Source: a phage
Reading direction: 5' to 3' (one strand)
Length of the DNA stretch: 64,000 bases
Sequence record: PZ019085.1
Shown: positions 1 through 64,000 of the stretch, in pieces
Position numbering within the stretch: the stretch's first letter is position 1
How the letters are laid out: each line of letters opens with the position of its first letter
Notes under the pieces: model-generated
The model's input: the letters and a program-made list of their open reading frames with translations, nothing else
Databases searched by the model: none
What the model was told of the DNA's origin: nothing
Translations under genes and position numbers: made by a program

Positions 1-356
1 CAGAACTTCTTCAGAAACGTAACACCAGAAAAGCACGTGGAGTTACTCCTGAAATGCATGAACTAGCAAACTTTGTTTTTGAAAATATTAAAGATAAAGT
101 TGAAGTTAAAGAAATTGGTGAAAACCGTAGTAACTTGGAAGTTCGATTTGCAAAACGAGTTCTAGGTATTCGTCAGATCGAAATTCGTCGAAATGGTTCT
201 CTTAGAATCTTTGCATACAACATGTCAGAAACTGAATCAAAGCTGTTTACTTCTCTTGAAAATGATGTTAAGATTAAGATCGGTGGTAAATATACTTACA
301 TTGACTTCCCTAATGTGTCCAAAGAAATCATTACTCTTGTAACTAACGTACTGTGA
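1..356 (+). CDS. motA: MotA-like middle-transcription activator, C-terminal part (5' end lies outside window)
   Basis: Reading frame is open from the window start to the stop at 354-356; position upstream of arn/asiA/t matches T4 synteny; identity by synteny and vague recall only. Confidence 0.4.
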   Translation, partial: ELLQKRNTRKARGVTPEMHELANFVFENIKDKVEVKEIGENRSNLEVRFAKRVLGIRQIEIRRNGSLRIFAYNMSETESKLFTSLENDVKIKIGGKYTYIDFPNVSKEIITLVTNVL

Positions 357-366
357 GGAATACATA

Positions 367-711
367 ATGAATAAGCTGAATATTATTAACGAACTTCGTA
401 AATGCGCAGAACCTACTCAGGAAGGATGGGATATTTGGTACCACGGGGCTTATTTAGGGACAATTGTAAAGGTTAAAGCTGGGTTATATTTAATTATTCG
501 CGAAAATTCCGAATTCCCTAATGGAGTAGCTCCTGGTGGTCTTCGTAAAAACTATATGGCCGCGATCAGTTCATTTGTTGATGCAGCTTACGAAATCTAT
601 AAAGAAGATTATAAAGAATATCAGCAGTCGCAACCGGTTATTCGTTCGATTGGTGTAAATAAACAAGCACAAAAATCTATTTGGCAACGTATTAAGGAAT
701 GGTTTAAATGA
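367..711 (+). CDS. hypothetical early protein (114 aa)
   Basis: ORF in track, same strand and packing as neighbouring early genes; no recognisable motif. Confidence 0.5.
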
Positions 712-1169
712 AATCATTTAAAGAACGTTTAGAGCTATTAGATTTGGCCTTGTCTCGTGAGACTCCTGAAAGTCTAGCAGAAAAATTCCAGTCCTACGGT
801 TATAATTATTCTGCTGATGATATAATGAATGAAGTTCCTGAAATCTGTTGGCAAACATGCTATTGGAATAATGACCAAAAAGTTCAACGTGTTATAGTAT
901 GTGCAGCCAATAGGTTTAAATTGAAGAGTGGTGGAACTCTGGTTATTCCTGGAGTTCGTCATTACTCTAAAGATATGGCTGAAGTACTTGATATAGTTGG
1001 TCCTCAATTAGTCTCACAACAAGTTTGTGGTGACGACCAAGGCTTTATCGACCAATACTCTAATTACTGGACTCGTGAAGAAGCAATGATTATTGCAACA
1101 TATGCTGGACAGGTGCGTATTGAACGTGGCGGAAGTGAGAAAGAACTTTATTCAGAGGACCTTTATTAA
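708..1169 (+). CDS. hypothetical early protein (153 aa)
   Basis: ORF in track; ATGA overlap with upstream ORF suggests translational coupling; no recognisable motif. Confidence 0.5.
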
Positions 1170-1450
1170 TGAATATTAAACAACTCCAGAAAGATGCTAT
1201 TGAAACACGTATCCAAGATATCAAACGTCTTAATCATATGATGGAAGAAAACTATGGTATGTATGCTAATCAGCCTGGTTGGGATGCTTTAGATCATCCT
1301 TATTTGGTCAATTTATGTAAAGGTGATAAGTTAGCAATTATTCGTGACGGGTTAAAACCTTTCTTGCGTGACATGTATATTAAAATGAACGAAGAAATTA
1401 TTAGCTCGTTGCAATATCAATTAAGGAAATTAGATGATGAGAATAATTGA
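1169..1450 (+). CDS. hypothetical early protein (93 aa)
   Basis: ORF in track; start overlaps upstream stop; no recognisable motif. Confidence 0.5.
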   Translation: MNIKQLQKDAIETRIQDIKRLNHMMEENYGMYANQPGWDALDHPYLVNLCKGDKLAIIRDGLKPFLRDMYIKMNEEIISSLQYQLRKLDDENN

Positions 1451-1652
1451 TTCTAAAGCAGATTATTTTAATTCTGTTAATGATAAGAATAAAGCTTTAA
1501 TTCGCCACTTTATTACTGAGATGGGTTATACTGACTCTAAAGATTTGAAAGAGCACATTATCGAATGTTCTGTGGCTAAAAAGTTTTCTTTTACCGATAA
1601 ATGCTTAAATGAGGTTATAAATCATTATGAACAATCTTGTAGCAAAACATGA
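1434..1652 (+). CDS. hypothetical early protein (72 aa)
   Basis: ORF in track; no recognisable motif. Confidence 0.45.
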   Translation: MMRIIDSKADYFNSVNDKNKALIRHFITEMGYTDSKDLKEHIIECSVAKKFSFTDKCLNEVINHYEQSCSKT

Positions 1653-1735
1653 TTTCAATAAGGCTTCTGTCCATAAGGACAAGAAGAAATCAGAACTTCA
1701 ATCTAAACGCAAACAAAAACATAAGGGTAAAGACT

Positions 1736-2035
1736 ATGCTTACTAAAATCAAAGAAAATCCTGCCACTGAACTTGTTATTCGATGTGAAGAACTTGCAGA
1801 GCTTTATCAGGTTAACCGAGAAGTGTATCGTAGTGTTGTTGCGGATATGGCAGACGAAGTATGTTCTCGTATTCCTTTTAGTGTTGATTTCAATCACATG
1901 AAGCCTGGTGAAATCACTATCGTCTTTGGTTCCGACTATACTGAAGAACGGGCTCTTAATGCCCTAGAATATGAAATGTCGTTCTTCGACATACAGGACT
2001 ACATTGATAGTTATAAGGAACGATATGAGTCATAA
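1736..2035 (+). CDS. acidic small protein, possibly Arn-like anti-restriction protein (99 aa; alternative start 1649)
   Basis: ATG at 1736 preceded by AAGGG; product is strongly acidic and sits immediately upstream of asiA where T4 has arn; the track start at 1649 is an ATGA-coupled alternative. Confidence 0.4.
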   Translation: MLTKIKENPATELVIRCEELAELYQVNREVYRSVVADMADEVCSRIPFSVDFNHMKPGEITIVFGSDYTEERALNALEYEMSFFDIQDYIDSYKERYES

Positions 2036-2186
2036 TCTTCAGAACGTAGTAGAGGCCGAACGTGAGCGTGAGGCTTTAGTCTATAATGAACTATTAGTTC
2101 CGTTCTTGGTCTTACACTCGTACGAACAGGAAGACTACGCCAATTACGTTAAAAGCGTAGAAAAAGCTGTTTACAATCAACACTGA
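2025..2186 (+). CDS. hypothetical small protein (53 aa)
   Basis: ATG at 2025 preceded by AAGGA, overlapping the upstream stop (ATGAGTCATAA); in frame with track ORF 1971-2186. Confidence 0.4.
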   Translation: MSHNLQNVVEAEREREALVYNELLVPFLVLHSYEQEDYANYVKSVEKAVYNQH

Positions 2187-2232
2187 TAATGGTACTATAT
2201 CCATATCAACTAAGTAGAATGAATAAAACGTT

Positions 2233-2505
2233 ATGAATAAAGATATTGAAATTGTACGTGAAATTATTACTATTGCTTCTATTTTGATTAAATTCTCTAG
2301 GGAAGATATTGTTGAAGACCGAGCAAGTTTCATCGGATTCTTGAATGAGATTGGAATTAAAAAAGATGGTCGGCAGCTAAATCAGAATTCTTTTAGAAAA
2401 CTAATTACAAATTTAACTGCCGAAGAAAAGAAAACACTGATTAGTGAATTCAATGAAGGTTTTGAAAATATTTATCGTCATTTAGCGATGTATTCTAACA
2501 ACTAA
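2233..2505 (+). CDS. asiA: anti-sigma70 factor AsiA
   Basis: 90 aa; MNKDIEIVREIITIASILIKFSREDIVEDRA... is near-identical to T4 AsiA as recalled. Confidence 0.9.
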   Translation: MNKDIEIVREIITIASILIKFSREDIVEDRASFIGFLNEIGIKKDGRQLNQNSFRKLITNLTAEEKKTLISEFNEGFENIYRHLAMYSNN

Positions 2506-3168
2506 TTATTTAGCCCTTCCTAGTATTCGGATCGCTTGGTTGCATATAGCCGCTAAGCGATCTTCCTCAAGTATATTATTATTCCCCTTATACCAATACA
2601 TCGCCACAGTTCCAGCATAGATGTTATCCAAATTAAAGTATGGACAACTATACATATAAGAAAGTTCGGCAGTCTTAGATTTTGTAGGCAAAAATGCAAA
2701 TTCTGATTTAGATGAGAAATGACGGCCACTTAAATGAATTATATATTCATCGGCCGTTTTATCCACTGGGAATCCGCCAAGGGACTTTTCAGAAATTGTG
2801 CTAGGTAGTTTGCCTTCATAAGCTATAAGGTCGACAAAATAATTTAAGTTTTTAGGTCTGAAAGAATACACAGCACTAAAATCTGCACCAGATGAGATAT
2901 GAACTATTTGCAGTTGTTCTAGAGCCGCAGATTCAAAACGTAAAGCTCGTTCTTTTTGGATTATTTCAGTATAAGTATCATACTTAGCTCTTACATAATA
3001 ATCCAGCAAAATACTTCCTTTGTACCATATTAGTGCCATTAGGAACAAAAGAATAATTACCGCTACTCGGGACATTAAAACCTTTCCAGTAGCGTTATCT
3101 TTGAAAATACGATCTAGCAACCCAAATAGAATATCACTAAGCGAAAATGATACTTTTGGTGTTGCCAT
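2506..3168 (-). CDS. t: holin T (lysis inhibition-sensitive holin)
   Basis: 220 aa; N-terminal TM segment and periplasmic domain closely match T4 holin T (SFSLSDILFGLLDRIFKDNATGKV...ILGRAK). Confidence 0.9.
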   Translation of the reverse strand: MATPKVSFSLSDILFGLLDRIFKDNATGKVLMSRVAVIILLFLMALIWYKGSILLDYYVRAKYDTYTEIIQKERALRFESAALEQLQIVHISSGADFSAVYSFRPKNLNYFVDLIAYEGKLPSTISEKSLGGFPVDKTADEYIIHLSGRHFSSKSEFAFLPTKSKTAELSYMYSCPYFNLDNIYAGTVAMYWYKGNNNILEEDRLAAICNQAIRILGRAK

Positions 3169-3177
3169 AATACCTCC

Positions 3178-3729
3178 TTACTTAAAGATATTTATAATCG
3201 CTTTGACAATAGATTTGTTTTCAAGGTCAGGGAATTTAGGGAATTCACAGCCAAGATGTTCATGTTTTTCTAAAAGGGCAAAGAATTTTTTGAGCTCTTT
3301 AAATTTTCGTTTTTCTTCTCTATTAGCAACCTCTGCGTCAATAAGAGAACTTAAAACACTGAATAATTTATAGAGTTCATGAATTTTCTTATCACGTTGA
3401 ACTACGCGTTTATATGCTTCATCTTCCTTCCACCCGTCGCCGGTCCAAATGTCAAATTCACCAGGTTCTTCTGTAGTAACATTTTGAAGAGCACCTGGGG
3501 TGTCAATAACAATTTTTTGCTTATCATAAGTCCATACTGTTTTTCCACGATGGTCTTCAACATATACCCATTCTTGCTCGCGTTCGTCAAATATAACAGC
3601 ATAGCCTTCTTTAGGGTCTAAAGGTTTTTTTGGTGTTGAATGAGCCGGAAATCCTACGCCTTTTAATGGTTTATAATTTTCTTCTTTGTAAAATTCTTTA
3701 GTGTCAAAATAATAATGATAGAGTTTCAT
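3178..3729 (-). CDS. 38: gp38 long tail fibre assembly chaperone (T4 type)
   Basis: 183 aa; MKLYHYYFDTKEFYKEENYKP... matches T4 gp38; lies downstream of gene 37. Confidence 0.85.
   Translation of the reverse strand: MKLYHYYFDTKEFYKEENYKPLKGVGFPAHSTPKKPLDPKEGYAVIFDEREQEWVYVEDHRGKTVWTYDKQKIVIDTPGALQNVTTEEPGEFDIWTGDGWKEDEAYKRVVQRDKKIHELYKLFSVLSSLIDAEVANREEKRKFKELKKFFALLEKHEHLGCEFPKFPDLENKSIVKAIINIFK
3189..3196 (-). promoter_or_regulatory. late promoter (TATAAATA) for holin t
   Basis: Plus-strand TATTTATA = TATAAATA on minus strand, about 20 nt upstream of the t start, inside the 3' end of gene 38. Confidence 0.55.
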
Positions 3730-3739
3730 ATTATAAAAA

Positions 3740-3753
3740 GGGACCGAAGTCCC
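3740..3753 (-). terminator. UUCG-tetraloop hairpin between genes 37 and 38
   Basis: GGGAC-UUCG-GUCCC read on the minus strand. Confidence 0.5.
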
Positions 3754-3759
3754 TTCTCC

Positions 3760-6700
3760 TTATGCTAAACGAACGATATAGTTAAAAGCAACGTTTTTAA
3801 CAGTGTTTTCTGTATTTCCTGTGGCATTTACAGTTATTGTATGTCCATGGGAACCAATTGCAACAGTATGAGAATGAGCACCAATACCTACAGTATGAGA
3901 ATGAGCACCAATACCTACCGTATGAGCATGGTTACCTGTAGTGCTTGTAGTACCAGACCAACTATGAGTATGGTTACCTTCTGTTGACGACTTTGCAATA
4001 TATTGGCTTGTGCCAGGCACGACACCGTTGCTTAGGCCAAAACCAACAACCTGAGACCCACTAATTAGAGTAGCCCCATTAGGAAATATCCCGGTCGGTT
4101 GGTTACTAGGTCCTCTTGGGCCTGTCTGTGAGTGCTGGTGGTTACCAGCGGCACTAGTATTACCACTCACTGTATGGTTATGGTTACCAGTGGTATTACT
4201 GGTCTTAGTACCATAATCAAAGCTTGAAGTCGTTTTGCTACCGTAATCAAAACTTGACGTATTTTTAGTACCCAAATCTGTGCTTGATGCACTTGCACTA
4301 TGGCTATGTGACTTAACACCGTCTGCTTCTGTACTTAATACAGCACGCCCAGATGGTTTACCCTTGATAGTTTGACCACGCATATCAGGCAGTGCGCCGG
4401 AAGGATACACAGCAGCTAACTTAGGATACAAGTCAGCATCAAATGTTTGCCCTTCCATTATGGCATAACCTTCAGGAGGTGTATCAGTAGGCCAAGGAAT
4501 CGGAGCACCAATTGGATAACTCGACACAATATCCGTCTTAAGGTTATTTATTGTGGTATTCAAGTTAGCAAAATTACCAGAACCACCAGTAATATTACCA
4601 TCAGTTCCTAGTTGTGCATCTCCGACTTTAAGAGGTTTACTGACTTCCACGAAATTATCGCTTATAACAAGACCGTGTCCATACGATTGGCTATAAAGTG
4701 ATAAATCATTTCCAGAACCACCAAGACCAACATACCAAGATCTAGTTCCAGCTTTAGAACCCTGCAAATAATTAGCAGAAGAAGATGAAGGAGAATCTAG
4801 AGTAAGCGCTGCATTACGTTCATTAATAGTTACTGGACATATCATTTTAATAGTTTTAAGACTATTACTTACTTGTAATAATCCTGTACCGGATCCAGAA
4901 TCCCCCAAATGAACATCATGCGACATTTTAACTGTGCCGGTGTTCAGTTCTATTATCAATGGTCTAAGATTACTTATACCGCCTGATTCTCCAGCATCTT
5001 TAGGAGTAGGGATAATATAAAGATTACTTTCTGAACGACGGAAAATAGCCCCGTATTCAGCATTCCAAATTCTTAATGCATCAGCTGTTCCACCAATTTT
5101 AACTTGTCCAGTAATAGAAGAACCACCTTGTAAAAACAAGCCGTTCTTCATTGTAACATTGCCACCAAAAGAACCTGTACCGGAGGCACTTATATTACCA
5201 AGGCCTACGATATGGCCTGTTTCGACAGTTCCGTTAAATTTAAAGTTAACCGGACCTACTGTTTCACCAGAAGCCGGGTTGGTACGTTGAGCATAAAAAT
5301 AATAACCTTGTGAATCTGATACTTCAAATACAGTTTCTCTATTACCCTTTTCAGCGTTAAATGAGTTACCCCATGCTTTAATGGTTACAGTATTTTTATT
5401 CTGACCATTACGAGTACCTGCATCCCAGTTAATGGGTTTTGTCCCGTCAACACCTGTAGGCGCTTTAAATGACAAAGCATTGGTATTGTCATCACCTGAT
5501 AAAAATAACCCAGTACGCATTGAAATACGTTGGGTTGAGTCAAATGTACCATCTGCTCTAATAGCAACCTTATTGGAACTGGTTTTAATATCTAAAATGC
5601 CAGGCTCAACAAGAAGCCCATCACCCATACTAACGGACATACGGCCAGTGCCACGGAAATAGTGATACATCTTGGCATTGCTACTATAGCCAATATGAGT
5701 CTGACCGTCACCGTTATTATTACCATCAACATCGGTACGCGCAGTAAACATTGCTTGGTTGTTATTTGGGTAATCCCAAGTAGAACCAGAATCTCGACTA
5801 TAACCAACCATCAATTTTTTAGTACTGTTAATACCGTTATTAAGAATAGTGCCGGCAGAAATACCATTCGCAACTAAATCGATAACCCCGTCACGAACCC
5901 ATTTAATACCGGTATCATTGTCACCAATTGCAATACCTTTACCAAACGAAACCAATGGATAACGTCCTTGGTCACCAACATCAGCAAGACCTATACCTAT
6001 CGAATTAGCAACAGACATACGCCCATCTGTGGTATAAGACCATTGATAAACTTCAGCATTACGTCCCGTCCAATACGAAATATTCTGTGGTTTACCTGAA
6101 CGAGCATCAGCAACTTCATGGAAAATAGCAGAAGAAACATGTCCGCGGAATTTACGAAGGTAGTTTATACCATTAGTATCCAAATCTGTTTCGGTTGGAG
6201 TATACTGCCAAGTCGGTAGTGAAACTAAATCATATGCAGTATCAATATTAGTGTCCCAAGATTTAGTGCTCACATTGATATTTTTGGTAATAACTTTAGG
6301 ACCAATTAAAGAACCAGCTTTAGTTTCAATATTACTTTGAGTAACTAAATATCCATTAGATACTAATAAACTTCCGGAATCAACTTGAAAATTACCGTTT
6401 CGATTAAAAGTCCAGTATTTTGAAGTCCCGGTTTCATCAATATAATGGAATTTAAAACTACCTTCGTTTACTAATGTACCAGCAGAAAAAGTTCCATCTT
6501 TATAGCGTTGTTTAATCAGTGGATGGTATTCTGAAACAGAAGTAGTTGAACTTAAATCTGTAAAGATAGGGGCTTTATTCGAATGTTGGTTAGCCCAAGC
6601 GCCATTTCCAGTGGTTTTAGGTAAAAATTCAATGTATTTTCCTGCATAAACAAACTGATTTCCATTGAGATTATATGTGCCGTTTTGTAAATAATCACCA

Positions 6701-6894
6701 GTTTGAGTTACATTACCGTTAATATCCCCACCCTTAGCAAAGCCTAGGCTAATAATATTACCGAGGTCATCTTTAGTAAAAAGAGTTCGATCTTTTAAGT
6801 TTATCGCTAATTCGCCTTCGGCTAATTGTGCTGCAGTAGGATTAACTCCTGCTACTTTGCTTCTTTTAAATTGTATCTGTTTTAATGTAGCCAT
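3760..6894 (-). CDS. 37: gp37 long tail fibre distal subunit (receptor-binding)
   Basis: 1044 aa; N-terminus [13 protein letters not shown]... and C-terminal His-rich HxH repeats ending [15 protein letters not shown] match T4 gp37. Confidence 0.95.
3864..3917 (-). repeat. perfect 27-bp tandem duplication inside gene 37 (His-rich tip region)
   Basis: CAGTATGAGAATGAGCACCAATACCTA at 3864-3890 repeated exactly at 3891-3917; encodes duplicated VGIGAHSHT on the minus strand. Confidence 0.8.
4205..4264 (-). repeat. imperfect ~30-bp tandem duplication inside gene 37
   Basis: 4205-4234 vs 4235-4264 about 80 percent identical by eye; encodes TSSFDYG(S/T)K twice. Confidence 0.6.
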
Positions 6895-6902
6895 AAGTCC
6901 TC

Positions 6903-7568
6903 TTAATAATAGCCGAAATCTTGAACAGAATCTTTAATTACAATCTGGTCGAAACGAGGAACATGATTAGCCTCGGATGCCGGATTCTGTGAGAAAAAGT
7001 TTGGTGCTGTTAAAGTACCAGTCATGGTATCGCCTTTACGCAATACACGAGAATTTGCGTTATCCGTAACAATATTTATTCGTCCATCAACATAATCTTT
7101 TCTTGTGAGATCATTTGCTGCAACCGGAGCAGTCATATCGCTTCTTACTTGTCCTGAAGCAGATACAACGCCTTTTGTACTAATATCACCATTACGTGCA
7201 TTAATTACAACAGTTCGAGCTGCTGAACCTTGCGATGATTTAAAACCAATACCATTCCACGAAACAATATCGATATTTGCTACAGCAAAAGTAGCATTAT
7301 CACCGTTGCCTGGGAAAATACCGCTTTGATTTGTGTTATTTACGGCATAAGGTACTTGTACACCGTTATTAAATGTTACTCGAGCGGCATACGTACCACC
7401 ATTTGCTTTAGAAACGAAATCATTATCAGCAGCTTGTGGCTTATTATATTCTGAATAGAGTTTAAACGTTTTATACAGGACGTCATCACCTGCTGGCATT
7501 AAAGGGAAATTACCTTGATGCCATATAACAGCACCGCCAGTTGTACTACCAGCTTTTAAATCGGCCAT
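6903..7568 (-). CDS. 36: gp36 long tail fibre hinge connector
   Basis: 221 aa, same length as T4 gp36; position between 35 and 37. Confidence 0.8.
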
Positions 7569-7592
7569 AGTTGTCTCCTTATATGTATACCA

Positions 7593-7600
7593 TATTTATA
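7593..7600 (-). promoter_or_regulatory. late promoter for gene 36
   Basis: TATAAATA on minus strand 25 nt upstream of the gene 36 ATG, next to a UUCG hairpin. Confidence 0.6.
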
Positions 7601-7607
7601 CAAAAAT

Positions 7608-7625
7608 GGGAGACCGAAGTCTCCC
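7608..7625 (-). terminator. UUCG-tetraloop hairpin between genes 35 and 36
   Basis: GGGAGAC-UUCG-GUCUCCC on the minus strand, 7-bp GC-rich stem. Confidence 0.55.
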
Positions 7626-7630
7626 TAAAT

Positions 7631-8758
7631 TTATTCTGATGCTTCTTTAAATTCTTGTCCAAATACCTTACCAGTATCAGTTGAAGATTGAGTAGGTAGT
7701 GTCATTATGTCTGGAGTATTTAAAGATTCTGAAACATAATTTACACGAATACCATTTATACCAAACTCGGCAGGTTTTGAAACGCTTCCATTACATGATA
7801 CTTCAGTGAATATAACGTTTCTTAATCCACCTTGCCCGACTGGAGCTGTACGATAACAATAAATCGTGAACCCGTCAGCACCAGCAGGAATTTCTATGTA
7901 GTCTTCATATATCTTCCATTCACCTGCACCCCCATCAAAGTTTATATCCTTAAACGAAATAGGTGAAGTAGAAGGAGATTTAAAGAAACGAATAGAAAGT
8001 CGTGTCGTCCCTTGTGCTAACAAATCGGCATCGGCCATTAGTTGGAATTTCATATAAAGGAAATCTCCAGGCTTCAATTTATACCCAGCGAGAGGTGTAA
8101 TAATGGATGTTGTAGGCATCCTTTTAATTTCATTATTAGTACCTCCAATGGCAGATAAAAATGTGTCTGTCGATTCGTACGTACGTCTAGGGAAGCCGGT
8201 AGCACCAATATCATCAATCGTGTCGTACACAACATCAAGTGGTGTACTATAGTCGGTTGAAGTTTTCTTATTACTATACTTAATATGTTCTAGTGCTATA
8301 GCATTCTTACCAGAAATATAAAATGCCGAATAGGAAATGTCCACTATATTTAAAACTTGTTGAGCTAATGGAATAACAGAACTCCCAGCTTTAGTAAACC
8401 ATGCGAGAACTTCAGGTGGAAAGTTTGTTTTAGCGTTAGTAACAAGAGCAAATATAAAATTTGAAGCATATGTGTCCATGTAAGTAACAAATGCACTTGA
8501 CGTGGCGTCGTTTTCAGTAGAGAAATTATATGACTTAGATTCAACTACTGCACCTGTTGTAGGATTTATTACACGAACGTTTAATCCAACGGAAAAAACC
8601 TGGGACCCAAGTGGATTATCTTGAAACTTAATATAAGCAGGAGATGTTGATAGCGGGCAAGATCCCGCTATGCTTAATTTAAATCGTACTGAATTGCTTT
8701 CCGATAAAAATGGCGTTTGGACGTATCCTTGTCCAAACTTAGCCATAAATTTTTCCAT
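7631..8758 (-). CDS. 35: gp35 long tail fibre hinge protein
   Basis: 375 aa (T4 about 372); synteny. Confidence 0.8.
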   Translation of the reverse strand: MEKFMAKFGQGYVQTPFLSESNSVRFKLSIAGSCPLSTSPAYIKFQDNPLGSQVFSVGLNVRVINPTTGAVVESKSYNFSTENDATSSAFVTYMDTYASNFIFALVTNAKTNFPPEVLAWFTKAGSSVIPLAQQVLNIVDISYSAFYISGKNAIALEHIKYSNKKTSTDYSTPLDVVYDTIDDIGATGFPRRTYESTDTFLSAIGGTNNEIKRMPTTSIITPLAGYKLKPGDFLYMKFQLMADADLLAQGTTRLSIRFFKSPSTSPISFKDINFDGGAGEWKIYEDYIEIPAGADGFTIYCYRTAPVGQGGLRNVIFTEVSCNGSVSKPAEFGINGIRVNYVSESLNTPDIMTLPTQSSTDTGKVFGQEFKEASE

Positions 8759-8766
8759 AATACCTC

Positions 8767-11700
8767 TTATTCAATCCACTCGAATTTAACGGATTTATTC
8801 ACAGGGTCTGGAATAATGCGGACATTACCAATCCTTAAGAAATCCCTTATTGTCAAGTTTCCGATTGTTGCATTATCAGAAGGTAAAGCGCCAATATCAG
8901 AAGGTTGAGGAGGGTTTCCACCATCAAATACCTGAACAAAACTTGACCAAGAATTTTTAGTTTTCTGCCATGTACGTGTCCAACGGGTTGTACGTGCTTC
9001 TGGAGTTGTCGGATAAGTAATCCAATCTTGGTAAAGCGAATCAAGCGTATTACCAAACTGAGTCAATGTACCAGGAGATTTAACTTCTTCACCACGTTCT
9101 AAGTATGGAAGTCCAGTCACTTCATTAGTTTTTTCAACCATTTTAAAATAACCTGGGAACTGGTTATAAGTGGCTGAATCGTTAATATCTATTGACCAGA
9201 ATCCTACAGTATCAGATGTTGGTGCACGGGTATATAAATCAGATGTTTTAGTACCCTGAGAACGAATTCTCGAGTTAACAGTTAAACCACCTGAATTTAT
9301 AGTAGCACCTTTGGCGATGATTAAGCTTTCACCAATCGTTACTTGACCAGATGCATTATTAATAGCCAAAGGACGTAATCCATTAAATCCGCCGGTCTGA
9401 TCACCAGATGCAGTGAGCATAAAATAGGTATTAGCAGCATCATTACGAATAAAGAATCCGTAATCACCGTTTATTGCTCTGAAAGCATTTGCAGACTTGC
9501 TGATGAATTCGCCATTAGCAGTAACTGAACTACCAAATGTTGCTACGCCATTCGCATTCAATGAACCCGAAGCGTTAACATTTATTGGCATTACAGTACC
9601 ATTAATGCTAAACGTTATATTACCAGCTTTATTACGTTGAGAATAAAAGTGATTAGACGTTTCATCGCCAACTTCAAATACGGTAGAACGTGTTGTATCT
9701 GAACCACCACCAAACTGATTTCCCCAAACTCTGATAGTCATCGTCTGTACTGGGTTAGTTCCAGTCTGAGGTCCTTTTTCAAAAATCAGACGAGTTGCCG
9801 TTCCAGTATTAGAAATAGTTAATGTACTATTTGCCGAAACTGATCCACCAAACGTAGCGGTACTAGATGATACAAGAGGGGCACTCAGATTTGTTTGTTG
9901 GGTTAAGGTTAGTGAACCATTAACCGTCTGTGCAATGTCCCTACGAATGAACTGAGATGAATCTAGGCCATCCAATAAATTCGTGTCGGCAGCTTTTGCT
10001 TTTAATGGCAAGTAATTTGCTAATACACGGTTTAATTCATACGGTGATACTGCATAGCTATTTTTCTCGTATAGCTCTAAGTTCTGTGTAGAACCGACTG
10101 TATCATTACCAACGAATGTAATTGAACCGGATGAAGTTTTAACAAAACCTCTTATCGCCGTAGTAGCAGCCCATGTCGGTTCACTCTGCACAATCCATTT
10201 TAAATTTTTTGGAGATACAGCAGTATTTGCTGACGTTCCTGTTACAGTTTCAGCCCGAGTAGCAACCTTAATTACGCCTTCAGACGTTTCAGTGGACTTA
10301 GTCCCTAAAAGCTTTTTAGGAGTAATAAGAACATCATCTAAAGTTCCTGCATTAGATTCTGCCTGGGTCGCTACGCGAAGTGTACCACGTTGTGTTTCAT
10401 TTGCTTTAGAAATATCAAGAGTATAATGGTTCCACAAGGTTCCTTCTTCAATAAGTCCGGAATCAGAATTAACACTGGTACGGTCAGAAGAATCAAAATG
10501 AGTTTTAATTTTCAGTGGAGTCGAGATACGAGTATCATCAGTTCCAGTATCAAATTCAACTTGCGTAGCAATTTCGGCTATGCCGGATAATCCTTCCGTC
10601 GCTCTCCTATCATTTAACGTCTTAGGCGTTACTGCACGTGTATAATCAGTCCCAGCATTAGTTTCTGCTTGCGTAGCAATTTCAATTAAACCAATACGTC
10701 CATCAGTAGAAGTTTTCTTATGTAGTGTTTCAGGAGTTACTACAGCGTGAGAATAACCTGCTTGTGATTGACCAGCAATTACTTCACTATCAACAGCTAA
10801 AATTACTGCACCTTGTTGAGCATAAGTTGCTTTATATTGGTCAAGGGCTTTAGGAGAAATAGTTAAATTATTTACGGTTTTATTATAAACGTTAGTGCCT
10901 GCAGTGCCACGAGTTTCAGCAGGAGTAGCAGAAGTAGTCGATACATATTTAACTATACCAGACAGCGTTTCAGAGCCCTGACGTGCCTGCAATTTCTTAG
11001 GTGTAATAATCGTTGTGTCATCAAGACCAGCATCGGTTTCGGTCTGAGTAGCAATTTCAGCAAGACCGCGACGAGTTTCAGTTGCTGTACGTTCATTTAG
11101 TTTTTTAGGCGTAACAATAGTATCGTCCACAAATGATGCTGTGGAATTCTGGTTAACTTGCGCTGTTGTAGCAATTTTGGCGATACCACGTCGAGATTCA
11201 GTTGCTGTACGATTTGCCAATGTTTCAGGAGTAATAGCAACTTCTTTAGCTGGAGTATTCTCTAAATCAACATTTGCTTGCGCTTGAGTAGCAAGAGCAA
11301 TAACACCTAAACGAGCTCGTGTAGCATCAGATCCAGCATCAACACGTTCTACCGTAGGGACGTTTTGTTGAACAACCCAATAACGTGTACCAGCAACGGT
11401 GTCTTCGATATACGATAATTCTAATACAGGAACATATGAAGTAGTGCCATTGAATTCTAGTTCAGTAACAGAGACCCATTGAGCATCAGGTGGATATTCA
11501 GAACGTTTAGGGAACTGAAGCAATGCAACAGAAGAAGCAATTGTATCACCAGTAGCTGCTTTAATTTTTACTGTTTGGCCTTTACGCATGTAGTTCATTG
11601 AAATTTTAACAGTGTCACCACTCAAAATTCCGGTAGGCAGCGTAAGATTAATAGTTCCAGTTGTAGCATTATTTGTGCCAAAAATAAGAACTTCTTCATT

Positions 11701-12642
11701 TGGACGAATATTTGAATCCGCACGGATAATACGAAGACGCGATTTCTGGTCGCCTTCCCATATACGCCATAAACTATTTGAAGCATCAAAAACAAAAAAC
11801 GCGTCAGAGTCATTTCTGCCTTCGGCAATATGAGTCCCGACTTCACCAATAGACGTTGTATCATCAAATGTTTTAACAATTGTATGATACAGTGGGTTTA
11901 ATCTATCTAAATCGACTAGACTGATTATATCACCATTGTTAGCATTACGTGGAAGTGTAATGTTGATTGGTGCTGCACTAGTAAAACGACGAACGATAAA
12001 ATCATTTGCTTGTGCTTGATATGGTGTCGCAGGTGTAACAGTGATTGATTCTTTACCATAATCGGTAATATACATCTGCCACAAACGATTACTAAATACA
12101 AACAATAGTTGTGAACGTGGGCGCGTCATTAAAACTGTACGAACTTGTTCACCTCTAAAGTTTAAAATACTCTGCACAGACGCGTTAATCTGTACTTTAA
12201 CTGTCCCGGTTCTTCCACCAATATCAGCCAAAACAACAGTATCACCATCAACCGGCGCATTTGGCAACGTGAAAACCATATCATTGCCGGCCCCAGTGTT
12301 AACCGAAATCGATTCACCTGAAGAAAGTTGATAAGTCCCAGAAGAGACAGTTATCCATTGTGCATCGGTACGAACTGCACGCCATTGTAAAAGGTTAAAT
12401 GCCCCGGAAGGAGACACGATATCATTTATTGCTTGATATAGACGGTTGTCATAAAGAACAACAAATCCTTTGTTGTATCCACGCGTAGAATCATATACTT
12501 GAACGGTGTTTTCTTGTACCAGGAAGTCAACGTTTACGCCATCAGTACCTACTGTACGGTCGGCTAATGCTACGTTAACAATCTTGTCGCCACCGGCGTC
12601 CAGACCGTCTTCGGCTCTGAACTTACGTTTGATGTCGGCCAT
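8767..12642 (-). CDS. 34: gp34 long tail fibre proximal subunit
   Basis: 1291 aa (T4 about 1289); repeated TATE(S/T)RRG-type motifs; synteny. Confidence 0.9.
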   Translation of the reverse strand: MADIKRKFRAEDGLDAGGDKIVNVALADRTVGTDGVNVDFLVQENTVQVYDSTRGYNKGFVVLYDNRLYQAINDIVSPSGAFNLLQWRAVRTDAQWITVSSGTYQLSSGESISVNTGAGNDMVFTLPNAPVDGDTVVLADIGGRTGTVKVQINASVQSILNFRGEQVRTVLMTRPRSQLLFVFSNRLWQMYITDYGKESITVTPATPYQAQANDFIVRRFTSAAPINITLPRNANNGDIISLVDLDRLNPLYHTIVKTFDDTTSIGEVGTHIAEGRNDSDAFFVFDASNSLWRIWEGDQKSRLRIIRADSNIRPNEEVLIFGTNNATTGTINLTLPTGILSGDTVKISMNYMRKGQTVKIKAATGDTIASSVALLQFPKRSEYPPDAQWVSVTELEFNGTTSYVPVLELSYIEDTVAGTRYWVVQQNVPTVERVDAGSDATRARLGVIALATQAQANVDLENTPAKEVAITPETLANRTATESRRGIAKIATTAQVNQNSTASFVDDTIVTPKKLNERTATETRRGLAEIATQTETDAGLDDTTIITPKKLQARQGSETLSGIVKYVSTTSATPAETRGTAGTNVYNKTVNNLTISPKALDQYKATYAQQGAVILAVDSEVIAGQSQAGYSHAVVTPETLHKKTSTDGRIGLIEIATQAETNAGTDYTRAVTPKTLNDRRATEGLSGIAEIATQVEFDTGTDDTRISTPLKIKTHFDSSDRTSVNSDSGLIEEGTLWNHYTLDISKANETQRGTLRVATQAESNAGTLDDVLITPKKLLGTKSTETSEGVIKVATRAETVTGTSANTAVSPKNLKWIVQSEPTWAATTAIRGFVKTSSGSITFVGNDTVGSTQNLELYEKNSYAVSPYELNRVLANYLPLKAKAADTNLLDGLDSSQFIRRDIAQTVNGSLTLTQQTNLSAPLVSSSTATFGGSVSANSTLTISNTGTATRLIFEKGPQTGTNPVQTMTIRVWGNQFGGGSDTTRSTVFEVGDETSNHFYSQRNKAGNITFSINGTVMPINVNASGSLNANGVATFGSSVTANGEFISKSANAFRAINGDYGFFIRNDAANTYFMLTASGDQTGGFNGLRPLAINNASGQVTIGESLIIAKGATINSGGLTVNSRIRSQGTKTSDLYTRAPTSDTVGFWSIDINDSATYNQFPGYFKMVEKTNEVTGLPYLERGEEVKSPGTLTQFGNTLDSLYQDWITYPTTPEARTTRWTRTWQKTKNSWSSFVQVFDGGNPPQPSDIGALPSDNATIGNLTIRDFLRIGNVRIIPDPVNKSVKFEWIE

Positions 12643-12672
12643 TCGTTTTTCCTTTATTGTTTCAATAATACT

Positions 12673-12680
12673 TATTTATA
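12673..12680 (-). promoter_or_regulatory. late promoter for gene 34
   Basis: TATAAATA on minus strand about 30 nt upstream of the gene 34 start. Confidence 0.6.
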
Positions 12681-12683
12681 CCA

Positions 12684-12713
12684 GTTTACGCTTTCAAATG
12701 AGTATGTTACTAT
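12684..12713 (+). promoter_or_regulatory. early (sigma70-type) promoter upstream of rnh
   Basis: GTTTAC at 12684-12689, 18-bp spacer, TACTAT at 12708-12713. Confidence 0.5.
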
Positions 12714-12745
12714 AGACAAGTTGACTAACTGAACAAGAGGTTCAT

Positions 12746-13663
12746 ATGGATTTAGAAATGATGTTGGATGAAGATTACAAAGAAGGTATTGCACTTGCCG
12801 ACTTTAGTAACATTGCATTGGCAGCTGCATTAAACAACTTTGAAGATGGCGATAAAATTACTGTTCCGATGGTTCGTCATGTAATCTTGAATTCAATTCG
12901 TAAAAACGTAGTGATGTTCCGTAAGCAAGGCTATACAAAATTTGTATTGTGTATGGATAATGCTACTTCAGGTTATTGGCGTCGTGACTTTGCTTACTAT
13001 TACAAGAAAAATCGTAAAACCGATCGTGAAGCTTCAAAGTGGGATTGGGAAGGATATTTTACTGCACTCCGTCAAGTTGTTGATGAGATTAAGAAATACA
13101 TGCCGTACGTTGTAATGGATATTGACAAGTATGAAGCGGATGACCATATTGGTGTATTAACCAAATATTTGTCATTAGCTGGACATAAGGTATGTATTGT
13201 TGCATCAGATGGTGACTTTACACAATTACATAAATATCCTAACGTTAAACAGTGGTCACCACCACAGAAAAAATGGGTTAAAATTAAGAACGGTTCTGCC
13301 GAAATTGATTGCATGACTAAAATTCTTAAAGGCGACCGTAAAGACGGCGTTGCGTCGGTTCGAGTTCGTGGCGACTTCTGGTTTACTAGAGTTGATGGTG
13401 AACGAACTCCGAGCATGAAAACATCAATTATTGAAGCAATTGCTAACGACCGTTCTCAAGCTGAAGTATTATTAAGTGCTGAAGAATATAAACGGTATCA
13501 AGAAAATTTGGTTCTCATTGATTTTGATTATATCCCTGATAATATTGCTTCAACCATTATAGAGTATTATAACTCATATAAACCACAACCTAAAGGCAAG
13601 ATTTATTCATACTTTGTAAAATCTGGTCTTTCTAAATTAACAAGTGTAATTAATGAATTCTGA
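12746..13663 (+). CDS. rnh: RNase H (5'-3' exonuclease, FEN family)
   Basis: 305 aa as in T4; synteny between gene 34 and dsbA. Confidence 0.85.
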   Translation: MDLEMMLDEDYKEGIALADFSNIALAAALNNFEDGDKITVPMVRHVILNSIRKNVVMFRKQGYTKFVLCMDNATSGYWRRDFAYYYKKNRKTDREASKWDWEGYFTALRQVVDEIKKYMPYVVMDIDKYEADDHIGVLTKYLSLAGHKVCIVASDGDFTQLHKYPNVKQWSPPQKKWVKIKNGSAEIDCMTKILKGDRKDGVASVRVRGDFWFTRVDGERTPSMKTSIIEAIANDRSQAEVLLSAEEYKRYQENLVLIDFDYIPDNIASTIIEYYNSYKPQPKGKIYSYFVKSGLSKLTSVINEF

Positions 13664-13670
13664 GGTAAAC

Positions 13671-13940
13671 ATGGCTAAGAAAGAAGCAGTTGAATTTAAT
13701 CAAGATGTGCATGGTGAAGAACTGGCTAAACTAGTCAAGGAAGCTTCCGATAACAAACTTAAAATTTCTGGTTATAATGAACTGATTAAAGACATTCGTA
13801 CTCGTGCTAAAGAAGAGCTTGGCGTCGATGGAAAAATGTTTAATCGTTTGTTAGCTCTTTATCATAAAGATGCTCGTGACCAATTTGAAGCTGAAAACGA
13901 AGAGGTAGTCGAGCTTTATGACACAGTTTTCACTAAGTGA
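13671..13940 (+). CDS. dsbA: DsbA double-stranded DNA-binding protein
   Basis: ATG at 13671 after GAGGT gives 89 aa as in T4; track ORF begins at 13653 overlapping rnh. Confidence 0.65.
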   Translation: MAKKEAVEFNQDVHGEELAKLVKEASDNKLKISGYNELIKDIRTRAKEELGVDGKMFNRLLALYHKDARDQFEAENEEVVELYDTVFTK

Positions 13941-14256
13941 TATTAAACCGGTTGATGAGGCCGGTTTATCTGAACAAGAATTAGCAGTAAAACATGATAA
14001 AGATGATATCGCTAAATTGCTTGACCGACAAGAAAACGGATTCATTATCGAATCCATGGTTGAACAATTTGGTATGTCTTATTTAGAAGCAACAACTGCT
14101 TTCTTGGAAGAAAATTCTATTCCAGAAACACAATTTGCTAAATTTATTCCTACAGGAATTGTTGAAAAAATTACAAGCGAAGCAATTGACGAAAACATGC
14201 TTCGCCCATCAGTTGCTCGTGGTGAAAAAACTAATACGTTAGATTTCTTATTATGA
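13918..14256 (+). CDS. 33: gp33 late transcription co-activator
   Basis: 112 aa as in T4; acidic; synteny. Confidence 0.7.
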   Translation: MTQFSLSDIKPVDEAGLSEQELAVKHDKDDIAKLLDRQENGFIIESMVEQFGMSYLEATTAFLEENSIPETQFAKFIPTGIVEKITSEAIDENMLRPSVARGEKTNTLDFLL

Positions 14257-14906
14257 TTAAAATACGCATGCCTCCTGATGGAGAACGTTATATTAACGGA
14301 AAATCGGTATACAAACTATACTTGATGTGCAAACAACATTTTAATGGTCGGTATGACGTAATCAAATATAACTGGTGCATGCGTGTTTCGGATAATGCGT
14401 ATCAAAAACGCCGAGATAAATATTTCTTTGAAAAACTAGCAGAGAAATATAAATTGAAGGAACTCACCTTGATATTCATAAGCAACTTAGTTGCTAACCA
14501 AGACGCATGGATTGGTGAGATATCAGACGCTGATGCATTAGTTTTCTATAGGGAATATATTGGACGTCTCAAACAAGCCAAGGAGACGTTTGCTGAAGAT
14601 GTACGTAACATCTACTATTTCAGTAAGAAAGTTGAAGTTAGTGCGCTTCAAGAGATATTTGATTATAATAACAACGTTCAGTCGAGCTACATATTCAAAT
14701 TGCTACAAAGCAATATAATTTCATTTGAGACTTTCTTATTGTTGGACTCATTTTTGAATATTATAGATAAGCACGACGAACTCACCGATAATTTAGTCTG
14801 GCAAAATTATTCTACCAAATTAAAGGCATATCGAAAAATACTTCAAATCGATGTAAATGCTGCTAAGAAATTGTTCATAGAAACAATCAAATCATGTAAG
14901 TATTAA
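14253..14906 (+). CDS. 59: gp59 helicase loader
   Basis: 217 aa; MIKIRMPPDGERYINGKSVYKLYLM...KYNWCMRVSD... matches T4 gp59. Confidence 0.9.
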   Translation: MIKIRMPPDGERYINGKSVYKLYLMCKQHFNGRYDVIKYNWCMRVSDNAYQKRRDKYFFEKLAEKYKLKELTLIFISNLVANQDAWIGEISDADALVFYREYIGRLKQAKETFAEDVRNIYYFSKKVEVSALQEIFDYNNNVQSSYIFKLLQSNIISFETFLLLDSFLNIIDKHDELTDNLVWQNYSTKLKAYRKILQIDVNAAKKLFIETIKSCKY

Positions 14907-14935
14907 GCTTTATTTCTTGTGTGTTAAAATTACTT

Positions 14936-14943
14936 TATAAATA
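14936..14943 (+). promoter_or_regulatory. late promoter upstream of gene 32
   Basis: TATAAATA in the 59-32 intergenic region. Confidence 0.5.
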
Positions 14944-14947
14944 AATC

Positions 14948-15024
14948 ATACCAGCTACGAGGTATAAGTGTCGTAGCAACCAACTGTAAATAAATTAAAT
15001 AATCTAAATAAAAGGTAATAATCC
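14948..15024 (+). promoter_or_regulatory. gene 32 mRNA leader: hairpin (possible pseudoknot) plus AU-rich unstructured translational operator
   Basis: 7-bp stem GCTACGA/TCGTAGC (14954-14960 / 14971-14977); upstream ATACC complements loop GGTAT; followed by TAAAT repeats up to the SD. Confidence 0.5.
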
Positions 15025-15924
15025 ATGTTTAAACGTAAATCTACTGCTGACCTCGCTGCTCAAATGGCTAAACTGAATGGTAACAAAGGTTTCTCTTCAG
15101 AAGATAAAGGCGAATGGAAGCTGAAGCTAGATGCATCCGGTAATGGTCAAGCGGTAATTCGTTTCTTGCCAGCAAAAACTGATGATGCACTACCATTTGC
15201 AATTCTTGTTAACCACGGTTTCAAGAAAAATGGTAAATGGTATATTGAAAATTGCTCTTCTACACATGGTGATTATGACTCTTGTCCTGTATGTCAGTAC
15301 ATTAGTAAAAATGACCTGTACAATACTAACAAAACTGAATATTCTCAACTGAAACGTAAAACTTCTTATTGGGCTAATATTCTGGTTGTTAAAGACCCTC
15401 AAGCTCCAGATAATGAAGGTAAAGTATTTAAATATCGTTTCGGTAAAAAGATTTGGGACAAAATCAATGCAATGATTGCTGTTGATACCGAAATGGGTGA
15501 AACTCCAGTTGATGTTACTTGTCCGTTTGAAGGTGCTAACTTCGTTCTGAAAGCTAAGCAGGTTTCTGGTTTTAGCAACTATGACGAATCTAAATTCTTG
15601 GGTCAATCTGAAATTCCTCGTATTAATGACGAAGCATTCCAGAAAGAACTATATGACCAGATGGTAGACCTTACTACTTTGACGGCTAAAGACCAGTTTA
15701 AATCCTTTGAAAAATTAAATGAATCTTTCGCTAAGGTTCTTGGTACTGCCGCTCTTGGTGGTGCAGCAGCCGCAGCAGCTTCTGTTGCAGATAAAGTTGC
15801 TTCTGACCTTGACGATTTTGATAAAGACATGGAAGCCTTTAGTTCTGCAAAAACTGAAGATGACTTCATGAGTTCCTCGTCTTCTGACGATGGCGACCTC
15901 GATGACCTGTTAGCCGGTCTATAA
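15025..15924 (+). CDS. 32: gp32 single-stranded DNA-binding protein
   Basis: 299 aa; [36 protein letters not shown]... matches T4 gp32; acidic C-terminal tail. Confidence 0.95.
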
Positions 15925-15930
15925 TAAATC

Positions 15931-15953
15931 GGGAGACTTCGGTCTCCCTTTTG
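15931..15953 (+). terminator. intrinsic terminator after gene 32
   Basis: GGGAGAC-UUCG-GUCUCCC followed by TTTTG. Confidence 0.7.
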
Positions 15954-15980
15954 AGTATCTGTAAATTGCCAAAAAAAGTT

Positions 15981-16009
15981 GTTTACTTTTCCTTTAAACA
16001 TGATACTAT
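15981..16009 (+). promoter_or_regulatory. early promoter cassette
   Basis: GTTTAC 15981-15986, 17-bp spacer, TACTAT 16004-16009, then conserved TATCAAC. Confidence 0.55.
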
Positions 16010-16039
16010 AGACTTATCAACAAATTAGAGGAAAATAAA

Positions 16040-16291
16040 ATGATTTTTATTATTCAAAGAAGTATGGATTACTGCGGTAGCAAAAACGTTGCAGCTTTCA
16101 CTGACCCAGTTGCGACATACAATGAATGCCTGAAGCCGGAAAACGTAGCATGTATTTCGTCTGATTACGAAGCTCTTATCGTACAGATGTTCTATTCTTC
16201 GGGTGATAATCATGCAGTTCGCATTAAAGAAGAACACCTAGAATCATATGAGACGTTTGCAGAATCTTTATTACAACACATCAACAAATGA
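16040..16291 (+). CDS. hypothetical early protein (83 aa)
   Basis: ORF with its own upstream early promoter; no recognisable motif. Confidence 0.5.
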   Translation: MIFIIQRSMDYCGSKNVAAFTDPVATYNECLKPENVACISSDYEALIVQMFYSSGDNHAVRIKEEHLESYETFAESLLQHINK

Positions 16292-16301
16292 GGAAATCAA
16301 A

Positions 16302-16706
16302 ATGGAAATCGGAAAATCTTATATCATTAACCCTTTGTTTAAAGACGACTTTGTTCAAGAAGCACCACACAATAATGCTAAGATGTTAAAATTGATTGAG
16401 CTCCATGGGCCTAGTTTTGTTGTAAATGGAATGGAACCTGATTATGATGGCGATACGCCAAACGTAGTAAGTGTAACCATGGAAGACGGTACTGTATGTT
16501 CTGCTGGTGGTGAAATTGAAACTTATTTTGAGATTTATCCTGACGAGTTCAAATACTTTATTGAGTACTTTACTGAGGTAGATTTAGTAAAACCTCAACC
16601 TACTAACGAAGGTATAACTTTAGGTGTAACAAAAATCCATTGTATCGTAGATGAAACCAACGTCGACGAAATCATCAAACTTTTGCAAAAAACTTTTAAA
16701 AAGTAG
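16302..16706 (+). CDS. hypothetical early protein (134 aa; track start 16248)
   Basis: ATG at 16302 preceded by GAGGAAA just after the upstream stop; no recognisable motif. Confidence 0.5.
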   Translation: MEIGKSYIINPLFKDDFVQEAPHNNAKMLKLIELHGPSFVVNGMEPDYDGDTPNVVSVTMEDGTVCSAGGEIETYFEIYPDEFKYFIEYFTEVDLVKPQPTNEGITLGVTKIHCIVDETNVDEIIKLLQKTFKK

Positions 16707-16734
16707 TTTACAACAAGATAGGGCTATGTTATAG
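16706..16734 (+). promoter_or_regulatory. early promoter cassette
   Basis: GTTTAC 16706-16711 and TTATAG -10-like element; inverted repeat GATAGG/CCTATC around it. Confidence 0.45.
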
Positions 16735-16769
16735 TAGTCCTATCAAATAAAAGTGAAGAGGAGAATAAA

Positions 16770-18465
<1,696 letters not shown>

Positions 18466-18466
18466 A

Positions 18467-18721
18467 ATGATTTTACGTTTTATTAATTCATATGGCACCA
18501 CAATTTTTGAAATGAAAAATCCAAGTGAACTGGATATACCTTCACCGAATAGTGAAATCACAGTTAAAGGTGAACGATTCATTTGCTATTCACACGAACG
18601 AATTTATGACTATCGTGAATTTTGTGGTGGTTACGGTATAGAAAAAGAACCGTTGGTTTATTTCGATATCACAGTCTTGACACCTAAAGAATACAAAGAA
18701 ATTATTGCTGAGAATAATTAA
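18467..18721 (+). CDS. hypothetical protein (84 aa)
   Basis: ORF in track between td and nrdA. Confidence 0.45.
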   Translation: MILRFINSYGTTIFEMKNPSELDIPSPNSEITVKGERFICYSHERIYDYREFCGGYGIEKEPLVYFDITVLTPKEYKEIIAENN

Positions 18722-18808
18722 CGCTTCAGTTTAAAAGTGTATAATAAATTAACGGGATAAATACTATCCCGTTTGGAGTAATGTTTATCAACCTATACTG
18801 AGGAATAT

Positions 18809-21064
18809 ATGCAAGTAACTAAGAGCAGTGGTGTATCCCAAAATTTTGATGCACAGAAAATTATTCAAGTCTTAACTTGGCAATGTGAAGGAACACAAAT
18901 TGACCCATATGAATTGTACGAAGAAATTAAAACCCATCTTGTCGATGGGATGAGCACCAAAGATATTCAGAAGATTTGTATTAAAGTTGCAGCTAACTCG
19001 ATTTCTGTCGAAGAACCTGATTATCAGTATGTCGCCGCCAAAGGGCTAATGTTTGCACTTCGTAAAGATGTATACGGACAGTTTGAACCTCCTGCTTTTA
19101 TCGACCATATCTCGTATTGTGTTAATGAAGGCAAATACGATCCTGAGTTGTTGTCTAGATATTCTGCAGAAGAAATCATTTATCTTGATTCTCGGATTAA
19201 ACATGAGCGAGATTTTGACCTGACTTATGCTGGTGCTATGCAGCTTAAAGAAAAATATCTAGTTAAAGATAAAACAACTGGGAAGATTTATGAAACTCCT
19301 CAGTTTGCTATCATGGCTATTGGCATGGCCTTACACCAAGACGAAACTCATGACCGTTTGAAACATATTATTCGTTTTTATGATGCCGTTTCTACTCATC
19401 AAGTTTCATTGCCTACCCCAATTATGGCAGGTGCTCGTACTCCGACTCGCCAGTTCTCTAGTTGTGTAGTTATTGAAGCAGGTGATTCGTTAAAATCTAT
19501 TAACAAAACTTCAGCATCAATTATTGAATATATTTCTAAACGAGCTGGCATCGGTATCAACGTTGGTATGCTTCGTGCAGAAGGTTCTAAGATCGGTATG
19601 GGTGAAGTTCGACATACGGGTGTTATTCCATTCTGGAAACATTTCCAAACTGCAGTAAAATCTTGTTCTCAAGGTGGTATTCGCGGTGGTGCTGCTACAG
19701 CATATTATCCGATGTGGCACTTAGAAGTAGAGAACCTATTAGTTCTGAAAAATAACAAAGGTGTGGATGAAAACCGTATTCGACATATGGACTACGGAAT
19801 TCAGATTAATGACCTCATGATGGAACGCCTTGGTAAAAATGATTATATTACTTTATTTAGCCCTCACGAAATGTCAGGCGAACTATACTACTCGTTCTTT
19901 GAAGATCAAGATAAATTCCGTGAGCTTTATGAGAAAGCTGAAAAAGACCCAACAATCAGAAAGAAAAGAATCAAAGCACTAGAACTCTTTGAATTGTTCA
20001 TGACTGAACGTTCTGGTACTGCTCGAATTTATCCACAGTTTGTTGATAACACGAACAACTACACTCCATTTATTCGTGAAAAGGCTCCAATTCGTCAGAG
20101 TAACTTATGTTGTGAAATCGCTATTCCGACTAATGATGTGAATGGTCCTGATGCTGAAATTGGTTTATGCACATTATCTGCTTTTGTATTAGATAAATTT
20201 GATTGGCAAGACCAAGATAAAATTAATGAACTTGCTGAAGTACAAGTACGTGCACTTGATAATCTGTTAGACTATCAAGATTATCCGGTTCCAGAAGCTT
20301 TAAAAGCCAAAAAGCGTCGTAATCTTGGTGTTGGTGTTACGAACTATGCTGCATGGTTAGCTTCTAACTTCGCTTCATATGAAGACGCTAACGATTTGAC
20401 TCATGAATTGTTTGAGAGATTGCAATATGGCCTTATCAAAGCTTCAATCAAACTCGCCAAAGAAAAAGGATGTTGCGAGTATTATTCAGACACTAAATGG
20501 TCTAGAGGCGAATTACCTATCGACTGGTACAATAAAAAGATTGACCAAATCGCAGCCCCGAACTACGTATGTGATTGGGAAGAACTTCGAGCTGAACTCA
20601 AAGAACACGGAATTCGTAACTCAACGTTGTCTGCACTCATGCCTTGTGAGTCAAGCAGTCAAGTATCGAACTCTACAAATGGGATTGAACCGCCGCGTGG
20701 TCCAGTGAGTATTAAAGAATCTAAAGAAGGCAACTTCCGTCAGGTTGTTCCTAATATAGAACATAACATGAGTCTTTACGACTACGCGTGGAAACTTGCT
20801 AAGAAAGGTAATAAACCTTATTTGACCCAAGTTGCTATCATGTTGAAATGGGTGTGCCAATCTGCTTCTGCTAATACTTACTATGACCCTGCAGTATTTG
20901 AGAAAGGTAAAGTGCCAATGTCGGTAATGCTTGACGATCTGCTTTACTTCTGGTACTTTGGCGGAAAAAACCTCTACTATCATAACACTCGTGATGGGTC
21001 AGGTACAGATGACTATGAATTAGAAACACCTAAAGCTGAAGATTGTTCTGCTTGTAAGCTTTAA
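18809..21064 (+). CDS. nrdA: ribonucleotide reductase large subunit
   Basis: 751 aa; class Ia RNR alpha features including the NLCCEI active-site region and C-terminal Cys pair. Confidence 0.95.
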   Translation: MQVTKSSGVSQNFDAQKIIQVLTWQCEGTQIDPYELYEEIKTHLVDGMSTKDIQKICIKVAANSISVEEPDYQYVAAKGLMFALRKDVYGQFEPPAFIDHISYCVNEGKYDPELLSRYSAEEIIYLDSRIKHERDFDLTYAGAMQLKEKYLVKDKTTGKIYETPQFAIMAIGMALHQDETHDRLKHIIRFYDAVSTHQVSLPTPIMAGARTPTRQFSSCVVIEAGDSLKSINKTSASIIEYISKRAGIGINVGMLRAEGSKIGMGEVRHTGVIPFWKHFQTAVKSCSQGGIRGGAATAYYPMWHLEVENLLVLKNNKGVDENRIRHMDYGIQINDLMMERLGKNDYITLFSPHEMSGELYYSFFEDQDKFRELYEKAEKDPTIRKKRIKALELFELFMTERSGTARIYPQFVDNTNNYTPFIREKAPIRQSNLCCEIAIPTNDVNGPDAEIGLCTLSAFVLDKFDWQDQDKINELAEVQVRALDNLLDYQDYPVPEALKAKKRRNLGVGVTNYAAWLASNFASYEDANDLTHELFERLQYGLIKASIKLAKEKGCCEYYSDTKWSRGELPIDWYNKKIDQIAAPNYVCDWEELRAELKEHGIRNSTLSALMPCESSSQVSNSTNGIEPPRGPVSIKESKEGNFRQVVPNIEHNMSLYDYAWKLAKKGNKPYLTQVAIMLKWVCQSASANTYYDPAVFEKGKVPMSVMLDDLLYFWYFGGKNLYYHNTRDGSGTDDYELETPKAEDCSACKL

Positions 21065-21119
21065 GACTTTTGATTATAATTTACTCATGGATGAGTTAAT
21101 AACTAAGTGAGAAAATATA

Positions 21120-22298
21120 ATGAGTACAGTTTTTAACACGCAACAAGTCGATGTTTTGAATGAACCGATGTTCTTTGGTTCTGGTCTTGGCCTCGCACGT
21201 TATGATATTCAGCGTCATAAAGTTTTTGAAGAACTTATAGAAAAATCCTTATCATTTTTCTGGCGTCCCGAAGAGGTAAACTTGATGTTGGACTCTGCGC
21301 AGTTCAATAAGCTTCCTCAGTTCCAACAGGACATCTTTACAAACAATCTTAAGTATCAATCATTATTAGATTCTATCCAAGGCAGAGCCCCATCTGCGGT
21401 ACTTATGGCACTGATTTCCGACCCTTCATTAGATACGTGGGTTGCAACATGGACATTCAGTGAAACTATTCACTCTCGTTCGTACACTCATATTATGCGA
21501 AATCTTTATACCGATCCATCCAAAGTATTTGATGAGATTGTATTAGACGAAGCAATCATGAAACGAGCTGAATCCATTGGACGTTATTATGATGACGTTC
21601 TGATTAAAACCCGTGAATGGGAAAATGCTAAAGAAATTTTTAAATGTTTTTCCGAAAATGAATATGATTTAGATGCGTATTCAAATAGTCTTATGCACAT
21701 GGAAGAATGTAAACATGACCTAATGAAGTCTCTTTATCTCTGTTTGCATGTTATCAACGCCTTAGAAGCTATTCGTTTTTACGTATCATTTGCATGTACT
21801 TTCAACTTCCATAAAAATATGGAAATTATGGAAGGTAATGCAAAGATTATGAAGTTCATTGCTCGTGACGAACAACTCCATCTCAAGGGTACTCAGTACA
21901 TTATCCGTCAACTTCAATCTGGTACTGACGGTGATGAGTGGGTTCAAATTGCTAAAGAATGTGAACAAGAAGCAGTTGACATTTTTATGGAAGTAAATAG
22001 TCAAGAGAAGGAATGGGCTGCACACCTCTTTAAAGATGGTACATGTCCAGGTATCAATACGCAGAGTATGTGTGCTTTTGTTGATTACTTGACTGTGTCT
22101 CGTATGAAACAGTGTGGTTTGCCATGCCCAATCACTGATGCTCCGACCAAGCATCCGTATCCTTGGATTCGTGAATATCTGAACTCCGATTTAGTTCAAG
22201 CAGCTCCTCAGGAAGTTGAAATCAGTTCTTATCTTGTCGCACAAATTGATAATGATGTAGACCAAAATGTAATCAATTCATACAAAAAATATTTCTAA
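21120..22298 (+). CDS. nrdB: ribonucleotide reductase small subunit (uninterrupted, no intron)
   Basis: 392 aa continuous ORF; di-iron ligand motifs typical of class Ia R2. Confidence 0.95.
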   Translation: MSTVFNTQQVDVLNEPMFFGSGLGLARYDIQRHKVFEELIEKSLSFFWRPEEVNLMLDSAQFNKLPQFQQDIFTNNLKYQSLLDSIQGRAPSAVLMALISDPSLDTWVATWTFSETIHSRSYTHIMRNLYTDPSKVFDEIVLDEAIMKRAESIGRYYDDVLIKTREWENAKEIFKCFSENEYDLDAYSNSLMHMEECKHDLMKSLYLCLHVINALEAIRFYVSFACTFNFHKNMEIMEGNAKIMKFIARDEQLHLKGTQYIIRQLQSGTDGDEWVQIAKECEQEAVDIFMEVNSQEKEWAAHLFKDGTCPGINTQSMCAFVDYLTVSRMKQCGLPCPITDAPTKHPYPWIREYLNSDLVQAAPQEVEISSYLVAQIDNDVDQNVINSYKKYF

Positions 22299-22302
22299 GG
22301 AC

Positions 22303-22320
22303 GGGACTTCGGTCCCACTT
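22303..22320 (+). terminator. hairpin after nrdB
   Basis: GGGAC-UUCG-GUCCC followed by ACTTT. Confidence 0.5.
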
Positions 22321-22324
22321 TATT

Positions 22325-22735
22325 ATGAAAGATATTGCCGCCGAATATTCCTTTATTAAATATACAGAATTGGAGCTATTAGAAGATGCAACAATTAAAA
22401 CAGTTGATGTCCCTAATAAGAAAAATGTCATATATGCTATTGCTATAGATGACGAACTTGTGTATATTGGTAAAACCAAGAATTTAAAGAAACGCATTAA
22501 CTATTATCGAACAGCCATAAATCGAAAAGACCAGACTTCAGATTCAAGAAAATCACTTATGATTTTGGATGCCTTAATGCAAGGCAAAAAGGTTGAATTC
22601 TGGGCCCGCCAATGTTTTGACCTTTCAGTCACCAACGAACTTGGTTCAATGACCATCGCAACAATGGACCTTGAAGAACCGCTTTTTATCAAAAAGTTCA
22701 ACCCGCCTTGGAATATCCAACATAAGAAAAAGTAG
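22325..22735 (+). CDS. denA: endonuclease II (GIY-YIG nuclease)
   Basis: 136 aa as in T4; GIY-YIG-like motif VIYAIAIDDELVYIGKTKNLKKRINYY. Confidence 0.85.
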   Translation: MKDIAAEYSFIKYTELELLEDATIKTVDVPNKKNVIYAIAIDDELVYIGKTKNLKKRINYYRTAINRKDQTSDSRKSLMILDALMQGKKVEFWARQCFDLSVTNELGSMTIATMDLEEPLFIKKFNPPWNIQHKKK

Positions 22736-22764
22736 TTTACACACCACAAGGATTGTGGTACAAT
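22735..22764 (+). promoter_or_regulatory. early promoter upstream of rnlA
   Basis: GTTTAC 22735-22740, 18-bp spacer, TACAAT 22759-22764. Confidence 0.5.
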
Positions 22765-22782
22765 TTAAAAAAAACTAACTGA

Positions 22783-23916
<1,134 letters not shown>

Positions 23917-23978
23917 TGGTTTACAAACACCAAGGAAGGTGTTACTATGGTTTTTATCAACAACACGAGGAGAAAATT

Positions 23979-24479
23979 ATGAATATGCAATTGATTACTA
24001 ACGATATGGTTGTGGCAGCATTTGGTGATTCTACAGATGGAATCCGGGTCTTTAAGAAAGGACGTGCAGTTGGTTATCTTACTGACCTTCGTACTACTCT
24101 AGCGAAAAATGCTAAAAAGAAGTTAAAGCAAAAAGAATATTCCACCCGATACGCTGAAGAGAAACGCGAAGCGATGCCAGAAGCAGTTAATACCATGGTA
24201 GAATTTCTTCAAAACAATTTGACTAAATATGACGCTAATGTGTTCATTAATATTAGTCAACCAAACGTACATATCGCAGGTATAAAATTCTACATTATTT
24301 GCGACCCTCTTACCGACAAATTCAACCGTCTCGGAATCTCAAGTCCTTATCATACAGCAGAAGAGTTGTGTGTATTGTTTGAATCGTACAAAATCCAGTG
24401 TGATGGTCCGAAAACCGTTCTTATCAATGGATTATCCCGAGATGAAATCATTGAGATTATTAAAACATGCTTAAAGTAA
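23979..24479 (+). CDS. alc: Alc-like host transcription termination/unfolding protein (alternative start 23916)
   Basis: Position between rnlA and spanins as in T4; ATG at 23979 after GAGGAG gives 166 aa (T4 Alc 167). Confidence 0.55.
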   Translation: MNMQLITNDMVVAAFGDSTDGIRVFKKGRAVGYLTDLRTTLAKNAKKKLKQKEYSTRYAEEKREAMPEAVNTMVEFLQNNLTKYDANVFINISQPNVHIAGIKFYIICDPLTDKFNRLGISSPYHTAEELCVLFESYKIQCDGPKTVLINGLSRDEIIEIIKTCLK

Positions 24480-24823
24480 ATCCGATTTATGCTATAGTAG
24501 CAGCTTTTGCTCTAGTTTCTGCGGTAACAATAGTTGTCTTAAACAACAAAGTTGATTCGTTGAATACTGAATTAGCTTCTGTCAAAGAGACTGCTAAAAA
24601 CAATGCTAAAGTATTAGACGACTTCAAGGCTCAATATCAGTCAATCGAAGAAATGACTTATAAGAACCGTGTTTTAGTTGACCAACTTAAGGCCGAAAAT
24701 GAAAAGCTCCGTAAGGATTCGAAGAAGAAGAACGTGGTGGCAAGTAAACCAGGATTGGTCGAAAAACAAATCAACAAGTCCTTCGATTCCTTTGCAGAAG
24801 ACCTCAGGAAGCTCTCAGAATGA
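24467..24823 (+). CDS. i-spanin (inner-membrane spanin subunit, T4 pseT.3 position)
   Basis: 118 aa with N-terminal TM helix followed by a charged coiled-coil-like region; directly precedes a lipoprotein ORF. Confidence 0.65.
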   Translation: MLKVNPIYAIVAAFALVSAVTIVVLNNKVDSLNTELASVKETAKNNAKVLDDFKAQYQSIEEMTYKNRVLVDQLKAENEKLRKDSKKKNVVASKPGLVEKQINKSFDSFAEDLRKLSE

Positions 24824-25110
24824 TTAAATTAACCGCAGTTGTATTATCTATTGGCATTTTGGCCGGATGTGCCCAGGATGTGCCCTTAAGCCCTAAAGAA
24901 ACTTTACATCCACCATGGCCTGAATCTATTGTTGAATATAACCAGAAATGGCAAGTAAAGGTTATTGATGGTAATCCATGGGTTGGAATGCCGTTTGAAG
25001 ACTCTCAAGAATTTCGTATCTGGTTAAACGACGTAAAAAGATATGTACATGACCAGAAGACTATGATATGTTATTATCGTAGTGGTTTAAAAGAGGAAAA
25101 ATGCCAATGA
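24820..25110 (+). CDS. o-spanin (outer-membrane lipoprotein spanin subunit, T4 pseT.2 position)
   Basis: 96 aa; signal peptide with lipobox ILAGC; start overlaps i-spanin stop. Confidence 0.7.
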   Translation: MIKLTAVVLSIGILAGCAQDVPLSPKETLHPPWPESIVEYNQKWQVKVIDGNPWVGMPFEDSQEFRIWLNDVKRYVHDQKTMICYYRSGLKEEKCQ

Positions 25111-25325
25111 CTAAAGAACAGCATGAATACATTAAAGGGCTTATCTATGAATCTGAAATGGCGGCTATGATTTATGGGCGCCAGATTCAACGATTAGAAT
25201 CTTTGCCTCCGACTAATGACCGCTTGTTAGTCCAGTCTCGTGCTAATCTGAAAAATGAATATCAGAATAAGTGGGCAGTAGCTACTAAAGCTCTTCATGA
25301 GTATATTGAATCTTTAGTAAAATAG
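25101..25325 (+). CDS. hypothetical protein (74 aa)
   Basis: ORF in track. Confidence 0.45.
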   Translation: MPMTKEQHEYIKGLIYESEMAAMIYGRQIQRLESLPPTNDRLLVQSRANLKNEYQNKWAVATKALHEYIESLVK

Positions 25326-25354
25326 TTTACAAACTCTCGGGAGCAGAGTATAAT
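25325..25354 (+). promoter_or_regulatory. early promoter cassette
   Basis: GTTTAC 25325-25330, 18-bp spacer, TATAAT 25349-25354. Confidence 0.6.
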
Positions 25355-25382
25355 GCTCCTATGGATAATTGAGGAAATCTAA

Positions 25383-25681
25383 ATGAAAACATTACTAGAG
25401 AATTACATCAAACGGTCTGATGAGTATATTGATATCTGCCGCGGAATGTCACTTGCCAATTATGACAAAGATGCAGCAAAGGCACTAGATGAAGCAGGTA
25501 AAGCTCTTCGTAAAGCTGCTAAAGAAAAAGGGTTGGATTTGCAACAACTCAAAAGTCATATGATTAAATTTATTTCTTCAAACGTTAGAAGTAAGTCAAT
25601 TAATAAAAACGTTGCTGAAATTAATAAAGACCGGCGCGAGCATAACATTCGTATTCTTGAAACTTTCTTAGGAATAAAATA

Positions 25682-25682
<1 letters not shown>
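25383..25682 (+). CDS. hypothetical early protein (99 aa)
   Basis: ORF preceded by an early promoter and SD. Confidence 0.5.
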
Positions 25683-26768
<1,086 letters not shown>

Positions 26769-26769
<1 letters not shown>

Positions 26770-26960
26770 TGAAACGATTGTATGAAGTGATTGAGGCCAT
26801 CGAACAGCATAAAGAATATTTGTTTGTAGTATGGCCTTTAGTAAATGGACGGTTCGGTATTGATGTGCTGGACTATGAACATGAAGAATGGTTGGACGGC
26901 GGTATATTTGATAACGTCGACCAGGCAATTGAATGGTTAAATGAAAACTATGTACGATAA
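26769..26960 (+). CDS. hypothetical protein (63 aa)
   Basis: ORF in track. Confidence 0.45.
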
Positions 26961-27165
26961 ACATCATGAAATCGAAGATGAAGCATACAAAATGCTTCGT
27001 AAACTAGTGGGACTTAATATGAGTCCTACATTAATCAACAAACTCGCAGGAATTCGTAATGATCTGAATACTCGTTACAAAGGTGAATATCATGTAGAGT
27101 TTGTTCCTGTAGGTGAACCAACCGAGCGATTTGTTGTTCGAGTTAAAGTAAATACTGTACACTGA
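26941..27165 (+). CDS. hypothetical protein (74 aa; start uncertain)
   Basis: ORF in track, overlaps upstream ORF. Confidence 0.4.
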   Translation: MKTMYDKHHEIEDEAYKMLRKLVGLNMSPTLINKLAGIRNDLNTRYKGEYHVEFVPVGEPTERFVVRVKVNTVH

Positions 27166-27172
27166 GGTAATT

Positions 27173-27448
27173 ATGTTCCCTAAATACTCTGAAATTGTAA
27201 AGGTAGTCTTCAGTCAGATTATCGCAAATCATTTCTTTGATAAGCTGGATACGGCTACTGAGCTTAAGGTCCACTCTGAACTACTCTACGTTTTGAATAC
27301 TCTGGTGCCTGGCCAAGTGGATTCTGTGTCTGTTACATTGTTGCCCAGCTCGGCTCATGCGATTGTTGTGTTTGGACTTGACGCTGATCTAGTAATTCAA
27401 TGTGAAGTTGATTTCGATTCACAAGAAATTAAATGTTTTGCAATTTAA
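27173..27448 (+). CDS. hypothetical protein (91 aa)
   Basis: ORF in track. Confidence 0.45.
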   Translation: MFPKYSEIVKVVFSQIIANHFFDKLDTATELKVHSELLYVLNTLVPGQVDSVSVTLLPSSAHAIVVFGLDADLVIQCEVDFDSQEIKCFAI

Positions 27449-27478
27449 GTTTACAACACAGTAGAGTTGTGATACTAT
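27449..27478 (+). promoter_or_regulatory. early promoter cassette upstream of ORF 27507 and the DAHP synthase gene
   Basis: GTTTAC 27449-27454, 18-bp spacer, TACTAT 27473-27478; perfect 8-bp inverted repeat GTAGAGTT/AACTCTAC flanks the -10. Confidence 0.55.
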
Positions 27479-27506
27479 AACTCTACCAACAAATGAGGAA
27501 ATAGAA

Positions 27507-27743
27507 ATGCTAAGTGAAAACCCAATTACAGTACACGAATTTCAGATTAAAGTAAAAGAATTTGCTCAAGCACTCATTAATAAAGTGTCTGAACGTTTCC
27601 AGGATGCAACATTACGAGTTATTCAAGAATCTCCTCGTTCTTTTCTCATAATCGTTAATCCTAAAGATGGTGACCAAATTACCAATCTTAAATTAGGCAG
27701 TGACGGTCTTGTTGAAGCAACTCGAGTATATGGAACACTATAA
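27507..27743 (+). CDS. hypothetical early protein (78 aa)
   Basis: ORF preceded by early promoter 27449-27478 and SD GAGGAAA. Confidence 0.5.
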   Translation: MLSENPITVHEFQIKVKEFAQALINKVSERFQDATLRVIQESPRSFLIIVNPKDGDQITNLKLGSDGLVEATRVYGTL

Positions 27744-27863
27744 TGAGAGCTATCTCATTACTATAGAGAATGGTCATAAATCTGAGCACTACCAACTTAG
27801 CCTGTCTAATCCGGTTAAAGGTATTGTTGAATCAGAATCTGTTTATATCTCCTAAGGATTGTT

Positions 27864-28856
27864 ATGTTACCTGTCGTCGGAAAACTTATTTCTCCAAAAG
27901 AACTGGCTGAGATTATTCCTTTGTCGGAAGCTTACGCATCACAAGTGGCTTCTCATCGCGAACAAGTTAATTCGATTATGAACGGTGAAGACCCACGCAA
28001 ACTTATTGTTGTAGGTCCTTGTTCAATTCATGACCCTATTGCTGCTGTTGAATACGGCAAACGTCTGGCTGAACTTCAAACTCGTCTTCCTAATGTTCTG
28101 TTAGTGATGCGCGTTTATTTTGAAAAGCCTCGAACTACCGTAGGTTGGAAAGGTCTTGTAAATGATCCATATCTTGACGGAAGTTTTGATATGAACCACG
28201 GTCTTATAGTTGCACGAACATTGTGTCGTAAACTTCTACGTATGGGACTTCCATTAGCAACTGAAGTATTAGACCCATTCACGATTAAGTATCTTTCTGG
28301 TATTTTCTCATGGGTTGCTATTGGCGCCCGTACGACTGAAAGTCAGACACATCGTGAAATTGCTTCAGGTCTACCGATGTGCGTAGGCTTCAAGAACGCA
28401 ACCAATGGTTCTATTAAAGTAGCTACAGACGCGATGTATAGTGCCGCCTGGCCTCATCGGTATATGGGTATGGACGTCGATGGTACTGTAGGCATTGTTG
28501 AAGCTGAAGGTAATCAGAATACGCATATCGTATTGCGTGGTGGGACCAACGGCCCGAACTATCATTCTTCTGATATTCAAGAAGCTTCTAACAAAGCAAG
28601 GGCAGTAGGTCTGAATCATTATGTAATGGTTGACTGTAGCCATGCAAACGCTGATGGGCATTATAGCAATCAAATTGGTATTGGTAAAAATTTAGCAGCT
28701 AATGATTTGGTCAAAGGAATTATGATAGAATCATTCCTACATGAAGGAAATCAAAAAATTTCTGATAATATGTCCTATGGCGTTTCCGTTACCGATGCGT
28801 GCATCAGTTGGGAACAAACTAAAGAGCTGTTAACTTATATTAATAAGGTTCAATAA
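27864..28856 (+). CDS. 3-deoxy-D-arabino-heptulosonate 7-phosphate (DAHP) synthase, class I-alpha (AroF/AroG/AroH family)
   Basis: 330 aa; ordered motifs GPCSIHDP, VMRVYFEKPRTTVGWKGL, IGARTTESQTHRE, VGFKN, HIVLRGG, DCSHAN, IESFLHEGNQ, YGVSVTDACISWE match E. coli DAHP synthases as recalled; SD AAGGA before the ATG. Confidence 0.9.
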   Translation: MLPVVGKLISPKELAEIIPLSEAYASQVASHREQVNSIMNGEDPRKLIVVGPCSIHDPIAAVEYGKRLAELQTRLPNVLLVMRVYFEKPRTTVGWKGLVNDPYLDGSFDMNHGLIVARTLCRKLLRMGLPLATEVLDPFTIKYLSGIFSWVAIGARTTESQTHREIASGLPMCVGFKNATNGSIKVATDAMYSAAWPHRYMGMDVDGTVGIVEAEGNQNTHIVLRGGTNGPNYHSSDIQEASNKARAVGLNHYVMVDCSHANADGHYSNQIGIGKNLAANDLVKGIMIESFLHEGNQKISDNMSYGVSVTDACISWEQTKELLTYINKVQ

Positions 28857-29437
28857 TGAAAGCTAGCACATACCTTCAGATTGCATATCTGATTTCTCAA
28901 GAATCAAAATGTTGTTCATGGAAAGTTGGTGCCGTCATTGAAAAAGATGGACGCATTATCTCTACTGGATATAATGGCTCACCAGCAGGTGGCGTTAACT
29001 GTTGTGAACATGCATCAGAAAATGGTTGGTTGAAGAATAAACCAAGCCCGGTCATAGTTGCTGGACATAAAGAAGGCACTACAGCATTTGGACGGGTGGA
29101 TAATTTTGTTTTGGCTAAAGAACATCGGGCTGCTCATAGTGCATGGTCTGCTAATAATGAAATCCATGCAGAATTGAATGCAATTTTGTTTGCAGCTCGT
29201 AAAGGTAATTCTATTGAAGGTGCTACGTTATATACGACGCTTTCTCCATGTCCTGATTGCACTAAAGCTATTACACAGTCAGGTATTAAAAAGGTTGTAT
29301 ACGCAGAATTATATGACCGATCTCCTGAAAATTGGGCAGACATTCTTAAACAAGCTGGTATTGAAGTAATTCAGTACTCTCGTAATAATCTTCGTTCTCT
29401 GAATTGGGAACAAATTCGAAACTTTTGTGGTGAATAA
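28856..29437 (+). CDS. cd: dCMP deaminase
   Basis: 193 aa; cytidine/dCMP deaminase zinc motifs HAELNAI and SPCPDC. Confidence 0.9.
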   Translation: MKASTYLQIAYLISQESKCCSWKVGAVIEKDGRIISTGYNGSPAGGVNCCEHASENGWLKNKPSPVIVAGHKEGTTAFGRVDNFVLAKEHRAAHSAWSANNEIHAELNAILFAARKGNSIEGATLYTTLSPCPDCTKAITQSGIKKVVYAELYDRSPENWADILKQAGIEVIQYSRNNLRSLNWEQIRNFCGE

Positions 29438-29438
29438 T

Positions 29439-29735
29439 ATGATTTTAACTGAACAAGAAACTATGGTTCTTCGTGAACGTATTAAAACTATTCTGTCTGT
29501 AGGCGTTCATTGTGTTGTATTTGAAAAGGCTAACGGTGATGTTCGTACGATGTTTGCTTCGCGCGATGAACTTGAAGTCAAATACGAAAATAACAATCCA
29601 GCAACAGAAGTTCGTTATGAACCTCGTGAATCAGTTCGAGCATTCGATACCAAGTTAGGTCAGTGGCGTTCTTTCCGCCTTGATAAAGTAATTTCGGTTG
29701 ATGGTACTCCGGTAGAACGTTTGCTTCTTATGTAA
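29439..29735 (+). CDS. hypothetical protein (98 aa; track start 29427)
   Basis: ATG at 29439 directly after the cd stop. Confidence 0.45.
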   Translation: MILTEQETMVLRERIKTILSVGVHCVVFEKANGDVRTMFASRDELEVKYENNNPATEVRYEPRESVRAFDTKLGQWRSFRLDKVISVDGTPVERLLLM

Positions 29736-29792
29736 TATGCTTTACGAATAGTATGGTATTATTAATCTATCGTCAAACAACAAGGAAATAAG

Positions 29793-30125
29793 ATGTCTGA
29801 AGTACAACTCCCAATTCGTGCTGTTGGTGAATATGTCATTCTGGTTTCTGAACCCGCTCAAGCAGGTGATGAAGAAGTTACAGAATCAGGACTTGTGATT
29901 GGTAAACGTGTTCAAGGTGAAGTTCCTGAACTATGTGTAGTTCATTCTGTAGGTCCTGATGTTCCTAAAGGTTTTGTTGAAGTCGGTGATTTGACTCCAC
30001 TACCAGTTGGACAAATTCGAAATGTTCCACATCCATTTGTGGCTTTAGGTCTTAAACAACCTAAAGAAATTAAACAGAAATTCGTAACATGCCACTATAA
30101 AGCTATTCCGTGTCTTTATAAGTGA
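29793..30125 (+). CDS. 31: gp31 co-chaperonin (GroES-like)
   Basis: 110 aa; [34 protein letters not shown]... matches T4 gp31. Confidence 0.9.
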
Positions 30126-30133
30126 TATAAATA
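30126..30133 (+). promoter_or_regulatory. putative late promoter between gene 31 and rIII
   Basis: TATAAATA directly after the gene 31 stop. Confidence 0.35.
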
Positions 30134-30249
30134 ACTATATGAAGAGAACACTCTTCTAAGCGGTAGCCTACAACTGAGAGACTTGTCGAAAGAAGGTGAA
30201 ATTCAGAAGAACGTGGCTACTAAATATTATCTCGAATTGAGAATTTAAA

Positions 30250-30498
30250 ATGACTAAACAATTACAACACGCTCTTGAACTGCAACGCCATGCATGGAAT
30301 AATGGCCATGACAATTACGGCGCATCTATTGATGTTGAAGCCGAAGCTCTTGAAATCTTACAGTATTTCAAACATCTGAATCCAGCACAAGCCGATCTTC
30401 GCGATATCCTGGTCCAGAAAGATGAATTGAAATATGCTAAGCCTCTGGCTTCTGCAGCACGTAAAGCAGTTCGTCATTTTGTTATTACGCTGAAGTAA
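30250..30498 (+). CDS. rIII: rIII-like lysis inhibition accessory protein
   Basis: 82 aa as T4 rIII; position between gene 31 and gene 30. Confidence 0.55.
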   Translation: MTKQLQHALELQRHAWNNGHDNYGASIDVEAEALEILQYFKHLNPAQADLRDILVQKDELKYAKPLASAARKAVRHFVITLK

Positions 30499-30870
30499 GT
30501 TAAATCGAGGAGCCGTCGAATTGTCTGATTATCGATTTGCGAATCGATATGTTTTAGAAGTACCGCCCCGACAATTTTACGGTGTACCTCTTGAATGTGG
30601 TTCTTATAGCGGTAAGTGCATGCTACCCCGAGGTGATGGCCAATCGGGAGTACGCCTCAAGGCCTATATATCCATCAGTATATATATCTTATCCTCGAGA
30701 AATCGGACCCGGAACCTTTAAGCTAACGGTGTGCAACAGATAAGAGCTATAAGGTATGATGACTGGTTTATGGTTATCCTGTCGTTAAATATCCAAAACC
30801 TATGTTCCCCTTGAGGGCTTGAGCAGGCAATGTCAATAAGTCCTGCATTTTCATTTAAAGAGAATTTATA

Positions 30871-31050
30871 ATGGCAAAACAAGCTAAAGCAAAGAAAGCA
30901 GTCGAAAAGAAAGTTGATGGTACCTCTAAACGCGCTGGATACAAGCGTGGGTCGAACTCTCGTATTAATCAAACAGTTGAGAAGATCATGCGCAGAGCAC
31001 GTGCAGTTCTTCGAGATGATGCTTCTCGTTTTGGAAAGGTTGTTGCATAA
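30871..31050 (+). CDS. small Lys/Arg-rich protein (59 aa)
   Basis: ATG at 30871, TAA at 31048-31050, T4-like codon usage, followed by a UUCG hairpin terminator; below the track length cut-off. Confidence 0.45.
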   Translation: MAKQAKAKKAVEKKVDGTSKRAGYKRGSNSRINQTVEKIMRRARAVLRDDASRFGKVVA

Positions 31051-31055
31051 TTTTA

Positions 31056-31078
31056 GGGAGACTTCGGTCTCCCTTTTG
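31056..31078 (+). terminator. intrinsic terminator after ORF 30871-31050
   Basis: GGGAGAC-UUCG-GUCUCCC followed by TTTTG. Confidence 0.7.
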
Positions 31079-31109
31079 TGCGTTTAGGGCAGAAAAAGTT
31101 TAAAAAGAT

Positions 31110-31138
31110 GTTTACTCTCCTGTAGGATGTGTTACTAT
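31110..31138 (+). promoter_or_regulatory. early promoter cassette
   Basis: GTTTAC 31110-31115, 17-bp spacer, TACTAT 31133-31138. Confidence 0.55.
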
Positions 31139-31180
31139 AGACTTGTACCATCTAATCAATAAAACAACCTGGAGAACAAA

Positions 31181-31549
31181 ATGAAAATCAATCTGAACTC
31201 ATACATCAAATGTAAAGACCACGATGGTTATAAAGCTATCGAAATTAAAGAATTCCAGTGGATGTTATACAAAGAGCAATTTGAGTTCGTAGGTTGTATG
31301 ACCCCTGAAGGTCCTTCTGATGATTTCTCTTGGAAAATTGTGTTAGCAAACTTTTTCACAGGTGACACATACGAATTAAAAACTATTATTACCGGTAAAA
31401 TTCGTTCAGAAACATATGTTGACGAAGAAACTGGTTACTCTGAAGATGTTACATGGTATCAAAATGGACGCATTACAGCAGATAACCTGATAGAAAAAAT
31501 GAAAGCCAAAGGTGTTTTAAATTTAGACAATTGGATTAAAGTTGCATAA
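31181..31549 (+). CDS. hypothetical early protein (122 aa)
   Basis: ORF with own early promoter (31110-31138) and SD GGAGAA. Confidence 0.55.
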   Translation: MKINLNSYIKCKDHDGYKAIEIKEFQWMLYKEQFEFVGCMTPEGPSDDFSWKIVLANFFTGDTYELKTIITGKIRSETYVDEETGYSEDVTWYQNGRITADNLIEKMKAKGVLNLDNWIKVA

Positions 31550-31553
31550 AACA

Positions 31554-31582
31554 GTTTACTTTGGTACAGGTTATGTTATTAT
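31554..31582 (+). promoter_or_regulatory. early promoter cassette
   Basis: GTTTAC 31554-31559, 17-bp spacer, TATTAT 31577-31582; flanked by a perfect 10-bp inverted repeat. Confidence 0.55.
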
Positions 31583-31623
31583 AGACCTGTACCAACAAAC
31601 AACTTAAACATCTGGAGAATAAA

Positions 31624-31989
31624 ATGAACTACATCAACTTCGAACGTAAATATGTTTCTAACGGTATCGCTGGTTCTATTGATACGATTTGCTTATGGAA
31701 ACATAAAAATGGTTCAGTATGTGAAATTGAGCAGTATATGACTCCTAATTACGTTTATATGCGATTTGAAAATGGCATCACGGTTTCAATCACGATGGAA
31801 GGTTCCAACTTCAAAATTGCATTAGATGACGATTTCCGTCAACGTGATTTAGGTACTCATCCTTGCTGGAATGGCGTTAATCGTAAACTTCTGGTTAAAA
31901 CTTGGATTCGTCATATCCTGAGTAACCGAGCTAAACCTGAACATCTCGAAGCAATCTTTGATGTAGTTCTTAACGAATTTGATATCTAA
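31624..31989 (+). CDS. hypothetical early protein (121 aa)
   Basis: ORF with own early promoter (31554-31582), SD GGAGAA, followed by hairpin 31997-32012. Confidence 0.55.
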   Translation: MNYINFERKYVSNGIAGSIDTICLWKHKNGSVCEIEQYMTPNYVYMRFENGITVSITMEGSNFKIALDDDFRQRDLGTHPCWNGVNRKLLVKTWIRHILSNRAKPEHLEAIFDVVLNEFDI

Positions 31990-31996
31990 TTTAACT

Positions 31997-32012
31997 GGGG
32001 GCTTCGGCCCCC
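31997..32012 (+). terminator. hairpin after ORF 31624-31989
   Basis: GGGGGC-UUCG-GCCCCC, no clear U-run. Confidence 0.4.
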
Positions 32013-32024
32013 ACTGAGGAAATT

Positions 32025-32642
32025 ATGTTTAAAGTTAATACTTTTTATAAAATGAATTTTAAAAATGGGGATATTACTCCACGCCTTAAAAACATGTTCT
32101 CATATGACCTTATTGAGCCTTTTGAAGTTTTAGAAGTTACTGATGCCGGCTCGGTTTGTGAAATTAGAACTTCTGAAGGTAAAATTTATCAGGCAGGTGT
32201 TGGTAAATTTAGTAATTGTTTTACTTTAATATTCTCGACCGATTTATATGAGCATTTTATTGAATGTCCTAACCCTAAGGTCCACGAAGTTCCACATCAA
32301 GAAACTAAGAAAAATGGCCCGCATGAATATACGAAGGTTGAAACTCCTCACGGTGAGATGTGGCGACATAACTCTCCTTTTGGAAGTAAAGGAACATTTG
32401 CTCAACCGTCTAAACCGTATGATGATGATGAAAAATACATCGTCGCCTTTTTATCTGAACAGGGTACTCAAGACCGTGGATGCCAGCGAAGTGGTTTACT
32501 AAGTGAACTTGAAGCTCATAACCAAGCACGTGAATTCGTTGAGAAAAATCCTGGTTCTGAAGCTCTAGTCATGAAAGCAATTACTCAATATATCACTGCT
32601 CAACCTGTTGTTCATCCGGTAGAAATTAATTTCGTTAAGTAG
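32025..32642 (+). CDS. hypothetical protein (205 aa)
   Basis: ORF in track with SD GAGGAAA. Confidence 0.55.
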   Translation: MFKVNTFYKMNFKNGDITPRLKNMFSYDLIEPFEVLEVTDAGSVCEIRTSEGKIYQAGVGKFSNCFTLIFSTDLYEHFIECPNPKVHEVPHQETKKNGPHEYTKVETPHGEMWRHNSPFGSKGTFAQPSKPYDDDEKYIVAFLSEQGTQDRGCQRSGLLSELEAHNQAREFVEKNPGSEALVMKAITQYITAQPVVHPVEINFVK

Positions 32643-32672
32643 TTTACATCCAAGGACGGATTAGAGTATAAC
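32642..32672 (+). promoter_or_regulatory. early promoter cassette
   Basis: GTTTAC 32642-32647, TATAAC 32667-32672. Confidence 0.45.
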
Positions 32673-32696
32673 GATTTCTTTAGTAAGTGGAAAAAT

Positions 32697-32894
32697 ATGA
32701 AATTTTTAATAGCACAAACAGTCCAATTAAAAGGTGTTGGAATTCCTGGGGTGATTTTTAAAGTTCTCCCTGAATTTAAAACCGCCGCTGGAATTATCAA
32801 TGAAGCGTATGCTGTTCAATGGGTTGATTGGACTTCTGACATACGTATGGGTAAAGAGTTATCTCCTATTAAAGGGTTGAAACATGTTGAATAA
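32697..32894 (+). CDS. hypothetical protein (65 aa)
   Basis: ORF preceded by an early promoter. Confidence 0.45.
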   Translation: MKFLIAQTVQLKGVGIPGVIFKVLPEFKTAAGIINEAYAVQWVDWTSDIRMGKELSPIKGLKHVE

Positions 32895-33096
32895 ATTAAT
32901 CCAGAAATTGTTTGGTACGGAAATGATCGAAGTTACTTATCGTGTAACTGATTTATCTCCTGTGCATCCACAAGATGAACCGTATACTAAAACAATTAAA
33001 ATGCTGAAATCTGATGGCGGATTATCCATTGAAGACCGTCTGCCTTGTTACGGACATTGGGCTGATGTTGAAATTATAAGTGTTAAAGATGTCTGA
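32884..33096 (+). CDS. hypothetical protein (70 aa)
   Basis: ORF in track. Confidence 0.4.
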   Translation: MLNKLIQKLFGTEMIEVTYRVTDLSPVHPQDEPYTKTIKMLKSDGGLSIEDRLPCYGHWADVEIISVKDV

Positions 33097-33547
33097 GTTA
33101 GAAATTAGAAGTAACTTTCCATGGCCATCATGTGCATTAAGTAACTTTGCTAAATGGCCTTTTGTTATGGATGGTATTCAATTCGGAGGACTTGAAGGAT
33201 TTCTCCAAGGATGTAAGGTGAAAAATGTTGAACAACAAAAACGTATATTTGGGATGTCTGGATTGGCCGCCCAGCAAGCTGGAAGGTCTTATGCAAGAGC
33301 TCAGGACCATGGGACGCTTTTCTGGCTTGGAATTCCCTTTTCAAGATACTCTGCAGCATGGAAAGAGTTGTATACAAATGCATATTTTGAAGCAGCGATC
33401 CAAAACAAGGGGTTTCGTGATGCCTTACAAGCCTCTAAAGGAAAAATTTTGAAGCACAGCATGGCTAGTGGTCTAACAAAAGATGATACAATACTAACCG
33501 AAGCTGAATTTATTGATGTGTTAAACCTATTAAGAGACTCTCTATGA
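33080..33547 (+). CDS. conserved hypothetical protein (155 aa; T4 30.x region)
   Basis: ORF in track; position in the gene 30.x array. Confidence 0.5.
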   Translation: MLKMSELEIRSNFPWPSCALSNFAKWPFVMDGIQFGGLEGFLQGCKVKNVEQQKRIFGMSGLAAQQAGRSYARAQDHGTLFWLGIPFSRYSAAWKELYTNAYFEAAIQNKGFRDALQASKGKILKHSMASGLTKDDTILTEAEFIDVLNLLRDSL

Positions 33548-34359
33548 AGCCTACTATTTTGACCGATATTGATGGTGTATGTTTAAGTTGGCAATCTGGA
33601 CTTCCTTATTTTGCCCAAAAATATAATCTTCCATTAGAACATATTTTAAAAATGATTCAGGACGAAAAATTTATTTCTCCTGGTAAACTATTCAATACCG
33701 ACGATAATCTCGGTAAACAATTAATAGAAAAATATAATCGCTCTGATTTTATTCGTTACTTAGCGCCTTATTCGGATGCTCTTCGAGTTATCAATAAACT
33801 AAAAGAAGACTATAATTTTGTAGCCGTGACGGCACTAGGTGATTCAATTGATGCTCGATTGAATAGACAATTTAATTTGAATGCTTTGTTCCCAGGCGCC
33901 TTTTCTGAAGTAATGATGTGTGGACATGATTCTTCAAAGGAACAATTATTCGAACTAGCTAAAACAAAATATAACGTGATTTGTTACGTTGACGATTTAG
34001 CTCATCACTGTGACCATGCAGCAGAAATTCTTAATGTACCGATTTATTGGTTGGCTCGTGGTGAACGTGATGATATTCCTCGCACTGCACAACGTGTACA
34101 CACGTGGGATGATATTGAATCTCGTTTGGTTCCACCTGAGCATAAGTCAGATTCAGATCGTGAAGACCTTTTAAAACGATTGGCGGATTTGCTTAAAGAA
34201 TCTGGTGCAACAAGTCCAGGTGCATGGCCTAATCAAATTGGCACTCCGTCGAATCCGTATACCTGGCGAACCCCAGGACCAACCAATATGCAGCCATGGT
34301 GGACGATTCAAAACTTTCCTTTAGATTCGTCCAAATGGACTTGGTCTGTAAATTGTTAA
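33544..34359 (+). CDS. HAD-superfamily hydrolase-like protein (271 aa)
   Basis: N-terminal HAD motif I ILTDIDGV; Trp/Pro-rich C-terminal tail. Confidence 0.5.
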   Translation: MKPTILTDIDGVCLSWQSGLPYFAQKYNLPLEHILKMIQDEKFISPGKLFNTDDNLGKQLIEKYNRSDFIRYLAPYSDALRVINKLKEDYNFVAVTALGDSIDARLNRQFNLNALFPGAFSEVMMCGHDSSKEQLFELAKTKYNVICYVDDLAHHCDHAAEILNVPIYWLARGERDDIPRTAQRVHTWDDIESRLVPPEHKSDSDREDLLKRLADLLKESGATSPGAWPNQIGTPSNPYTWRTPGPTNMQPWWTIQNFPLDSSKWTWSVNC

Positions 34360-34368
34360 GGGTTAATT

Positions 34369-34638
34369 ATGTTTGTAGTTCATGATATTACAGATGGCAA
34401 AAACACAACGCGTGACTACGGTCACGTTAACATGTTCTTTCGAGATTGGCCAGTGTTTCGTTCAGTAAAAGACGCAGAAATATTTAAAGAGTGTGTTGAA
34501 CAAGGGTTCATCTACATTTCAGAATATTATGTTGAAGGTCTAGGTAAATGGATTACCACTTATCAGAAAACGCTGAAATCGCTTCTAGATGAAGTGGCTT
34601 ATAATAGAACCGTAACCAAAATCGAGGACATCAAATGA
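34369..34638 (+). CDS. hypothetical protein (89 aa)
   Basis: ORF in track. Confidence 0.45.
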   Translation: MFVVHDITDGKNTTRDYGHVNMFFRDWPVFRSVKDAEIFKECVEQGFIYISEYYVEGLGKWITTYQKTLKSLLDEVAYNRTVTKIEDIK

Positions 34639-36128
34639 TTTTAGATATTTTAAACCAAATAGCTGCGATCGGTTCTACTAAAACAAAACAAGAAATCCTT
34701 AAGAAAAATAAGGACAACAAATTACTTGAACGTGTGTATCGTTTAACATATGCACGTGGTATCCAGTATTATATTAAGAAATGGCCGGGACCTGGTGAAA
34801 GGTCTCAAGCGTATGGACTTCTTGAATTAGATGACATGTTGGATTTTATTGAGTTCACATTAGCCACTCGTAAACTCACTGGTAATGCTGCAATTAAAGA
34901 GCTCATGGGGTATATAGCTGATGGTAAACCTGATGATGTAGAAGTCCTTCGTCGTGTAATGATGCGTGACCTTGAAGTAGGTGCTTCAGTGTCTATCGCG
35001 AATAAGGTGTGGCCTGGACTTATTCAATTGCAACCACAGATGTTAGCATCTGCATATGACGAGAAATTGATTACTAAAAATATTAAATGGCCTGCATTTG
35101 CCCAATTAAAAGCAGATGGTGCTCGTTGTTTCGCTGAAGTTCGCGATGATGGTGTTCAATTCTTTTCTCGTGCTGGTAACGAATACCATGGTCTTACTCT
35201 ATTAGCGGATGAACTAATGGAAATGACTAAAGAAGCTCGTGAAAGACACCCTAATGGGGTTTTAATCGATGGTGAATTAGTTTATCATTCATTCGATATT
35301 AAAAAGGCTGTGAGCTCAGGAAATGACCTGTCGTTCTTATTTGGTGATAATGAAGAATCCGAAGAAGTACAAGTTGCAGACCGTAGCACTTCAAATGGTT
35401 TAGCAAATAAATCTCTTCAAGGGACTATTTCTCCTAAAGAAGCGGAAGGTATGGTTCTTCAAGCCTGGGACTATGTTCCTTTAGATGAAGTCTATTCTGA
35501 TGGCAAAATTAAAGGTCAGAAATACGATGTTCGTTTTGCTGCTCTTGAAAATATGGCTGAAGGCTTTAAGCGAATTGAGCCAATTGAAAATCAGTTAGTT
35601 CGTAATCTTGACGAAGCTAAAGTGGTTTATAAAAAATATGTCGACCAAGGTCTTGAAGGTATTATCCTTAAAAACCGTGATTCATATTGGGAAAACAAAC
35701 GCTCTAAGAACCTAATTAAATTTAAAGAAGTTATTGATATCGCTTTAGAAGTTGTAGGATACTATGAACACTCTAAAGACCCTAACAAATTAGGTGGTGT
35801 CGAACTCGTATCACGTTGTCGTCGTATTACAACCGATTGTGGTTCAGGTTTTAAAGATACAACCCATAAAACAGTTGACGGTGTAAAGGTTCTTATTCCT
35901 TTAGACGAGCGTCATGATTTAGACCGTGAACGATTAATGACAGAAGCCCGTGAAGGTAAATTAATTGGACGTATCGCTGATTGTGAATGTAATGGTTGGG
36001 TTCATTCTAAAGGCCGTGAAGGTACTGTAGGTATTTTCCTTCCAATTATTAAAGGGTTCCGTTTTGATAAAACAGAAGCGGATTCATTTGAAGACGTATT
36101 TGGACCGTGGTCCCAGACAGGTTTATAA
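34635..36128 (+). CDS. 30: ATP-dependent DNA ligase
   Basis: 497 aa; adenylation motif KADGARCFA and extensive match to T4 gp30. Confidence 0.92.
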   Translation: MILDILNQIAAIGSTKTKQEILKKNKDNKLLERVYRLTYARGIQYYIKKWPGPGERSQAYGLLELDDMLDFIEFTLATRKLTGNAAIKELMGYIADGKPDDVEVLRRVMMRDLEVGASVSIANKVWPGLIQLQPQMLASAYDEKLITKNIKWPAFAQLKADGARCFAEVRDDGVQFFSRAGNEYHGLTLLADELMEMTKEARERHPNGVLIDGELVYHSFDIKKAVSSGNDLSFLFGDNEESEEVQVADRSTSNGLANKSLQGTISPKEAEGMVLQAWDYVPLDEVYSDGKIKGQKYDVRFAALENMAEGFKRIEPIENQLVRNLDEAKVVYKKYVDQGLEGIILKNRDSYWENKRSKNLIKFKEVIDIALEVVGYYEHSKDPNKLGGVELVSRCRRITTDCGSGFKDTTHKTVDGVKVLIPLDERHDLDRERLMTEAREGKLIGRIADCECNGWVHSKGREGTVGIFLPIIKGFRFDKTEADSFEDVFGPWSQTGL

Positions 36129-36316
36129 TGAAAGCTTATTTAGAAACAGTAGTTGTCGCTAATAAAGATGGTCGCAATGTTTCCACCTCTTGTTCCCAAA
36201 TTGTATTAGATTTTCCTAATAATGATTCCTATCGTATTTTTATGGACAATTTTGATAAGTACGAAAAAGGCCCTAATTTTGAAGTTTATCGTACTTTGCT
36301 CCCGATTGTGGATTAA
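36128..36316 (+). CDS. hypothetical protein (62 aa; track start 36107)
   Basis: TAATG overlap with the ligase stop; followed by terminator 36317-36335. Confidence 0.4.
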   Translation: MKAYLETVVVANKDGRNVSTSCSQIVLDFPNNDSYRIFMDNFDKYEKGPNFEVYRTLLPIVD

Positions 36317-36335
36317 GGGCCTTCGGGCTCTTTTT
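36317..36335 (+). terminator. intrinsic terminator upstream of alt
   Basis: GGGCC-UUCG-GGCUC (one G-U pair) followed by TTTTT. Confidence 0.55.
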
Positions 36336-36371
36336 GGCATAAATATAAATTATTACTAAAAGGAAAACACT

Positions 36372-38459
36372 ATGTCCGAACAATTAAATGAAGTGTTTGA
36401 ATCTGAAGGCAGTCTTCCTGTCGTCAATTTGAACCCTAAAGCTAAAGTTCCACAAGTCTGGAAAATTGGTGATATCGATACAAACATCGTAGTTCGCTTA
36501 TTCTCTTACCTTTCTGAAGGCGATGCCGTAAAACAAGTTAAACTTGGCGACAAATACGCTCATGTTGTTATTATGAGTCTATCTGAAAAGGGTAATCTCG
36601 CTGAATTGAAAAATGGCCTTGGTCCTGCTCCTATTGATGCAATCAACACCATTTTCAATACAGTATATGAACAGGTTAAAGCTCTTCGTATGGATGCAGT
36701 TCTGTTCCGATTCCCTACCAAGAAATTGAAAGGACGTGGACAGCAACTTCAAACTCTTCTTGCTCGTTTAGTTTCTACTAAAACCGGTGGTCGTTTTAAA
36801 GTATTGTCGGCAATGTATCAATTCACAGGTAAACACACCTATGTGATGATGGTTCGTAAAAATGCCAACATTGAAGATATTAAAGGCATCCCTAACATTA
36901 ACACAGAGTTGTATACGAAAGTAGATTCTGATGTTGGCGAAGTTTATGTGAGTAAAAAGACTGGCGAAAAGGTCACCAAAGAAACGGCTATCGCTGGTTC
37001 TATTGCTGCTGTAGAAGAAAAACGTAAAGATAAGCCTGTTATTGCTCGTACTAAAATTTCTCGTCGTGCTATTGCAGCAAGTCAATCTTTAGAAGCTGAC
37101 CGCCAAGAAGGTGAGTTATTCCAGAAATACGAAAATTCTGCTAAAGAAGTTAGTGGCCCAGCTACAGCCGAATTACTTCCTGAAGCATATGAAATTGTAC
37201 TAGCTCAAGCATCGTCCACAGCAAAAGGCACTTTAGTTGCTGATATCGAAAATAAGATTTATAATCGTATTGATGAATCCTTTAAATTTGCCGATGAAGT
37301 TTCTTATGGTAGTGTTATTAAGCCGACTTTAGAAAAGTTTGCTAAGAAAATTAAAACCGAAAAAACAACATCTGTTAAAGCATTAGCTGCTTTTGTTGAA
37401 GCTGCAAATGAAATTGCAGACTCTATTAAAGACGAATGGTTTGAAGATTTTAGACGTGATAATTTCCAACTGCCTGACGACGTTTTAGCTGAAGTATCTG
37501 AAAGAACTTGGAAACAACGTAAATCAGCGTTCTTGTCTAACGTGATGTATACTTATGCACGAGAATCGGCTAGAGGCACCTTTAATATAACAATGAATCG
37601 CGACCCTAAACAATACTCTGTTGCTGAAAAACGAGCTATTCGTGAATATGCCTCTTCTGCGTATATCGATATCAATAATATGTTGTTAGGTCGTTATAAA
37701 CCGGATTTTTACGATGTTGCAGATGAAGATGAAGTTAAACGCGCTATTGATGGTCTTGATTCAGCGTTTTTAAATGGAGACCGTTTACCTGAAGGACTAA
37801 CGTTATATAGAGCTCAGTCTATCAGAATGCCTATTTACGAAGCAATGGTTAAAAATAAGGTATTCTACTTCAGAAACTATGTTTCCACTTCACTAGCTCC
37901 TATTATTTTCGGCGGGTTTAAAGAGAACGTTGCCCTTGGACTTGCTCCTGAAGAAGTTCGCAAAGAGCTTAACATTGATAATAATGACGAAGGTGTTACT
38001 ATTTCTCCTAGTCAGGTAAGAACAGCTATGCATGCACCAGAACAAATCCGTGTTAACGTTGGATGGGCCATTGATGGCGCCCATAAAGTTAACGTGATTT
38101 ATCCAGGACAGTTGAGTAATCACCCTAATGAGCAAGAAATTATTTTGCCTAGAGGCATTCTCTTGCAGATAAATAAAATTACAGATGCGTCGTCTGACAC
38201 TGGTGCAGGTTTAGAATCCAACCTTAAATTTATTCAAGCTGAAGTCATGTCCTCGGACCAGTTGGACGAAGCTGTCATTTACGATGGCGATGTTCTCATG
38301 GAAACAGGCGAGGTGATTGCTATGACGGGTGAAATCGAATCAGATGAGCCGATATCGTTCTCCTCATTTGTAGAAAAAACTAGTGCACCTAAAGGTTTGA
38401 AATTGTTAGCATCTTTAATGGATTTAGAATCAGTTCCGTTTAAATTTGTCCAAGGATAG
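36372..38459 (+). CDS. alt: Alt ADP-ribosyltransferase (packaged)
   Basis: 695 aa; many blocks match T4 Alt, e.g. VYFRNYVSTSL, GYRAIREY-like region, C-terminal PFKFVQG. Confidence 0.85.
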   Translation: MSEQLNEVFESEGSLPVVNLNPKAKVPQVWKIGDIDTNIVVRLFSYLSEGDAVKQVKLGDKYAHVVIMSLSEKGNLAELKNGLGPAPIDAINTIFNTVYEQVKALRMDAVLFRFPTKKLKGRGQQLQTLLARLVSTKTGGRFKVLSAMYQFTGKHTYVMMVRKNANIEDIKGIPNINTELYTKVDSDVGEVYVSKKTGEKVTKETAIAGSIAAVEEKRKDKPVIARTKISRRAIAASQSLEADRQEGELFQKYENSAKEVSGPATAELLPEAYEIVLAQASSTAKGTLVADIENKIYNRIDESFKFADEVSYGSVIKPTLEKFAKKIKTEKTTSVKALAAFVEAANEIADSIKDEWFEDFRRDNFQLPDDVLAEVSERTWKQRKSAFLSNVMYTYARESARGTFNITMNRDPKQYSVAEKRAIREYASSAYIDINNMLLGRYKPDFYDVADEDEVKRAIDGLDSAFLNGDRLPEGLTLYRAQSIRMPIYEAMVKNKVFYFRNYVSTSLAPIIFGGFKENVALGLAPEEVRKELNIDNNDEGVTISPSQVRTAMHAPEQIRVNVGWAIDGAHKVNVIYPGQLSNHPNEQEIILPRGILLQINKITDASSDTGAGLESNLKFIQAEVMSSDQLDEAVIYDGDVLMETGEVIAMTGEIESDEPISFSSFVEKTSAPKGLKLLASLMDLESVPFKFVQG

Positions 38460-38488
38460 TTTACAAACACATGGATGTGTGATACTAT
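38459..38488 (+). promoter_or_regulatory. early promoter cassette
   Basis: GTTTAC 38459-38464, 18-bp spacer, TACTAT 38483-38488, then CCTATCAAC. Confidence 0.55.
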
Positions 38489-38517
38489 CATCCTATCAAC
38501 AACATGAGGAAAACGTT

Positions 38518-38811
38518 ATGAAATCTATGCTTCGCTTTAATGGTCAAGAACTACTAGTTGAAGATGTTATCCCAGCGGATGATGCTTTTAACGAAGCTGT
38601 GATTGACGAATTGAATCGAGTATTCCCAGGTGCATTCCATATTGCTATGGAACCTCTTAAAAACTTTCGTGACCCTGAGCACACTGATCAAATTTTTGTC
38701 GGTGTGGTGACAGGTCATTTAGAAACAGAGGTACCAATGGTCGTATTAGTTAAATACTCTAAAGATGATACTCCATTCCGAGCACCAGCATTCCTTTCAT
38801 TCCGTAAATAA
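38518..38811 (+). CDS. hypothetical early protein (97 aa; track start 38446)
   Basis: ATG at 38518 after early promoter 38459-38488 and SD GAGGAAA. Confidence 0.5.
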   Translation: MKSMLRFNGQELLVEDVIPADDAFNEAVIDELNRVFPGAFHIAMEPLKNFRDPEHTDQIFVGVVTGHLETEVPMVVLVKYSKDDTPFRAPAFLSFRK

Positions 38812-38820
38812 ACCCCTAAA

Positions 38821-38842
38821 GGGAGACGTTGTCTCCCTTTTT
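38821..38842. terminator. bidirectional terminator between convergent ORF 38518 (plus) and gene 54 (minus)
   Basis: GGGAGAC-GTTG-GTCTCCC followed by TTTTT on plus and flanked by TTT on minus. Confidence 0.6.
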
Positions 38843-38843
38843 C

Positions 38844-39806
38844 TTATAGTCCTAAAACTCTTGACGTAGAATTCACCACACCTGTCAATGTGTTTATATT
38901 AGACACACCTCCAGCAGTCCCACCTAATCTAGAAAGTCTTGATACTGCACTTCCTAGACCAGAATCATTCTGGTTATTTCCAAACATTCCTGAAACACTA
39001 CTAATAAGTCCTGATTCCAGCCATTCTAAAGCAGCCTGTCTATTTACAGCACCTGATTGCATAACGCGATAAGCAAATGTTACATCAAAAACTGTTATCT
39101 GATTATCACCATCATACGTTAACTCAGGAGAAGAGACACTAACAGGAATACATCCGGTGAACATGACAGCGGTATGTGGTAAACCATTTCGTGCATGTAA
39201 ATTAACCTGAATATCTGCTTCAACGTCTTGTGGTAAAGCACGAAGACCTGTTACAGGGTCTTGGACTGAGTTTACCCAGTCTTGCATTGCTCTAAAGTTA
39301 GATGCTTCAGAATCCATTCTAAAGCTTATTACTAACGGGTCCATTTCACGACCGGTAATTCGGATGTTCGGTGAGTTATAGTTGAAATCCGTTTCATAAG
39401 ATAATCGGTTCTCAGGCATTTTTACAGAATAAATCATTAAACCTGTATTATTATATGCCATATTGAAGAAGTCTATCAGATAAGCTCCTACTGTGAACTC
39501 ACCTAACAAGCTTTGTACCGTACGTTGACTCATTGCTCCAATCAGATATTTACTTACACCTGATTTTCGAATTAATTTCTGTGTTCCTGCTGTAATCAGG
39601 GTTGTTACGCCCTGATTGATATCACCTTGAGTCAATCCTAACCAATCAGAATTCAACCCTAAGTTATTATAAGCAAAACTACCAATTGACGAAATTAGTG
39701 AAGATGATTTAGTCGATGGTGTAGTAGCAAATACACAACTAAACATATTGTTTCGTTGGAAATCTGCATTTATAGCTTGGTTATTAAATTCTTCTAAAGA
39801 GTACAT
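38844..39806 (-). CDS. 54: gp54 baseplate tail-tube initiator
   Basis: 320 aa as in T4; synteny. Confidence 0.85.
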   Translation of the reverse strand: MYSLEEFNNQAINADFQRNNMFSCVFATTPSTKSSSLISSIGSFAYNNLGLNSDWLGLTQGDINQGVTTLITAGTQKLIRKSGVSKYLIGAMSQRTVQSLLGEFTVGAYLIDFFNMAYNNTGLMIYSVKMPENRLSYETDFNYNSPNIRITGREMDPLVISFRMDSEASNFRAMQDWVNSVQDPVTGLRALPQDVEADIQVNLHARNGLPHTAVMFTGCIPVSVSSPELTYDGDNQITVFDVTFAYRVMQSGAVNRQAALEWLESGLISSVSGMFGNNQNDSGLGSAVSRLSRLGGTAGGVSNINTLTGVVNSTSRVLGL

Positions 39807-40915
39807 TAGAAAGTCCCCGCATAAAGTGAAGAACGGTTTAATGTAATAATTTCTCTCATTGTTATCTCTAACGTAAATGTTGATGGTAAGTTAGGAGCAA
39901 CAGCGAGACCATTAAATTGTCCATTTGGAGTTTTATCAAAACGTACGCTTTGAATTTGACATGGGCCAAATACGTCAGTTAATCCATCAAATTTAGACGT
40001 ATAACCAAAGTTTTTAACCATCCAAATTGTAGGGTTGCTTACAACTAATACGTTTGTTAATGACGCAGTAATCTTTTCAAACAATGTCTTATTTTTTACC
40101 GCATCGTCTGGTGTCATAGGCTCAATAAACGTTGAACGGTACCATTCGTCTAAATAACTTTTAATCTCTTGGGCGTACTGTGATTTACCAGTCTCACCAT
40201 AAGAGAAATAGTTAAAATACTGGTAAATGTTTATAATAGCCATAAGGTCTTCAGTCGAACGTGGAGTTAAATCCCATGTAAAGACTTTAGTACGGTTCTC
40301 AGCACCGCCATACATACTACGAGAAGTCGTATAAATCTGTTCGTTGTTATCAGCCATAAGCCCTTGAGTAATAGAATCTAATGCACCAAAAACTGCAGTA
40401 GAAGCAATGTTACTTAAAACACCTGTAGCAGTACCTCCACCTTTAGTAATAAGGCTATCACCGATATCATTAAAACGATGTGAAGTTGTATCAACGTCAG
40501 ATTTGGAACGTGGCAAAAGTATATTAGCAACAGGAGTTTTATTTATAGTAGGTTTATTAGCTCCAGCAGGAAGCAATCCGTTTGAGAATTTAGTCACTGC
40601 ATCTTTCACATTATCAGTTAAATCTGATATGATACCATTAGATGAAGTGCCGGCGTATGCCGGACGTAAATTCCTGAGGGATCCTGAATCGCGTGCAGAC
40701 ATATTGTACGCGGTAAATAATAATCCATTCTTATAAAGGTCTGTTACCTGGAAGTCTCCTGTGGAGTCATTTCCGGCTGCTCTTCCTGTAGGAAATTGAG
40801 CAACATAAGTTTTAGTAGTTGTTTCGGTTTTAGTGCTTTGCCCGGCACTTTCTGAGACTGGGATTGCTTTATTTAAATCCTTTGCATCTACTACTATTTC
40901 TTTTACACTAATCAT
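39806..40915 (-). CDS. 48: gp48 baseplate tail-tube cap
   Basis: 369 aa (T4 about 364); synteny. Confidence 0.85.
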   Translation of the reverse strand: MISVKEIVVDAKDLNKAIPVSESAGQSTKTETTTKTYVAQFPTGRAAGNDSTGDFQVTDLYKNGLLFTAYNMSARDSGSLRNLRPAYAGTSSNGIISDLTDNVKDAVTKFSNGLLPAGANKPTINKTPVANILLPRSKSDVDTTSHRFNDIGDSLITKGGGTATGVLSNIASTAVFGALDSITQGLMADNNEQIYTTSRSMYGGAENRTKVFTWDLTPRSTEDLMAIINIYQYFNYFSYGETGKSQYAQEIKSYLDEWYRSTFIEPMTPDDAVKNKTLFEKITASLTNVLVVSNPTIWMVKNFGYTSKFDGLTDVFGPCQIQSVRFDKTPNGQFNGLAVAPNLPSTFTLEITMREIITLNRSSLYAGTF

Positions 40916-40923
40916 AATAATCC

Positions 40924-42696
40924 TTAATTAACACCGGTGGCATGGAAAATTCCAGGAGCCGTTGTACTTGTTACAGGGGTCATATTCTGGACTACGGTAT
41001 TCTTTTTGACGACATTATTTGTGTTACTAATCGCCGCTACCGGTTGCTGTTGTTTAGATTCAGACGCACGTCCTTTCTCTATTGACTGAACTTGTTTTGC
41101 TTCTGGAGATTTAGTCGAAGATTCAGGCTTAACTGTCGTCTGAGCCTTTTTGGCTTCAGCCATTTTATTATTTAGCTTTTCAAATCTAGCATCTAATTCC
41201 TTTTTAACAACAGGAGTTTTATTAAGTTCAGGGTCTTTAATAAGTTTACTTAAATCAGCATAAGACTTCTCGACGTTTTTAGCATTTTCTGGATTAGTCA
41301 TATCGATTTTATCGATATAATCCTCAAATCTAACCAGTGCCGCACGAGTTTCATTAGCTTTTATATACGCCTCTTTACGCTCCTCTTCAGGTAACTCTTT
41401 TAATTTTGCTGATTCAGCAGCACGCTCATCGCTTGTACTAAACTCTTCTTTATTGTCATTACCACGAACCCAGTTAGTAACAAATGTTTTGCCGCGTTGT
41501 AACATATCAAGACCTTTAGAAACGGTTCCTAATTCCCCATCGTCACGCTTCATTTGATATTTAGCGACTTTCTCTTGGTCTTCTTTCTTTAATTTGTTCC
41601 CGGTAGTTTCTTGGAATCCTTCCAAAGCACGTCCTTCTATTTCGTCCGCGGTATCACCAAAACCTATAGCACGCAATATAGACGCGGAGAGTTTAGCCAT
41701 TCCTAATTGAATTAGTTCACCTAAGTTCATTAATGCTGTTCCTACACCTTTGACAATAGCAACGGTTAAACCACCCCAGTCTCCGGCTTCCCACAATTGT
41801 TTTATCGAGTCAATAGAAGTGAATATATCACTTAAGAATTTACCCCACTCTTTAGCTTCATCGGAGAACTTAGTAAAGTTTTCATCAAATAAATCCCAGG
41901 CAGAAGTGAACTTGTCTGTCCAATATTTGAAATGGACTATCAATAAATCAATACCGATAACAATACCAAGAATAAGTGCGGCCATTTTTGCTGCTTCAAT
42001 AGCAGCCGTTATAGTGTATTTGAAAAGCATTCCAGCAATTCTGTCTGAAATTGATATTGATTTATTAAACCCGGTTTGAACTGTTTTGGTGAGCATTGCA
42101 ATTTTATCGCTCAATTTAAAGCTAATTCCACCTTTAGAATCGGAAGTAGAATTAGCACTTTCTTGAACCGGGGCTGGGAAGAAATCTTCGTCTGGTTTAT
42201 TATCAATCTTTTCAGGCGTAGGTAATGCTTTAAACAGCTCGTCAGAAGTTTCATTCTCAACCACTTTAACAGGTATTGCGTTCTCAATTACTTCAAGAGA
42301 GGTGCCTCCTGTATTTTGAATAGCGGTAGATGTTTGTAATTTTTGCTCTAATAATGTAGCTAATCGGTCTAACTTAGAGCTTATTGCACTAGAAACTTCA
42401 TTTATACTTTTAGTGACTTCAGTTTGTTTTTCAATAACTTCTGCGATAAGCTCTGTGCCTTCAGCAGTATTATCTGTCGAATTCCTTAAGTCTCCAATTG
42501 ATTCAATAATTCCATTGCCTTTATCTTCTACACTTTGTGACGTGAGTTCAGACGCGGCTTGGACATCGTCTAGTTTTGATGAAATGTCATTCAATGCTTC
42601 TAATGAATCAGTAGCTGCTGTTGCAGCTACTTTTTGTGGTTTATTATCGGCAATGACCTTATTTCTACGCATGGATTTCATTTCTTCAGGTTTCAT
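40924..42696 (-). CDS. 29: gp29 tail tape measure / baseplate hub protein
   Basis: 590 aa as in T4; synteny. Confidence 0.85.
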   Translation of the reverse strand: MKPEEMKSMRRNKVIADNKPQKVAATAATDSLEALNDISSKLDDVQAASELTSQSVEDKGNGIIESIGDLRNSTDNTAEGTELIAEVIEKQTEVTKSINEVSSAISSKLDRLATLLEQKLQTSTAIQNTGGTSLEVIENAIPVKVVENETSDELFKALPTPEKIDNKPDEDFFPAPVQESANSTSDSKGGISFKLSDKIAMLTKTVQTGFNKSISISDRIAGMLFKYTITAAIEAAKMAALILGIVIGIDLLIVHFKYWTDKFTSAWDLFDENFTKFSDEAKEWGKFLSDIFTSIDSIKQLWEAGDWGGLTVAIVKGVGTALMNLGELIQLGMAKLSASILRAIGFGDTADEIEGRALEGFQETTGNKLKKEDQEKVAKYQMKRDDGELGTVSKGLDMLQRGKTFVTNWVRGNDNKEEFSTSDERAAESAKLKELPEEERKEAYIKANETRAALVRFEDYIDKIDMTNPENAKNVEKSYADLSKLIKDPELNKTPVVKKELDARFEKLNNKMAEAKKAQTTVKPESSTKSPEAKQVQSIEKGRASESKQQQPVAAISNTNNVVKKNTVVQNMTPVTSTTAPGIFHATGVN

Positions 42697-43226
42697 TCAA
42701 GCAATCCAATAATTTCTGCTATACCCTTAATAGGGCCATTAGGGCCTGGAATAGCAATAGTTGTCGAAAGGTCTTCTGCCCATTTGATTACAAAAGCAGG
42801 CATCTCAAGGAAAGAAATTTCTTTCTCTTCGTCATTAACTTTTATTAAGCAATTTGATAGCATTTCACTGATTGTAGCGAATTGTTCAAATTTGCCTGGG
42901 GGTCTAAAATAAAAAGTATTGCCTTGGAATTGGAATTCTGTTCGTTGGCATACATAGACGTCATCTAGTTTATAAGTGAATCCGTCTTTTTCAACTTCAG
43001 ACTTAAGTTTGTTATTAAATTCCAATATGTGTAGACATGCAAAATCAAAATCTGCGGGACTCATATTTTTACAAATAGAATCAGCTAAGATTTTCATGTT
43101 TTCATCAGGACCTTTAACGTCCTTTAAAAGATTATAATGTTTGAGCCCTAATTTGGGAATCATTACCTTTTTATTAGACTGTGGTAGAATTATTTTCTTT
43201 AGAGGTAGAATCAGATTTAAGTTCAT
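42693..43226 (-). CDS. 28: gp28 baseplate hub distal subunit
   Basis: 177 aa as in T4; synteny. Confidence 0.8.
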
Positions 43227-44346
43227 TTTTAACCTTAACTGGGTTAACAGGTTCTAACACCATTGAGTTGGTAAACATGTACAGATGAGTTTGTGAGTTG
43301 TTATTTGATAACTCATGAATAACTTCATCGACGTAAAATTCGGATTTGAATTGGTTCTTTTGGTCAACAAATATAATTTTGGTAGCAGGCGTTATGTTAA
43401 AATTACCTGTAGTAGTGCATTTAGCATATCCATCGTATTGAGCCATTGTCTGAAGACGACTTGCTTCTTCAAATCCATTACGATAGGTCATTTCGGAATA
43501 TCCACCAGATCTTGACACAAGAATAGCATTATCACCATCACCTGTAACAATAACCGGAATAGATGTATCTAAAAATGAATGAGCGAATATCGTGGCGTTT
43601 TTAATAGGGTCTCTTGTAAATTGGTTAGCTTTAGTCATCCAGGTGAAATCCCATACTAATGGATACTCAAGCTCTTGAATATACTGACCTACAGTATTTG
43701 GCTCACCTACAATCATCTTAATGCCTTCCTGACCAATAAGAGTATCATAGTCAATCATGTTTACGCCTAAAATATCTTGCCATACGAATACGAACTTATC
43801 ACTCGCTGTAGCAAGTCCTAATTCTCTGACATATGCCAAATAATCATCAAATGTGCTTGTCCAAGGGATATCAGGAACATAAGCATTAATAGTGTTTATT
43901 GGCGGAGTAATTAACGTACGGTCTTTATATATGACACCTAACATTTCACGTATAGATTCTCCTGCGTCTGAAAAGAATGGTCGCCCAAATTTAAGGTTCT
44001 CTATAGAATGTATTGTTCCAAGCTCAATTGCAATAATATTGTCACCTTTTGAGTCCACAGACACAGAATAATGTCTACATCCGTAAATTCGAGTTCTAAC
44101 TTGGAGAGGCGTGTTTGAATTTGAAACAGAGATTTGGACTATCTGTCTACCGTCCATTTTAGTGTGGAGGTTTTTAGTGTCATAAAATTGAAGAATCCCT
44201 TCATTTCTTCCATATAGCGAATCTCGCATGGTTAAAGTTGTTATTGTTGCTGCGAGTTCAACGTATCTATTTTCTTGCCAAGCCGAATAATCTTGGTATA
44301 ATTTAACGCTTAAGTTAGGATATCCTGGACGTTGGAATACTGTCAT
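43174..44346 (-). CDS. 27: gp27 baseplate hub subunit
   Basis: 390 aa (T4 391); synteny. Confidence 0.85.
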
Positions 44347-45095
44347 TTTTTATGGTCCTTTTCTACTAATGTTAAAGCAATACCACGTTCAACAGGAATC
44401 ATTTGCATAATAGAATCCAATGTGTATTGACTCTTTACTAGTGAATGGTTTATCTGATAGAATGTAAAAATCTCATCAGGGTTAACTAACAATTTAAAAA
44501 CCTCTAAGATATCAGTATATGTTTTAACATGACGTTCACAACAACCTAATCTAAGGGTCAAATTAATAGGATTCATAGAAGCAATAACCTTCTCGAGCGA
44601 GTCAATGTCTATTGCTTCTATTACTTGGATTTGGTTCTCTTCAGTCAAATCGTTCCATGGGTACCATTCATCATTATAATATATTTCTTTTATGTTTTCA
44701 CTTATCATTAATGCTTTATTATCATAAAACTTTTCAGGGAAAGAAAAACGTATTTTTATACCAGCAACATCAAGTTCAGGTTCGACTAGTTCTTTTTGAT
44801 ATATCTCAAATGGTGCAGTTTTTTCTTTAGAGCATTTAGGGCAAGTGAAAATAACGGGAACTTTTGTTTTGCCTATAGAGCCTGCAAAAACTTGCAGGAA
44901 TATAAATGGTTGCCATGTTTTAGGGTACTCGCCAAAATAATCATCAATCAGATCGGCAATTATTTCTTTTTGTTCTCGCGGCGAACGATGTTCGATATCA
45001 TTTCTAACTAGTAAAAAGTCTCTATAATCCGCCACAGTGAACGGCTTAAAACGATGAACACCATCCGGTAATTTACAACGAATTATATTAGCCAT
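44343..45095 (-). CDS. 51: gp51 baseplate hub assembly catalyst
   Basis: 250 aa (T4 249); divergent from gene 26. Confidence 0.8.
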
Positions 45096-45112
45096 AATTA
45101 CTCCTTTTCTAT

Positions 45113-45124
45113 TATTTATAAATA
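45113..45124. promoter_or_regulatory. overlapping divergent late promoters for gene 51 (minus) and gene 26 (plus)
   Basis: TATTTATAAATA contains TATAAATA on both strands, 18-19 nt from each start codon. Confidence 0.5.
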
Positions 45125-45142
45125 CACAATAAAGGAGTTAAC

Positions 45143-45769
45143 ATGTACAAATATACGTTTACCGTACGTTTAGGCGATAAAGAAGTGAATTGTAGAGCCT
45201 TTACTTTAAAAGAATATTTAGGACTCATAGGTGCGCGGGCTACAGGTACTATTGAATCAGCAGTGAACAATATTATCACTAATTGCTCTAACGCTAAAAA
45301 CTTGACTAAACAAGAAGCCGAGTTATTGTTGGTAAATCTGTGGGCCCATTCATTAGGTGAAGTGAATCAAGAACACACCTGGAATTGTTCCTGTGGGCAT
45401 TCATTTCAAGTCTATATGAATTTATTGCACACTCAATTAGATGAACAGGCCGATCCCTGGTATTCGTTCAGTGGTATTAAAATTAAGTTCCGTCAACCTA
45501 AATTATTTGACGATAAAAATATCGCATTAATGATTGCTTCATGTATTGAGGCTGTTTTTGTCAATGGAGAGTCCATCCCTGTTGAAGATTTAACTGAAGC
45601 AGAAATAAACGACCTTTACGGCCTTATAACAGAAGATGACATGATCAATATTAAAAATCTTTTAGTATCGCCATCAATTTATCTGGCAACCCCTATTAAA
45701 TGTCCCAAATGTGGGGCGTCACACGTTCACACAATACGAGGCCTCAAAGAATTCTTTGAGTTACTATAA
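45143..45769 (+). CDS. 26: gp26 baseplate hub subunit
   Basis: 208 aa as in T4; synteny. Confidence 0.8.
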   Translation: MYKYTFTVRLGDKEVNCRAFTLKEYLGLIGARATGTIESAVNNIITNCSNAKNLTKQEAELLLVNLWAHSLGEVNQEHTWNCSCGHSFQVYMNLLHTQLDEQADPWYSFSGIKIKFRQPKLFDDKNIALMIASCIEAVFVNGESIPVEDLTEAEINDLYGLITEDDMINIKNLLVSPSIYLATPIKCPKCGASHVHTIRGLKEFFELL

Positions 45770-46167
45770 TGTCTAATATCAATAAACTTTATTCAGATAT
45801 CGACCCAGAAATGCGTATGGATTGGAACAAGGACGTTGCTCGTTCTGTAGGACTTCGTTCTATTAAAAATAGTCTTCTTGGCATAGTGACAACTAGAAAA
45901 GGCTCACGCCCCTTCGACCCGGAATTTGGATGCGATTTGGTCGACGAACTTTTCGAGAACATGACACCACTTACAGCCGATACGATAGAGCGTAATATCC
46001 AGGCAGCTGTTCGTAACTATGAGCCGCGCATCGACAAACTTTCTGTGAGTGTAACGCCAGTATATGACGACTATACGGTTATAGTAGAGATTAGATTTTC
46101 GGTCGTAGACAACCCTGACGATATTGAACAAATTAAACTTCAGTTGGCGTCAAGCAATAGAGTGTAA
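45769..46167 (+). CDS. 25: gp25 baseplate wedge subunit (lysozyme-like fold)
   Basis: 132 aa; near-identical to T4 gp25 (KGSRPFDPEFGCDL..., IEQIKLQLASSNRV). Confidence 0.9.
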   Translation: MSNINKLYSDIDPEMRMDWNKDVARSVGLRSIKNSLLGIVTTRKGSRPFDPEFGCDLVDELFENMTPLTADTIERNIQAAVRNYEPRIDKLSVSVTPVYDDYTVIVEIRFSVVDNPDDIEQIKLQLASSNRV

Positions 46168-46245
46168 TGCTTCAAGGCAACCTATGTATAATGGTTTTAG
46201 GTCCTTCCGATACAGCCGGGAGATTATTAGTTAAGAGAGAACATT

Positions 46246-46659
46246 ATGAAGCTGGAAGATTTACAGGAAGAGTTAGACGCAGACTTAGCTATTGATATGA
46301 CAAAGTTGCAATATGAGACGGCGAATAATGTTAAGTTATACAGCAAATGGCTACGTAAGCACTCATTTATTCGTAAAGAAATGTTGCGTATAGAGACTCA
46401 GAAGAAAACTGCTCTAAAAGCAAGATTAGACTACTACTCGGGACGAGGTGACGGTGATGAATTCAGTATGGACCGATATGAGAAATCTGAAATGAAAACT
46501 GTCCTGGCTGCAGATAAAGATGTGCTTAAAATAGAGACTACTTTACAATACTGGGGAATTTTACTTGAGTTCTGTAGTGGTGCACTTGATGCAGTCAAGT
46601 CTCGTAGTTTTGCACTTAAACATATTCAAGATATGCGAGAATTTGAAGCGGGGCAATAA
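46246..46659 (+). CDS. uvsY: UvsY recombination mediator
   Basis: 137 aa; ARLDYYSGRGDGDEFSMDRYEKSEMKTVL block matches T4 UvsY. Confidence 0.9.
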   Translation: MKLEDLQEELDADLAIDMTKLQYETANNVKLYSKWLRKHSFIRKEMLRIETQKKTALKARLDYYSGRGDGDEFSMDRYEKSEMKTVLAADKDVLKIETTLQYWGILLEFCSGALDAVKSRSFALKHIQDMREFEAGQ

Positions 46660-46883
46660 TGCGTTATTCAATTGAAGATGCCTTTAATAATGACGAAGAA
46701 TTTGAAACCGAAATTAAATTCTTAATGGAAAAGTATCGTCTACGTCGCCAGGATATTCGTATTCTGGCAGACCACCCTTGTGGTGAAGACGTCCTTTACA
46801 TTAAAGGGAAGTTTGCCGGGTACATCGACGAGTATTTTTATACAAAAGATATGGGTATCGATATGTGCATGCGAGTGGTATAA
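46659..46883 (+). CDS. hypothetical protein (74 aa)
   Basis: ORF in track, ATGA-coupled to uvsY. Confidence 0.45.
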   Translation: MRYSIEDAFNNDEEFETEIKFLMEKYRLRRQDIRILADHPCGEDVLYIKGKFAGYIDEYFYTKDMGIDMCMRVV

Positions 46884-46915
46884 ATAGATATGTAATTTCA
46901 ACTTAGGAGGCAATC

Positions 46916-47083
46916 ATGTCAGATAAGATTTGTGTTGTCTGTAAAACTCCAATCGATTCTGCATTGGTTGTTGAAACAGACAAAGGTCCAGCACATCCTG
47001 GGCCTTGTTATAATTATGTCCAACAAATGCCGGTTTCAGAAAGTTCAGAAGAGCAATTGAACGAAACCCAACTTTTACTATAG
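46916..47083 (+). CDS. small Cys-containing protein (55 aa)
   Basis: ATG at 46916 after AGGAGG; C-x2-C ... H ... C pattern; below the track length cut-off. Confidence 0.45.
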   Translation: MSDKICVVCKTPIDSALVVETDKGPAHPGPCYNYVQQMPVSESSEEQLNETQLLL

Positions 47084-47107
47084 TGTTACCTTTTTTGCCT
47101 ATGGTTT

Positions 47108-47137
47108 TGGCCCTTCCAAAAAGGTCGGGCCTTTTTT
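47108..47137. terminator. putative terminator between convergent genes
   Basis: GC-rich imperfect stem (GGCCC...GGGCC) followed by TTTTTT on the plus strand. Confidence 0.35.
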
Positions 47138-47139
47138 AA

Positions 47140-47373
47140 TTAGAAGTCTTCTTCCTCATCCTCATCATCGTCGCCTTCAAGTTCGGCACGCTTACCTGCT
47201 AAGGCATCCCTGACAGAAATATCATCTGTATCTTTTAATTCCGTTTCTTTTATACGTTTCTTATAATAAGCTTCCAATTCTTCAAGCCCTTCTAAGGTAT
47301 GACAACTAGCAATTTTACCCATGAATTCGTCAATAGATGCTTCGTATAAAAATTGTTTAAATTCAAGTACCAT
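47140..47373 (-). CDS. UvsW.1 small acidic protein
   Basis: 77 aa with acidic C-terminus, immediately downstream of uvsW as in T4. Confidence 0.6.
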   Translation of the reverse strand: MVLEFKQFLYEASIDEFMGKIASCHTLEGLEELEAYYKKRIKETELKDTDDISVRDALAGKRAELEGDDDEDEEEDF

Positions 47374-47386
47374 TTTTATCTCCTAA

Positions 47387-47398
47387 GGGCCGAAGCCC
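47387..47398 (-). terminator. UUCG hairpin between uvsW and uvsW.1
   Basis: GGGC-UUCG-GCCC on the minus strand. Confidence 0.4.
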
Positions 47399-48913
47399 TT
47401 ATAAATTAATTGTTTTCATTACATAGTTAAATTTCTCATCAGCGTAACGTTGGATACGATCAATACCGTGTTTTAACAAGTAATTAAGATGAGTATACTT
47501 CTTTTTAGTATTTAATGATTTAGGTTTTACACCTGCGTCATCGATGAGATCCCAAACTGTAGCAACAGCTTTAGAACCATGCTTACGAAGCACGCGACCT
47601 ACGGTTTGAAGTACGATAATTTTTGATTTAACACCATGGGCGAAAATAACATGATGAAGATTCTTGACTGAAATACCAGTAGAGAATACTCCATATGATG
47701 CGACAATAATAATGCCTTTACCATTTTCTGCCATGACTTTAAGCGCGTTACGTGTTTCAGTATCAACTTCACCTGATACGTAATAAACTTTTTCGTATCC
47801 AAGCTCTTTAATAGCTTCAAATATTTCTTTACCGTGTGTAACGTGTTTAAACATTACAAAGGCGTTCTCGTCTTTCTTAGCCAATTTGACTGAAAGTTGA
47901 GCAATCCACTTTGTACGTCGTTTTAGTCCGGTAATAATTTTAACTTCTTCTTGGTATGTTTTACCTTTTAATTTAACGGCGAATTCGTCAGGATAACGAA
48001 GGAAAATACTATTAATCTTAAGCTCAGTTACCTGTCCGTCTTCCATTAATTTAGACGTGCTAACAGGACGGAAGATTTCACCGAACATACCTACGTACTG
48101 CATTACATTGGCTTTTCCGTCTCTTAATGAGCCAGATAAACCGAATTTAAACATGCAATTATTTAATCCAGATATGATTGAAGAAATACTTTTGCCTGTT
48201 GCTAAGTGGCATTCATCGTTCATCATCATACCGAACTGAGAGAACCATTCTTTAGGCTGCTTAACTACCGTTTGCCAGGTGCCAACAATAATTGGAGCGT
48301 CGTTTTTAGCTCTGTCTGCTTTATCAGCACCACCGCCAATTTTCTTAATCATCGAATGACTAAACAAGCGATAATCAACAAAATCATTGGCCATCTGAGT
48401 TGTCAATGCTGTTGTAGGTACGATAATGAGAATTTTACCTTCATAGTTCTCTAGATAATATCGAGCTAAAAGCGCTTGGATTAGTGATTTACCTGCTGAT
48501 GTCGGAAGGTTTAAAATTCGACGACGATTAACTAGACCTTCATATACTGCATCTTTTTGATACCAATGTGGTTCGATTTTGGAGTTGCCTGAATAAATTT
48601 CTTGTTTAGAAAGCCATGCGTCAAAATCTTCCCTGGTAAGGTCTTCGGTCTCAAAGATTTTAGGGTCAATCCATACAGAATAACTCATATTGTTACAGAA
48701 CTTTTTTATTTGTCCTACAAGTCCATATGGTAACAAACGGTTGTAATCTAAAAGTCGAATTCTACCATCCCATTGCCCATAGCGATATTTTGGGTTAAAT
48801 TTGTACCCGTCGGCTTCAAAGCTAAAAAAGTCACGAAGTTCGTAAAACGTACTTTCGTCGCATTCAATGCGCACGTGACTAAAATCATAAAAATGTACTT
48901 TAATGTCAGTCAT
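47399..48913 (-). CDS. uvsW: UvsW DNA helicase (SF2)
   Basis: 504 aa; helicase motifs incl. Walker A-like PTSAGKS and DECH box. Confidence 0.9.
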   Translation of the reverse strand: MTDIKVHFYDFSHVRIECDESTFYELRDFFSFEADGYKFNPKYRYGQWDGRIRLLDYNRLLPYGLVGQIKKFCNNMSYSVWIDPKIFETEDLTREDFDAWLSKQEIYSGNSKIEPHWYQKDAVYEGLVNRRRILNLPTSAGKSLIQALLARYYLENYEGKILIIVPTTALTTQMANDFVDYRLFSHSMIKKIGGGADKADRAKNDAPIIVGTWQTVVKQPKEWFSQFGMMMNDECHLATGKSISSIISGLNNCMFKFGLSGSLRDGKANVMQYVGMFGEIFRPVSTSKLMEDGQVTELKINSIFLRYPDEFAVKLKGKTYQEEVKIITGLKRRTKWIAQLSVKLAKKDENAFVMFKHVTHGKEIFEAIKELGYEKVYYVSGEVDTETRNALKVMAENGKGIIIVASYGVFSTGISVKNLHHVIFAHGVKSKIIVLQTVGRVLRKHGSKAVATVWDLIDDAGVKPKSLNTKKKYTHLNYLLKHGIDRIQRYADEKFNYVMKTINL

Positions 48914-48942
48914 GTCAAATTACCATGTAATAAATATAGTTA

Positions 48943-48950
48943 TATTTATA
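48943..48950 (-). promoter_or_regulatory. late promoter for uvsW
   Basis: TATAAATA on minus strand 30 nt upstream of the uvsW start. Confidence 0.5.
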
Positions 48951-48963
48951 ATGAGGAAATATC

Positions 48964-49632
48964 ATGATCGATAAAGACTATATTGAAGAGTTACGTGCTC
49001 TTTCTGATAAAAAGGAAGCCAAAGCTAAACTGTTTGAATACGCGGCACAATTTGGCATTAGTGTTAAGAAAACAAAATCATTCGATAATATTGTTATTGA
49101 TATCGAAGAAGCTCTTAACGCACTGGCTGATGAACCATTACCTGAAACTGATGGATTATCTATCACTGATTTAATTACTGCCGCAGATGATGTGGACGGT
49201 GTTAATTTCACCAACGAAGAAGTTAAAGAAGAAGCTATTCTGTTGTTTGATTCTCCAACAGAACAGGTTGAAGTATTAGAAGTTGTCGAACAAGAAAAAG
49301 AATTCGACCATGATAAATTCGAAGAAGCAATTACTCAGGTTGTTGAATCTGAAAAAGAGCCTGAGACAGAGGTAAATAAAGAAGTAAAATTTGTTCTGCC
49401 TGAAAATTTTAGTCCTACACTCATTAAATTAGGCAAAGCCCCAGGATATGTTACTGTTCCTTGGTGGATTTATCAATGGATAGCCGAAACCCCGGATTGG
49501 AAATCTCGTCCAACTAGTTTTGTGCATGCTTCTGCTCACCAAACATTATTTAGCTTAATTTATTATATTAATCGCGATGGATCAGTTCTAATTCGTGAAA
49601 CTCGTAATTCTTCTTTCGTAACATTAAAATAA
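48964..49632 (+). CDS. inh: Inh-like prohead protease inhibitor
   Basis: 222 aa; position next to hoc as in T4; identity by synteny only. Confidence 0.5.
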   Translation: MIDKDYIEELRALSDKKEAKAKLFEYAAQFGISVKKTKSFDNIVIDIEEALNALADEPLPETDGLSITDLITAADDVDGVNFTNEEVKEEAILLFDSPTEQVEVLEVVEQEKEFDHDKFEEAITQVVESEKEPETEVNKEVKFVLPENFSPTLIKLGKAPGYVTVPWWIYQWIAETPDWKSRPTSFVHASAHQTLFSLIYYINRDGSVLIRETRNSSFVTLK

Positions 49633-49641
49633 GGATAACTT

Positions 49642-50772
49642 ATGGCTTTTACAGTTGATATAACTCCTAAAACACCTACTGGAGTTATAGATGAGACTAA
49701 GCAGTTTACTGCTACTCCCAGTGGTGAAACTGGAGGCGGAACTATTACATATGCTTGGGCTGTAGATGATGTTCCACAAGATGGAGCTGAAGCAACTTTT
49801 AGTTATGTACTAAAAGGACCTGCAGGTCAAAAGACTATTAAAGTAGTTGCAACAAATACAGTTCCAGAAGCTGAAGCTGAAACAGCAGAAATTACTACGA
49901 CTATCACGGTTAAAAATAAAACTCAGACAACTACCTTAGCTGTAACTCCTAATAGCCCTGCTGCTGGAGTAATTGGAACCCCAGTTCAATTTACTGCCGC
50001 CTTAGCTTCTCAACCATCAGGTGCATCTGCTACGTATCAGTGGTATGTAGATGGTTCTCCTGTGAGCGAAGCAACTAGTGCTACATTCAATTACACTCCT
50101 ACTACAAGCGGAGTTAAAAAAATCAAGTGTGTAGCGCAAGTAACAGCAACAGATTATGACGCAAAAACAGTTACTTCTAATGAAGTATCATTGACCGTTA
50201 ATAAGAAGACAATGAATCCACAGGTTACACTGACTCCTCCTTCTATTAACGTTCAGCAAGATGCTTCGGCTACATTTACTGCTAATGTTACTGGTGCACC
50301 TGACGCAGCACAAATTACTTACTCGTGGAAGAAAGATTCTTCTCCTGTAGAAGGGTCAACTAATGTATATACTGTTGATACCTCATCTATTGGAAGTCAA
50401 ACTATTGAAGTTACTGCAACTATTACTGCAACTGATTACGATAGCAAAACTATTACAGCAGAAGGTCAAGTCCAGGTAACTGATAAAGTTGCTCCAGAAC
50501 CAGAAGGTGAACTACCTTATGTTCATCCTCTTCCACATCGTACTTCAGCTTACATCTGGTGCGGATGGTGGGTTATGGATGAAATCCAAAAAATGACTGA
50601 AGAAGGTAAAGATTGGAAAACTGAAGATCCAGATAGTAAATACTACTTGCATCGTTACACTCTTCAGAAGATGATGAAAGACTATCCGGAAGTTGATGTT
50701 CAAGAATCACGTAATGGATACATCATCCATAAAACTGCTTTGGAAACTGGTATCATCTATACATATCCATAA
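49642..50772 (+). CDS. hoc: Hoc highly immunogenic outer capsid protein
   Basis: 376 aa as in T4; repeated Ig-like segments (TPTxGV...FTA). Confidence 0.9.
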   Translation: MAFTVDITPKTPTGVIDETKQFTATPSGETGGGTITYAWAVDDVPQDGAEATFSYVLKGPAGQKTIKVVATNTVPEAEAETAEITTTITVKNKTQTTTLAVTPNSPAAGVIGTPVQFTAALASQPSGASATYQWYVDGSPVSEATSATFNYTPTTSGVKKIKCVAQVTATDYDAKTVTSNEVSLTVNKKTMNPQVTLTPPSINVQQDASATFTANVTGAPDAAQITYSWKKDSSPVEGSTNVYTVDTSSIGSQTIEVTATITATDYDSKTITAEGQVQVTDKVAPEPEGELPYVHPLPHRTSAYIWCGWWVMDEIQKMTEEGKDWKTEDPDSKYYLHRYTLQKMMKDYPEVDVQESRNGYIIHKTALETGIIYTYP

Positions 50773-50778
50773 TCGTAA

Positions 50779-50805
50779 GGGGCTTCGGCCCCTTTCTTCG
50801 TTTTT
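50779..50805 (+). terminator. intrinsic terminator after hoc
   Basis: GGGGC-UUCG-GCCCC followed by a T-rich run. Confidence 0.65.
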
Positions 50806-50861
50806 AAAGCATACAAAACACAACTTGAGATTGATGTATATAATGGCACAAACCAAATAAT

Positions 50862-51068
50862 ATGGGATTGATTATGAGAGCTGAAGTTGAAGTTTATACA
50901 TTACACGAGGCGGGATTTTCATTCGTAGAAATTGCTCAAAAAATCGGTTTACAACCTAAAGAAGTTGGATTACTATGGACTAAAGCCGAGACAGCTCGGT
51001 CAAAGTTTAAAGCAAAAGAAAAAGTTGTATACCGTAAACGTTTGATTAACAAAAAGGTGAAGAAATGA
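50862..51068 (+). CDS. hypothetical protein (68 aa)
   Basis: ORF in track. Confidence 0.45.
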   Translation: MGLIMRAEVEVYTLHEAGFSFVEIAQKIGLQPKEVGLLWTKAETARSKFKAKEKVVYRKRLINKKVKK

Positions 51069-51316
51069 GTTTTGCACAGGAATTAAGAGAAAGGGCGCTG
51101 GCCACTAAAGCTAATTTGTTGAGTGATTTTATTACTAACTTCTCTGTGATGGCAGAGAAAGCCGCCGACAAAGGCCAGACACAATTTACATACTATCCGT
51201 CAAAGAATGATTTAACTATCACCGAGCAAATTGGGCAGTGGTTCCGTGATAACGGCTTTCAGTACAAAATTAATCACGACCAGCGTGATGGGCATTGGAT
51301 AGAAATCAAGTTCTAG
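51065..51316 (+). CDS. hypothetical protein (83 aa)
   Basis: ORF in track, ATGA-coupled to upstream ORF. Confidence 0.45.
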   Translation: MSFAQELRERALATKANLLSDFITNFSVMAEKAADKGQTQFTYYPSKNDLTITEQIGQWFRDNGFQYKINHDQRDGHWIEIKF

Positions 51317-51320
51317 TATG

Positions 51321-51344
51321 CTTTACATTTTTTGATGGTATAAT
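51321..51344 (+). promoter_or_regulatory. putative extended -10 promoter upstream of rnlB
   Basis: TGGTATAAT at 51336-51344 with CTTTAC upstream at short spacing. Confidence 0.35.
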
Positions 51345-51435
51345 GAATCTAGGTTCTATCCATTCAAATTAAACATTGGGCCAGAGATAGAGTCTCTGCT
51401 AATTATTTTGATATTATTATTTATAATGGTGATTT

Positions 51436-52434
51436 ATGTTTAAGAAATACAGCAGTCTTGAAAACCACTACAACTCTAAGTTTATTGAAAAACTCTACAC
51501 TAATGGTTTGACTACCGGTGTTTGGGTAGCACGTGAGAAAATCCATGGGACCAACTTTAGTTTAATTATTGAACGTGACAACGTCACATGCGCCAAGCGC
51601 ACAGGCCCTATTCTTCCAGCAGAAGATTTTTATGGCTATGAAATAGTACTCAAGAAGTATGATAAAGCTATTAAAGCCGTTCAGGAATTCATGTACACAG
51701 CTCGAGCCGTATCATATCAAGTATTCGGTGAATTCGCTGGTGGTGGAATCCAGAAAGGTGTTGACTACGGTGAAAAAGATTTTTATGTGTTCGATATCAT
51801 TATCAATACAGAAAGTGGTGATAATACGTATTTGACTGATTACGAAATGCAAGATTTCTGTAATGAATTCGGTTTTAAAATGGCACCAATGCTTGGTCGT
51901 GGAACATTTGATTCTCTTATCATGATTCCAAACGACCTTGATTCTGTCTTAGCCGCTTATAATGCTACTGCGTCAGAAGACCTTGTAGAAGCAAATAATT
52001 GTGTATTTGATGCTAATGTTATTGGTGATAATACTGCAGAAGGTTATGTTCTGAAGCCCTGTTTCCCTAAATGGCTGCCAAACGGTACTCGTGTAGCTAT
52101 TAAGTGCAAGAACTCTAAATTCAGTGAAAAGAAAAAGTCTGATAAGCCTATTAAAACTCAGGTTCCATTAACCGAAATTGACAAAAACCTGCTTGATGTT
52201 CTAGCTTGTTATGTTACATTAAATCGTGTTAATAATGTTATTTCTAAGATTGGGGCCATAACGCCAAAAGATTTTGGCAAAGTGATGGGATTGACTGTTC
52301 AAGATATTCTGGAAGAAACTTCTCGTGAAGGTATTGTATTAACATCATCTGATAATCCGAATCTTGTTAAGAAAGAATTAGTCCGAATGGTGCAAGATGT
52401 TCTGCGTCCTGCATGGATTGAATTAGTATCATAA
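51436..52434 (+). CDS. rnlB: RNA ligase 2
   Basis: 332 aa; nucleotidyltransferase lysine motif EKIHGTNFS; position after gene 24. Confidence 0.8.
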
Positions 52435-52440
52435 CGAAAA

Positions 52441-52458
52441 AGGGACCTTACGGTCCCT
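52441..52458. terminator. bidirectional hairpin between convergent rnlB and gene 24
   Basis: AGGGACC-TTAC-GGTCCCT followed by TTGTTTT. Confidence 0.5.
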
Positions 52459-52463
52459 TTGTT

Positions 52464-53747
52464 TTATTCATCAACGATGATTTTTGGCAATTTAACACCG
52501 AGTAAAACAGACAAGTCTGAACGTCCCGCCATTTTATCCATGTCCCCGCCATCAATTATTCTCGCTTCTTTTTCATCTTTTGCTACTGTGTAAGGATTTG
52601 CTGATAAAGCATATCTAACCAATAATCCAATAGATGGTTGCAAGCTTTCTGGATCAACTACAACTTTAAAAGCACCGACGTGTTCTGGGTCATCTAAATC
52701 TACTCCTTCAGTGTATGGAGCATAAAAGATGGACCCTACAATTTCTTTTTCGCCGATATTTTCTACAACACCCACAATAACGTAATCTAACGGACTGTTG
52801 GTATCGCAATAAAGCGGTAATCCATTTGCCAAGAATCCATAAGCATTTTGTGAAAGATACTTGTCATCTTCTGGCTTATGTTTTAACCAACCTGATGCAG
52901 CAAGAATCGCAGCAGCACGAGCTGAGGCTACACAAAACGTTGCAGTATAAGTTGTCTCTTTTTGAATGTGTGATACCATTTCACACACCATTCGATATAA
53001 TGAACGACCTGCTTCTGGAGCGGATGCATAGCTCAAGTCAATAAATCCGGTATCAGTAATTCCAGTAACTTTATAACGTTTAGATACAGTAATTAAAGAC
53101 TGAAGAATATCTTTATTAATTTCATCAGCCATTTCAGTAGCAAGCAAATCTTCTAAGAAGTTAGGGGCATCAAATCCATTCGCTTCCAAATCTTGCGCTA
53201 ATTCAACCGTGAGACCAGTTTTAAGTTTACGAGATTTGACTGAAGTTTGCCATTTATTAATCTGGAATCTTGCATCAGAAATTTCGCTATCAGAGCTTTC
53301 AAATTTGCTTGTTACCGCTGCATCTGAAAATAACCGTACCTTTAAATGAACGACTGCAATCTGAAGAGCTAATTCTAGATCACTTTCTTGAATATCTGCA
53401 AATGGTGTATCTTCTAACACTTTATAGACGATATTATTATATTTGAAAAAATCGCCTTTATTTAGTGTGACTTTTGATTCTTCTGTGAGTTCAGTAATTT
53501 TTTCTCGGTCTACATATCCAACTTCACCCGCATAAGTAGCACCAGTTTTAAATGTGAATTCGTTATCTGGGTTAAGATATTTGATACCATAAAAAGCAGC
53601 AACAGGCTGATTAGTTCTTTGTGTTGCTACAATGTCAGAATATATTAATTTAGTCGTAGCGCGAGTCAAAGCAACGAGATTTGGGCGACCAACTGAGTTG
53701 CTAGTAGACGTTGTAGATTCACGCAATAATTTTTGGATTTTACTCAT
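52464..53747 (-). CDS. 24: gp24 head vertex protein
   Basis: 427 aa as in T4; paralogous to gp23. Confidence 0.9.
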   Translation of the reverse strand: MSKIQKLLRESTTSTSNSVGRPNLVALTRATTKLIYSDIVATQRTNQPVAAFYGIKYLNPDNEFTFKTGATYAGEVGYVDREKITELTEESKVTLNKGDFFKYNNIVYKVLEDTPFADIQESDLELALQIAVVHLKVRLFSDAAVTSKFESSDSEISDARFQINKWQTSVKSRKLKTGLTVELAQDLEANGFDAPNFLEDLLATEMADEINKDILQSLITVSKRYKVTGITDTGFIDLSYASAPEAGRSLYRMVCEMVSHIQKETTYTATFCVASARAAAILAASGWLKHKPEDDKYLSQNAYGFLANGLPLYCDTNSPLDYVIVGVVENIGEKEIVGSIFYAPYTEGVDLDDPEHVGAFKVVVDPESLQPSIGLLVRYALSANPYTVAKDEKEARIIDGGDMDKMAGRSDLSVLLGVKLPKIIVDE

Positions 53748-53774
53748 TGCATTTTTTCCTTATGTGATATAGAT

Positions 53775-53782
53775 TATTTATA
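53775..53782 (-). promoter_or_regulatory. late promoter for gene 24
   Basis: TATAAATA on minus strand 28 nt upstream of the gene 24 ATG. Confidence 0.6.
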
Positions 53783-53788
53783 AAGATT

Positions 53789-53818
53789 GTTTACAACGTA
53801 TTTGGTATGTGATACTAT
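53789..53818 (+). promoter_or_regulatory. early promoter cassette upstream of ORF 53849
   Basis: GTTTAC 53789-53794, 18-bp spacer, TACTAT 53813-53818, then conserved TATCAAC. Confidence 0.55.
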
Positions 53819-53848
53819 AGACTTATCAACTACAGAGGAGTAAACAAA

Positions 53849-54118
53849 ATGACTAAAGCACGTTTCTTACGAGATACTTTAAAAGTTCTGGAAGCTGAAG
53901 CAGTTAAGTTAGTAGAAAAATATGGTGCAAAAGTTAATGGTAATGCCTTCAACAAAGTATGGATGAAAGTTGATTCTGAAGCTCGAGCTAAAGGTTATTG
54001 GGCCACTGATAAACTTGCGTCATTCAAAAACAAAGATGGTTCTCCGGCATATGTCCAAGAAGGTATGCCTAATTGGCAAAATATTTTGAAAACTTACATT
54101 GAAATTGCACAGAAATAA
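53849..54118 (+). CDS. hypothetical early protein (89 aa) antisense to the head gene block
   Basis: ORF with early promoter 53789-53818 and SD GAGGAG. Confidence 0.5.
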   Translation: MTKARFLRDTLKVLEAEAVKLVEKYGAKVNGNAFNKVWMKVDSEARAKGYWATDKLASFKNKDGSPAYVQEGMPNWQNILKTYIEIAQK

Positions 54119-54128
54119 AACCAAAAAT

Positions 54129-54146
54129 GGGAGACCGAAGTCTCCC
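54129..54146 (-). terminator. intrinsic terminator after gene 23
   Basis: GGGAGAC-UUCG-GUCUCCC followed by AUUUUU on the minus strand. Confidence 0.65.
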
Positions 54147-54170
54147 AAAATAAGATTTAATCAATTAAGA

Positions 54171-55739
54171 TTAGATGCCTTTTACATATACACGACGGAA
54201 GTAAGCGTTCTTACCAAGGCTGTTCAGGATAGACGGCATACCGGACTGGATGCGAGCACCTGGAGCCTGCAGGGAACTTTCAGCAAACGGGTTAACACCG
54301 ATACCGTAACGAGTTTTAAATCCCATTACCGGCTGGAAGTTCTTAGGATCGGAACCACGCAGTGGGGTAAGTGCAACGTAAGGAGCATAGTAAATACCTG
54401 CATCCATTTCGTTAGCGCCTTTGTAACCAACGGTGAAGTAATCCTGTTTAGCATACTGGTCGATGTATACGCGGTATTTACCACCAAGTACACCGGCAAA
54501 TACAGACTTAGTAGTGTCGGTATTAAAACCAGAAGCCAGACCCTGTGCAGCGTAAGAAATACCAGTGTCAACTGAAGCCAGTACGTTAACTACGTTACGG
54601 GAAGCGATAATGAAGTTACCTTCACCACGACCGGTTTGACGAGCAATTTCAACTGCTTCTTTATCAATCTGGAACAACAGAGATTTAAAGCTTTCACCAG
54701 CCCAACGAGCACCACGGATATCAATCGGGTCCTGGAAGTCAAATACGCCAGCTTTAGAACCCGGAGTCAGGGTCATACCGGATTTACCAACCTGTGCCGA
54801 GTAGTTAATCCAATCAACAACTTCACGGTTGATTTCTAGCATAATTTCTGTAGCCAGAATACCGCTCAGTTCAGCATCAGCATCCATACCGTGTACTGCA
54901 CGGAGGTCTTGTGCTAATTCGATAGAGTAAGCAGCTTTCAGCTGGCGAGATTTAGCTTCGATAACTTGTTTATCGATACGGAAGCCCATTTCATTCCATG
55001 GGTTATCGGTAGAACCGTTGAAACCTTCCTGGAGTTCAGCGATAGAAGTAGCCATACCTTCAGCGATTTCTACCAGTGCACCAGCTTCCATTTGTTTCTT
55101 AACTTCTGCATCTAATTTAGTTGCATCAGTTGCACCAGAATCAAGTGTTACGACAGCAGAAGCTTGCAGATATACAGTACCAGTTTCTTGGAAGAAGTGA
55201 GTATAGATATCACCTACAACAGTAGTAGTGTCAGCAGCCAGAGCTGGGAATTTCTTAGCAGCACCCTGACCAGAGAACATCGCGTCTGGGGCATACATCG
55301 GATGGAAAGCTTCTTTAGCGCCAGCAGCGATAGGGTCTTTACCATATACCGCACGGAGAGCAAATACCTGACCGGTAGGGCTGTTCATAGGCTGAACACC
55401 ACAAATATCAAAAGCGATCAGATTAGGAATAGCACGACGAACCATACCCATAACTGCCGGCCCAATCTGGGTTACCGCACCAGAGGTTTGACCTGCTGCG
55501 ATGTTCTGAGCATTATAACCATGGTCACCACCAATTTCAGCTTCGGTCAAGAAAGAACCAAATGCCTGAGCGATTTTCTCGTCTTTATATTCAGGGGATA
55601 CTTCGAAATCTTTTTCCTGGTTTTCGAAGATTTTAGCGATAATAGCCTGCTTGCTATTAGCGATTTCCGGCAGGCCTTCACCTTCCAGCAGTTCTTTCCA
55701 TTTGTCTACGAGCTGAGCTTTAGTTTTGATAGTAGTCAT
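54171..55739 (-). CDS. 23: gp23 major capsid protein
   Basis: 522 aa; MTTIKTKAQLVDKWKELLEGEGLPEIANSKQAIIAKIFENQEKDF... matches T4 gp23. Confidence 0.97.
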   Translation of the reverse strand: MTTIKTKAQLVDKWKELLEGEGLPEIANSKQAIIAKIFENQEKDFEVSPEYKDEKIAQAFGSFLTEAEIGGDHGYNAQNIAAGQTSGAVTQIGPAVMGMVRRAIPNLIAFDICGVQPMNSPTGQVFALRAVYGKDPIAAGAKEAFHPMYAPDAMFSGQGAAKKFPALAADTTTVVGDIYTHFFQETGTVYLQASAVVTLDSGATDATKLDAEVKKQMEAGALVEIAEGMATSIAELQEGFNGSTDNPWNEMGFRIDKQVIEAKSRQLKAAYSIELAQDLRAVHGMDADAELSGILATEIMLEINREVVDWINYSAQVGKSGMTLTPGSKAGVFDFQDPIDIRGARWAGESFKSLLFQIDKEAVEIARQTGRGEGNFIIASRNVVNVLASVDTGISYAAQGLASGFNTDTTKSVFAGVLGGKYRVYIDQYAKQDYFTVGYKGANEMDAGIYYAPYVALTPLRGSDPKNFQPVMGFKTRYGIGVNPFAESSLQAPGARIQSGMPSILNSLGKNAYFRRVYVKGI

Positions 55740-55756
55740 TTGTGTTAACCTTTAAA

Positions 55757-56569
55757 TTAGAAACGAGATGCGACTTTCGCATATAAACTTACATTAGAAT
55801 TCTGTTCTACCTGAGTTGTGGTAGTGTCAACTGCTTCGGCAACAAAATTAAGACCGGCAGCGTCATTGTCAACTGTATTTATACTTTCGGTAATAGCGGC
55901 TTCTTCTTTAGTAGAACCTTTAACCATTTCTACAATAGCAGTTAACTTAGTACCAAATGCGTCAGAATAATCCATACCTTCAACCAGGCCAATAACTTTT
56001 TCTTTCTGAGATTCAGTCAGGTCTTTTACGCTTTCATTAATAGCGGTTTCACGCTGAACGTAATTGATATATGCATCACGTTTGGTAACTTCTTCGAACA
56101 AACGAGCGGTTTCTTCTTTATGTTCGGCCAGCTCTTCTTCCATTTCTGCTACAACATCTACAGATTCTTCTGGAACAACAACGTTATGTTCAACAAACAG
56201 TTCTTTCAGACCACCAAGCATGGATTCGAACAAATCAGCTTTAATGCCTTTATCAACTGCGATTTGGTTTTCTGCGAGCCATTCTTTTGCAAGATGGTCT
56301 AGGAATTTAGAAGCTTGTTCGGCCAATTTTTTATCAGCTTTCTCTTCAGCATCTTCTTTAGCCTTTTCAACTTCTTCTTCGGCCTTTTCGGCGATGGCTT
56401 TGATATGAGATTCAGCCAGTTTGACTGCTTCCTGCTTAACGGTGGCTTCGAATACAGTGCTGAAATTAGCTTTAACGTCCGGAGACAGTTCTACTGATTC
56501 GAAAACACTATTAAGAGCAACTGAAGTCTCGATGTTCTGAGCTTCTTTCAAAAGTTGTTCTTTGATCAT
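55757..56569 (-). CDS. 22: gp22 prohead core scaffold protein
   Basis: 270 aa; Glu/Lys-rich helical; matches T4 gp22. Confidence 0.85.
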   Translation of the reverse strand: MIKEQLLKEAQNIETSVALNSVFESVELSPDVKANFSTVFEATVKQEAVKLAESHIKAIAEKAEEEVEKAKEDAEEKADKKLAEQASKFLDHLAKEWLAENQIAVDKGIKADLFESMLGGLKELFVEHNVVVPEESVDVVAEMEEELAEHKEETARLFEEVTKRDAYINYVQRETAINESVKDLTESQKEKVIGLVEGMDYSDAFGTKLTAIVEMVKGSTKEEAAITESINTVDNDAAGLNFVAEAVDTTTTQVEQNSNVSLYAKVASRF

Positions 56570-56599
56570 TTTAGTGTCCTGTGGTTTAGATTACATTAT

Positions 56600-56607
56600 T
56601 ATTTATA
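56600..56607 (-). promoter_or_regulatory. late promoter for gene 22
   Basis: TATAAATA on minus strand 31 nt upstream of the gene 22 ATG, overlapping the gene 21 stop. Confidence 0.55.
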
Positions 56608-57244
56608 ATGCTTTTAAACTCTCTGCGAGAGCTTTAAATGCTTCGTCAGCACTGTTTTTGGTGATTTCCACCGAATTTTCTGATTCTGATATTTGTTTAG
56701 GAGTAACCCAAGCATCTGGAGCAGAAGGTCCCCATACGGCATCTACGCCGACGGTTAATTTAAATCCTTCGTTCACGATACGGTACCCTTTATTGGTGTC
56801 GGTTAAAGAACCAAGACCACGAGAGGAAACACCTGGAATCCAACCAGCTCGTATATTAGCAGCTAATTTATCGCCGGGACCATGGTCGCCTTCAATAATT
56901 CTAGCACGTCCATATACATCGTTTCCTTTCCACCACATATCTTCAATAATGATAGCGGCTTGCATAGGGTCAACATTTGCACGAGGTGGATGGTTTAATT
57001 CTCCAAGGGCTTGTTTGGTTTCGACTTGTTCTTTAATATAGTCACTTACTGCTTTTTCCAAAACGCGTTTAGGATATAACCGTTTATTTCGGTTAACAAC
57101 CTCTGCCTGAAGAAAAATACCTTCTATATAAAGCCCTGGTTTTAAGCCAGAATCTTTTCCATCATGAGATTCCAACATTGGAACGCCATCAATAATCTCA
57201 CCGGGTTGACCCCAAGTTTCAATAAGTAACTCGGGTTTATTCAT
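56603..57244 (-). CDS. 21: gp21 prohead protease
   Basis: 213 aa; [25 protein letters not shown]... matches T4 gp21. Confidence 0.85.
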   Translation of the reverse strand: MNKPELLIETWGQPGEIIDGVPMLESHDGKDSGLKPGLYIEGIFLQAEVVNRNKRLYPKRVLEKAVSDYIKEQVETKQALGELNHPPRANVDPMQAAIIIEDMWWKGNDVYGRARIIEGDHGPGDKLAANIRAGWIPGVSSRGLGSLTDTNKGYRIVNEGFKLTVGVDAVWGPSAPDAWVTPKQISESENSVEITKNSADEAFKALAESLKAL

Positions 57245-57669
57245 TAGCTTAATCCTAATGCTTTACGACGTTTAAGAGCTTTTTTACGCTTACGCAAGCC
57301 TTTAACTTGGCCTGAAGGGTTAGCTTTTTTAGCTTTAACGACCTTACGAGCGATTTGTCTACGTTTTGCTTTAGAAAGACCAGTTGTTTGGAACGCGTTA
57401 CGTTCACGAGTTTTACGGTCTTTAGTGCGGGTGACTTCACCACGAGAAGAAACATGTTTAACGATAAACTCATTTAACTGTTCTTCATTAATAATGGAAG
57501 CCATTGCAACAGCTAAATCCGTTTCAGTTTCAAGCATGTTCTCGATAATAGTATTTATATCGTCAATATCGAGAGCAGAAGACAATGCATCGATTCGGCC
57601 CTGTGCTTCAGGAATAAGTGCTTCGACATTTTCGAGTACCAATTCATAAGATTCAGGGATAAGATACAT
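57244..57669 (-). CDS. 68: gp68 prohead core protein
   Basis: 141 aa as in T4; basic C-terminus. Confidence 0.7.
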
Positions 57670-57908
57670 TATTCATCGTCCTCATCATCTTCGTCTTCGT
57701 CGTCATCGCCTTCATCGGCGTCGTCTTCCGAAGCTTTAGCTTTCTTTTCTTCTTCTTCAGGTTCTTCGCCTTCAATCAAAAATTGAGAAGCGATTTCTGC
57801 TTTGCGTGCTTCAATCAAACGAACCGTTTTTTCTGCCATTGCACTTTCAAAAAACTTTCGAGTAGCAACGAGGTCGTTTGATTTAATAGCTTGAATTAAA
57901 TCGTCCAT
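57669..57908 (-). CDS. 67: gp67 prohead core protein
   Basis: 79 aa with poly-acidic C-terminus. Confidence 0.7.
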
Positions 57909-59479
57909 TAAAAATCCTCTTGTTCTTGGTCGGGGTCTTGGAAACGAGCCTCTTTCGACTCTTCTTCAATTTGCTTAGCCTCTTGTTCAATTTCCTCATC
58001 AGACATCTGAAGAATATCTTTCATAGCTGTTCTGTGAGAAATATATTTACCAATAAATGGTTCGGCCATCTGAAGCATATTAATGCGACGCTCCAGAATC
58101 TCAGCATCCTTTAATTCCGAGAAATAACTATCCCGATGAAATTTTATCTTAATATTATTTATTTCATCATTCCACTCATCTTCTGTAATAATTCCTTTAA
58201 GAATTAAATTAGTTTTAAGCGGGTCTAGGAATATCTCTTCAAATTTATGTTGCAGCTCACGAATAAATTTACCAAATGACAATTCATCTCGTGTAATAGA
58301 AGTACCAGCATCAAACTGTATACCACCTTGGTCACTTGGAATACGGGTAATAGGAATACGTAAAGCCATATAAAGCGCATTACGGAACCAACGTACATCT
58401 TCCATATTTCCAGTATTATCTGCACCTGGTAATGTGTCAACTTCTGTTACTGCTTTACCATCACGTCGTTGTAACCAATAATCTTCGGTCATCGACATAA
58501 TATGCTGCTGGTTTTTAATCTTGCCTGTAGTAGCATCATATGCAATACGGTTTTTCATCGTATTCATAACATGTTGCATATGTTCTGCTGCTTTTCTTGA
58601 AGGCATATTACCTGTATCAACGTACCATACACGACGATCGGGAGCACGAGTAATACGATAAATTACAACGGCATCTTCAAGAAGTTTTAATTGGTTCGCT
58701 GGCTTAATAGCCCGATGCAAATAACCGATGATATTTTTACCACAACAATCAACTAAACCAGAATGGGCATAAACAATAGCGGCTTTAGGAATTTTTATTT
58801 TTGTGCCAGCTTCATATATGCGACCATCACAAGCATAAGATTCGTGTGATGTGTCATAAATGAAATATTCTTTATAACCCTTGACTATTTTAACACCGGC
58901 TTCAGTGGTTGTAATAACTTCACGGACATATTGAACTTGACGTGGGTCTAAACGACGAAGCTCTTTAATACCTTCTTTAGGGCGTTTAGGGTCAATAATT
59001 TTATGGAAGAAAATTCGAGAATCCACATACCAACGTCTAAAATGATCTGAACCTTTACGTTGGAAAGATAAATGATTTAACACTTCGTTAAATTCATCCA
59101 ACATCATTGATTTGATATTTGGACTAAATTTTGTGTTGTCTAAATTTATAGAAACGACTTCTGTATCATCTTCATACACGATAGCATCGGAAACTATTTC
59201 AGAGACCGCGTTATCCACTTCATAGTTCGTCATCAAATTTCGATACGTATCGATTAATTCACGGGTCGATTTGAGCCCTGGTTCTTGACTACCGAACATT
59301 CTCTGAAACATAGCATTATATGTTTGCTGTGCTTCATTTTCAGATACTTCGTATTCTTTAGCGCCATCGTCCAATTTTGGCGTGGTGATAGATTCTAAAT
59401 TTTCTTTTTCTTGGTCTTTGTAATCACGTTCGTCCATTTTTGCCCATGGAGCAAACAAACTTAAGATATTAAATTTCAT
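57908..59479 (-). CDS. 20: gp20 portal vertex protein
   Basis: 523 aa (T4 524); synteny. Confidence 0.9.
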
Positions 59480-59507
59480 TGTATTCTCCGAATGGGAATT
59501 ATAGTTA

Positions 59508-59515
59508 TATTTATA
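59508..59515 (-). promoter_or_regulatory. late promoter for gene 20
   Basis: TATAAATA on minus strand 29 nt upstream of the gene 20 ATG; shares the extended box CCATATAAATATAACT with the gene 19 promoter. Confidence 0.6.
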
Positions 59516-59542
59516 TGGACTTCTCCGTCATCACGGGAAGCT

Positions 59543-59556
59543 GGGGATTTCTCCCC
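59543..59556 (-). terminator. GAAA-tetraloop hairpin after gene 19
   Basis: GGGGA-GAAA-UCCCC on the minus strand, no U-run. Confidence 0.35.
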
Positions 59557-59563
59557 AACCAGA

Positions 59564-60055
59564 TTATTCCCACCAATCAAGAGCAAGAGTTACTTCGAAC
59601 GTTTCAATCTCGTTATTGCTGTCCCAGTCAAGAGATACTTCACCAACGTTAGTAGGCCACAAGCCAACAATTTCAACTTCTTTAGTGACCGTTTTAGCAT
59701 CACGAGCAAATTGACGAACGATAGCAGTCTTTTTATATTCGGCAGGTTTACCACCGGTAATTTCATTACCTTGTCCTGCTGCAATACCTTGCCAATCAAC
59801 AAATTTCTGACGAATGCTATGAGCATCATCGTTCATTACTGTAATAGTCCAATCATCGAATGTACGATCACCAGCCACGTTAATTTTACGGTTCATATAA
59901 GAAACAGGAACCTTTTCAACGATCGCAGCAGGAAGAGCCGTAGCACGACACTGGAAGCTAAAGTTTTGCCCAAGATAAGAGATTTCTACTTCGAACAGGT
60001 TAGGGCGAGCGAAATCACCTGATTCGAAGGCACGAGTTACGTCATCTACAAACAT
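59564..60055 (-). CDS. 19: gp19 tail tube protein
   Basis: 163 aa as in T4; synteny. Confidence 0.9.
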   Translation of the reverse strand: MFVDDVTRAFESGDFARPNLFEVEISYLGQNFSFQCRATALPAAIVEKVPVSYMNRKINVAGDRTFDDWTITVMNDDAHSIRQKFVDWQGIAAGQGNEITGGKPAEYKKTAIVRQFARDAKTVTKEVEIVGLWPTNVGEVSLDWDSNNEIETFEVTLALDWWE

Positions 60056-60128
60056 ATTAGCCTCTGTAGTAATATGGGCTCAGGATTAACCGGATGCCCA
60101 TAGAATTAATTTTTAAACGATATAGTTA

Positions 60129-60136
60129 TATTTATA
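60129..60136 (-). promoter_or_regulatory. late promoter for gene 19
   Basis: TATAAATA on minus strand immediately downstream of the gene 18 terminator hairpin. Confidence 0.6.
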
Positions 60137-60156
60137 TGGGCTACCGAAATAGCCCA
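60137..60156 (-). terminator. hairpin after gene 18
   Basis: UGGGCUA-UUUCGG-UAGCCCA on the minus strand, immediately upstream of the gene 19 late promoter. Confidence 0.5.
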
Positions 60157-60168
60157 TCAGGCGTCTTA

Positions 60169-62151
60169 TTAGCCACCTACAGCACCAATTAGTTCGTCGA
60201 AATCGGCACCAGTTGCTGTTGCTACAAAGTTCAACGTAATATAATTTATCGAGCGGGCAGGTTGTAAGTAGAAAGTAGCTACAAATTCATTACGGTCGAT
60301 AACTGCTGGGGTGTTATTGGTAGTATCACAAACAACTTTAAAGTTATATACACCACCAAGAGCTTTAATACCCTGTAGATATTGAGAAGTCTCTGTACGG
60401 AAAGAAGAACGGGTAAATGCGTTGTTCAATTCAAACAGGCGATATTTAGATGCTGAACCAATGTTCGTTTTAACCATATTGAACAAACGACGAACGTTAA
60501 TACGGTCAAATGGTGAAGGAACAGAAGTGGCAGTTTTATCACCATACAGAACATACCCATCACCACCGGTACCAGTAACAGGGTTAATAGCTTCCTGATA
60601 CAAACGATCACGCTGCGCTTGGCGAGTTTCAATTGCAAGCTTAATAACGTTAAGAATTTGTCCACGGTTATAACCGGCAGGAGACATCCAAGGCTGAGAA
60701 ATATTGTCTGTGCGAGCACAAAGACCAGCAATATCAGCAGCTAATGGAACCCAACGATTCACGTCATTATATTTGTCATATTGATATTTATAGTTACCAT
60801 CAATAGCAGCATAAGTAGAACTTACATTAAAGTTATTATCAGTGTAAGTTCCTGACGCAGTACGCCAATCAACCAGATTATCAACTGCACGATTAACAGG
60901 AATACCGACTATAGTTGCACGTGGCGGTGAGCAAAGAACCAAACAATCTTGGCGAGAATCACCAATTGCTACAACATGTTTCTGAACTGTAGAAGCAACT
61001 TCTAAAGATTCACCTGCGCAAGAACCGGCAATAAACAACTGCGCATTAACAGATTCACGGTCAGCAAACAAATCCCAAGCTTCCATTAAATCACCAGCGT
61101 CAACCGTTTCATTAGATGATAAGCCACCACCCAGTTTGATTACGCCAGAGAAACCTTTTGGCCAACCTTGTGCAGTAGCGAAAATATAATTGCTTGCGCC
61201 TTTAGCAAAGAAATCATCAATAAAGATATTACTACCATAGATATCGCGTTCACCACGTTTAGTAGAAAGAACTACGCTCTGAACTACTGCATCGTTACGA
61301 CGAACGATAATTGCATATTGGTCATCAGTTTGTGGACCATACCCAAAGATTGCTTTAGCCGTAGATGCACGAGTACCACCATCAGGATAAATTTTTAACT
61401 GGGCTGAAGCACCTTTGTCATAGTCTGCTTTAGATACGATTTCAATTTCGAGCTGGTCACCAAGTTCACCAGGATAAAGAGCAACTACGCCTGGGACACC
61501 ATATTTTTTAATAGATTCTTGGAAAGTTAGAGAAGTAATAGCTTCTTCAGAAGTTTCAACTTCAGTTAACAGAATACCCGAATCGGTTACGATAGAACCA
61601 ATTGTAATAACGCCAGAAAGTCCAGAAGAAGAACTGGCAACTTCGGCGGTCCAGTTAGAACCCAATGCCGGATATTCATTAATTTCTTTTGCACGAGCAA
61701 TAATTTTACCAGTTGGGATATAAATGTTAAGAATTTTACCATCGACATCAACTGAAGTGACATAACCATCTGCTTCAACAGTTTCGGTCAAATACTTAAC
61801 GATAATTTTATCACCGACTGCATAGTTACTACCGGCAGCAGAGATTGTGAATTCAATATTGCCTGCTACAGGAGATGAGTTCTTAGCAGTATCACGATCA
61901 ACTGCGCGTACAACACGAAGGTCATTACCATATTGAAGGAAGTTCATAGCAGACATGAAATAATCTGCTGTATCTGTATTAGGAGTACCAAACATATCAA
62001 CTAATGAAACTTCATCAGTGATTTGTTTAATCTGGAATGCCGGTCCCCATTGGAATTTTCCAGCCAGGGCAGCAGTACCAGTGGAGTTATTAACTACAGT
62101 ACTCTGTACGGTAGTTTCTTTGAGCTCAACGCCCGGAGAGAGAAGTGCCAT
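60169..62151 (-). CDS. 18: gp18 tail sheath protein
   Basis: 660 aa; MALLSPGVELKETTVQSTVVNNSTGTAALAGKFQWGPAFQIKQ... matches T4 gp18. Confidence 0.95.
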   Translation of the reverse strand: MALLSPGVELKETTVQSTVVNNSTGTAALAGKFQWGPAFQIKQITDEVSLVDMFGTPNTDTADYFMSAMNFLQYGNDLRVVRAVDRDTAKNSSPVAGNIEFTISAAGSNYAVGDKIIVKYLTETVEADGYVTSVDVDGKILNIYIPTGKIIARAKEINEYPALGSNWTAEVASSSSGLSGVITIGSIVTDSGILLTEVETSEEAITSLTFQESIKKYGVPGVVALYPGELGDQLEIEIVSKADYDKGASAQLKIYPDGGTRASTAKAIFGYGPQTDDQYAIIVRRNDAVVQSVVLSTKRGERDIYGSNIFIDDFFAKGASNYIFATAQGWPKGFSGVIKLGGGLSSNETVDAGDLMEAWDLFADRESVNAQLFIAGSCAGESLEVASTVQKHVVAIGDSRQDCLVLCSPPRATIVGIPVNRAVDNLVDWRTASGTYTDNNFNVSSTYAAIDGNYKYQYDKYNDVNRWVPLAADIAGLCARTDNISQPWMSPAGYNRGQILNVIKLAIETRQAQRDRLYQEAINPVTGTGGDGYVLYGDKTATSVPSPFDRINVRRLFNMVKTNIGSASKYRLFELNNAFTRSSFRTETSQYLQGIKALGGVYNFKVVCDTTNNTPAVIDRNEFVATFYLQPARSINYITLNFVATATGADFDELIGAVGG

Positions 62152-62178
62152 TTTAATTCCTCTTAATTTGCTTTATTT

Positions 62179-64000
<1,822 letters not shown>

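Follow-up and report, generated by a model that had tools for sequence, protein, structure and literature searches.

The exact 27-bp tandem repeat near the 3′ end of gene 37 in the window (the whole stretch of DNA analysed here, i.e., 64,000 nucleotides of the phage sequence record PZ019085.1) probably consists of two old metal-binding units of the long tail fibre tip, the first of which (u1) was converted from the second (u2) without any change in unit count, in a needle one layer longer than that of T4. Taken on its own, the repeat is routine: two metal-binding units of a known kind that have been homogenised, in a tail-fibre tip that has been studied in depth. The number of such units follows a simple rule, since across 160 distinct gp37/Stf tips the strand that runs out to the head carries as many outgoing units (1–4) as the strand that runs back carries returning 9-residue steps (1–4), with one true exception.

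The window belongs to a Mosigvirus-type T-even phage (over 20 kb, it is 97.8% identical to Escherichia phage GADS24), and its minus-strand genes follow the T4 order (t, 38, 37, 36, 35, 34; see Table 1 for the features around the repeat). The gp37 protein contains the Pfam domains Collar, gp37_trimer and Gp34_trimer, and a Caudo_TAP chaperone gene (gp38/Tfa type) lies directly downstream of gene 37, as in T4 gp37-type tips; in close relatives, gene 38 is annotated as a tail fibre assembly protein. A distal fibre of the T2/T6 type, with a gp38 adhesin (~260 aa, glycine-rich motifs), does not fit the window, as gp38 has 183 aa here and is a Caudo_TAP chaperone. Elsewhere in the fibre genes, residues 58–128 of the gp35 homologue (7631–8758, minus strand) resemble ILEI (interleukin-like EMT inducer, Pfam PF15711), the match being borderline (30 bits vs. 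a cut-off of 27).

Table 1. Features of the tail fibre region in the window, with gp37 residue numbers (aa) where they apply.
Feature	Position	Strand	Basis or remark
t holin	2506-3168	minus	ORF position in T4 gene order
Gene 38, T4-type tail-fibre assembly chaperone, 183 aa	3178-3729	minus	Pfam Caudo_TAP PF02413, 24.8 bits, cut-off 22.1
Gene 37, long tail fibre distal subunit, 1044 aa	3760-6894	minus	ORF, translation, 2XGF match E = 2e-88
Collar domain, aa 796-843	4366-4509	minus	Pfam PF07484, 44.1 bits, cut-off 24
HxH no. 1, HSH, aa 863-865	4300-4308	minus	motif position in translation
Outgoing-strand unit, aa 870-878, degenerate relative of Y units	4261-4287	minus	sequence comparison
Outgoing-strand unit Y1, aa 879-888, partner duplication	4231-4260	minus	differs from Y2 at 7/30 nt
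Outgoing-strand unit Y2, aa 889-898	4201-4230	minus	T4 with only one such unit
HxH no. 2, HNH, aa 905-907	4174-4182	minus	motif position in translation
HxH no. 3, HQH, aa 919-921	4132-4140	minus	homologous to T4 H929/H931
Head, presumed receptor-binding, aa 922-974, flanked by HxH nos. 3 and 4	3973-4131	minus	hypervariable among relatives
HxH no. 4, HTH, aa 975-977, first motif past head	3964-3972	minus	motif position in translation
HxH no. 5, HAH, aa 989-991; 3′ end = partial half copy counted by TRF	3922-3930	minus	TRF and motif scan
Returning-strand unit u1, VGIGAHSHT, aa 993-1001, HxH no. 6; overwritten copy	3892-3918	minus	identical to u2
Returning-strand unit u2, VGIGAHSHT, aa 1002-1010, HxH no. 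7; donor copy	3865-3891	minus	27/27 match to the second unit in six relatives
Returning-strand unit u3, VAIGSHGHT, aa 1011-1019, HxH no. 8 (HGH 3841-3849); degenerate	3838-3864	minus	9 differences from u2

The last 287 residues of gp37 match the T4 tip 2xgf_A over chain residues 2–148 and 174–242 (phmmer against the PDB, E = 2.1e-88), PDB 2XGF being the structure of the T4 gp37 receptor-binding tip, attributed to Bartual et al. (2010). The two tips have in common the collar, the six-stranded needle, the head layout, HxH spacings of 14 and 9 residues, the conserved C-terminal 15 residues and a gp38-type chaperone gene downstream. In the six-stranded needle of T4, every chain extends as far as a small head and then turns back (PMC6957217, PMC12609058), and seven irons are coordinated along the axis by the HxH motifs, the iron-binding H929 and H931 being essential (PMC6957217). 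By homology with T4, HxH motifs from the three chains of an intertwined trimer would bring six histidines, in octahedral coordination, around one iron on the fibre axis.

Eight HxH motifs are found in the gp37 of the window (starting at residues 863, 905, 919, 975, 989, 998, 1007 and 1016), vs. seven in T4. The gaps between them (42, 14, 56, 14, 9, 9 and 9) include the 14- and 9-residue spacings of T4-type tips, on both strands, and the histidines of motifs 1, 2 and 6–8 are invariant in a 66-sequence alignment, those of motif 4 nearly so. Compared with 2XGF, the returning strand is longer by one 9-residue VGIGAHxHT unit, for a total of three 9-residue returning steps vs. two in T4, while the outgoing strand is longer by one 10-residue TSSFDYGxKT unit, which corresponds to a 10-residue gap in T4. 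This partner duplication on the outgoing strand (4201–4260) was absent from the preliminary description of the repeat, which had otherwise rightly located it within the metal-coordinating HxH region: the 27-bp units do align with the iron-binding needle of T4 gp37 (2XGF). The head of the window tip differs more deeply, in that it is unrelated to the T4 head and takes up 53 residues between HxH motifs 3 and 4, vs. 34 in T4. From the sequence, the eighth HxH site of the window gp37 may be expected to bind metal as well, and we predict a needle that exceeds that of T4 by one metal layer.

An AlphaFold2 monomer model computed from the 66-sequence alignment (pLDDT 54.8, pTM 0.18) is too poor to provide the strand register. 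Two contacts described in T4 gp37, in which G921 packs on F970 and G964 touches H929 (PMC6957217), imply an antiparallel register where i + j is ~1891–1893. Extrapolating from these two contacts, we infer that the outgoing residues 899–908 of T4 lie beside the returning residues 983–992 (SVGIGAHTHT), and STDLGTK beside AIGSHGH. One outgoing and one returning unit would form one needle layer with one metal site and, in the window, the extra 9-residue returning step would be offset by the extra 10-residue outgoing unit, so that the antiparallel strands would stay in register.

At the nucleotide level, positions 3864–3890 are the same as 3891–3917, letter for letter, as part of an exact self-match of 56 nt (3863–3918), which is the sole exact tandem duplication with a period of 12–100 within the 64 kb. 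This direct self-comparison bears out what had been noticed beforehand, i.e., a perfect 27-bp tandem duplication encoding VGIGAHSHT twice near the gp37 C-terminus, and the repeated peptide stretch was found at residues 989–1019. TRF returns a period-27 array at 3863–3930 (2.5 copies, 95% matches) with a score of 122, the highest in the whole window, the next best being 63. Upstream of u1 there is a partial copy, which ends in HAHT, and u3 matches u2 at 18 of the 27 positions. Other short tandem repeats of the window are imperfect (50411–50439, 56345–56389 and 57673–57728, with periods of 12, 21 and 15/21, respectively, and TRF scores of 51–63); the array at 56345 is located inside an ORF (55757–56569, minus strand). 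Among phage records, MN850651 (moskry), MN850590 (moha) and MN895438/NC_054932 (teqdroes) bear a “repeat_region” annotation over the 3′ end of gene 37.

How the two units came to be identical was studied by comparing the 3′ ends of gene 37 from 12 relatives with 83–97% identity (GADS24, pEK20, HY126, UGJNEcP1, F27, G2469, VIPECOMC06, APCEc01, C6, JK42, JM10 and slur14). Unit u1 differs from u2 at 4–7 nt in 11 of them (4–5 nt in pEK20, HY126, UGJNEcP1, APCEc01, VIPECOMC06 and JM10), at 2 nt in GADS24 and at none in the window, and the window unit is identical (27/27) to the u2 of six relatives. With respect to pEK20, the last 270 nt of the gene show 13 differences, of which five fall in u1 and change, all five, to the base found in u2, while the sequence is identical from u2 to the stop codon. 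The chance of 5 out of 13 differences clustering in u1 is 0.006, and that of obtaining exactly those five sites and bases is ~5e-8. The flanks of u1 are unchanged, the stretch just upstream (GCT...ACG) keeping its own bases, and u2 retains the sequence of the relatives’ unit 2, with no overwriting by its downstream paralogue u3. Altogether, the signature of gene conversion is present, i.e., a constant count and differences clustered in u1, all of them towards the paralogous u2.

Recombination is very frequent in T-even phages. If, in its course, adjacent repeats became misaligned, short-tract gene conversion between them would replace u1 by an exact copy of u2, the tract being essentially one unit long and the copy number left untouched. 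This is the most likely mechanism for the identity of u1 and u2, even though the end product would also fit a loss followed by a re-duplication. Moreover, the independently sequenced GADS24 has the same u1 as the window, while its u2 is different at only 2 synonymous sites; because it shares the converted u1, the overwrite probably predates the split of the window phage and GADS24. At the protein level, the change from VGIGAHTH(S/T) to VGIGAHSHT is conservative and probably near neutral. On the outgoing strand of C6 and JK42 (L089 and L090), only 2 of the 30 nt distinguish the two TSSFDYG units, vs. 5–7 nt in other relatives, and, given this near-identity, homogenisation seems to be active on the outgoing repeat in other lineages too.

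The lock-step between the two strands was established on tips gathered from 80 IMG/VR loci, 120 database proteins and 80 bacterial-genome loci, which yielded 273 complete tips, 160 of them distinct; the protein database search reported 2,972 homologues, those returned being at most ~500 aa long and mostly fragments of prophage Stf. When the gap between the first and the second HxH is 22 residues, there is one trailing 9-residue step (6 distinct tips), whereas gaps of 31–32, 42 and 52 residues go with two (63 distinct tips), three (77) and four (12) such steps, respectively. Within the sample, a tip has 1–4 module pairs and 4–8 HxH motifs. Outgoing units are of two kinds, L (xTDLGTKx) and Y (xSFDYGxKx), of 10 residues each, and they combine in six architectures (L, LY, LYY, LLY, LYLY and LYYY), which points to several independent expansions that took different routes, with a counterpart on the other strand every time. 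Further, heads that are 82% identical can sit on stems of different length, both of which are matched. As the 160 tips collapse to 27 clusters at 70% identity, the lock-step counts lack phylogenetic independence, and linkage could account for some of the association between the strand counts. Common descent as the sole cause of the lock-step is weakened, though not eliminated, by the six architectures and by the similar heads on unequal stems; the rule is difficult to account for without a structural constraint.

One tip that seems to break the rule, from Candidatus Erwinia dacicola (L120), is an exception in appearance only: the four units are kept, and a 2-residue deletion destroys the first returning HxH. 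The tip of E. coli ECGI0523 (L138) is damaged as well, with an L unit that is locally scrambled (SASDQYGFGPKPHR), consistent with a frameshift, and both genes probably belong to decaying prophages.

The sole true mismatch between the strands bears on the strongest alternative to gene conversion, i.e., a two-step slippage in which one returning unit was deleted and the survivor re-duplicated under selection to restore the strand register. We regard this scenario as unlikely. It would lead to the same end product, and the near-absolute lock-step rule implies selection against mismatch. Furthermore, a one-unit deletion variant does exist: L002 (positions 1501–2331 of IMGVR_UViG_3300030021_000020) is a TuIa-like gp37 with three outgoing units and two returning steps, the head of which is identical to that of TuIa (X55190) and which lacks exactly one 27-nt VGIGAH unit, its nearest phage relatives being all ~27 nt longer over the same span. 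However, L002 is a metagenome contig, so that it is either a real variant, in which case the mismatch may be tolerated, or possibly the product of an assembly collapse of the near-perfect repeat. In addition, none of the 12 close relatives showed an intermediate, and two rare events are needed where conversion needs one. On the same footing, it is doubtful that the needle is a modular ruler on which selection equalises the counts, the exact repeat being the scar of a compensatory re-duplication; were this true, the loss and regain of units would be an ongoing process that tunes the length of the fibre tip.

Gene conversion at constant count agrees with the distribution of the units among relatives. 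Each of the 12 close relatives (12/12) has two VGIGAH units followed by VAIGSHGHT and two TSSFDYG units, i.e., equal counts on both strands, from which it follows that the copy number is old; likewise, the outgoing-strand duplication is old because Y1 and Y2 have diverged at 7/30 nt. Both extra units, returning and outgoing, are thus, by sequence comparison, old and common to the whole clade. In a spread sample of phage records, every alignment crossing the units is free of gaps and equal in span (at least 80% of the query is covered by 150 of the 196 matching phage records), while for T4 proper the alignment stops at a unit boundary. The TuIa gp37 (X55190), sequenced in 1990, already had two units, and lambda Stf (L093) has two, as in the window. 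At face value, the exact identity of the two units and the T4 tip with one unit fewer might suggest a recent gain by slippage, in which a new unit was added, changing the count and possibly affecting host range. This is very unlikely in view of the equal counts in the 12 relatives, in TuIa and in lambda Stf and of the ungapped phage alignments, to which must be added that the partner outgoing unit is old, so that a recent gain would require a mismatched ancestor. The preliminary description had taken the duplication for the trace of a recent slippage or recombination event; this holds for the identity of the units, which differ at 2–7 nt in the relatives, but not for a gain in copy number. The count, equal in all close relatives, does vary in the wider family, from 1 to 4.

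Searches of IMG/VR contigs did not recover the exact 54-nt duplicated pair on any contig, and the perfectly identical unit pair is not widespread in IMG/VR. Likewise, three consecutive VGIGAHxHx units, searched as a degenerate pattern, gave no match in IMG/VR, and no further expansion of the VGIGAH type was seen there; the four-step tips are built with units of the VAIGxH type. As for a sequencing or assembly artefact, or an identity due to chance or codon preference, it is the least credible explanation: tandem repeats are sometimes mis-assembled, with nothing specific pointing to it here, but a 54-nt repeat is far below read length, the u1 shared with the independently sequenced GADS24 (2 synonymous differences in u2) led us to reject an assembly artefact, and the probability of five clustered changes, every one of them in the direction of the paralogue, is ~5e-8 by chance.

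The preliminary description had also proposed that a change in repeat number could alter the structure of the fibre tip and its host range. The second part of this proposal is weak because the unit count moves with the opposite-strand stem unit, so that it is the stem length that is altered, whereas the head is a separate hypervariable segment. Most likely, what depends on the repeat number is needle length, each module pair contributing one metal layer, and not receptor specificity. Read in this way, the lock-step rule amounts to a simple design rule for fibre tips of varied length (one unit more or fewer per strand), and it predicts eight irons per fibre for the clade of the window phage. 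It also gives a sequence-level basis to the published idea that di-histidine motifs scale in number with needle length. This idea comes from Bas63 (Felixounavirus), the fibre tips of which have six or seven di-histidine motifs, in a number proposed to be in proportion with how long the needle is (PMC12609058). Both the long and the short tail-fibre tips of Bas63 include a gp37-like needle with di-histidine motifs, but they are distant in sequence from the window tip, and PMC12609058 contains no paired-unit rule between strands. In the searchable literature, a limited search brought up no statement of the paired-unit rule.

Based on its sequence, we consider the window tip as a full member of the T4 gp37/lambda Stf tip family, which has been described before (PMC9659904). 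Within this family, the closest likeness is to the gp37 of TuIa (X55190) and of the Mosigvirus phages GADS24, pEK20, HY126 and APCEc01, which share the LYY outgoing architecture and the three returning steps, and in which the head is of the window type for GADS24, pEK20 and HY126 (that of APCEc01 differs). In these proteins, however, the VGIGAH units differ at 2–7 nt (4 in TuIa), and they are identical only in the window. The C-terminal tip of lambda (Ur-lambda) Stf and of lambdoid prophage Stf is homologous too, and the HxH spacing of lambda Stf (L093: 42, 14, 48, 14, 9, 9 and 9) follows the pattern of the window, but the N-terminal part of the fibre is another one, and many prophage forms either are of the 32/two-step type or are devoid of the 14-spaced HxH pair near the head. 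In our sample, identical lambda Stf sequences were found in low-coverage contigs (L093–L104, L109, L118 and L143), several of them ~48.5 kb long, from assemblies labelled with hosts such as Pseudomonas, Shewanella, Paenibacillus, Kitasatospora, Bradyrhizobium and Leeuwenhoekiella, among others. The lambda Stf of these assemblies is almost certainly due to contamination by lambda DNA.

Regarding the head, Tetart et al. are said to have proposed in 1998 that the His boxes of T-even gp37 and gp38, i.e., conserved GxHxH motifs flanking variable segments, are recombination sites. The window tip resembles these systems in that conserved GxHxH motifs flank variable segments, but they concern T2/T6-type fibres with a gp38 adhesin, whereas gp38 is a chaperone here, and what happened in u1 would be homogenisation within a gene and not an exchange of specificity. 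The head of the window (3973–4131) is near-unchanged in GADS24, pEK20, HY126, UGJNEcP1, F27, G2469, JK42, JM10 and slur14, which span two genera (Mosigvirus and Tequatrovirus), and a more diverged form of it is found in C6 (Dhakavirus). Finally, APCEc01 and VIPECOMC06 have a different head on the same stem, and these sequences clearly illustrate how heads are swapped between HxH flanks that are conserved.

What the first reader, a model, noticed from the sequence alone, without database searches (positions are those of the whole stretch)
27864..28856. Intact-looking DAHP synthase (first enzyme of the shikimate/aromatic pathway) carried between pseT and cd
The 330-aa product shows the full ordered motif set of class I-alpha DAHP synthases (GPCSIHDP, VMRVYFEKPRTTVGWKGL, IGARTTESQTHRE, VGFKN, HIVLRGG, DCSHAN, IESFLHEGNQ, YGVSVTDACISWE). 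These include the positions equivalent to the metal ligands of E. coli AroG (Cys61, His268, Glu302, Asp326), so it looks catalytically competent rather than a decayed fragment. Codon usage and the SD look phage-like. In T4 as I recall it, this position holds only small cd.x ORFs, so this is accessory metabolic cargo in an otherwise core region. It sits in a small module (early promoter 27449-27478, ORF 27507-27743, then this gene). The N-terminus is about 8-10 residues shorter than E. coli AroG, a region implicated in feedback inhibition, so the enzyme may be deregulated (inference). DAHP synthase consumes PEP and erythrose-4-phosphate and feeds chorismate, and through it folate, which may connect to the frd/td folate genes in the same cluster (speculative).
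Basis: partly seen in the sequence, partly recalled or inferred. Interest (0 to 1): 0.75.

Follow-up and report, generated by a model that had tools for sequence, protein, structure and literature searches.

The report
Phage DAHP synthase, already known
This is a real, intact copy of the enzyme that opens the aromatic-compound (shikimate) pathway, carried by an RB69-like T4-type phage; it is already annotated in over 200 phage genomes, but every phage copy has a rebuilt feedback-control site and is probably always switched on.

Summary
ORF 27864-28856 (+, 330 aa) is a full-length type I-alpha DAHP synthase: Pfam PF00793 E=5e-75, TIGR00034 aroFGH 428 bits against a 173-bit cutoff, all four metal ligands and the PEP/E4P residues present, and an AlphaFold model with TM 0.93-0.95 to solved DAHP synthases.

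The novelty claim is refuted. The window is a Mosigvirus. The identical protein occurs in dozens of GenBank phages, and homologues occur in 213 phage records, many annotated as DAHP synthase. It is PHROG 5045 (auxiliary metabolic gene). It sits between pseT and cd in at least six T4-like groups. T4 and RB69 are exceptions; RB69 lacks exactly a 1113-bp cassette bounded by a 13-nt direct repeat.

The added value is that the phage proteins form one clade (NJ bootstrap 100/100; at most 55% identical to any listed bacterial enzyme; GC3 0.29, matching the phage). The clade shares:
- a truncated N-terminus that removes the AroG Asp6/Asp7 inhibitor contacts;
- fixed replacements of near-invariant inhibitor-site residues (Q151K, S180P, P150I, D155G, F209Y).

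The rebuilt site is more conserved than the protein average.

Most likely mechanism: an early-expressed, feedback-insensitive enzyme that pushes PEP and E4P into chorismate synthesis. Insensitivity and physiological role are inferred, not shown.

The parts
27449..27478 (+). T4-type early promoter-like site (GTTTAC, spacer, TG-extended TACTAT) upstream of cd.2; likely drives cd.2, the 41-aa ORF, DAHP synthase and cd
   Evidence: Consensus scan hit 27450-27478, 9/12 matches with TG before the -10. Near-identical sequence in T4 (L008 5076-5105), where the T4 record annotates early promoter Pe133295 between cd.3 and cd.2. The number of promoter-like hits in the region is not above chance, so the support is positional homology, not the scan.
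27507..27743 (+). cd.2 homologue (78 aa, DUF7320, phrog_1504), function unknown
   Evidence: Pfam PF24005 E=1.5e-35; phrog_1504 E=1e-37; annotated as RB69 cd.2-like in Shf125875.
27730..27855 (+). 41-aa ORF overlapping the cd.2 end; resembles a second, diverged C-terminal half of cd.2; its stop overlaps the SD of the DAHP synthase gene
   Evidence: phrog_15876 E=1.9e-32 and a weak hit to the cd.2 family phrog_1504, positions 44-76. Alignment with cd.2 proteins. Annotated as a hypothetical CDS in phage Mizar.
27740..27752 (.). Left copy of a 13-nt imperfect direct repeat ATAATGAGAGCTA bounding the cassette
   Evidence: Three-way alignment of both window junctions with the RB69 cd.2/cd junction. 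RB69 lacks exactly the DNA between the repeats.
27854..27858 (+). Shine-Dalgarno AAGGA, 5 nt upstream of the ATG
   Evidence: Read directly from the sequence.
27864..28856 (+). Type I-alpha DAHP synthase (3-deoxy-7-phosphoheptulonate synthase), 330 aa, member of the phage-specific clade
28853..28865 (.). Right copy of the direct repeat ATAATGAAAGCTA; contains the DAHP synthase stop (TAA 28854-28856) overlapping the cd start (ATG 28856-28858) by 1 nt
28856..29437 (+). cd, dCMP deaminase (193 aa), start overlaps the DAHP synthase stop (possible translational coupling)
   Evidence: Pfam dCMP_cyt_deam_1 E=1.6e-26; annotated cd in relatives.

Best explanation
The gene encodes a catalytically competent type I-alpha DAHP synthase, which condenses PEP and erythrose-4-phosphate into DAHP. 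It belongs to a clade confined to T4-like (Straboviridae) phages. The gene was probably captured once, long ago, from an AroF-like (Tyr-type) bacterial enzyme, and has since stayed in the pseT-cd interval of the early nucleotide-metabolism region. It is probably transcribed early from the T4-type promoter upstream of cd.2, and its stop codon overlaps the cd start by 1 nt. The clade has lost the N-terminal segment that supplies inhibitor contacts from the partner subunit. It has also replaced the near-invariant inhibitor-binding residues. It therefore most likely ignores Phe, Tyr and Trp and forces carbon into the shikimate/chorismate pathway, whatever the aromatic amino acid pools and despite the shut-off of host gene expression. 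Shown here: identity, intact active-site residues, fold, clade structure, synteny, composition, and the altered regulatory positions. Inferred: early expression, feedback insensitivity, and the benefit to the phage (aromatic amino acids and/or chorismate-derived cofactors such as folate and quinones).
For: Identity: Pfam and NCBIfam scores lie far above their cutoffs. The best solved relatives are E. coli AroF (E=5e-105), N. meningitidis DAH7PS and AroG. The AF2 model has pLDDT 90.1 and TM 0.93-0.95, rmsd 1.7-1.9 A, to DAHP synthase structures.

Active site: all metal ligands and PEP/E4P residues are conserved. The C/H/E/D ligands are present in 123 of 123 aligned homologues.

Clade: 25 phage-type sequences form one bipartition with 100/100 NJ bootstraps, nearest an AroF-containing set. 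No listed bacterial protein exceeds 55% identity. Gly at the AroG Ser211 position matches E. coli AroF and differs from AroG and AroH.

Long residence in phages: GC3 is 0.29, inside the 0.14-0.38 range of neighbouring phage genes, against 0.50-0.57 for E. coli aroF/G/H. Each homologue tracks the GC of its own phage.

Synteny: the gene lies between pseT and cd in Mosigvirus, Kanagawavirus, Bragavirus, Klebsiella phage EI, Winklervirus, Kagamiyamavirus and a metagenomic T4-like contig.

Regulatory site:
- 6-10 residues precede the AroG Leu17 equivalent, against at least 14 in every bacterial homologue inspected.
- Q151 becomes K in 24/25 phage sequences (Q in 98/98 bacterial).
- S180 becomes P in 25/25 (S in 97/98).
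- P150 becomes I in 24/25 (P in 91/98).
- D155 becomes G in 24/25 (D in 95/98).
- F209 becomes Y in 25/25 (F in 97/98).

Published context: Q151 and S180 bind the inhibitor main chain, and P150L, S180F and others give feedback resistance (PMC9529685). Asp6 and Asp7 are part of the Phe site, and D6/D7 substitutions leave more than 80% activity at 0.5 mM Phe, where the wild type is nearly dead (PMC6520568).

Expression: the promoter is homologous to a T4 early promoter. No + strand terminator-like site lies in 26700-29600. The stop/start overlap with cd is read from the sequence.
Against: No enzyme assay, expression data or infection phenotype exists for any member in the searched literature.

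The rebuilt regulatory pocket is more conserved than the protein average in the phage clade (mean entropy 0.54 against 1.01; only 1% of random site sets are as conserved). That fits a retained function, such as a new effector or an interface role, as well as it fits a locked-on state.

D146, L179 and V221 equivalents are unchanged, so part of the pocket persists.

The promoter scan alone is not above chance.

The gene is dispensable: T4 and RB69 lack it.

Within-Mosigvirus divergence is too low for a meaningful dN/dS (2-6 differences).
Confidence: 0.6

Rival explanations
1. The enzyme is an active DAHP synthase that is still allosterically controlled. Control would be either by an aromatic amino acid bound in a different way, or by a different, phage-relevant ligand through the rebuilt pocket. 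It would then be a re-regulated enzyme rather than a deregulated one.
For: The altered pocket residues (I141, K142, G146, P171, Y200) are almost invariant across a clade that has diverged to about 55% identity. The pocket positions are more conserved than the rest of the protein. A new basic residue (K or R, 25/25) occupies the position that normally binds the inhibitor main chain. D146, L179 and V221 equivalents and the model strands 209-214 and 220-224, placed like AroG's extra hairpin, are retained.
Against: Both residues that hydrogen-bond the amino acid main chain (Q151, S180) are gone, and so is the partner-subunit N-terminal segment with D6 and D7. Single substitutions at these positions already abolish inhibition in AroG (PMC9529685, PMC6520568). 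The conservation could simply reflect the location at the tight-dimer interface.
Confidence: 0.22
2. The protein has been recruited for something other than DAHP synthesis, for example a different aldol condensation (KDO8P-like, feeding LPS or sugar metabolism) or a non-catalytic role such as a decoy or binder of a host factor.
For: PF00793 also contains KDO8P synthases, and one phage genome paper mentions LPS biosynthesis for this domain (PMC8022965). The regulatory site and both termini differ from all bacterial relatives inspected.
Against: The DAHP synthase-specific equivalog TIGR00034 is matched at 428 bits against a 173-bit cutoff, and no KDO8P synthase family appears among the NCBIfam hits. 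The KPRT motif and every PEP, E4P and metal residue are invariant across the phage clade. All top structural matches are DAHP synthases.
Confidence: 0.04
3. The gene is a neutral passenger or recent hitch-hiker with no selected role in infection.
For: It is absent from T4 and RB69, which are fully viable. In Mosigvirus it sits in a 1113-bp cassette flanked by a 13-nt direct repeat and a cd.2-tail remnant, which looks like a mobile insertion. Homing endonuclease genes are neighbours in some phages.
Against: The reading frame is intact and the catalytic residues invariant across at least six T4-like groups diverged to 55-77% identity. Composition is fully ameliorated to each phage. The position is conserved. 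About 140 of about 155 Mosigvirus-level records retain it.
Confidence: 0.05

Closest known systems
E. coli AroF (Tyr-sensitive type I-alpha DAHP synthase; PDB 6AGL/6AGM)
   Same: 51% identity over the full length. Same fold, the same four metal ligands and the same PEP/E4P-binding residues, including the KPRT motif. Gly at the position (AroG S211) where E. coli AroF has Gly and AroG/AroH have Ser. Pro at the AroF P148 position.
   Different: The first 9 residues of AroF (including N8) are absent. AroF P151, Q152, D156, S181 and F210 are replaced by I, K, G, P and Y. There are two internal deletions of 5 and 3 residues and a C-terminus about 9 residues shorter. The AroG and AroH NCBIfam models are matched only below their cutoffs, and no AroF-specific model appears among the hits.
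E. coli AroG and its engineered feedback-resistant variants (P150L, S180F, D146N, D6G-D7A, Q151 variants)
   Same: 48% identity and the same catalytic machinery. The phage protein naturally carries changes at four of the positions exploited for feedback resistance: 150, 151, 180, and loss of 6/7.
   Different: The substitutions are not the same residues (I, K and P rather than L, A and F). They occur together and are fixed across a natural clade. D146 is retained. Resistance is inferred, not measured.
PHROG 5045 / GenBank 'phospho-2-dehydro-3-deoxyheptonate aldolase' of T4-like phages (e.g. Shigella phage Shf125875 YP_009100756.1, Edwardsiella phage PEi20, Klebsiella phage KLB31)
   Same: This is the same gene. 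It is 100% identical at the protein level to Shf125875 and many others, and lies in the same slot between cd.2 and cd. It has been discussed as an amino-acid-related auxiliary metabolic gene (PMC11845039).
   Different: Nothing material. The published mentions found are annotation-level only and do not comment on the regulatory site.

Membership tests
Type I-alpha DAHP synthase (Pfam PF00793 DAHP_synth_1; NCBIfam TIGR00034 aroFGH equivalog) | Full-length match to the family profile above the curated cutoff | tested here: met
   PF00793 252 bits (cutoff 25.5); TIGR00034 427.7 bits (cutoff 173.2); PRK12755 455 bits (cutoff 343).
Type I-alpha DAHP synthase | Four metal ligands equivalent to AroG Cys61, His268, Glu302, Asp326 | tested here: met
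   C53, H260, E289, D311; conserved in all 123 aligned homologues.
Type I-alpha DAHP synthase | PEP and E4P binding residues, including the KPRT motif (AroG R92, K97-T100, G163-R165, K186, R234) | tested here: met
   All ten positions are identical to AroG.
Type I-alpha DAHP synthase | (beta/alpha)8 barrel with the I-alpha-type extra beta-hairpin | tested here: met
   AF2 model pLDDT 90.1, pTM 0.91, with strands 198-203, 209-214 and 220-224. TM 0.93-0.95 to 3TQK, 4HSO, 5CKS, 1QR7 and others. The hairpin assignment rests on the model's secondary structure only.
Type I-alpha DAHP synthase | N-terminal extension that contributes inhibitor contacts (AroG Asp6/Asp7) to the partner subunit | tested here: not met
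   AroG residues 2-9 have no counterpart. 6-10 residues precede the L17 equivalent in all 25 phage-clade proteins, against at least 14 in the bacterial ones inspected. An in-frame stop at 27828 excludes a longer N-terminus.
Type I-alpha DAHP synthase | Inhibitor main-chain binding pair Gln151 / Ser180 | tested here: not met
   K142 and P171. Q is found in 98/98 and S in 97/98 bacterial homologues, against K in 24/25 and P in 25/25 phage-clade proteins.
Type I-alpha DAHP synthase | Catalysis of PEP + E4P to DAHP, and feedback inhibition by an aromatic amino acid | not testable with these tools
   Requires an enzyme assay or complementation; none was found in the searched literature.
Isozyme-specific NCBIfam models AroG (NF006723) and AroH (NF009396) | Score above the isozyme-specific cutoff | tested here: not met
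   AroG model 363 bits against cutoff 568; AroH model 386 bits against cutoff 463. The protein is not an orthologue of either E. coli isozyme.
KDO8P synthase (other branch of PF00793) | Best match to KdsA-type models or structures | tested here: not met
   No KdsA family among the NCBIfam hits at E<=0.001. All 21 PDB sequence hits and the top 50 fold hits are DAHP synthases.
PHROG 5045 (phage phospho-2-dehydro-3-deoxyheptonate aldolase; category moron/AMG/host takeover) | Full-length profile match | tested here: met
   E=3.2e-182, 606 bits, residues 1-330 on profile positions 8-337 of 341.

The most novel reading that the evidence does not exclude
T4-like phages carry a natural, anciently fixed feedback-insensitive (or re-wired) lineage of type I-alpha DAHP synthase. 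The aromatic amino acid sensor has been rebuilt (N-terminal truncation plus Q151K, S180P, P150I, D155G, F209Y) and then held under purifying selection. The phage therefore overrides the host's main control point on aromatic and chorismate flux during infection. I found no description of this regulatory signature in the searchable literature.
Probability: 0.5. Interest if true: 0.45.

Novelty: already known. Interest (0 to 1): 0.27.

Why it matters
As a gene finding it adds nothing. The gene is annotated in hundreds of phage genomes and has its own PHROG family.

Its modest value lies in the regulatory signature. If the phage clade is truly insensitive to Phe, Tyr and Trp, it would be a clean example of a virus disabling a host metabolic feedback loop by carrying a deregulated copy of the gate-keeping enzyme. 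It would also be a natural source of feedback-resistant DAHP synthases of the kind metabolic engineers build by mutagenesis.

It further gives a testable handle on why large lytic coliphages need extra chorismate flux, whether for aromatic amino acids, folate for dTMP and hm-dCMP synthesis, or quinones.

Tried and rejected
Ten literature searches for any biochemical or genetic study of a phage DAHP synthase used various names of the enzyme together with phage, T4-like, RB69, Myoviridae, auxiliary metabolic, feedback and N8K. They found only two annotation-level mentions. One further search was used to find the feedback-resistance literature.

A Biopython NJ bootstrap timed out and was replaced by a numpy implementation.

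dN/dS within Mosigvirus was attempted, but only 2-6 differences exist, so it is uninformative.

Recent capture from the E. coli host was considered and rejected: at most 55% identity to any listed bacterial protein, GC3 0.29 against 0.50-0.57, and a monophyletic phage clade.

A KDO8P synthase reading was considered and rejected: there are no KdsA hits.

The idea that DAHP synthase replaced T4 cd.1 was considered and rejected. Winklervirus X20 and Kagamiyamavirus EcS1 have both, in the order cd.2, DAHP synthase, cd.1, cd.

The 'Acinetobacter phage MD-2021a' aroF hits were set aside because the contig examined carries bacterial-type neighbours.
Full report
**1. Observation**

The ORF reported at 27864-28856 is real: + strand, ATG start, 330 codons.
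- An AAGGA ribosome-binding site lies at 27854-27858, 5 nt upstream of the ATG.
- The nearest in-frame stop upstream is at 27828, with no ATG, GTG or TTG between. The protein cannot be longer at its N-terminus.
- The stop codon (TAA 28854-28856) overlaps the ATG of the next gene by one base.

**2. Identity**

- Pfam DAHP_synth_1 matches at E=5.2e-75.
- The NCBIfam equivalog TIGR00034 (aroFGH) scores 427.7 bits against a cutoff of 173.2. Subfamily PRK12755 scores 455 against 343.
- The isozyme-specific AroG and AroH models are matched only below their cutoffs.
- The best solved relatives are E. coli AroF (E=5e-105), N. meningitidis DAH7PS, Francisella DAHPS and E. coli AroG.

I fetched aroG, aroF and aroH from E. 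coli K-12 MG1655 and aligned them. Identities are 48, 51 and 44%.
- The four metal ligands are conserved: C53, H260, E289, D311.
- All ten PEP/E4P residues checked are conserved, including the KPRT motif.

An AlphaFold2 model built from 36 homologues has mean pLDDT 90.1 and pTM 0.91. It superposes on DAHP synthase crystal structures at TM 0.93-0.95 and rmsd 1.7-1.9 A. The only very low-confidence segment is residues 90-95, which cover the end of the KPRT motif and the residues that follow it.

**3. What the window is, and whether the gene is new**

The window is a Mosigvirus, an RB69-like T4-type coliphage. tblastn against 50,697 phage records finds the protein in 213 records: 101 at 99% identity or more, 39 at 95-99%, 47 at 60-80% and 26 below 60%. 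Proteins 100% identical occur in Shigella phage Shf125875, p000v, phiC120, the O157 typing phages, the LF82 series and others. Their annotations include:
- 'phospho-2-dehydro-3-deoxyheptonate aldolase'
- 'AroG' and 'aroF'
- 'DAHP synthetase'
- '3-deoxy-7-phosphoheptulonate synthase'

PHROGs has a dedicated family, phrog_5045, in the category 'moron, auxiliary metabolic gene and host takeover'. The window protein matches it at E=3e-182.

Two papers mention the gene at annotation level. One is the phiC120 genome paper (PMC8022965). The other is a Klebsiella phage study that calls it an amino-acid-related AMG and hypothesises aromatic amino acid supply (PMC11845039). Ten full-text searches found no biochemical or genetic characterisation. 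The library covers open-access papers only.

**4. Locus and distribution**

In the window the order is:
- pseT (25870-26769)
- cd.4
- an RB69 ORF227c-like gene
- cd.3
- promoter-like site
- cd.2 (27507-27743)
- a 41-aa ORF (27730-27855)
- DAHP synthase
- cd (28856-29437)

This matches Shf125875. The DAHP synthase gene lies between pseT and cd in each of these:
- Kanagawavirus PEi20
- Bragavirus PM2
- Klebsiella phage EI
- Winklervirus X20
- Kagamiyamavirus EcS1
- a metagenomic T4-like contig

X20 and EcS1 carry a clear cd.1 homologue between DAHP synthase and cd. The gene is therefore an extra member of the cd.x series, not a replacement of cd.1.

T4 has cd.5 to cd.1 and no DAHP synthase. RB69 has cd.2 abutting cd.

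Megablast of pseT..cd finds 155 records at 90% identity or more, of which 140 cover at least 80% of the query and so include the gene. RB69 and vB_Eco_mar005P1 cover 69%. The two best-known reference phages are thus the exceptions.

frd, td, nrdA and nrdB lie 5.5-11 kb upstream on the same strand.

**5. Expression signals**

The site at 27449-27478 (GTTTAC, spacer, TG-extended TACTAT) is nearly identical to the T4 sequence between cd.3 and cd.2. The T4 record annotates early promoter Pe133295 in that interval. The generic promoter scan is not enriched over shuffles, so the support is homology, not the scan. No terminator-like site lies on the + strand between 26700 and 29600. Early co-transcription with cd.2 and cd, and translational coupling to cd, are inferred.

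**6. Evolutionary status**

A search of 5.8 billion proteins shows a sharp break. Phage-type proteins are 55-98% identical and 319-343 aa long. Bacterial enzymes follow at 55% identity or less and 341-388 aa.

In an NJ tree of 123 sequences, the 25 phage-type proteins form one bipartition in 100 of 100 bootstraps. They sit nearest a set that contains E. coli AroF and other AroF-annotated enterobacterial enzymes. The outlier P0022 also sits in a T4-like contig next to a pseT-like gene.

GC3 of the gene is 0.29, inside the 0.14-0.38 range of its phage neighbours. E. coli aroF/G/H have GC3 of 0.50-0.57. Each homologue tracks the GC of its own phage; PM2, for example, is 0.325 in a 0.31 locus.

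This points to one old capture followed by long residence in T4-like phages, not a recent pick-up from the host.

**7. The regulatory site**

This is the informative part. Published work gives the background.
- In AroG and AroF the inhibitor main chain is bound by Q151/Q152 and S180/S181.
- M147/P148 contacts the inhibitor.
- D146N, P150L, S180F, L175D, L179A, F209A/S, V221A, M147I and A202T reduce or abolish inhibition (PMC9529685).
- Asp6 and Asp7 belong to the Phe site, and D6/D7 substitutions keep more than 80% activity at 0.5 mM Phe, where the wild type is almost inactive (PMC6520568).

The window protein lacks AroG residues 2-9 altogether. It has I141 for P150, K142 for Q151, G146 for D155, P171 for S180 and Y200 for F209.

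| AroG position | 98 bacterial homologues | 25 phage-clade proteins |
|---|---|---|
| Q151 | Q 98/98 | K 24, R 1 |
| S180 | S 97/98 | P 25 |
| D155 | D 95/98 | G 24 |
| P150 | P 91/98 | I 24 |
| F209 | F 97/98 | Y 25 |

Every phage-clade protein has only 6-10 residues before the AroG Leu17 equivalent. The bacterial ones inspected have at least 14. Position S211 of AroG is Gly in the whole phage clade, as in E. coli AroF and unlike AroG and AroH (Ser). From my own knowledge of the family, not tested here, Gly at this position is associated with Tyr rather than Phe selectivity.

The rebuilt pocket is not drifting. Mean entropy at the pocket positions in 14 de-replicated phage sequences is 0.54, against 1.01 for the whole protein. 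Only 1% of random site sets are as conserved.

The most economical reading is a clade locked into a feedback-insensitive state and held by structural constraint at the dimer interface. A re-wired effector site cannot be excluded.

**8. Mechanism proposed**

- Shown: a complete active site, the correct fold, an early-gene context, long-term retention, and loss of the canonical inhibitor contacts.
- Inferred: the enzyme is made early and condenses PEP and E4P regardless of aromatic amino acid levels. It would therefore raise flux to chorismate at a time when the host can no longer derepress aroF/G/H, because Alc is encoded at 23916-24479.
- Untested: whether the benefit is aromatic amino acids for phage protein, or chorismate-derived folate or quinones.

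**9. Cassette structure (side finding)**

Compared with RB69, the window has exactly 1113 extra bases. They are bounded by the imperfect direct repeat ATAATGA[G/A]AGCTA at 27740-27752 and 28853-28865. RB69 has a single copy at its cd.2/cd junction.

The first part of the extra DNA encodes most of the 41-aa ORF, whose start lies in the cd.2 end. It resembles the C-terminal half of cd.2 and is closer to the PEi20 or Klebsiella-phage type than to the window's own cd.2.

Against Mizar and Shf125875, the DAHP synthase gene is 99.4% and 99.8% identical at nucleotide level. The flanking pseT and cd are 93-96% identical, and cd.3 only 71%.

Together these observations suggest that the cassette moves or sweeps among Mosigviruses by recombination, and that RB69-type genomes can arise by repeat-mediated deletion. 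The direction of the event is not established.

**10. Verdict**

The deregulation hypothesis is strengthened but unproven. Novelty is refuted. Interest is low to moderate. It rests on the clade-wide regulatory signature, which I did not find described and which is directly testable with a simple enzyme assay.

Noticed in passing
window 27740-27752 and 28853-28865; L007 (RB69) about 2175-2187: A 13-nt imperfect direct repeat ATAATGA[G/A]AGCTA bounds a 1113-bp cassette holding the 41-aa ORF and DAHP synthase. RB69 has one copy and lacks exactly the intervening DNA. This is consistent with repeat-mediated deletion or insertion; the direction is unknown.
   Followed up: partly
window 27730-27855 (+): A 41-aa ORF (phrog_15876) overlaps the end of cd.2 and ends in the SD of the DAHP synthase gene. 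It weakly matches the C-terminal half of the cd.2 family (phrog_1504) and looks closer to PEi20 or Klebsiella-phage cd.2 tails than to the window's own cd.2. It may be a scar of lateral import of the cassette from another T4-like phage.
   Followed up: partly
window 25870-29437 vs L009 (Mizar), L001 (Shf125875): Nucleotide identity is very uneven. DAHP synthase is 99.4% identical to Mizar and 99.8% to Shf125875, cd.2 97.9% to both, pseT and cd 93-96%, and cd.3 only 71%. This shows mosaicism, with a divergent cd.3 allele in this phage and an unusually uniform DAHP synthase cassette.
   Followed up: partly
L013 3998-4339 (Serratia phage X20); L014 3983-4318 (Escherichia phage EcS1): Both phages have a T4 cd.1 homologue between DAHP synthase and cd, giving the order cd.2, DAHP synthase, cd.1, cd. 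Mosigviruses with DAHP synthase lack cd.1, and RB69 lacks both.
   Followed up: yes
L015 2399-3562 (Aeromonas phage HJ05); L016 about 2501-3490 (virome contig MT837410): Two distantly related (35-38% identity) virus-associated DAHP synthases keep the C/H/E/D metal ligands. They also lack the Gln151 and Ser180 equivalents (HJ05: His and Pro; MT837410: Gly and Asp). This may be convergent loss of the canonical inhibitor contacts, or simply a different bacterial ancestry.
   Followed up: partly
L017 (CAKLQH020000056.1, 'Acinetobacter phage MD-2021a'): The contig carrying aroF_2 in this 'phage' assembly has cobS and a histidine phosphatase as neighbours and looks bacterial. That aroF_2 hit probably does not represent a phage gene. 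The second contig, with aroF_1 (H97), was not examined.
   Followed up: no
L007 2178-2687 (RB69 cd) vs window 28856-29437: RB69 cd is annotated as 510 nt (169 aa), whereas the window and T4 cd are 582 nt (193 aa). The megablast match to RB69 runs on to locus position 2762, so the RB69 annotation or reading frame may be truncated at the 3' end.
   Followed up: no
L006 2606-3322 (PM2); L012 1481-2075 and 4010-4548 (Klebsiella phage EI); one search hits H125, H126: Homing endonuclease genes (Seg or Mob type) are inserted at various points of the pseT-cd interval in several relatives. The interval is a hotspot for mobile insertions.
   Followed up: no

What the first reader, a model, noticed from the sequence alone, without database searches (positions are those of the whole stretch)
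30499..30870. About 370 bp GC-richer stretch without a convincing ORF between rIII and a small basic-protein gene
Most intergenic gaps in this window are under 120 bp; here about 370 bp has no ATG-initiated ORF of 60 aa or more on either strand. The only plus-strand frame (30521-30721) starts at TTG and is rich in codons rare elsewhere in the window (CGA, CGG, CCG, CCC). By eye the region is more GC-rich than its surroundings and contains several potential stems: TATCGATT/AATCGATA (30530-30549), CCCGA/TCGGG (30627-30648), an AT palindrome around 30665-30684, and a long-range complement GCCTCAAGG (30655-30663) / CCTTGAGG (30809-30816). Candidates are a structured non-coding RNA, a long regulatory leader for the downstream small gene, or recently acquired foreign DNA.
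Basis: seen in the sequence. Interest (0 to 1): 0.55.

Follow-up and report, generated by a model that had tools for sequence, protein, structure and literature searches.

The report
Conserved structured RNA after phage rIII
The gene-free 370 bp between the lysis-inhibition gene rIII and gene 30.9 of this T4-like phage is neither junk nor a missed gene: its centre encodes a ~150-nt RNA with an elaborate, evolutionarily conserved fold that matches no catalogued RNA family and has no known function.

Summary
The window is a Mosigvirus (RB69-like T4-type phage), and the gap lies between rIII and gp30.9.

The gap is a chain of separate RNA hairpin modules. The central one, "B" (30603-30753, + strand), is a self-contained ~150-nt RNA with:
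- a closing stem;
- a perfect four-way junction;
- a 6-bp kissing loop between two adjacent arms;
- a GNRA hairpin;
- invariant unpaired segments.

In 26 distinct sequences from at least 8 phage genera, 98.3% of pair cells are paired. 26 of 49 pairs show compensatory changes, against 3-8 in slid controls. There are 61 G·U cells and 2 A·C cells, which fixes the + strand.

B is not coding and has no Rfam or tRNA match. It is absent from bacterial genomes, E. coli genomes and plasmids. It occurs once per genome, always between rIII and 30.9, in 416 phage records. It is missing from T4 and RB69. It is more conserved than the genes flanking it.

Function is unknown. I infer an autonomous factor- or ligand-binding RNA domain carried on the rIII-30.9 transcript. 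The "foreign DNA" and "protein gene" readings are rejected.

The parts
30250..30498 (+). rIII gene (lysis-inhibition accessory protein). Upstream context; element B is co-oriented and lacks a promoter of its own.
   Evidence: phrog_1457, E = 8e-42. Annotated as rIII in relatives. T4-type late promoter TATAAATA at 30126-30133.
30507..30590 (+). Module A: a long irregular hairpin.
   Evidence: RNAalifold on 17 sequences: 25 pairs, 5 with compensatory changes. Present in T4, Dhakavirus, Mosigvirus and, by transfer, phi92.
30603..30753 (+). Element B: a self-contained structured RNA of about 150 nt.
- P1 30603-10 / 30746-53
- P2 30611-13 / 30662-64
- P3 30622-31 / 30644-55
- P3b 30632-33 / 30640-41
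- P4 30665-71 / 30678-86
- P5 30687-93 / 30739-45
- P6 30695-98 / 30703-06
- P7 30707-11 / 30727-32
P1, P2, P4 and P5 meet in a four-way junction with no unpaired bases.
   Evidence: 26 distinct sequences: 98.3% of 1271 cells paired, 26 of 49 pairs compensatory, slid controls 3-8. Mutual information recovers the same pairs independently. 61 G·U against 2 A·C cells. The covariance model finds exactly one copy in the window, 169 bits. Coordinates.
30634..30639 (+). 5' half of the kissing loop (UGAUGG), which is the whole 6-nt loop of P3b.
   Evidence: Pairs with 30672-30677. All 6 pairs are formed in 26 of 26 sequences, and 3 pairs covary (CG17/UA9; GC20/AU3/UA3; GC23/AU3).
30672..30677 (+). 3' half of the kissing loop (CCAUCA), which is the loop of P4.
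30699..30702 (+). GAAA tetraloop capping P6. In relatives it is GNRA in 24 of 26 sequences (21 GAAA, 3 GUAA, 1 GGAA... the two exceptions are UAAA and UAAU; read from the alignment, approximate split).
   Evidence: Alignment. P6 has 3 of 4 pairs covarying.
30712..30738 (+). Nearly invariant unpaired segments of the P5/P6/P7 domain: the P7 loop GAACCUUUAAGCUAA and the joiner GCAACA, together with the P7 3' strand. With AAGUGCAUG (30614-30622) and CUCAAG (30656-30661) these are the candidate functional core.
   Evidence: Invariant and nearly invariant columns of alignment A2. The segment CTAACGGTGTGCAACAGAT is identical in every sequence retrieved with it. The one divergent copy found through the 5' block (Cronus) differs there by one base.
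30755..30800 (+). Module C1: conserved GUAUGAUG, a hairpin at 30761-30783, and the conserved tail CGUUAAAUAUCCAAAACC.
   Evidence: 16 distinct sequences: two stem pairs covary strongly (UA8/AU7/GC1; CG10/GC4/UA2). Its position relative to B differs between genera.
30807..30821 (+). Module C2: a small G+C hairpin CCCC-UUGA-GGG followed by CUUG.
   Evidence: Present in all relatives with compensatory variants (CCCUUAGGGG, CCUCUUAGAGGG, GCCUUCGAGGC). It lies upstream of B in KMB17 and L018.
30823..30856 (+). Module C3: hairpin GCAGG-N14-CCUGC followed by AUUUUCAUUU, just before the 30.9 ribosome-binding site (AAAGAGA, 30857-30863).
   Evidence: Other genera have unrelated hairpins at this position (GGGAGC..GCUCCC 'D motif', GGUGGA..UCCACC, GAGAGGU..ACCUCUC). 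It is not scored as a terminator.
30871..31050 (+). gp30.9 homologue: a 59-aa basic protein of unknown function. Downstream context.
   Evidence: phrog_1427, E = 2e-31. Annotated gp30.9 in RB69. No Pfam or PDB relative. Followed by the hairpin GGGAGACUUCGGUCUCCCUUUU at 31055-31075.

Best explanation
SHOWN. Window 30603-30753 (+ strand) encodes a discrete, phage-specific RNA of about 150 nt with a conserved, compact architecture.
- A closing helix P1 leads into a four-way junction with no unpaired bases.
- Two adjacent arms (P2-P3 and P4) are tied together by a 6-bp loop-loop (kissing) helix.
- The fourth arm (P5) opens into a three-way junction carrying a GNRA-capped hairpin (P6) and a helix (P7) with a large, nearly invariant loop.
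- Stems covary freely while about 45 unpaired nucleotides are invariant.

B lies in a mosaic of smaller, independently folding hairpin modules (A, C1, C2, C3). Together these fill the rIII-30.9 intercistronic space, and their order is shuffled between genera.

INFERRED.
- B has no promoter or terminator of its own, so it is transcribed as part of the rIII-to-30.9 message. That message starts at the late promoter at 30126 and at upstream promoters.
- B keeps its integrity whatever lies next to it, and its conservation pattern is that of aptamers and ribozymes. It therefore most likely works as an autonomous folded domain that binds a specific partner, a protein or a small ligand. It may stay in the mRNA or be trimmed out as a stable RNA.
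- It probably does not act by antisense pairing, nor through a classical P1-switching expression platform.
- It is an accessory function. T4 and RB69 do without it, and many relatives carry a different ~50-nt cassette at exactly the same site.
For: Structure: 98.3% of 1271 pair cells are standard pairs. 26 of 49 pairs have compensatory changes, against 3-8 when partners are slid by 1-3 columns, and 0 of 500 shuffles reach the observed covariation score. Every helix, including the kissing loop, has at least one covarying pair. An unsupervised mutual-information scan returns only pairs of this structure, apart from one phylogenetic echo.

Strand: 61 G·U against 2 A·C cells; 98.3% paired on + against 93.6% on -.

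Not coding: every homologue has at least one stop in all six frames. Variable columns fall 25/23/28 by codon phase. Lengths are 148, 151, 152, 153 and 160 nt. The gap ORFs match no PHROG family.

Discreteness: the flanks outside P1 are unrelated between genera. B abuts A and C1 here, W and C2 in Klebsiella phages, C2 and C1 in Karamvirus, and the rIII stop codon in Moon-like phages.

Constraint: B is 85-93% identical between this phage and Klebsiella, Karamvirus, Serratia and Kosakonia phages, where gp31 is 67-81% and rIII is 75-80%.

Distribution:
- 416 phage records, 396 of them covering at least 80% of the query.
- 15 metagenomic copies, all on T4-like contigs.
- One copy per genome and always after rIII: 19 of 45 rIII loci.
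- No copy in 185,579 species genomes, 5,426 E. coli genomes or PLSDB plasmids.

No own signals: no sigma-70-like promoter or terminator-like site in the gap. The late promoter TATAAATA lies at 30126.

Accessory nature: absent from T4, RB69 and HX01, and replaced by cassette Y at the same junction.
Against: No transcript, processing or binding data exist, so function is inferred from anatomy alone.

B is always found between the same two genes. That fits a cis-acting role tied to rIII or 30.9 at least as well as an autonomous one.

No partner has been identified. gp30.9 and RIII are nearly identical in phages with and without B, which gives no sign of co-evolution with either.

Thermodynamic stability is no better than shuffled sequence (z = -0.61).

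The sequences are related, and most of the diversity comes from about 8 lineages. Individual covarying pairs therefore rest on few independent events.

The kissing loop could be intermolecular; covariation cannot tell.

A large automated screen of phage structured RNAs (PMC10690425) may already list this motif. Its tables were not available to me.
Confidence: 0.62

Rival explanations
1. Classical riboswitch. B is a metabolite-sensing aptamer in the 5' leader of gene 30.9, and it switches a downstream terminator or ribosome-binding-site helix.
For: The conservation pattern is riboswitch-like: a variable, covarying P1 around an invariant multi-helix core with a kissing loop. B is always upstream of 30.9 and co-oriented with it. 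A hairpin followed by a U-rich tract (C3) and ribosome-binding-site-proximal hairpins sit before the 30.9 start.
Against: There is no conserved expression platform. Between 0 and about 150 nt of unrelated, shuffled modules separate the P1 3' strand from the 30.9 start, and in some genera C1 or C2 lies upstream of B instead. I found no conserved alternative pairing for the P1 strands by inspection. No terminator-like site is present. 30.9 is expressed from B-less leaders in T4 and RB69. No Rfam riboswitch matches, even at E = 10.
Confidence: 0.15
2. Self-cleaving ribozyme or dedicated RNA-processing element that separates the rIII and 30.9 cistrons or generates defined RNA ends.
For: Invariant unpaired nucleotides lie around junctions. 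A perfectly paired four-way junction with interacting adjacent arms recalls, from memory, the natural hairpin ribozyme and twister-sister. The element sits in an intercistronic position in a phage known for extensive mRNA processing.
Against: No match to hammerhead, twister, twister-sister, hatchet, pistol, HDV-like, hairpin or glmS models. No conserved nucleotide lies at the P1 boundaries where cleavage sites of known classes sit. Single copy.
Confidence: 0.07
3. Passive structural spacer. This would be an mRNA-stabilising or insulating hairpin cluster (REP-like) or a transcription terminator or attenuator for rIII, with no specific partner.
For: The whole gap is a string of hairpins that are swapped and lost between relatives. 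One GenBank record annotates part of B as a rho-independent terminator. B is dispensable in T4 and RB69.
Against: A passive stabiliser does not need about 45 invariant unpaired bases, a covarying kissing loop, or nucleotide conservation above that of neighbouring genes. No U-tract follows any B helix, and the scan finds no terminator.
Confidence: 0.08
4. Recently acquired foreign or mobile DNA: a miniature mobile element, or a fragment captured from a host.
For: GC is higher than the surroundings. Presence and absence vary among close relatives. P1 looks like terminal inverted repeats. A T4-type fragment of this intergenic region, without B, has moved into the unrelated phage phi92.
Against: B has one copy per genome, always at the rIII-30.9 locus, in at least 8 genera. 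Its divergence roughly follows that of the flanks. It has no homologue in bacteria, E. coli or plasmids. The 'inverted repeats' covary rather than being conserved, as expected for an RNA helix and not for a transposase site. G·U asymmetry points to RNA.
Confidence: 0.03
5. A small protein gene. Candidates are the TTG or GTG frames, or the 'hypothetical proteins' annotated over B in some GenBank records.
For: ORFs of 53-66 aa exist in the window. NHEP29 and Klebsiella phage Roth21 carry CDS annotations over this stretch.
Against: Every homologue has stops in all six frames. Indels are of 1, 2, 3 and 9 nt, and a 2-nt indel separates the window from its 98.6% relative. There is no third-position periodicity. 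No PHROG family matches. Rare codons make up 13.6% of the frame.
Confidence: 0.01

Closest known systems
Multi-helix riboswitch aptamers with loop-loop contacts (purine, lysine, cobalamin, SAM-I classes). Compared from memory of their published architectures.
   Same: A closing P1 that covaries freely. A multi-way junction. Distal loops of neighbouring arms joined by Watson-Crick kissing pairs. Invariant junction and loop nucleotides. Size 70-200 nt. Location upstream of a co-oriented gene.
   Different: No sequence or structure match to any Rfam riboswitch. No expression platform. Variable modules lie between it and the downstream gene. It also sits in the 3' region of rIII. No ligand is known.
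T4 small stable RNAs rnaC and rnaD (species 1 and 2 RNAs)
   Same: T4-family encoded RNAs of about 120-140 nt and unknown function, made by processing of longer transcripts.
   Different: They lie in the tRNA cluster and end in a tRNA-like T-arm. The B covariance model does not match them: best hits in the region are 8 bits or less. B is absent from T4 itself.
phi29 pRNA and the phage-associated ornate RNAs ROOL and GOLLD (PMC12286853)
   Same: Phage-borne, elaborately folded RNAs in which loop-loop (kissing) pairs are central. In those cases the kissing pairs are intermolecular and build multimers, which covariation cannot exclude for B.
   Different: No homology. pRNA belongs to phi29-like podoviruses and the packaging motor. 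ROOL and GOLLD are 500-800 nt and lie near tRNAs in prophages. B is about 150 nt, confined to enterobacterial T4-like phages, and fixed between rIII and 30.9.
Mobile regulatory cassettes of T4-type phages (promoter-early stem-loops, 'PeSL'; Arbiol et al. 2010, recalled from memory)
   Same: Short non-coding modules in the plastic regions of T4-type genomes that are shuffled, swapped and lost by recombination. The modules A, B/Y, C1, C2 and C3/D behave this way.
   Different: PeSLs are a terminator hairpin plus an early promoter; a likely example lies at 31052-31150. B has neither, is three times longer, and has a complex tertiary-type fold.
HK022 put RNA and other cis-acting RNA domains that act on the transcribing or translating machinery
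   Same: A phage-encoded folded RNA domain inside an operon transcript that acts without an adjacent switch helix.
   Different: This is only a functional analogy. There is no sequence or structure similarity, and no evidence for read-through control here.

Membership tests
Any Rfam 15 family (4227 covariance models) | Score at or above the family's gathering threshold, or at least a suggestive E-value | tested here: not met
   No gathering-level hit in the 64-kb window. At E <= 10 on 30100-31200 there was nothing inside the gap. On 30595-30762 alone there were only three chance-level hits of 9-13 bits against thresholds of 37-60 bits.
tRNA / tmRNA / tRNA-like gene | Cloverleaf with D-loop/T-loop elbow and anticodon arm, detected by ARAGORN | tested here: not met
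   ARAGORN finds no gene in the window. In B the interacting loops belong to adjacent arms and there is no T-loop consensus.
Conserved structured RNA (generic) | Base pairs maintained by compensatory substitutions beyond phylogenetic background, with strand asymmetry of G·U | tested here: met
   26 of 49 pairs are compensatory against 3-8 in slid controls, with 98.3% of cells paired. The mutual-information scan concurs. 61 G·U against 2 A·C cells.
Riboswitch | Conserved aptamer with variable P1 located in the 5' leader of the regulated gene | tested here: met
   The aptamer-like conservation pattern is present and B lies upstream of co-oriented gp30.9 in all 26 sequences.
Riboswitch | Expression platform (terminator/antiterminator or RBS-sequestering helix) overlapping the aptamer's 3' part and conserved with it | tested here: not met
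   The sequences 3' of P1 are unrelated between genera (C1, C2, Z, or the cassette at the rIII stop). There is no terminator-like site.
Riboswitch | Specific ligand binding that changes structure or expression | not testable with these tools
   Needs in-line probing, ITC or reporter assays.
Self-cleaving ribozyme (known classes) | Match to the class consensus core, and site-specific self-scission | tested here: not met
   No Rfam ribozyme model matches. Catalysis itself is not testable here.
Protein-coding gene | An open frame conserved in homologues, indels in multiples of three, third-position bias, protein homologues | tested here: not met
   Stops in all six frames of every homologue. Lengths of 148, 151, 152, 153 and 160 nt. 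Variable columns 25/23/28 by phase. No PHROG hit.
Intrinsic terminator / sigma-70 or T4 late promoter | G+C hairpin followed by a U-tract; -35/-10 hexamers; or TATAAATA | tested here: not met
   No terminator-like and no promoter-like site within 30499-30870. The nearest TATAAATA is at 30126.
T4 rnaC / rnaD stable RNAs | Homology in sequence or structure to T4 species 1 or 2 RNAs; location in the tRNA cluster | tested here: not met
   The covariance model R1, run with filters off over the T4 tRNA/rnaC/rnaD region, gives best hits of 8.2 bits or less and none on rnaC or rnaD. B is not in a tRNA cluster.
Mobile element / horizontally acquired island | Multiple copies or variable insertion sites; homologues in other replicon types; conserved terminal repeats | tested here: not met
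   Single copy at one locus. No hits in bacterial, E. coli or plasmid collections. The terminal helix covaries.

The most novel reading that the evidence does not exclude
B may be the founding member of a new functional RNA class specific to T-even-type phages. It would be a compact aptamer or catalytic RNA made during infection. It would capture a host or phage factor, for example an immune signalling nucleotide, ribosomal protein S1 or RegB (RIII, encoded just upstream, binds S1; PMC9409239), or a defence-system sensor. Alternatively it could self-assemble through its kissing loops. Either way it would be an RNA-based accessory or counter-defence function rather than a conventional cis-regulator. 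This would explain its autonomy from neighbouring modules, its extreme core conservation, and its patchy presence among close relatives.
Probability: 0.15. Interest if true: 0.9.

Novelty: new variant of a known kind. Interest (0 to 1): 0.68.

Why it matters
T4-type phages are among the best-studied genomes in biology. Even so, this element has gone unnoticed. The two laboratory references, T4 and RB69, happen to lack it. Annotation pipelines cover it with spurious "hypothetical proteins" or a "terminator".

Its fold is as elaborate as that of riboswitch aptamers and small ribozymes: eight helices including a kissing loop, a perfect four-way junction and about 45 invariant unpaired bases. It is more conserved than the adjacent proteins. 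It occurs in hundreds of phages of Klebsiella, Enterobacter, Escherichia, Yersinia, Serratia, Citrobacter, Erwinia and Kosakonia, many of which are therapeutic candidates.

That makes it a well-defined orphan RNA whose partner and role can be tested directly. Natural knock-outs and cassette swaps already exist. It also shows that the rIII-30.9 spacer is a recombining array of RNA modules, which is a tractable system for studying how phages evolve non-coding functions.

Tried and rejected
1. Rfam was run at gathering thresholds and at E <= 10, on the whole window, on a 1.1-kb slice and on B alone. Nothing relevant was found.
2. ARAGORN found nothing.
3. MFE against shuffles was uninformative: z = -0.61, -1.19 and +0.09.
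5. RNAalifold's small 35-40 pair inside the P3 loop was replaced by the kissing helix, which covaries and is 100% paired.
6. I looked for a further pseudoknot among the invariant loops (UGCA/UGCA; AAGG/CCUU). There is no covariation, some variants are uncompensated, and the mutual-information scan finds nothing more.
7. Homology with T4 rnaC and rnaD: none.
8. Host mimicry: no similarity to E. coli genomes or plasmids.
9. Antisense targets of the invariant loops within the window: only chance matches of 10 nt or less.
10. An own promoter: none is conserved. In Moon-like phages B starts 9 nt after the rIII stop.
11. A uORF reading of module C1 (AUGAUG...UAA) fails: the peptides differ in length and sequence between genera.
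12. A degenerate 5'-block search of IMG/VR returned mostly chance hits and added only Erwinia phage Cronus.
13. The metagenome scan added no new clade.
14. Eight literature searches found no description of the element (one search failed on a term-length error). The supplement of the one large phage-RNA screen is not held.
15. Pfam and PDB searches of gp30.9 found no clue to an RNA-binding partner.
Full report
**Context**

The window is from a Mosigvirus (RB69-like T4-type phage). The 1.1 kb around the finding is 98.6% identical to Escherichia phage NHEP29, and relatives are classified as Straboviridae, Tevenvirinae, Mosigvirus. On the + strand the order is cd, 31.1, gp31, rIII (30250-30498), the gap, a 59-aa basic protein (30871-31050), then gp30.8. 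The 59-aa protein is the gp30.9 homologue: phrog_1427, and annotated gp30.9 in RB69. A T4-type late promoter TATAAATA lies at 30126-30133, upstream of rIII.

**Checking the observation**

- The 372-bp stretch is the largest ORF-free interval of the 64-kb window. The median gap is 54.5 bp and the next internal one is 197 bp.
- It contains only TTG- or GTG-initiated frames.
- GC is 42.2% against 37.9% for the window, the 92nd percentile of 372-bp windows.
- The TTG frame is 13.6% CGA/CGG/CCG/CCC against 1.2% in long ORFs.
- Folding energy is no better than shuffled sequence: z = -0.61 for the core and +0.09 for the whole gap. Stability alone would not have flagged the region.

**What relatives show**

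Parts of the gap occur in 996 phage records, but in pieces. Aligning the rIII-30.9 interval from several genera shows a mosaic of short modules:
- A (30507-30590)
- B (30603-30753)
- C1 (30755-30800)
- C2 (30807-30821)
- C3 (30823-30856)

Module order differs between genera:
- A-B-C1-C2-C3 in this window.
- C1-B-C2-D in Klebsiella phages.
- C2-B-C1 in Karamvirus.
- B directly after the rIII stop in Moon-like phages.

T4 has A-C1-C2-C3 without B. RB69, HX01 and many others carry a different ~50-nt cassette (Y) at exactly the B site. Distant T4-likes have the 30.9 homologue 8 nt after rIII, with no modules at all.

**Element B**

BLAST with B alone finds 416 phage records, 396 of them covering at least 80% of the query. 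Hosts are Klebsiella, Escherichia, Shigella, Enterobacter, Yersinia, Citrobacter, Serratia, Salmonella, Raoultella, Kosakonia and Erwinia.

A 19-nt invariant block has no match in one genome for each of 185,579 bacterial and archaeal species. B has no match in 5,426 complete E. coli genomes and only chance fragments in plasmids. A metagenome scan followed by a covariance-model search gave 15 full-length copies, all on T4-like contigs. Of 45 rIII-containing IMG/VR loci, 19 carry B, always once and always just downstream of rIII.

B is 85-93% identical between this phage and Klebsiella, Karamvirus, Serratia and Kosakonia phages. Over the same comparisons gp31 is 67-81% and rIII is 75-80%. The pattern is vertical descent under strong constraint, with repeated loss or cassette replacement. 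It is not a recent import.

**Structure**

RNAalifold on 27 sequences predicted seven helices, and 21 of 43 pairs showed compensatory changes. I noticed that the 6-nt loop of P3b (UGAUGG, 30634-39) is complementary to the loop of P4 (CCAUCA, 30672-77), and that the two change together in other genera (UAUGG/CCAUA; CAAUGA/UCAUUG).

Counting pairs on the full structure with this kissing helix, over 26 distinct sequences:
- 98.3% of 1271 cells are paired.
- 26 of 49 pairs have changes on both sides (115 cells).
- Covariation score is 0.306. Slid controls give 3-8 pairs and scores of 0.06 or less, and 0 of 500 shuffles reach the observed score.
- Every helix has covarying pairs.
- The kissing helix is paired in all 26 sequences, with three covarying positions.

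An unsupervised mutual-information scan returned only pairs of this structure among its top Watson-Crick-compatible column pairs, including two kissing pairs. G·U cells outnumber A·C cells 61 to 2, so the folded strand is the + strand, the same as the genes.

The architecture is as follows:
- P1 is 8 bp in the window.
- P1 leads into a four-way junction with no unpaired bases, joining P1, P2, P4 and P5.
- P2 continues through an internal loop (AAGUGCAU / CUCAAG) into P3 and P3b.
- P3b kisses P4.
- P5 opens into a three-way junction with P6 and P7. P6 carries a GNRA loop, usually GAAA. P7 carries a 15-nt, nearly invariant loop, GAACCUUUAAGCUAA, and is followed by GCAACA.

The consensus fold is close to the MFE fold of the window sequence.

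**What B is not**

- Not coding. Every homologue has stops in all six frames, there is no codon periodicity, and there are non-triplet indels, including a 2-nt difference from the 98.6% relative. No PHROG family matches.
- Not a tRNA or tmRNA.
- Not any Rfam family.
- Not related to T4 rnaC or rnaD.
- Not a terminator or promoter, although one GenBank record labels part of it a terminator and others lay hypothetical CDSs over it.
- Not a mimic of host sequence.
- Its invariant loops have no convincing antisense target in the window.

**The other modules**

- A is a long hairpin. 5 of 25 pairs are compensatory among 17 rather similar sequences.
- C1 is a short hairpin with two strongly covarying pairs, flanked by conserved GUAUGAUG and CGUUAAAUAUCCRAAACC.
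- C2 is a small G+C hairpin followed by CUUG, and it varies by compensation.
- C3 is replaced in other genera by unrelated hairpins.
It is not maintained in relatives.

**How it most likely works**

The following is shown:
- B is a discrete, conserved, + strand RNA structure.
- It is co-oriented with rIII and 30.9 and has no signals of its own.
- It is dispensable in some lineages.

The rest is inferred. B is carried on the rIII-to-30.9 transcript and acts as an autonomous folded domain that binds a specific partner, either a protein or a small molecule. The reasons are:
- Its conservation pattern is that of aptamers and ribozymes, with free covariation in stems and invariance in loops and junctions.
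- It tolerates any neighbour, which argues against a classical switch helix.
- Its patchy presence among close relatives is typical of accessory functions.

A classical riboswitch for 30.9 is the main rival (0.15). It fails on the missing, non-conserved expression platform. A new self-cleaving ribozyme (0.07) and a passive stabiliser or spacer (0.08) are less likely. Foreign DNA (0.03) and a protein gene (0.01) are essentially excluded.

One contextual lead is worth noting. RIII, encoded immediately upstream, binds ribosomal protein S1 and blocks S1-dependent activation of the RegB endoribonuclease (PMC9409239). An RNA partner in that circuit is conceivable but untested.

**Novelty**

I found no description in Rfam 15 or in eight full-text searches. 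I rate B as a new family within the known kind "complex-folded regulatory or functional RNA". Its context is unusual: it is a swappable cassette in an array of RNA modules. Interest is 0.68.

Noticed in passing
window 30162-30221 (+), between gp31 and rIII: There is a second conserved RNA hairpin, the 'D motif': GGUAGCC-UACAAC-CUGAG...inner hairpin...UUCAG-AAGAACGU-GGCUAC. In T4 and Mosigvirus it precedes rIII. In Klebsiella, Citrobacter, Kosakonia and Erwinia phages a homologous copy instead precedes gene 30.9. 5 of 17 pairs are compensatory in 8 sequences, and the internal-loop strands UACAAC and AAGAACGUG are invariant. No Rfam match.
   Followed up: partly
L090 (phi92, FR775895.2) about 1474-1805: The unrelated phage phi92 (Stephanstirmvirinae) carries a T4-type fragment of about 330 bp inside its tRNA gene array, between tRNA-Gly and tRNA-Gln. 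The fragment is circularly permuted: the post-rIII spacer (X-A-C1-C2-C3, up to the ATGG of 30.9) is joined to the last ~90 nt of rIII, and the whole is bounded by a TTTATT repeat. This suggests capture of a circular or tandem intermediate. It is annotated there as a 'putative rIII' protein.
   Followed up: partly
L003 (HX01) about 1999-2044; L091, L093, L100-L102, L111; RB69 L137 6344-6606: Many B-less relatives carry an alternative ~50-nt cassette 'Y' (CUAUCACGCGUCAGAAAAAGGUUAUCUGUCUAAGUCGUGG) at exactly the B site, between modules A and C1. In other genera a Y-like unit with an outer stem GGCUCUA/UAGAGCU sits near the 30.9 start. It looks like another hairpin module. Covariation was not quantified.
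   Followed up: no
window 31052-31150 (+): A terminator-like hairpin GGGAGACUUCGGUCUCCCUUUU is followed by a T4-type early promoter (GTTTAC-N17-TACTAT). This looks like a PeSL-type regulatory cassette between 30.9 and 30.8. Similar features are annotated in phage SA21RB.
   Followed up: no
window 29427-29735 (+), gp31.1 homologue: It matches Pfam WYL_2 (Sm-like SH3 beta-barrel), E = 3.7e-9. Some GenBank records label it 'tail fibers protein', which looks like a propagated mis-annotation.
   Followed up: no
window 30871-31050 and relatives: Several GenBank records annotate the 59-aa gp30.9 homologue as '1,4-alpha-glucan (glycogen) branching enzyme, GH-13-type'. That is implausible for a 59-aa basic protein. 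T4's own 30.9 annotation starts at an upstream ATG inside module C3 (73 aa), whereas the conserved start is the downstream ATG.
   Followed up: partly
upstream of window 28856 (relatives L001-L003, 1-257): Relatives annotate a phospho-2-dehydro-3-deoxyheptonate aldolase (DAHP synthase) gene immediately upstream of cd. This is an unusual auxiliary metabolic gene for a T4-type coliphage.
   Followed up: no
whole window: TATAAATA (the T4 late promoter core) occurs 19 times against 7.5 expected (0 of 100 shuffles reach 19). Most copies from 40 kb onward are on the - strand, consistent with a late-gene block transcribed in the opposite direction.
   Followed up: no

What the first reader, a model, noticed from the sequence alone, without database searches (positions are those of the whole stretch)
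53789..54146. Small early-promoter-driven gene embedded antisense between major capsid genes 24 and 23
An 89-aa ORF (53849-54118) on the plus strand has a full early promoter cassette (GTTTAC...TACTAT...TATCAAC) and SD GAGGAG, and sits between two minus-strand late structural genes. Its promoter is back to back with the gene 24 late promoter (53775-53782), and the gene 23 terminator hairpin lies just beyond its stop. I do not recall a gene at this position in T4, so this looks like an accessory insertion in the conserved head module. The protein has no motif I recognise.
Basis: partly seen in the sequence, partly recalled or inferred. Interest (0 to 1): 0.5.

Follow-up and report, generated by a model that had tools for sequence, protein, structure and literature searches.

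The report
Small early accessory gene between capsid genes
This is a real but already annotated small phage gene of unknown function: a self-contained early-promoter cassette in the gap between the two main capsid genes of RB69-like T-even phages, the same gap where T4 carries the homing endonuclease gene segD.

Summary
On the plus strand, 53849-54118 is an 89-codon ORF with SD GAGGAG. Its T4-type early promoter (GTTTAC-N15-TGaTACTAT) lies back to back with the gene 24 late promoter. The gene 23 terminator hairpin starts 9 nt after the stop codon.

The window is a Mosigvirus (RB69-like). The ORF is a genuine gene: dN/dS is about 0.04-0.15, the AlphaFold2 model has pLDDT 94.7, and all 25 family members match PHROG 6003 (function unknown). 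It sits in this slot, antisense, in about 240 sequenced phages of Mosigvirus, Dhakavirus and Gaprivervirus, annotated "hypothetical protein". Distant homologues lie in arrays of small same-strand ORFs in non-T4 phages.

T2, Karamvirus and Jiaodavirus have an empty gap of about 80 bp here. T4 has the unrelated segD at the same point and in the same orientation. Nolan et al. (2006) had already predicted this early promoter in RB69.

The promoter and hairpin share 21-nt and 18-nt identities with "promoter-early stem-loop" (PeSL) motifs elsewhere in the window. That fits the known PeSL/ORFan shuffling mechanism.

No fold or sequence match gives a function. My best inference is a basic (pI 9.6), non-essential early protein that binds a host or phage macromolecule. 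The finding is ordinary and of low interest.

The parts
52464..53747 (-). Gene 24 (capsid vertex protein), left flank of the slot
   Evidence: 427-aa ORF. Annotated as capsid vertex protein in the near-identical phage G53. 94.8% aa identity to T4 gp24.
53775..53782 (-). Late promoter TATAAATA of gene 24
   Evidence: Read directly. Invariant in five lineages and in the empty-slot phages. Listed as Pl:109573 in RB69 by Nolan et al. 2006.
53789..53818 (+). T4-type early promoter: -35 GTTTAC(A), 17-nt spacer, extended -10 TGaTACTAT. The predicted start is near 53825 (inferred).
   Evidence: Conserved in diverged lineages. RB69 counterpart is Pe:109605, HMMER score 29.9, in Nolan et al. 2006. Positions 53810-53830 are identical to 16001-16021.
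53835..53840 (+). Shine-Dalgarno GAGGAG, 8 nt before the ATG
   Evidence: Read. A GGAG motif is conserved in the homologous loci.
53849..54118 (+). CDS for an 89-aa basic protein (10.1 kDa, pI 9.6), PHROG 6003, function unknown
   Evidence: PHROG 6003 at 2e-45; 25 of 25 members match. dN/dS 0.04-0.15. AF2 pLDDT 94.7, with H3-25, H31-48, E52-60, E66-70, H76-88. pI.
54118..54147 (-). Intrinsic terminator of gene 23: hairpin 54147..54128 with a UUCG loop, then TTTTTGGTTT on the minus strand. It is also the 3' hairpin of the ORF transcript, without a U-tract.
   Evidence: Conserved, or replaced by a different hairpin in VR20. The same 18-nt hairpin occurs at 7608, 15931 and 31056.
54171..55739 (-). 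Gene 23 (major capsid protein), right flank of the slot
   Evidence: 522-aa ORF. Annotated as major capsid protein in G53.

Best explanation
The feature is a self-contained accessory gene cassette of early promoter, SD and an 89-codon ORF. It sits in the only non-coding gap of the 23-24 capsid block, between the gene 23 terminator and the gene 24 late promoter, and is read from the early strand.

Shown:
- It is a genuine protein-coding gene under purifying selection.
- It is a long-standing resident of this slot in Mosigvirus, Dhakavirus, Gaprivervirus and related uncultured lineages.
- It is absent from other T-even genera, whose slot is empty or holds a homing endonuclease gene.
- Distant homologues in non-T4 phages lie in arrays of small same-strand ORFs, away from capsid genes.

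Inferred:
- Host sigma-70 RNA polymerase transcribes it in the first minutes of infection as a monocistronic mRNA of about 320 nt ending in the shared hairpin.
- The 10-kDa, basic, cysteine-free cytoplasmic protein (three helices with a beta-hairpin between helices 2 and 3; conserved N-G-N-x-x-N at the start of helix 2, and Q70) acts stoichiometrically. It would bind a host or phage macromolecule, either nucleic acid or an acidic protein, for host takeover or counter-defence.
- It is dispensable in the laboratory.
- The cassette probably reached, or is exchanged at, this slot by the known PeSL-type homologous recombination of T4-like phages. Its promoter and the adjacent hairpin are sequence-identical to PeSL elements elsewhere in the genome.

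My confidence is about 0.9 for 'real, early, non-essential accessory gene of PHROG 6003'. It is about 0.3 for the binding/takeover/counter-defence role and about 0.4 for the PeSL route.
For: Gene reality:
- The ORF is intact at similar length (83-93 aa) in 25 members down to 30% identity.
- pN is 0.14-0.24 against pS of 0.67-0.82, giving dN/dS of 0.04-0.15. Against phage G53 there are 3 synonymous and 0 non-synonymous changes.
- AF2 pLDDT rose from 68 with 5 sequences to 94.7 with 25.

Synteny:
- The gene is always antisense between 24 and 23 in Mosigvirus G53, VR20, WG01, phage 04086 and metagenome contigs.

Insertion point:
- Alignment with the empty slots of T2, EnC15 and KP179, and with T4 segD, places it between the terminator and the late promoter.

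Early promoter:
-; conserved across lineages; predicted independently in RB69.

Accessory, non-capsid context elsewhere:
- L007, L008/L009, L011, L012 and ABPH49.

Dispensability:
- The ORF is split in the RB69 reference.
- Truncated forms exist: P0007 (named mogra_95 by NCBI) and P0015 (named 310Ecol104PP_00148 by NCBI).
- About 240 of 1418 gp24-bearing records carry it.

Protein properties:
- Basic charge is conserved: pI is 9.2-9.9 in 24 of the 25 members (P0009 is 8.0).

PeSL link:
- Identities of 21 nt and 18 nt with the PeSLs at 15931-16021 and 31056-31140.
- Mechanism described in PMC2839356 and PMC4122927.
Against: - There is no direct evidence of transcription, translation or any phenotype.
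- The proposed activity rests only on size, charge, timing and genomic context.
- The arrangement is not a canonical PeSL. No stem-loop lies upstream of the promoter, and the downstream hairpin is oriented for gene 23.
- The long vertical residence in this slot (protein identity down to 33%, with gp24 at 70%) shows that the cassette is not being shuffled frequently.
Confidence: 0.75

Rival explanations
1. The function is linked to the capsid. The protein would assist or regulate gp23/gp24 expression or assembly, be packaged as an internal protein, or neutralise a host defence that senses capsid proteins. That would explain why it stays between genes 23 and 24.
For: - Strict linkage to the 23-24 slot in every T4-like carrier.
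- Weak hits to phrog_8765, 'internal virion protein' (E 0.09 for the window protein; 2 of 25 members, best E 0.0015).
Against: - It has an early promoter, not a late one.
- Homologues in non-T4 phages lie in arrays of small same-strand ORFs with no capsid gene nearby.
- Most T4-like phages with near-identical gp24 (T4 94.8%, T2) lack it.
- The N-terminus has neither the T4 capsid-targeting sequence nor a conserved (L/I)xE cleavage motif (read; the motif definitions are from my own knowledge).
- Linkage is explained just as well by vertical inheritance in a safe intergenic slot.
Confidence: 0.1
2. The selected element is the promoter, not the protein. Early transcription reads through the U-tract-less hairpin into gene 23 in antisense. 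This would give 'anti-late' RNA that delays or tunes capsid gene expression, or insulates the divergent gene 24 late promoter.
For: - On the plus strand the hairpin has no U-tract in 4 of 5 lineages, so read-through into antisense gene 23 is plausible.
- The promoter abuts the late promoter.
- Anti-late RNA is a classical T4 observation (my own knowledge, not checked here).
Against: - The ORF is under strong purifying selection at the protein level and folds confidently, so the protein is selected.
- In VR20 the hairpin is a bidirectional terminator with T-runs on both sides.
- Phages with an empty slot need no such regulation.
- The two roles are not mutually exclusive.
Confidence: 0.07
3. 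It is a remnant or cargo of a mobile element: a degenerate free-standing homing endonuclease gene, or its DNA-binding domain. The same slot hosts homing endonuclease genes in T4 (segD) and in Serratia phage 4S.
For: - The slot is a recurrent target for homing endonuclease genes.
- The protein is small and basic.
Against: - No similarity to SegD: BLASTP E 0.022 over 17 residues.
- No GIY-YIG, HNH or NUMOD Pfam hit in any of 25 members.
- No endonuclease or DNA-binding-domain fold among the PDB or BFVD matches.
- The length is conserved at 83-93 aa under purifying selection, which is not a decaying gene.
Confidence: 0.03
4. It is a chance ORF and a chance promoter-like sequence in an AT-rich spacer, not a gene.
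For: - Small size.
- No experimental evidence.
- It is split into two tiny ORFs in the RB69 reference.
Against: - dN/dS is 0.04-0.15.
- It is conserved at 30% identity without frameshifts across genera and in unrelated phages.
- AF2 pLDDT is 94.7.
- The promoter, SD and ATG are conserved across lineages.
- The promoter pattern is about 6-fold enriched and strand-specific.
Confidence: 0.01

Closest known systems
PHROG 6003 (hypothetical proteins of T-even relatives, e.g. G53_00183/QBO65322.1, VR20 gp246, VR7ORF190c, WG01 ORF178, RB69ORF188c+189c)
   Same: Full-length match at 2e-45, and all 25 collected homologues match it. Same slot and orientation in the T4-like members.
   Different: Nothing differs; the window gene is simply a member. 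The family has no assigned function.
PeSL (promoter-early stem-loop) plus ORFan cassettes of T4-type phages (Arbiol et al. 2010, PMC2839356; Comeau et al. 2014, PMC4122927)
   Same: - An early promoter fitting the PST/T4 PeSL consensus TTTACW-N17-TAYWAT drives a non-essential ORFan that is present or absent between related phages.
- The promoter (21 nt) and the stem-loop (18 nt) are identical to canonical PeSLs at 15931-16021 and 31056-31140 in the same window.
- Comeau et al. note that PeSLs inside the conserved core accompany plastic, non-essential genes.
   Different: - The composite motif is split. The stem-loop lies 3' of the ORF and is oriented as the gene 23 terminator.
- The late promoter of gene 24, not a stem-loop, lies upstream of the early promoter.
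- The cassette is anciently fixed in this slot rather than visibly shuffled.
- Mini-circle formation was not tested.
T4 segD (free-standing GIY-YIG homing endonuclease gene between 23 and 24)
   Same: Same insertion point (between the gene 23 terminator and the gene 24 late promoter) and same antisense orientation.
   Different: The protein is unrelated (223 aa against 89 aa, no similarity). The window protein has no nuclease motifs.
Small basic early counter-defence proteins of T-even phages, e.g. TifA (Guegler et al. 2023, PMC10853763)
   Same: The same kind of gene as TifA is described: a small, basic phage protein. TifA binds RNA and the ToxN toxin. It serves only as a functional analogy.
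   Different: - The fold differs. TifA is predicted as a three-stranded sheet plus a C-terminal helix. This protein is a three-helix bundle with a hairpin.
- There is no sequence relation.
- No target is known for this family.

Membership tests
PHROG 6003 | Significant full-length match to the family HMM | tested here: met
   E 2.1e-45, residues 1-89 against profile 1-90 of 90. 25 of 25 homologues match.
PHROG 6003 (T4-like members) | Location antisense between genes 24 and 23 | tested here: met
T4-type early (sigma-70) promoter | -35 GTTTAC, spacer of about 17 nt, -10 TAnnnT with an upstream TGn, followed by SD and ATG on the early strand | tested here: met
   Conserved in diverged lineages. 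Listed in the RB69 supplement of Nolan et al. 2006.
T4-type early (sigma-70) promoter | Transcript 5' end mapped early in infection | not testable with these tools
   No transcriptome data for a Mosigvirus were found.
T4 middle promoter | MotA box (a/t)(a/t)TGCTT(t/c)A centred near -30 | tested here: not met
   No TGCTT lies upstream of the -10 in 53780-53812 (read).
PeSL cassette | Early promoter matching the TTTACW-N17-TAYWAT consensus and shared with other PeSLs of the genome | tested here: met
   TTTACA-N17-TACTAT. 21-nt identity with 16001-16021. Consensus taken from PMC4122927.
PeSL cassette | Stem-loop terminator immediately upstream of the promoter, forming one composite motif | tested here: not met
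   The gene 24 late promoter and start lie upstream, with no hairpin there. The shared hairpin is 3' of the ORF, in the gene 23 orientation.
PeSL cassette | Flanks an ORFan that is present or absent between related phages | tested here: met
   The slot is empty in T2, EnC15 and KP179 and occupied here.
PeSL cassette | [quoted passage not shown] | not testable with these tools
   Requires inverse PCR on infected cells (method in PMC2839356).
GIY-YIG / Seg homing endonucleases | GIY-YIG catalytic domain or similarity to SegD | tested here: not met
   No Pfam hit. BLASTP against SegD gives E 0.022 over 17 aa.
T4 internal proteins (IPI-III) | N-terminal capsid-targeting sequence and a gp21 (L/I)xE cleavage site, with late expression | tested here: not met
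   N-termini show no conserved (L/I)xE motif or CTS (motif definitions from my own knowledge). Only an early promoter was found. The phrog_8765 hits are weak.
Cytochrome b5-like heme/steroid-binding domain (PF00173) | Match to the domain model over its length | tested here: not met
   No PF00173 hit in any member. Only a 31-residue resemblance to repeats of P0013, inflated by 5 repeats and limited to the Mosigvirus subfamily.
DUF4859 (PF16151) | Score above the gathering threshold | tested here: not met
   17.9 bits against a cut-off of 22.6. Only the 3 near-identical members hit.

The most novel reading that the evidence does not exclude
The gene's persistence between genes 23 and 24 in three genera is functional rather than historical. 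The early protein would act specifically on the capsid system. For example, it could pre-emptively block a host immune sensor that recognises gp23 or gp24, or time capsid gene expression together with antisense read-through into gene 23.
Probability: 0.08. Interest if true: 0.55.

Novelty: already known. Interest (0 to 1): 0.18.

Why it matters
It matters little as a discovery. The gene is annotated in more than 200 genomes, and its regulatory signals were predicted in 2006.

It does give a clean, well-delimited example of how the T-even core head module tolerates cargo at a single point, between the gene 23 terminator and the gene 24 late promoter. That point has been filled independently by a homing endonuclease gene in T4, another in Serratia phage 4S, and this early ORFan cassette.

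The family is compact, confidently foldable, basic and early. It has no detectable structural relatives and also occurs in non-T4 phages. That makes it a reasonable, low-cost candidate for host-takeover or anti-defence screens.

Tried and rejected
- **Family libraries.** Pfam, NCBIfam and PADLOC scans of the window protein and of distant members gave nothing above threshold. DUF4859, TatB, Omp38 and similar hits are sub-threshold and not family-wide.
- **PDB by sequence profile.** Only coiled-coil or designed-helix noise.
- **Exhaustive HMM search of 1.84 billion representatives.** Nine hits. The two large proteins among them, a Cyt-b5 repeat protein and an Ig-repeat protein, are repeat-inflated and were rejected.
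- **SegD relationship.** Rejected.
- **Rfam on 53600-54300.** Only sub-threshold terminator-like hits.
- **Prophage search.** The lambdoid-context homologue (L008) has no match in complete E. coli genomes.
- **Literature.** Searches for the ORF names, for PHROG 6003 and for Mosigvirus or RB69 transcriptomes found no paper on this gene.
- **TifA.** Considered as an analogue, but the fold differs.

Full report
**1. What is in the sequence**

The window is an RB69-like T-even phage (genus Mosigvirus). The 501 bases around the finding are 99.0-99.6% identical to many Mosigvirus genomes, including GADS24, SF, p000y, G53 and PhAPEC2.

The plus strand carries an 89-codon ORF at 53849-54118. It lies between gene 24 (52464-53747, minus) and gene 23 (54171-55739, minus).

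Upstream of the ORF are these signals:
- GTTTAC at 53789-53794.
- A 17-nt spacer measured from the TTTACA hexamer.
- An extended -10, TGaTACTAT, at 53810-53818.
- GAGGAG at 53835-53840, 8 nt before the ATG.

The late-promoter box TATAAATA for gene 24 is on the minus strand at 53782..53775, 7 nt from the -35 hexamer.

Nine bases after the stop codon lies an 8-bp hairpin with a UUCG loop (54128-54147). On the minus strand it is followed by TTTTTGGTTT, so it is the intrinsic terminator of gene 23. On the plus strand it folds equally well (-13.5 kcal/mol) but lacks a U-tract.

The promoter is not a chance match. The pattern GTTTAC-N15-TGNTANNNT occurs 12 times in the window against 2.06 expected, and 0 of 100 shuffles reach 12. 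All ten exact matches are on the plus strand, which also carries rnlB and the 24.2/24.3 homologues and is therefore the early strand.

A looser scan shows that these promoters share an extended consensus: AAAAAGTT-GTTTAC...GTG(A/T)TACTAT-AGACYTRTCAAC...GAGGA...ATG. The promoter at 53789 fits it fully.

**2. It is a real gene**

- Homologues of 83-93 aa align end to end with almost no gaps, down to 30% identity. M1, K3, F6, G31, N32, N35 and Q70 are invariant, and L14 and N30 nearly so.
- Between moderately diverged copies, synonymous sites are saturated (pS 0.67-0.82) while pN is 0.14-0.24. That gives dN/dS of about 0.04-0.15.
- Against phage G53 there are 3 synonymous and 0 non-synonymous differences.
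- AlphaFold2 confidence rose from pLDDT 68 with five close sequences to 94.7 (pTM 0.81) with 25 diverse ones. The model has helix 3-25, helix 31-48, a beta-hairpin at 52-60 and 66-70, and helix 76-88.
- The protein is 10.1 kDa with pI 9.6 and has no Cys or His. It is hydrophilic, so a signal peptide or membrane segment looks unlikely. Net positive charge is conserved in 24 of the 25 members (pI 9.2-9.9; P0009 is 8.0).

**3. Where else it occurs**

tblastn finds the protein in 240 of 50,697 phage records, and 238 have a single uninterrupted match over at least 80% of the length.

About half are Mosigvirus, at 95% identity or more. The rest are at 30-38% identity. Those sampled are Gaprivervirus (VR20) and Dhakavirus (WG01, phage 04086).

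In each T4-like carrier examined, the gene sits antisense between genes 24 and 23.

Metagenomic T4-like contigs with intermediate identities have the same arrangement:
- P0006, 61%.
- P0005, 70%.
- P0004, 71%.
- P0012, 34%.

The upstream late promoter, -35, -10, SD and the downstream hairpin are conserved in these lineages. In VR20 the hairpin is a different sequence with T-runs on both sides.

More distant members (83-88 aa) are not in T4-like phages. They lie inside long arrays of small same-strand ORFs:
- In a Vequintavirinae phage, ABPH49.
- In contigs carrying T7 0.6-like and Phage_g100 genes.
- Between a primase-helicase gene and Ead/Ea22 in a lambdoid-looking contig.

All 25 members match PHROG 6003, "unknown function". 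The family is small. An exhaustive HMM search of 1.84 billion representatives gave 9 hits, and a profile search of the 5.8-billion-protein index gave 30.

**4. The slot**

About 1418 phage records encode a gp24 homologue, so roughly one in six T4-like genomes carries the ORF.

| Phage | Content of the 23-24 interval |
|---|---|
| T2, Karamvirus EnC15, Jiaodavirus KP179 | 81-85 bp: terminator hairpin, T-run, about 8 nt, TATAAATA |
| T4 | segD (223 aa, GIY-YIG), antisense |
| Serratia phage 4S | Another homing endonuclease gene, same strand as 23 and 24 |
| Krischvirus KFS-EC | Two tiny ORFs |

The multiple alignment shows that the 330-bp cassette here and the 700-bp segD insert in T4 occupy exactly the same point, between the terminator's T-run and the late promoter.

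SegD and the 89-aa protein are unrelated.

The window's gp24 is 94.8% identical to T4 gp24. It is only about 70% identical to gp24 of the other lineages that carry the ORF, whose ORF products are 33-70% identical. The cassette is therefore old, and was either lost or replaced in Tequatrovirus, or the head genes are mosaic.

**5. Prior knowledge**

In the RB69 reference genome the ORF is annotated as two fragments, RB69ORF189c and RB69ORF188c. A +1 indel, a -1 indel and a scrambled 20-nt patch separate them.

The supplementary tables of Nolan et al. 2006 (PMC1524935) already list three features for RB69:
- An early promoter, Pe:109605 (score 29.9), upstream of ORF189c.
- The late promoter Pl:109573 for gene 24.
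- A terminator labelled "23-><-RB69ORF188c".

Other genomes annotate the intact ORF as a hypothetical protein. I found no paper that names the gene or the PHROG, and no Mosigvirus transcriptome.

**6. How it got there and how it is expressed (inference)**

The same 18-nt hairpin, GGGAGAC-UUCG-GUCUCCC, occurs four times in the window. At 15931 and 31056 it is a plus-strand terminator followed 32-36 nt later by an early promoter. That is the composite "promoter-early stem-loop" (PeSL) motif described by Arbiol et al. 2010 and Comeau et al. 2014.

According to those papers, PeSLs flank non-essential ORFans and recombine with one another. They can excise ORFan mini-circles, and when found in the conserved core they accompany plastic adaptive genes.

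The promoter at 53789 shares 21 identical bases (TGATACTATAGACTTATCAAC) with the PeSL promoter at 16001-16021. It also fits the published T4/PST consensus TTTACW-N17-TAYWAT.

The stem of the gene 23 terminator is palindromic and identical to the PeSL stem. It could therefore have served as the homology patch for insertion.

I regard this as the most economical explanation for an early gene embedded in a late block. It is not a canonical PeSL, though. There is no stem-loop upstream of the promoter, and the cassette has clearly been inherited vertically for a long time.

Expression is predicted to be immediate-early, from host sigma-70 polymerase, as a monocistronic RNA of about 320 nt. Whether transcription stops at the hairpin or reads into antisense gene 23 cannot be decided here.

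**7. Function**

Nothing assigns one.
- Pfam, NCBIfam and PADLOC give no hit above threshold.
- A PDB profile search gives only noise.
- BFVD returns only a member of the same family.
- A 31-residue resemblance of the hairpin region to Cyt-b5-like repeats is confined to the Mosigvirus subfamily and inflated by repeats. I judged it chance.

The evidence does support a general class:
- The gene is early (promoter evidence).
- It is dispensable. It is broken in the RB69 reference and appears in truncated forms in two other database entries. It is absent from most T-even genera.
- It is cytoplasmic, small and basic.
- In other phages it travels with arrays of small same-strand ORFs.

This is the profile of host-takeover or counter-defence proteins such as TifA. 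TifA has a different predicted fold and is only an analogy.

I therefore commit, at about 0.3, to a stoichiometric binder of a host or phage macromolecule. The conserved N30-G31-N32-x-x-N35 helix cap and Q70 are the most likely functional surface, and nucleic acid or an acidic protein is the likely ligand.

I hold a capsid-linked role at about 0.1. The arguments against it are the early promoter and the non-capsid context of the distant homologues. I hold a primarily cis or antisense role of the promoter at about 0.07. The argument against that is protein-level selection.

**8. Verdict**

But the slot is not empty in T4, and the gene is neither specific to this genome nor unrecorded.
- It is a member of an already catalogued hypothetical-protein family, in an already described type of regulatory cassette.
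- Interest is low, apart from its value as a tidy candidate for functional screens.

Noticed in passing
window 7608-7625, 15931-15948, 31056-31073, 54129-54146: The identical 18-nt hairpin GGGAGAC-UUCG-GUCUCCC is used four times, twice in each orientation. At 15931 and 31056 an early promoter follows 32-36 nt later (GTTTAC at 15981 and 31110), forming canonical PeSL motifs.
   Followed up: partly
L006 (RB69 NC_004928) 9292-9532; window 53849-54118: In the RB69 reference the ORF is split into ORF189c and ORF188c by a +1 indel, a -1 indel and a scrambled 20-nt patch. This is either a real inactivation in the laboratory strain or a sequencing error from 2003.
   Followed up: partly
L002 330-2894, L003 336-2899, L010 837-3401, L013 838-3397: Gaprivervirus, Dhakavirus and two metagenomic lineages carry two tandem gp24 paralogues next to the ORF. 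Mosigvirus, T4 and contig L021 have one.
   Followed up: no
window 52464-53747 against L005 1324-2607: The window's gp24 is 94.8% identical to T4 gp24, but about 70% identical to gp24 of the other lineages that share the ORF. The head module is closer to Tequatrovirus than the slot content suggests, which implies mosaicism or loss of the ORF in Tequatrovirus.
   Followed up: partly
L017 619-1155 (Serratia phage 4S); L020 776-1098 (Krischvirus KFS-EC): The same 23-24 slot holds a same-strand homing endonuclease gene in phage 4S and two tiny annotated ORFs in KFS-EC. The slot is a recurrent insertion hotspot.
   Followed up: partly
P0006 (L010 3501-3773): JGI names this 90-aa family member 'NADPH-dependent curcumin reductase CurA', an evident mis-annotation.
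   Followed up: no
window 53779-53786 (+): TATAAAGA on the plus strand is one mismatch from the late-promoter box and overlaps the minus-strand TATAAATA of gene 24. It might give weak late transcription of the ORF (read; not tested).
   Followed up: no
window 54099-54575 (+), 53830-53955 (-), 54020-54148 (-): Three mechanical ORFs overlap the region: 158 aa antisense to gene 23, and 41 and 42 aa antisense to the 89-aa ORF. None has any supporting signal, and I take them as spurious.
   Followed up: no
window 53999-54055 (residues 51-69): The segment WATDKLASFKNKDGSPAYV resembles the first beta-hairpin of the Cyt-b5-like repeats in metagenomic protein P0013. This holds only for the Mosigvirus subfamily, and I judged it chance.
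   Followed up: yes
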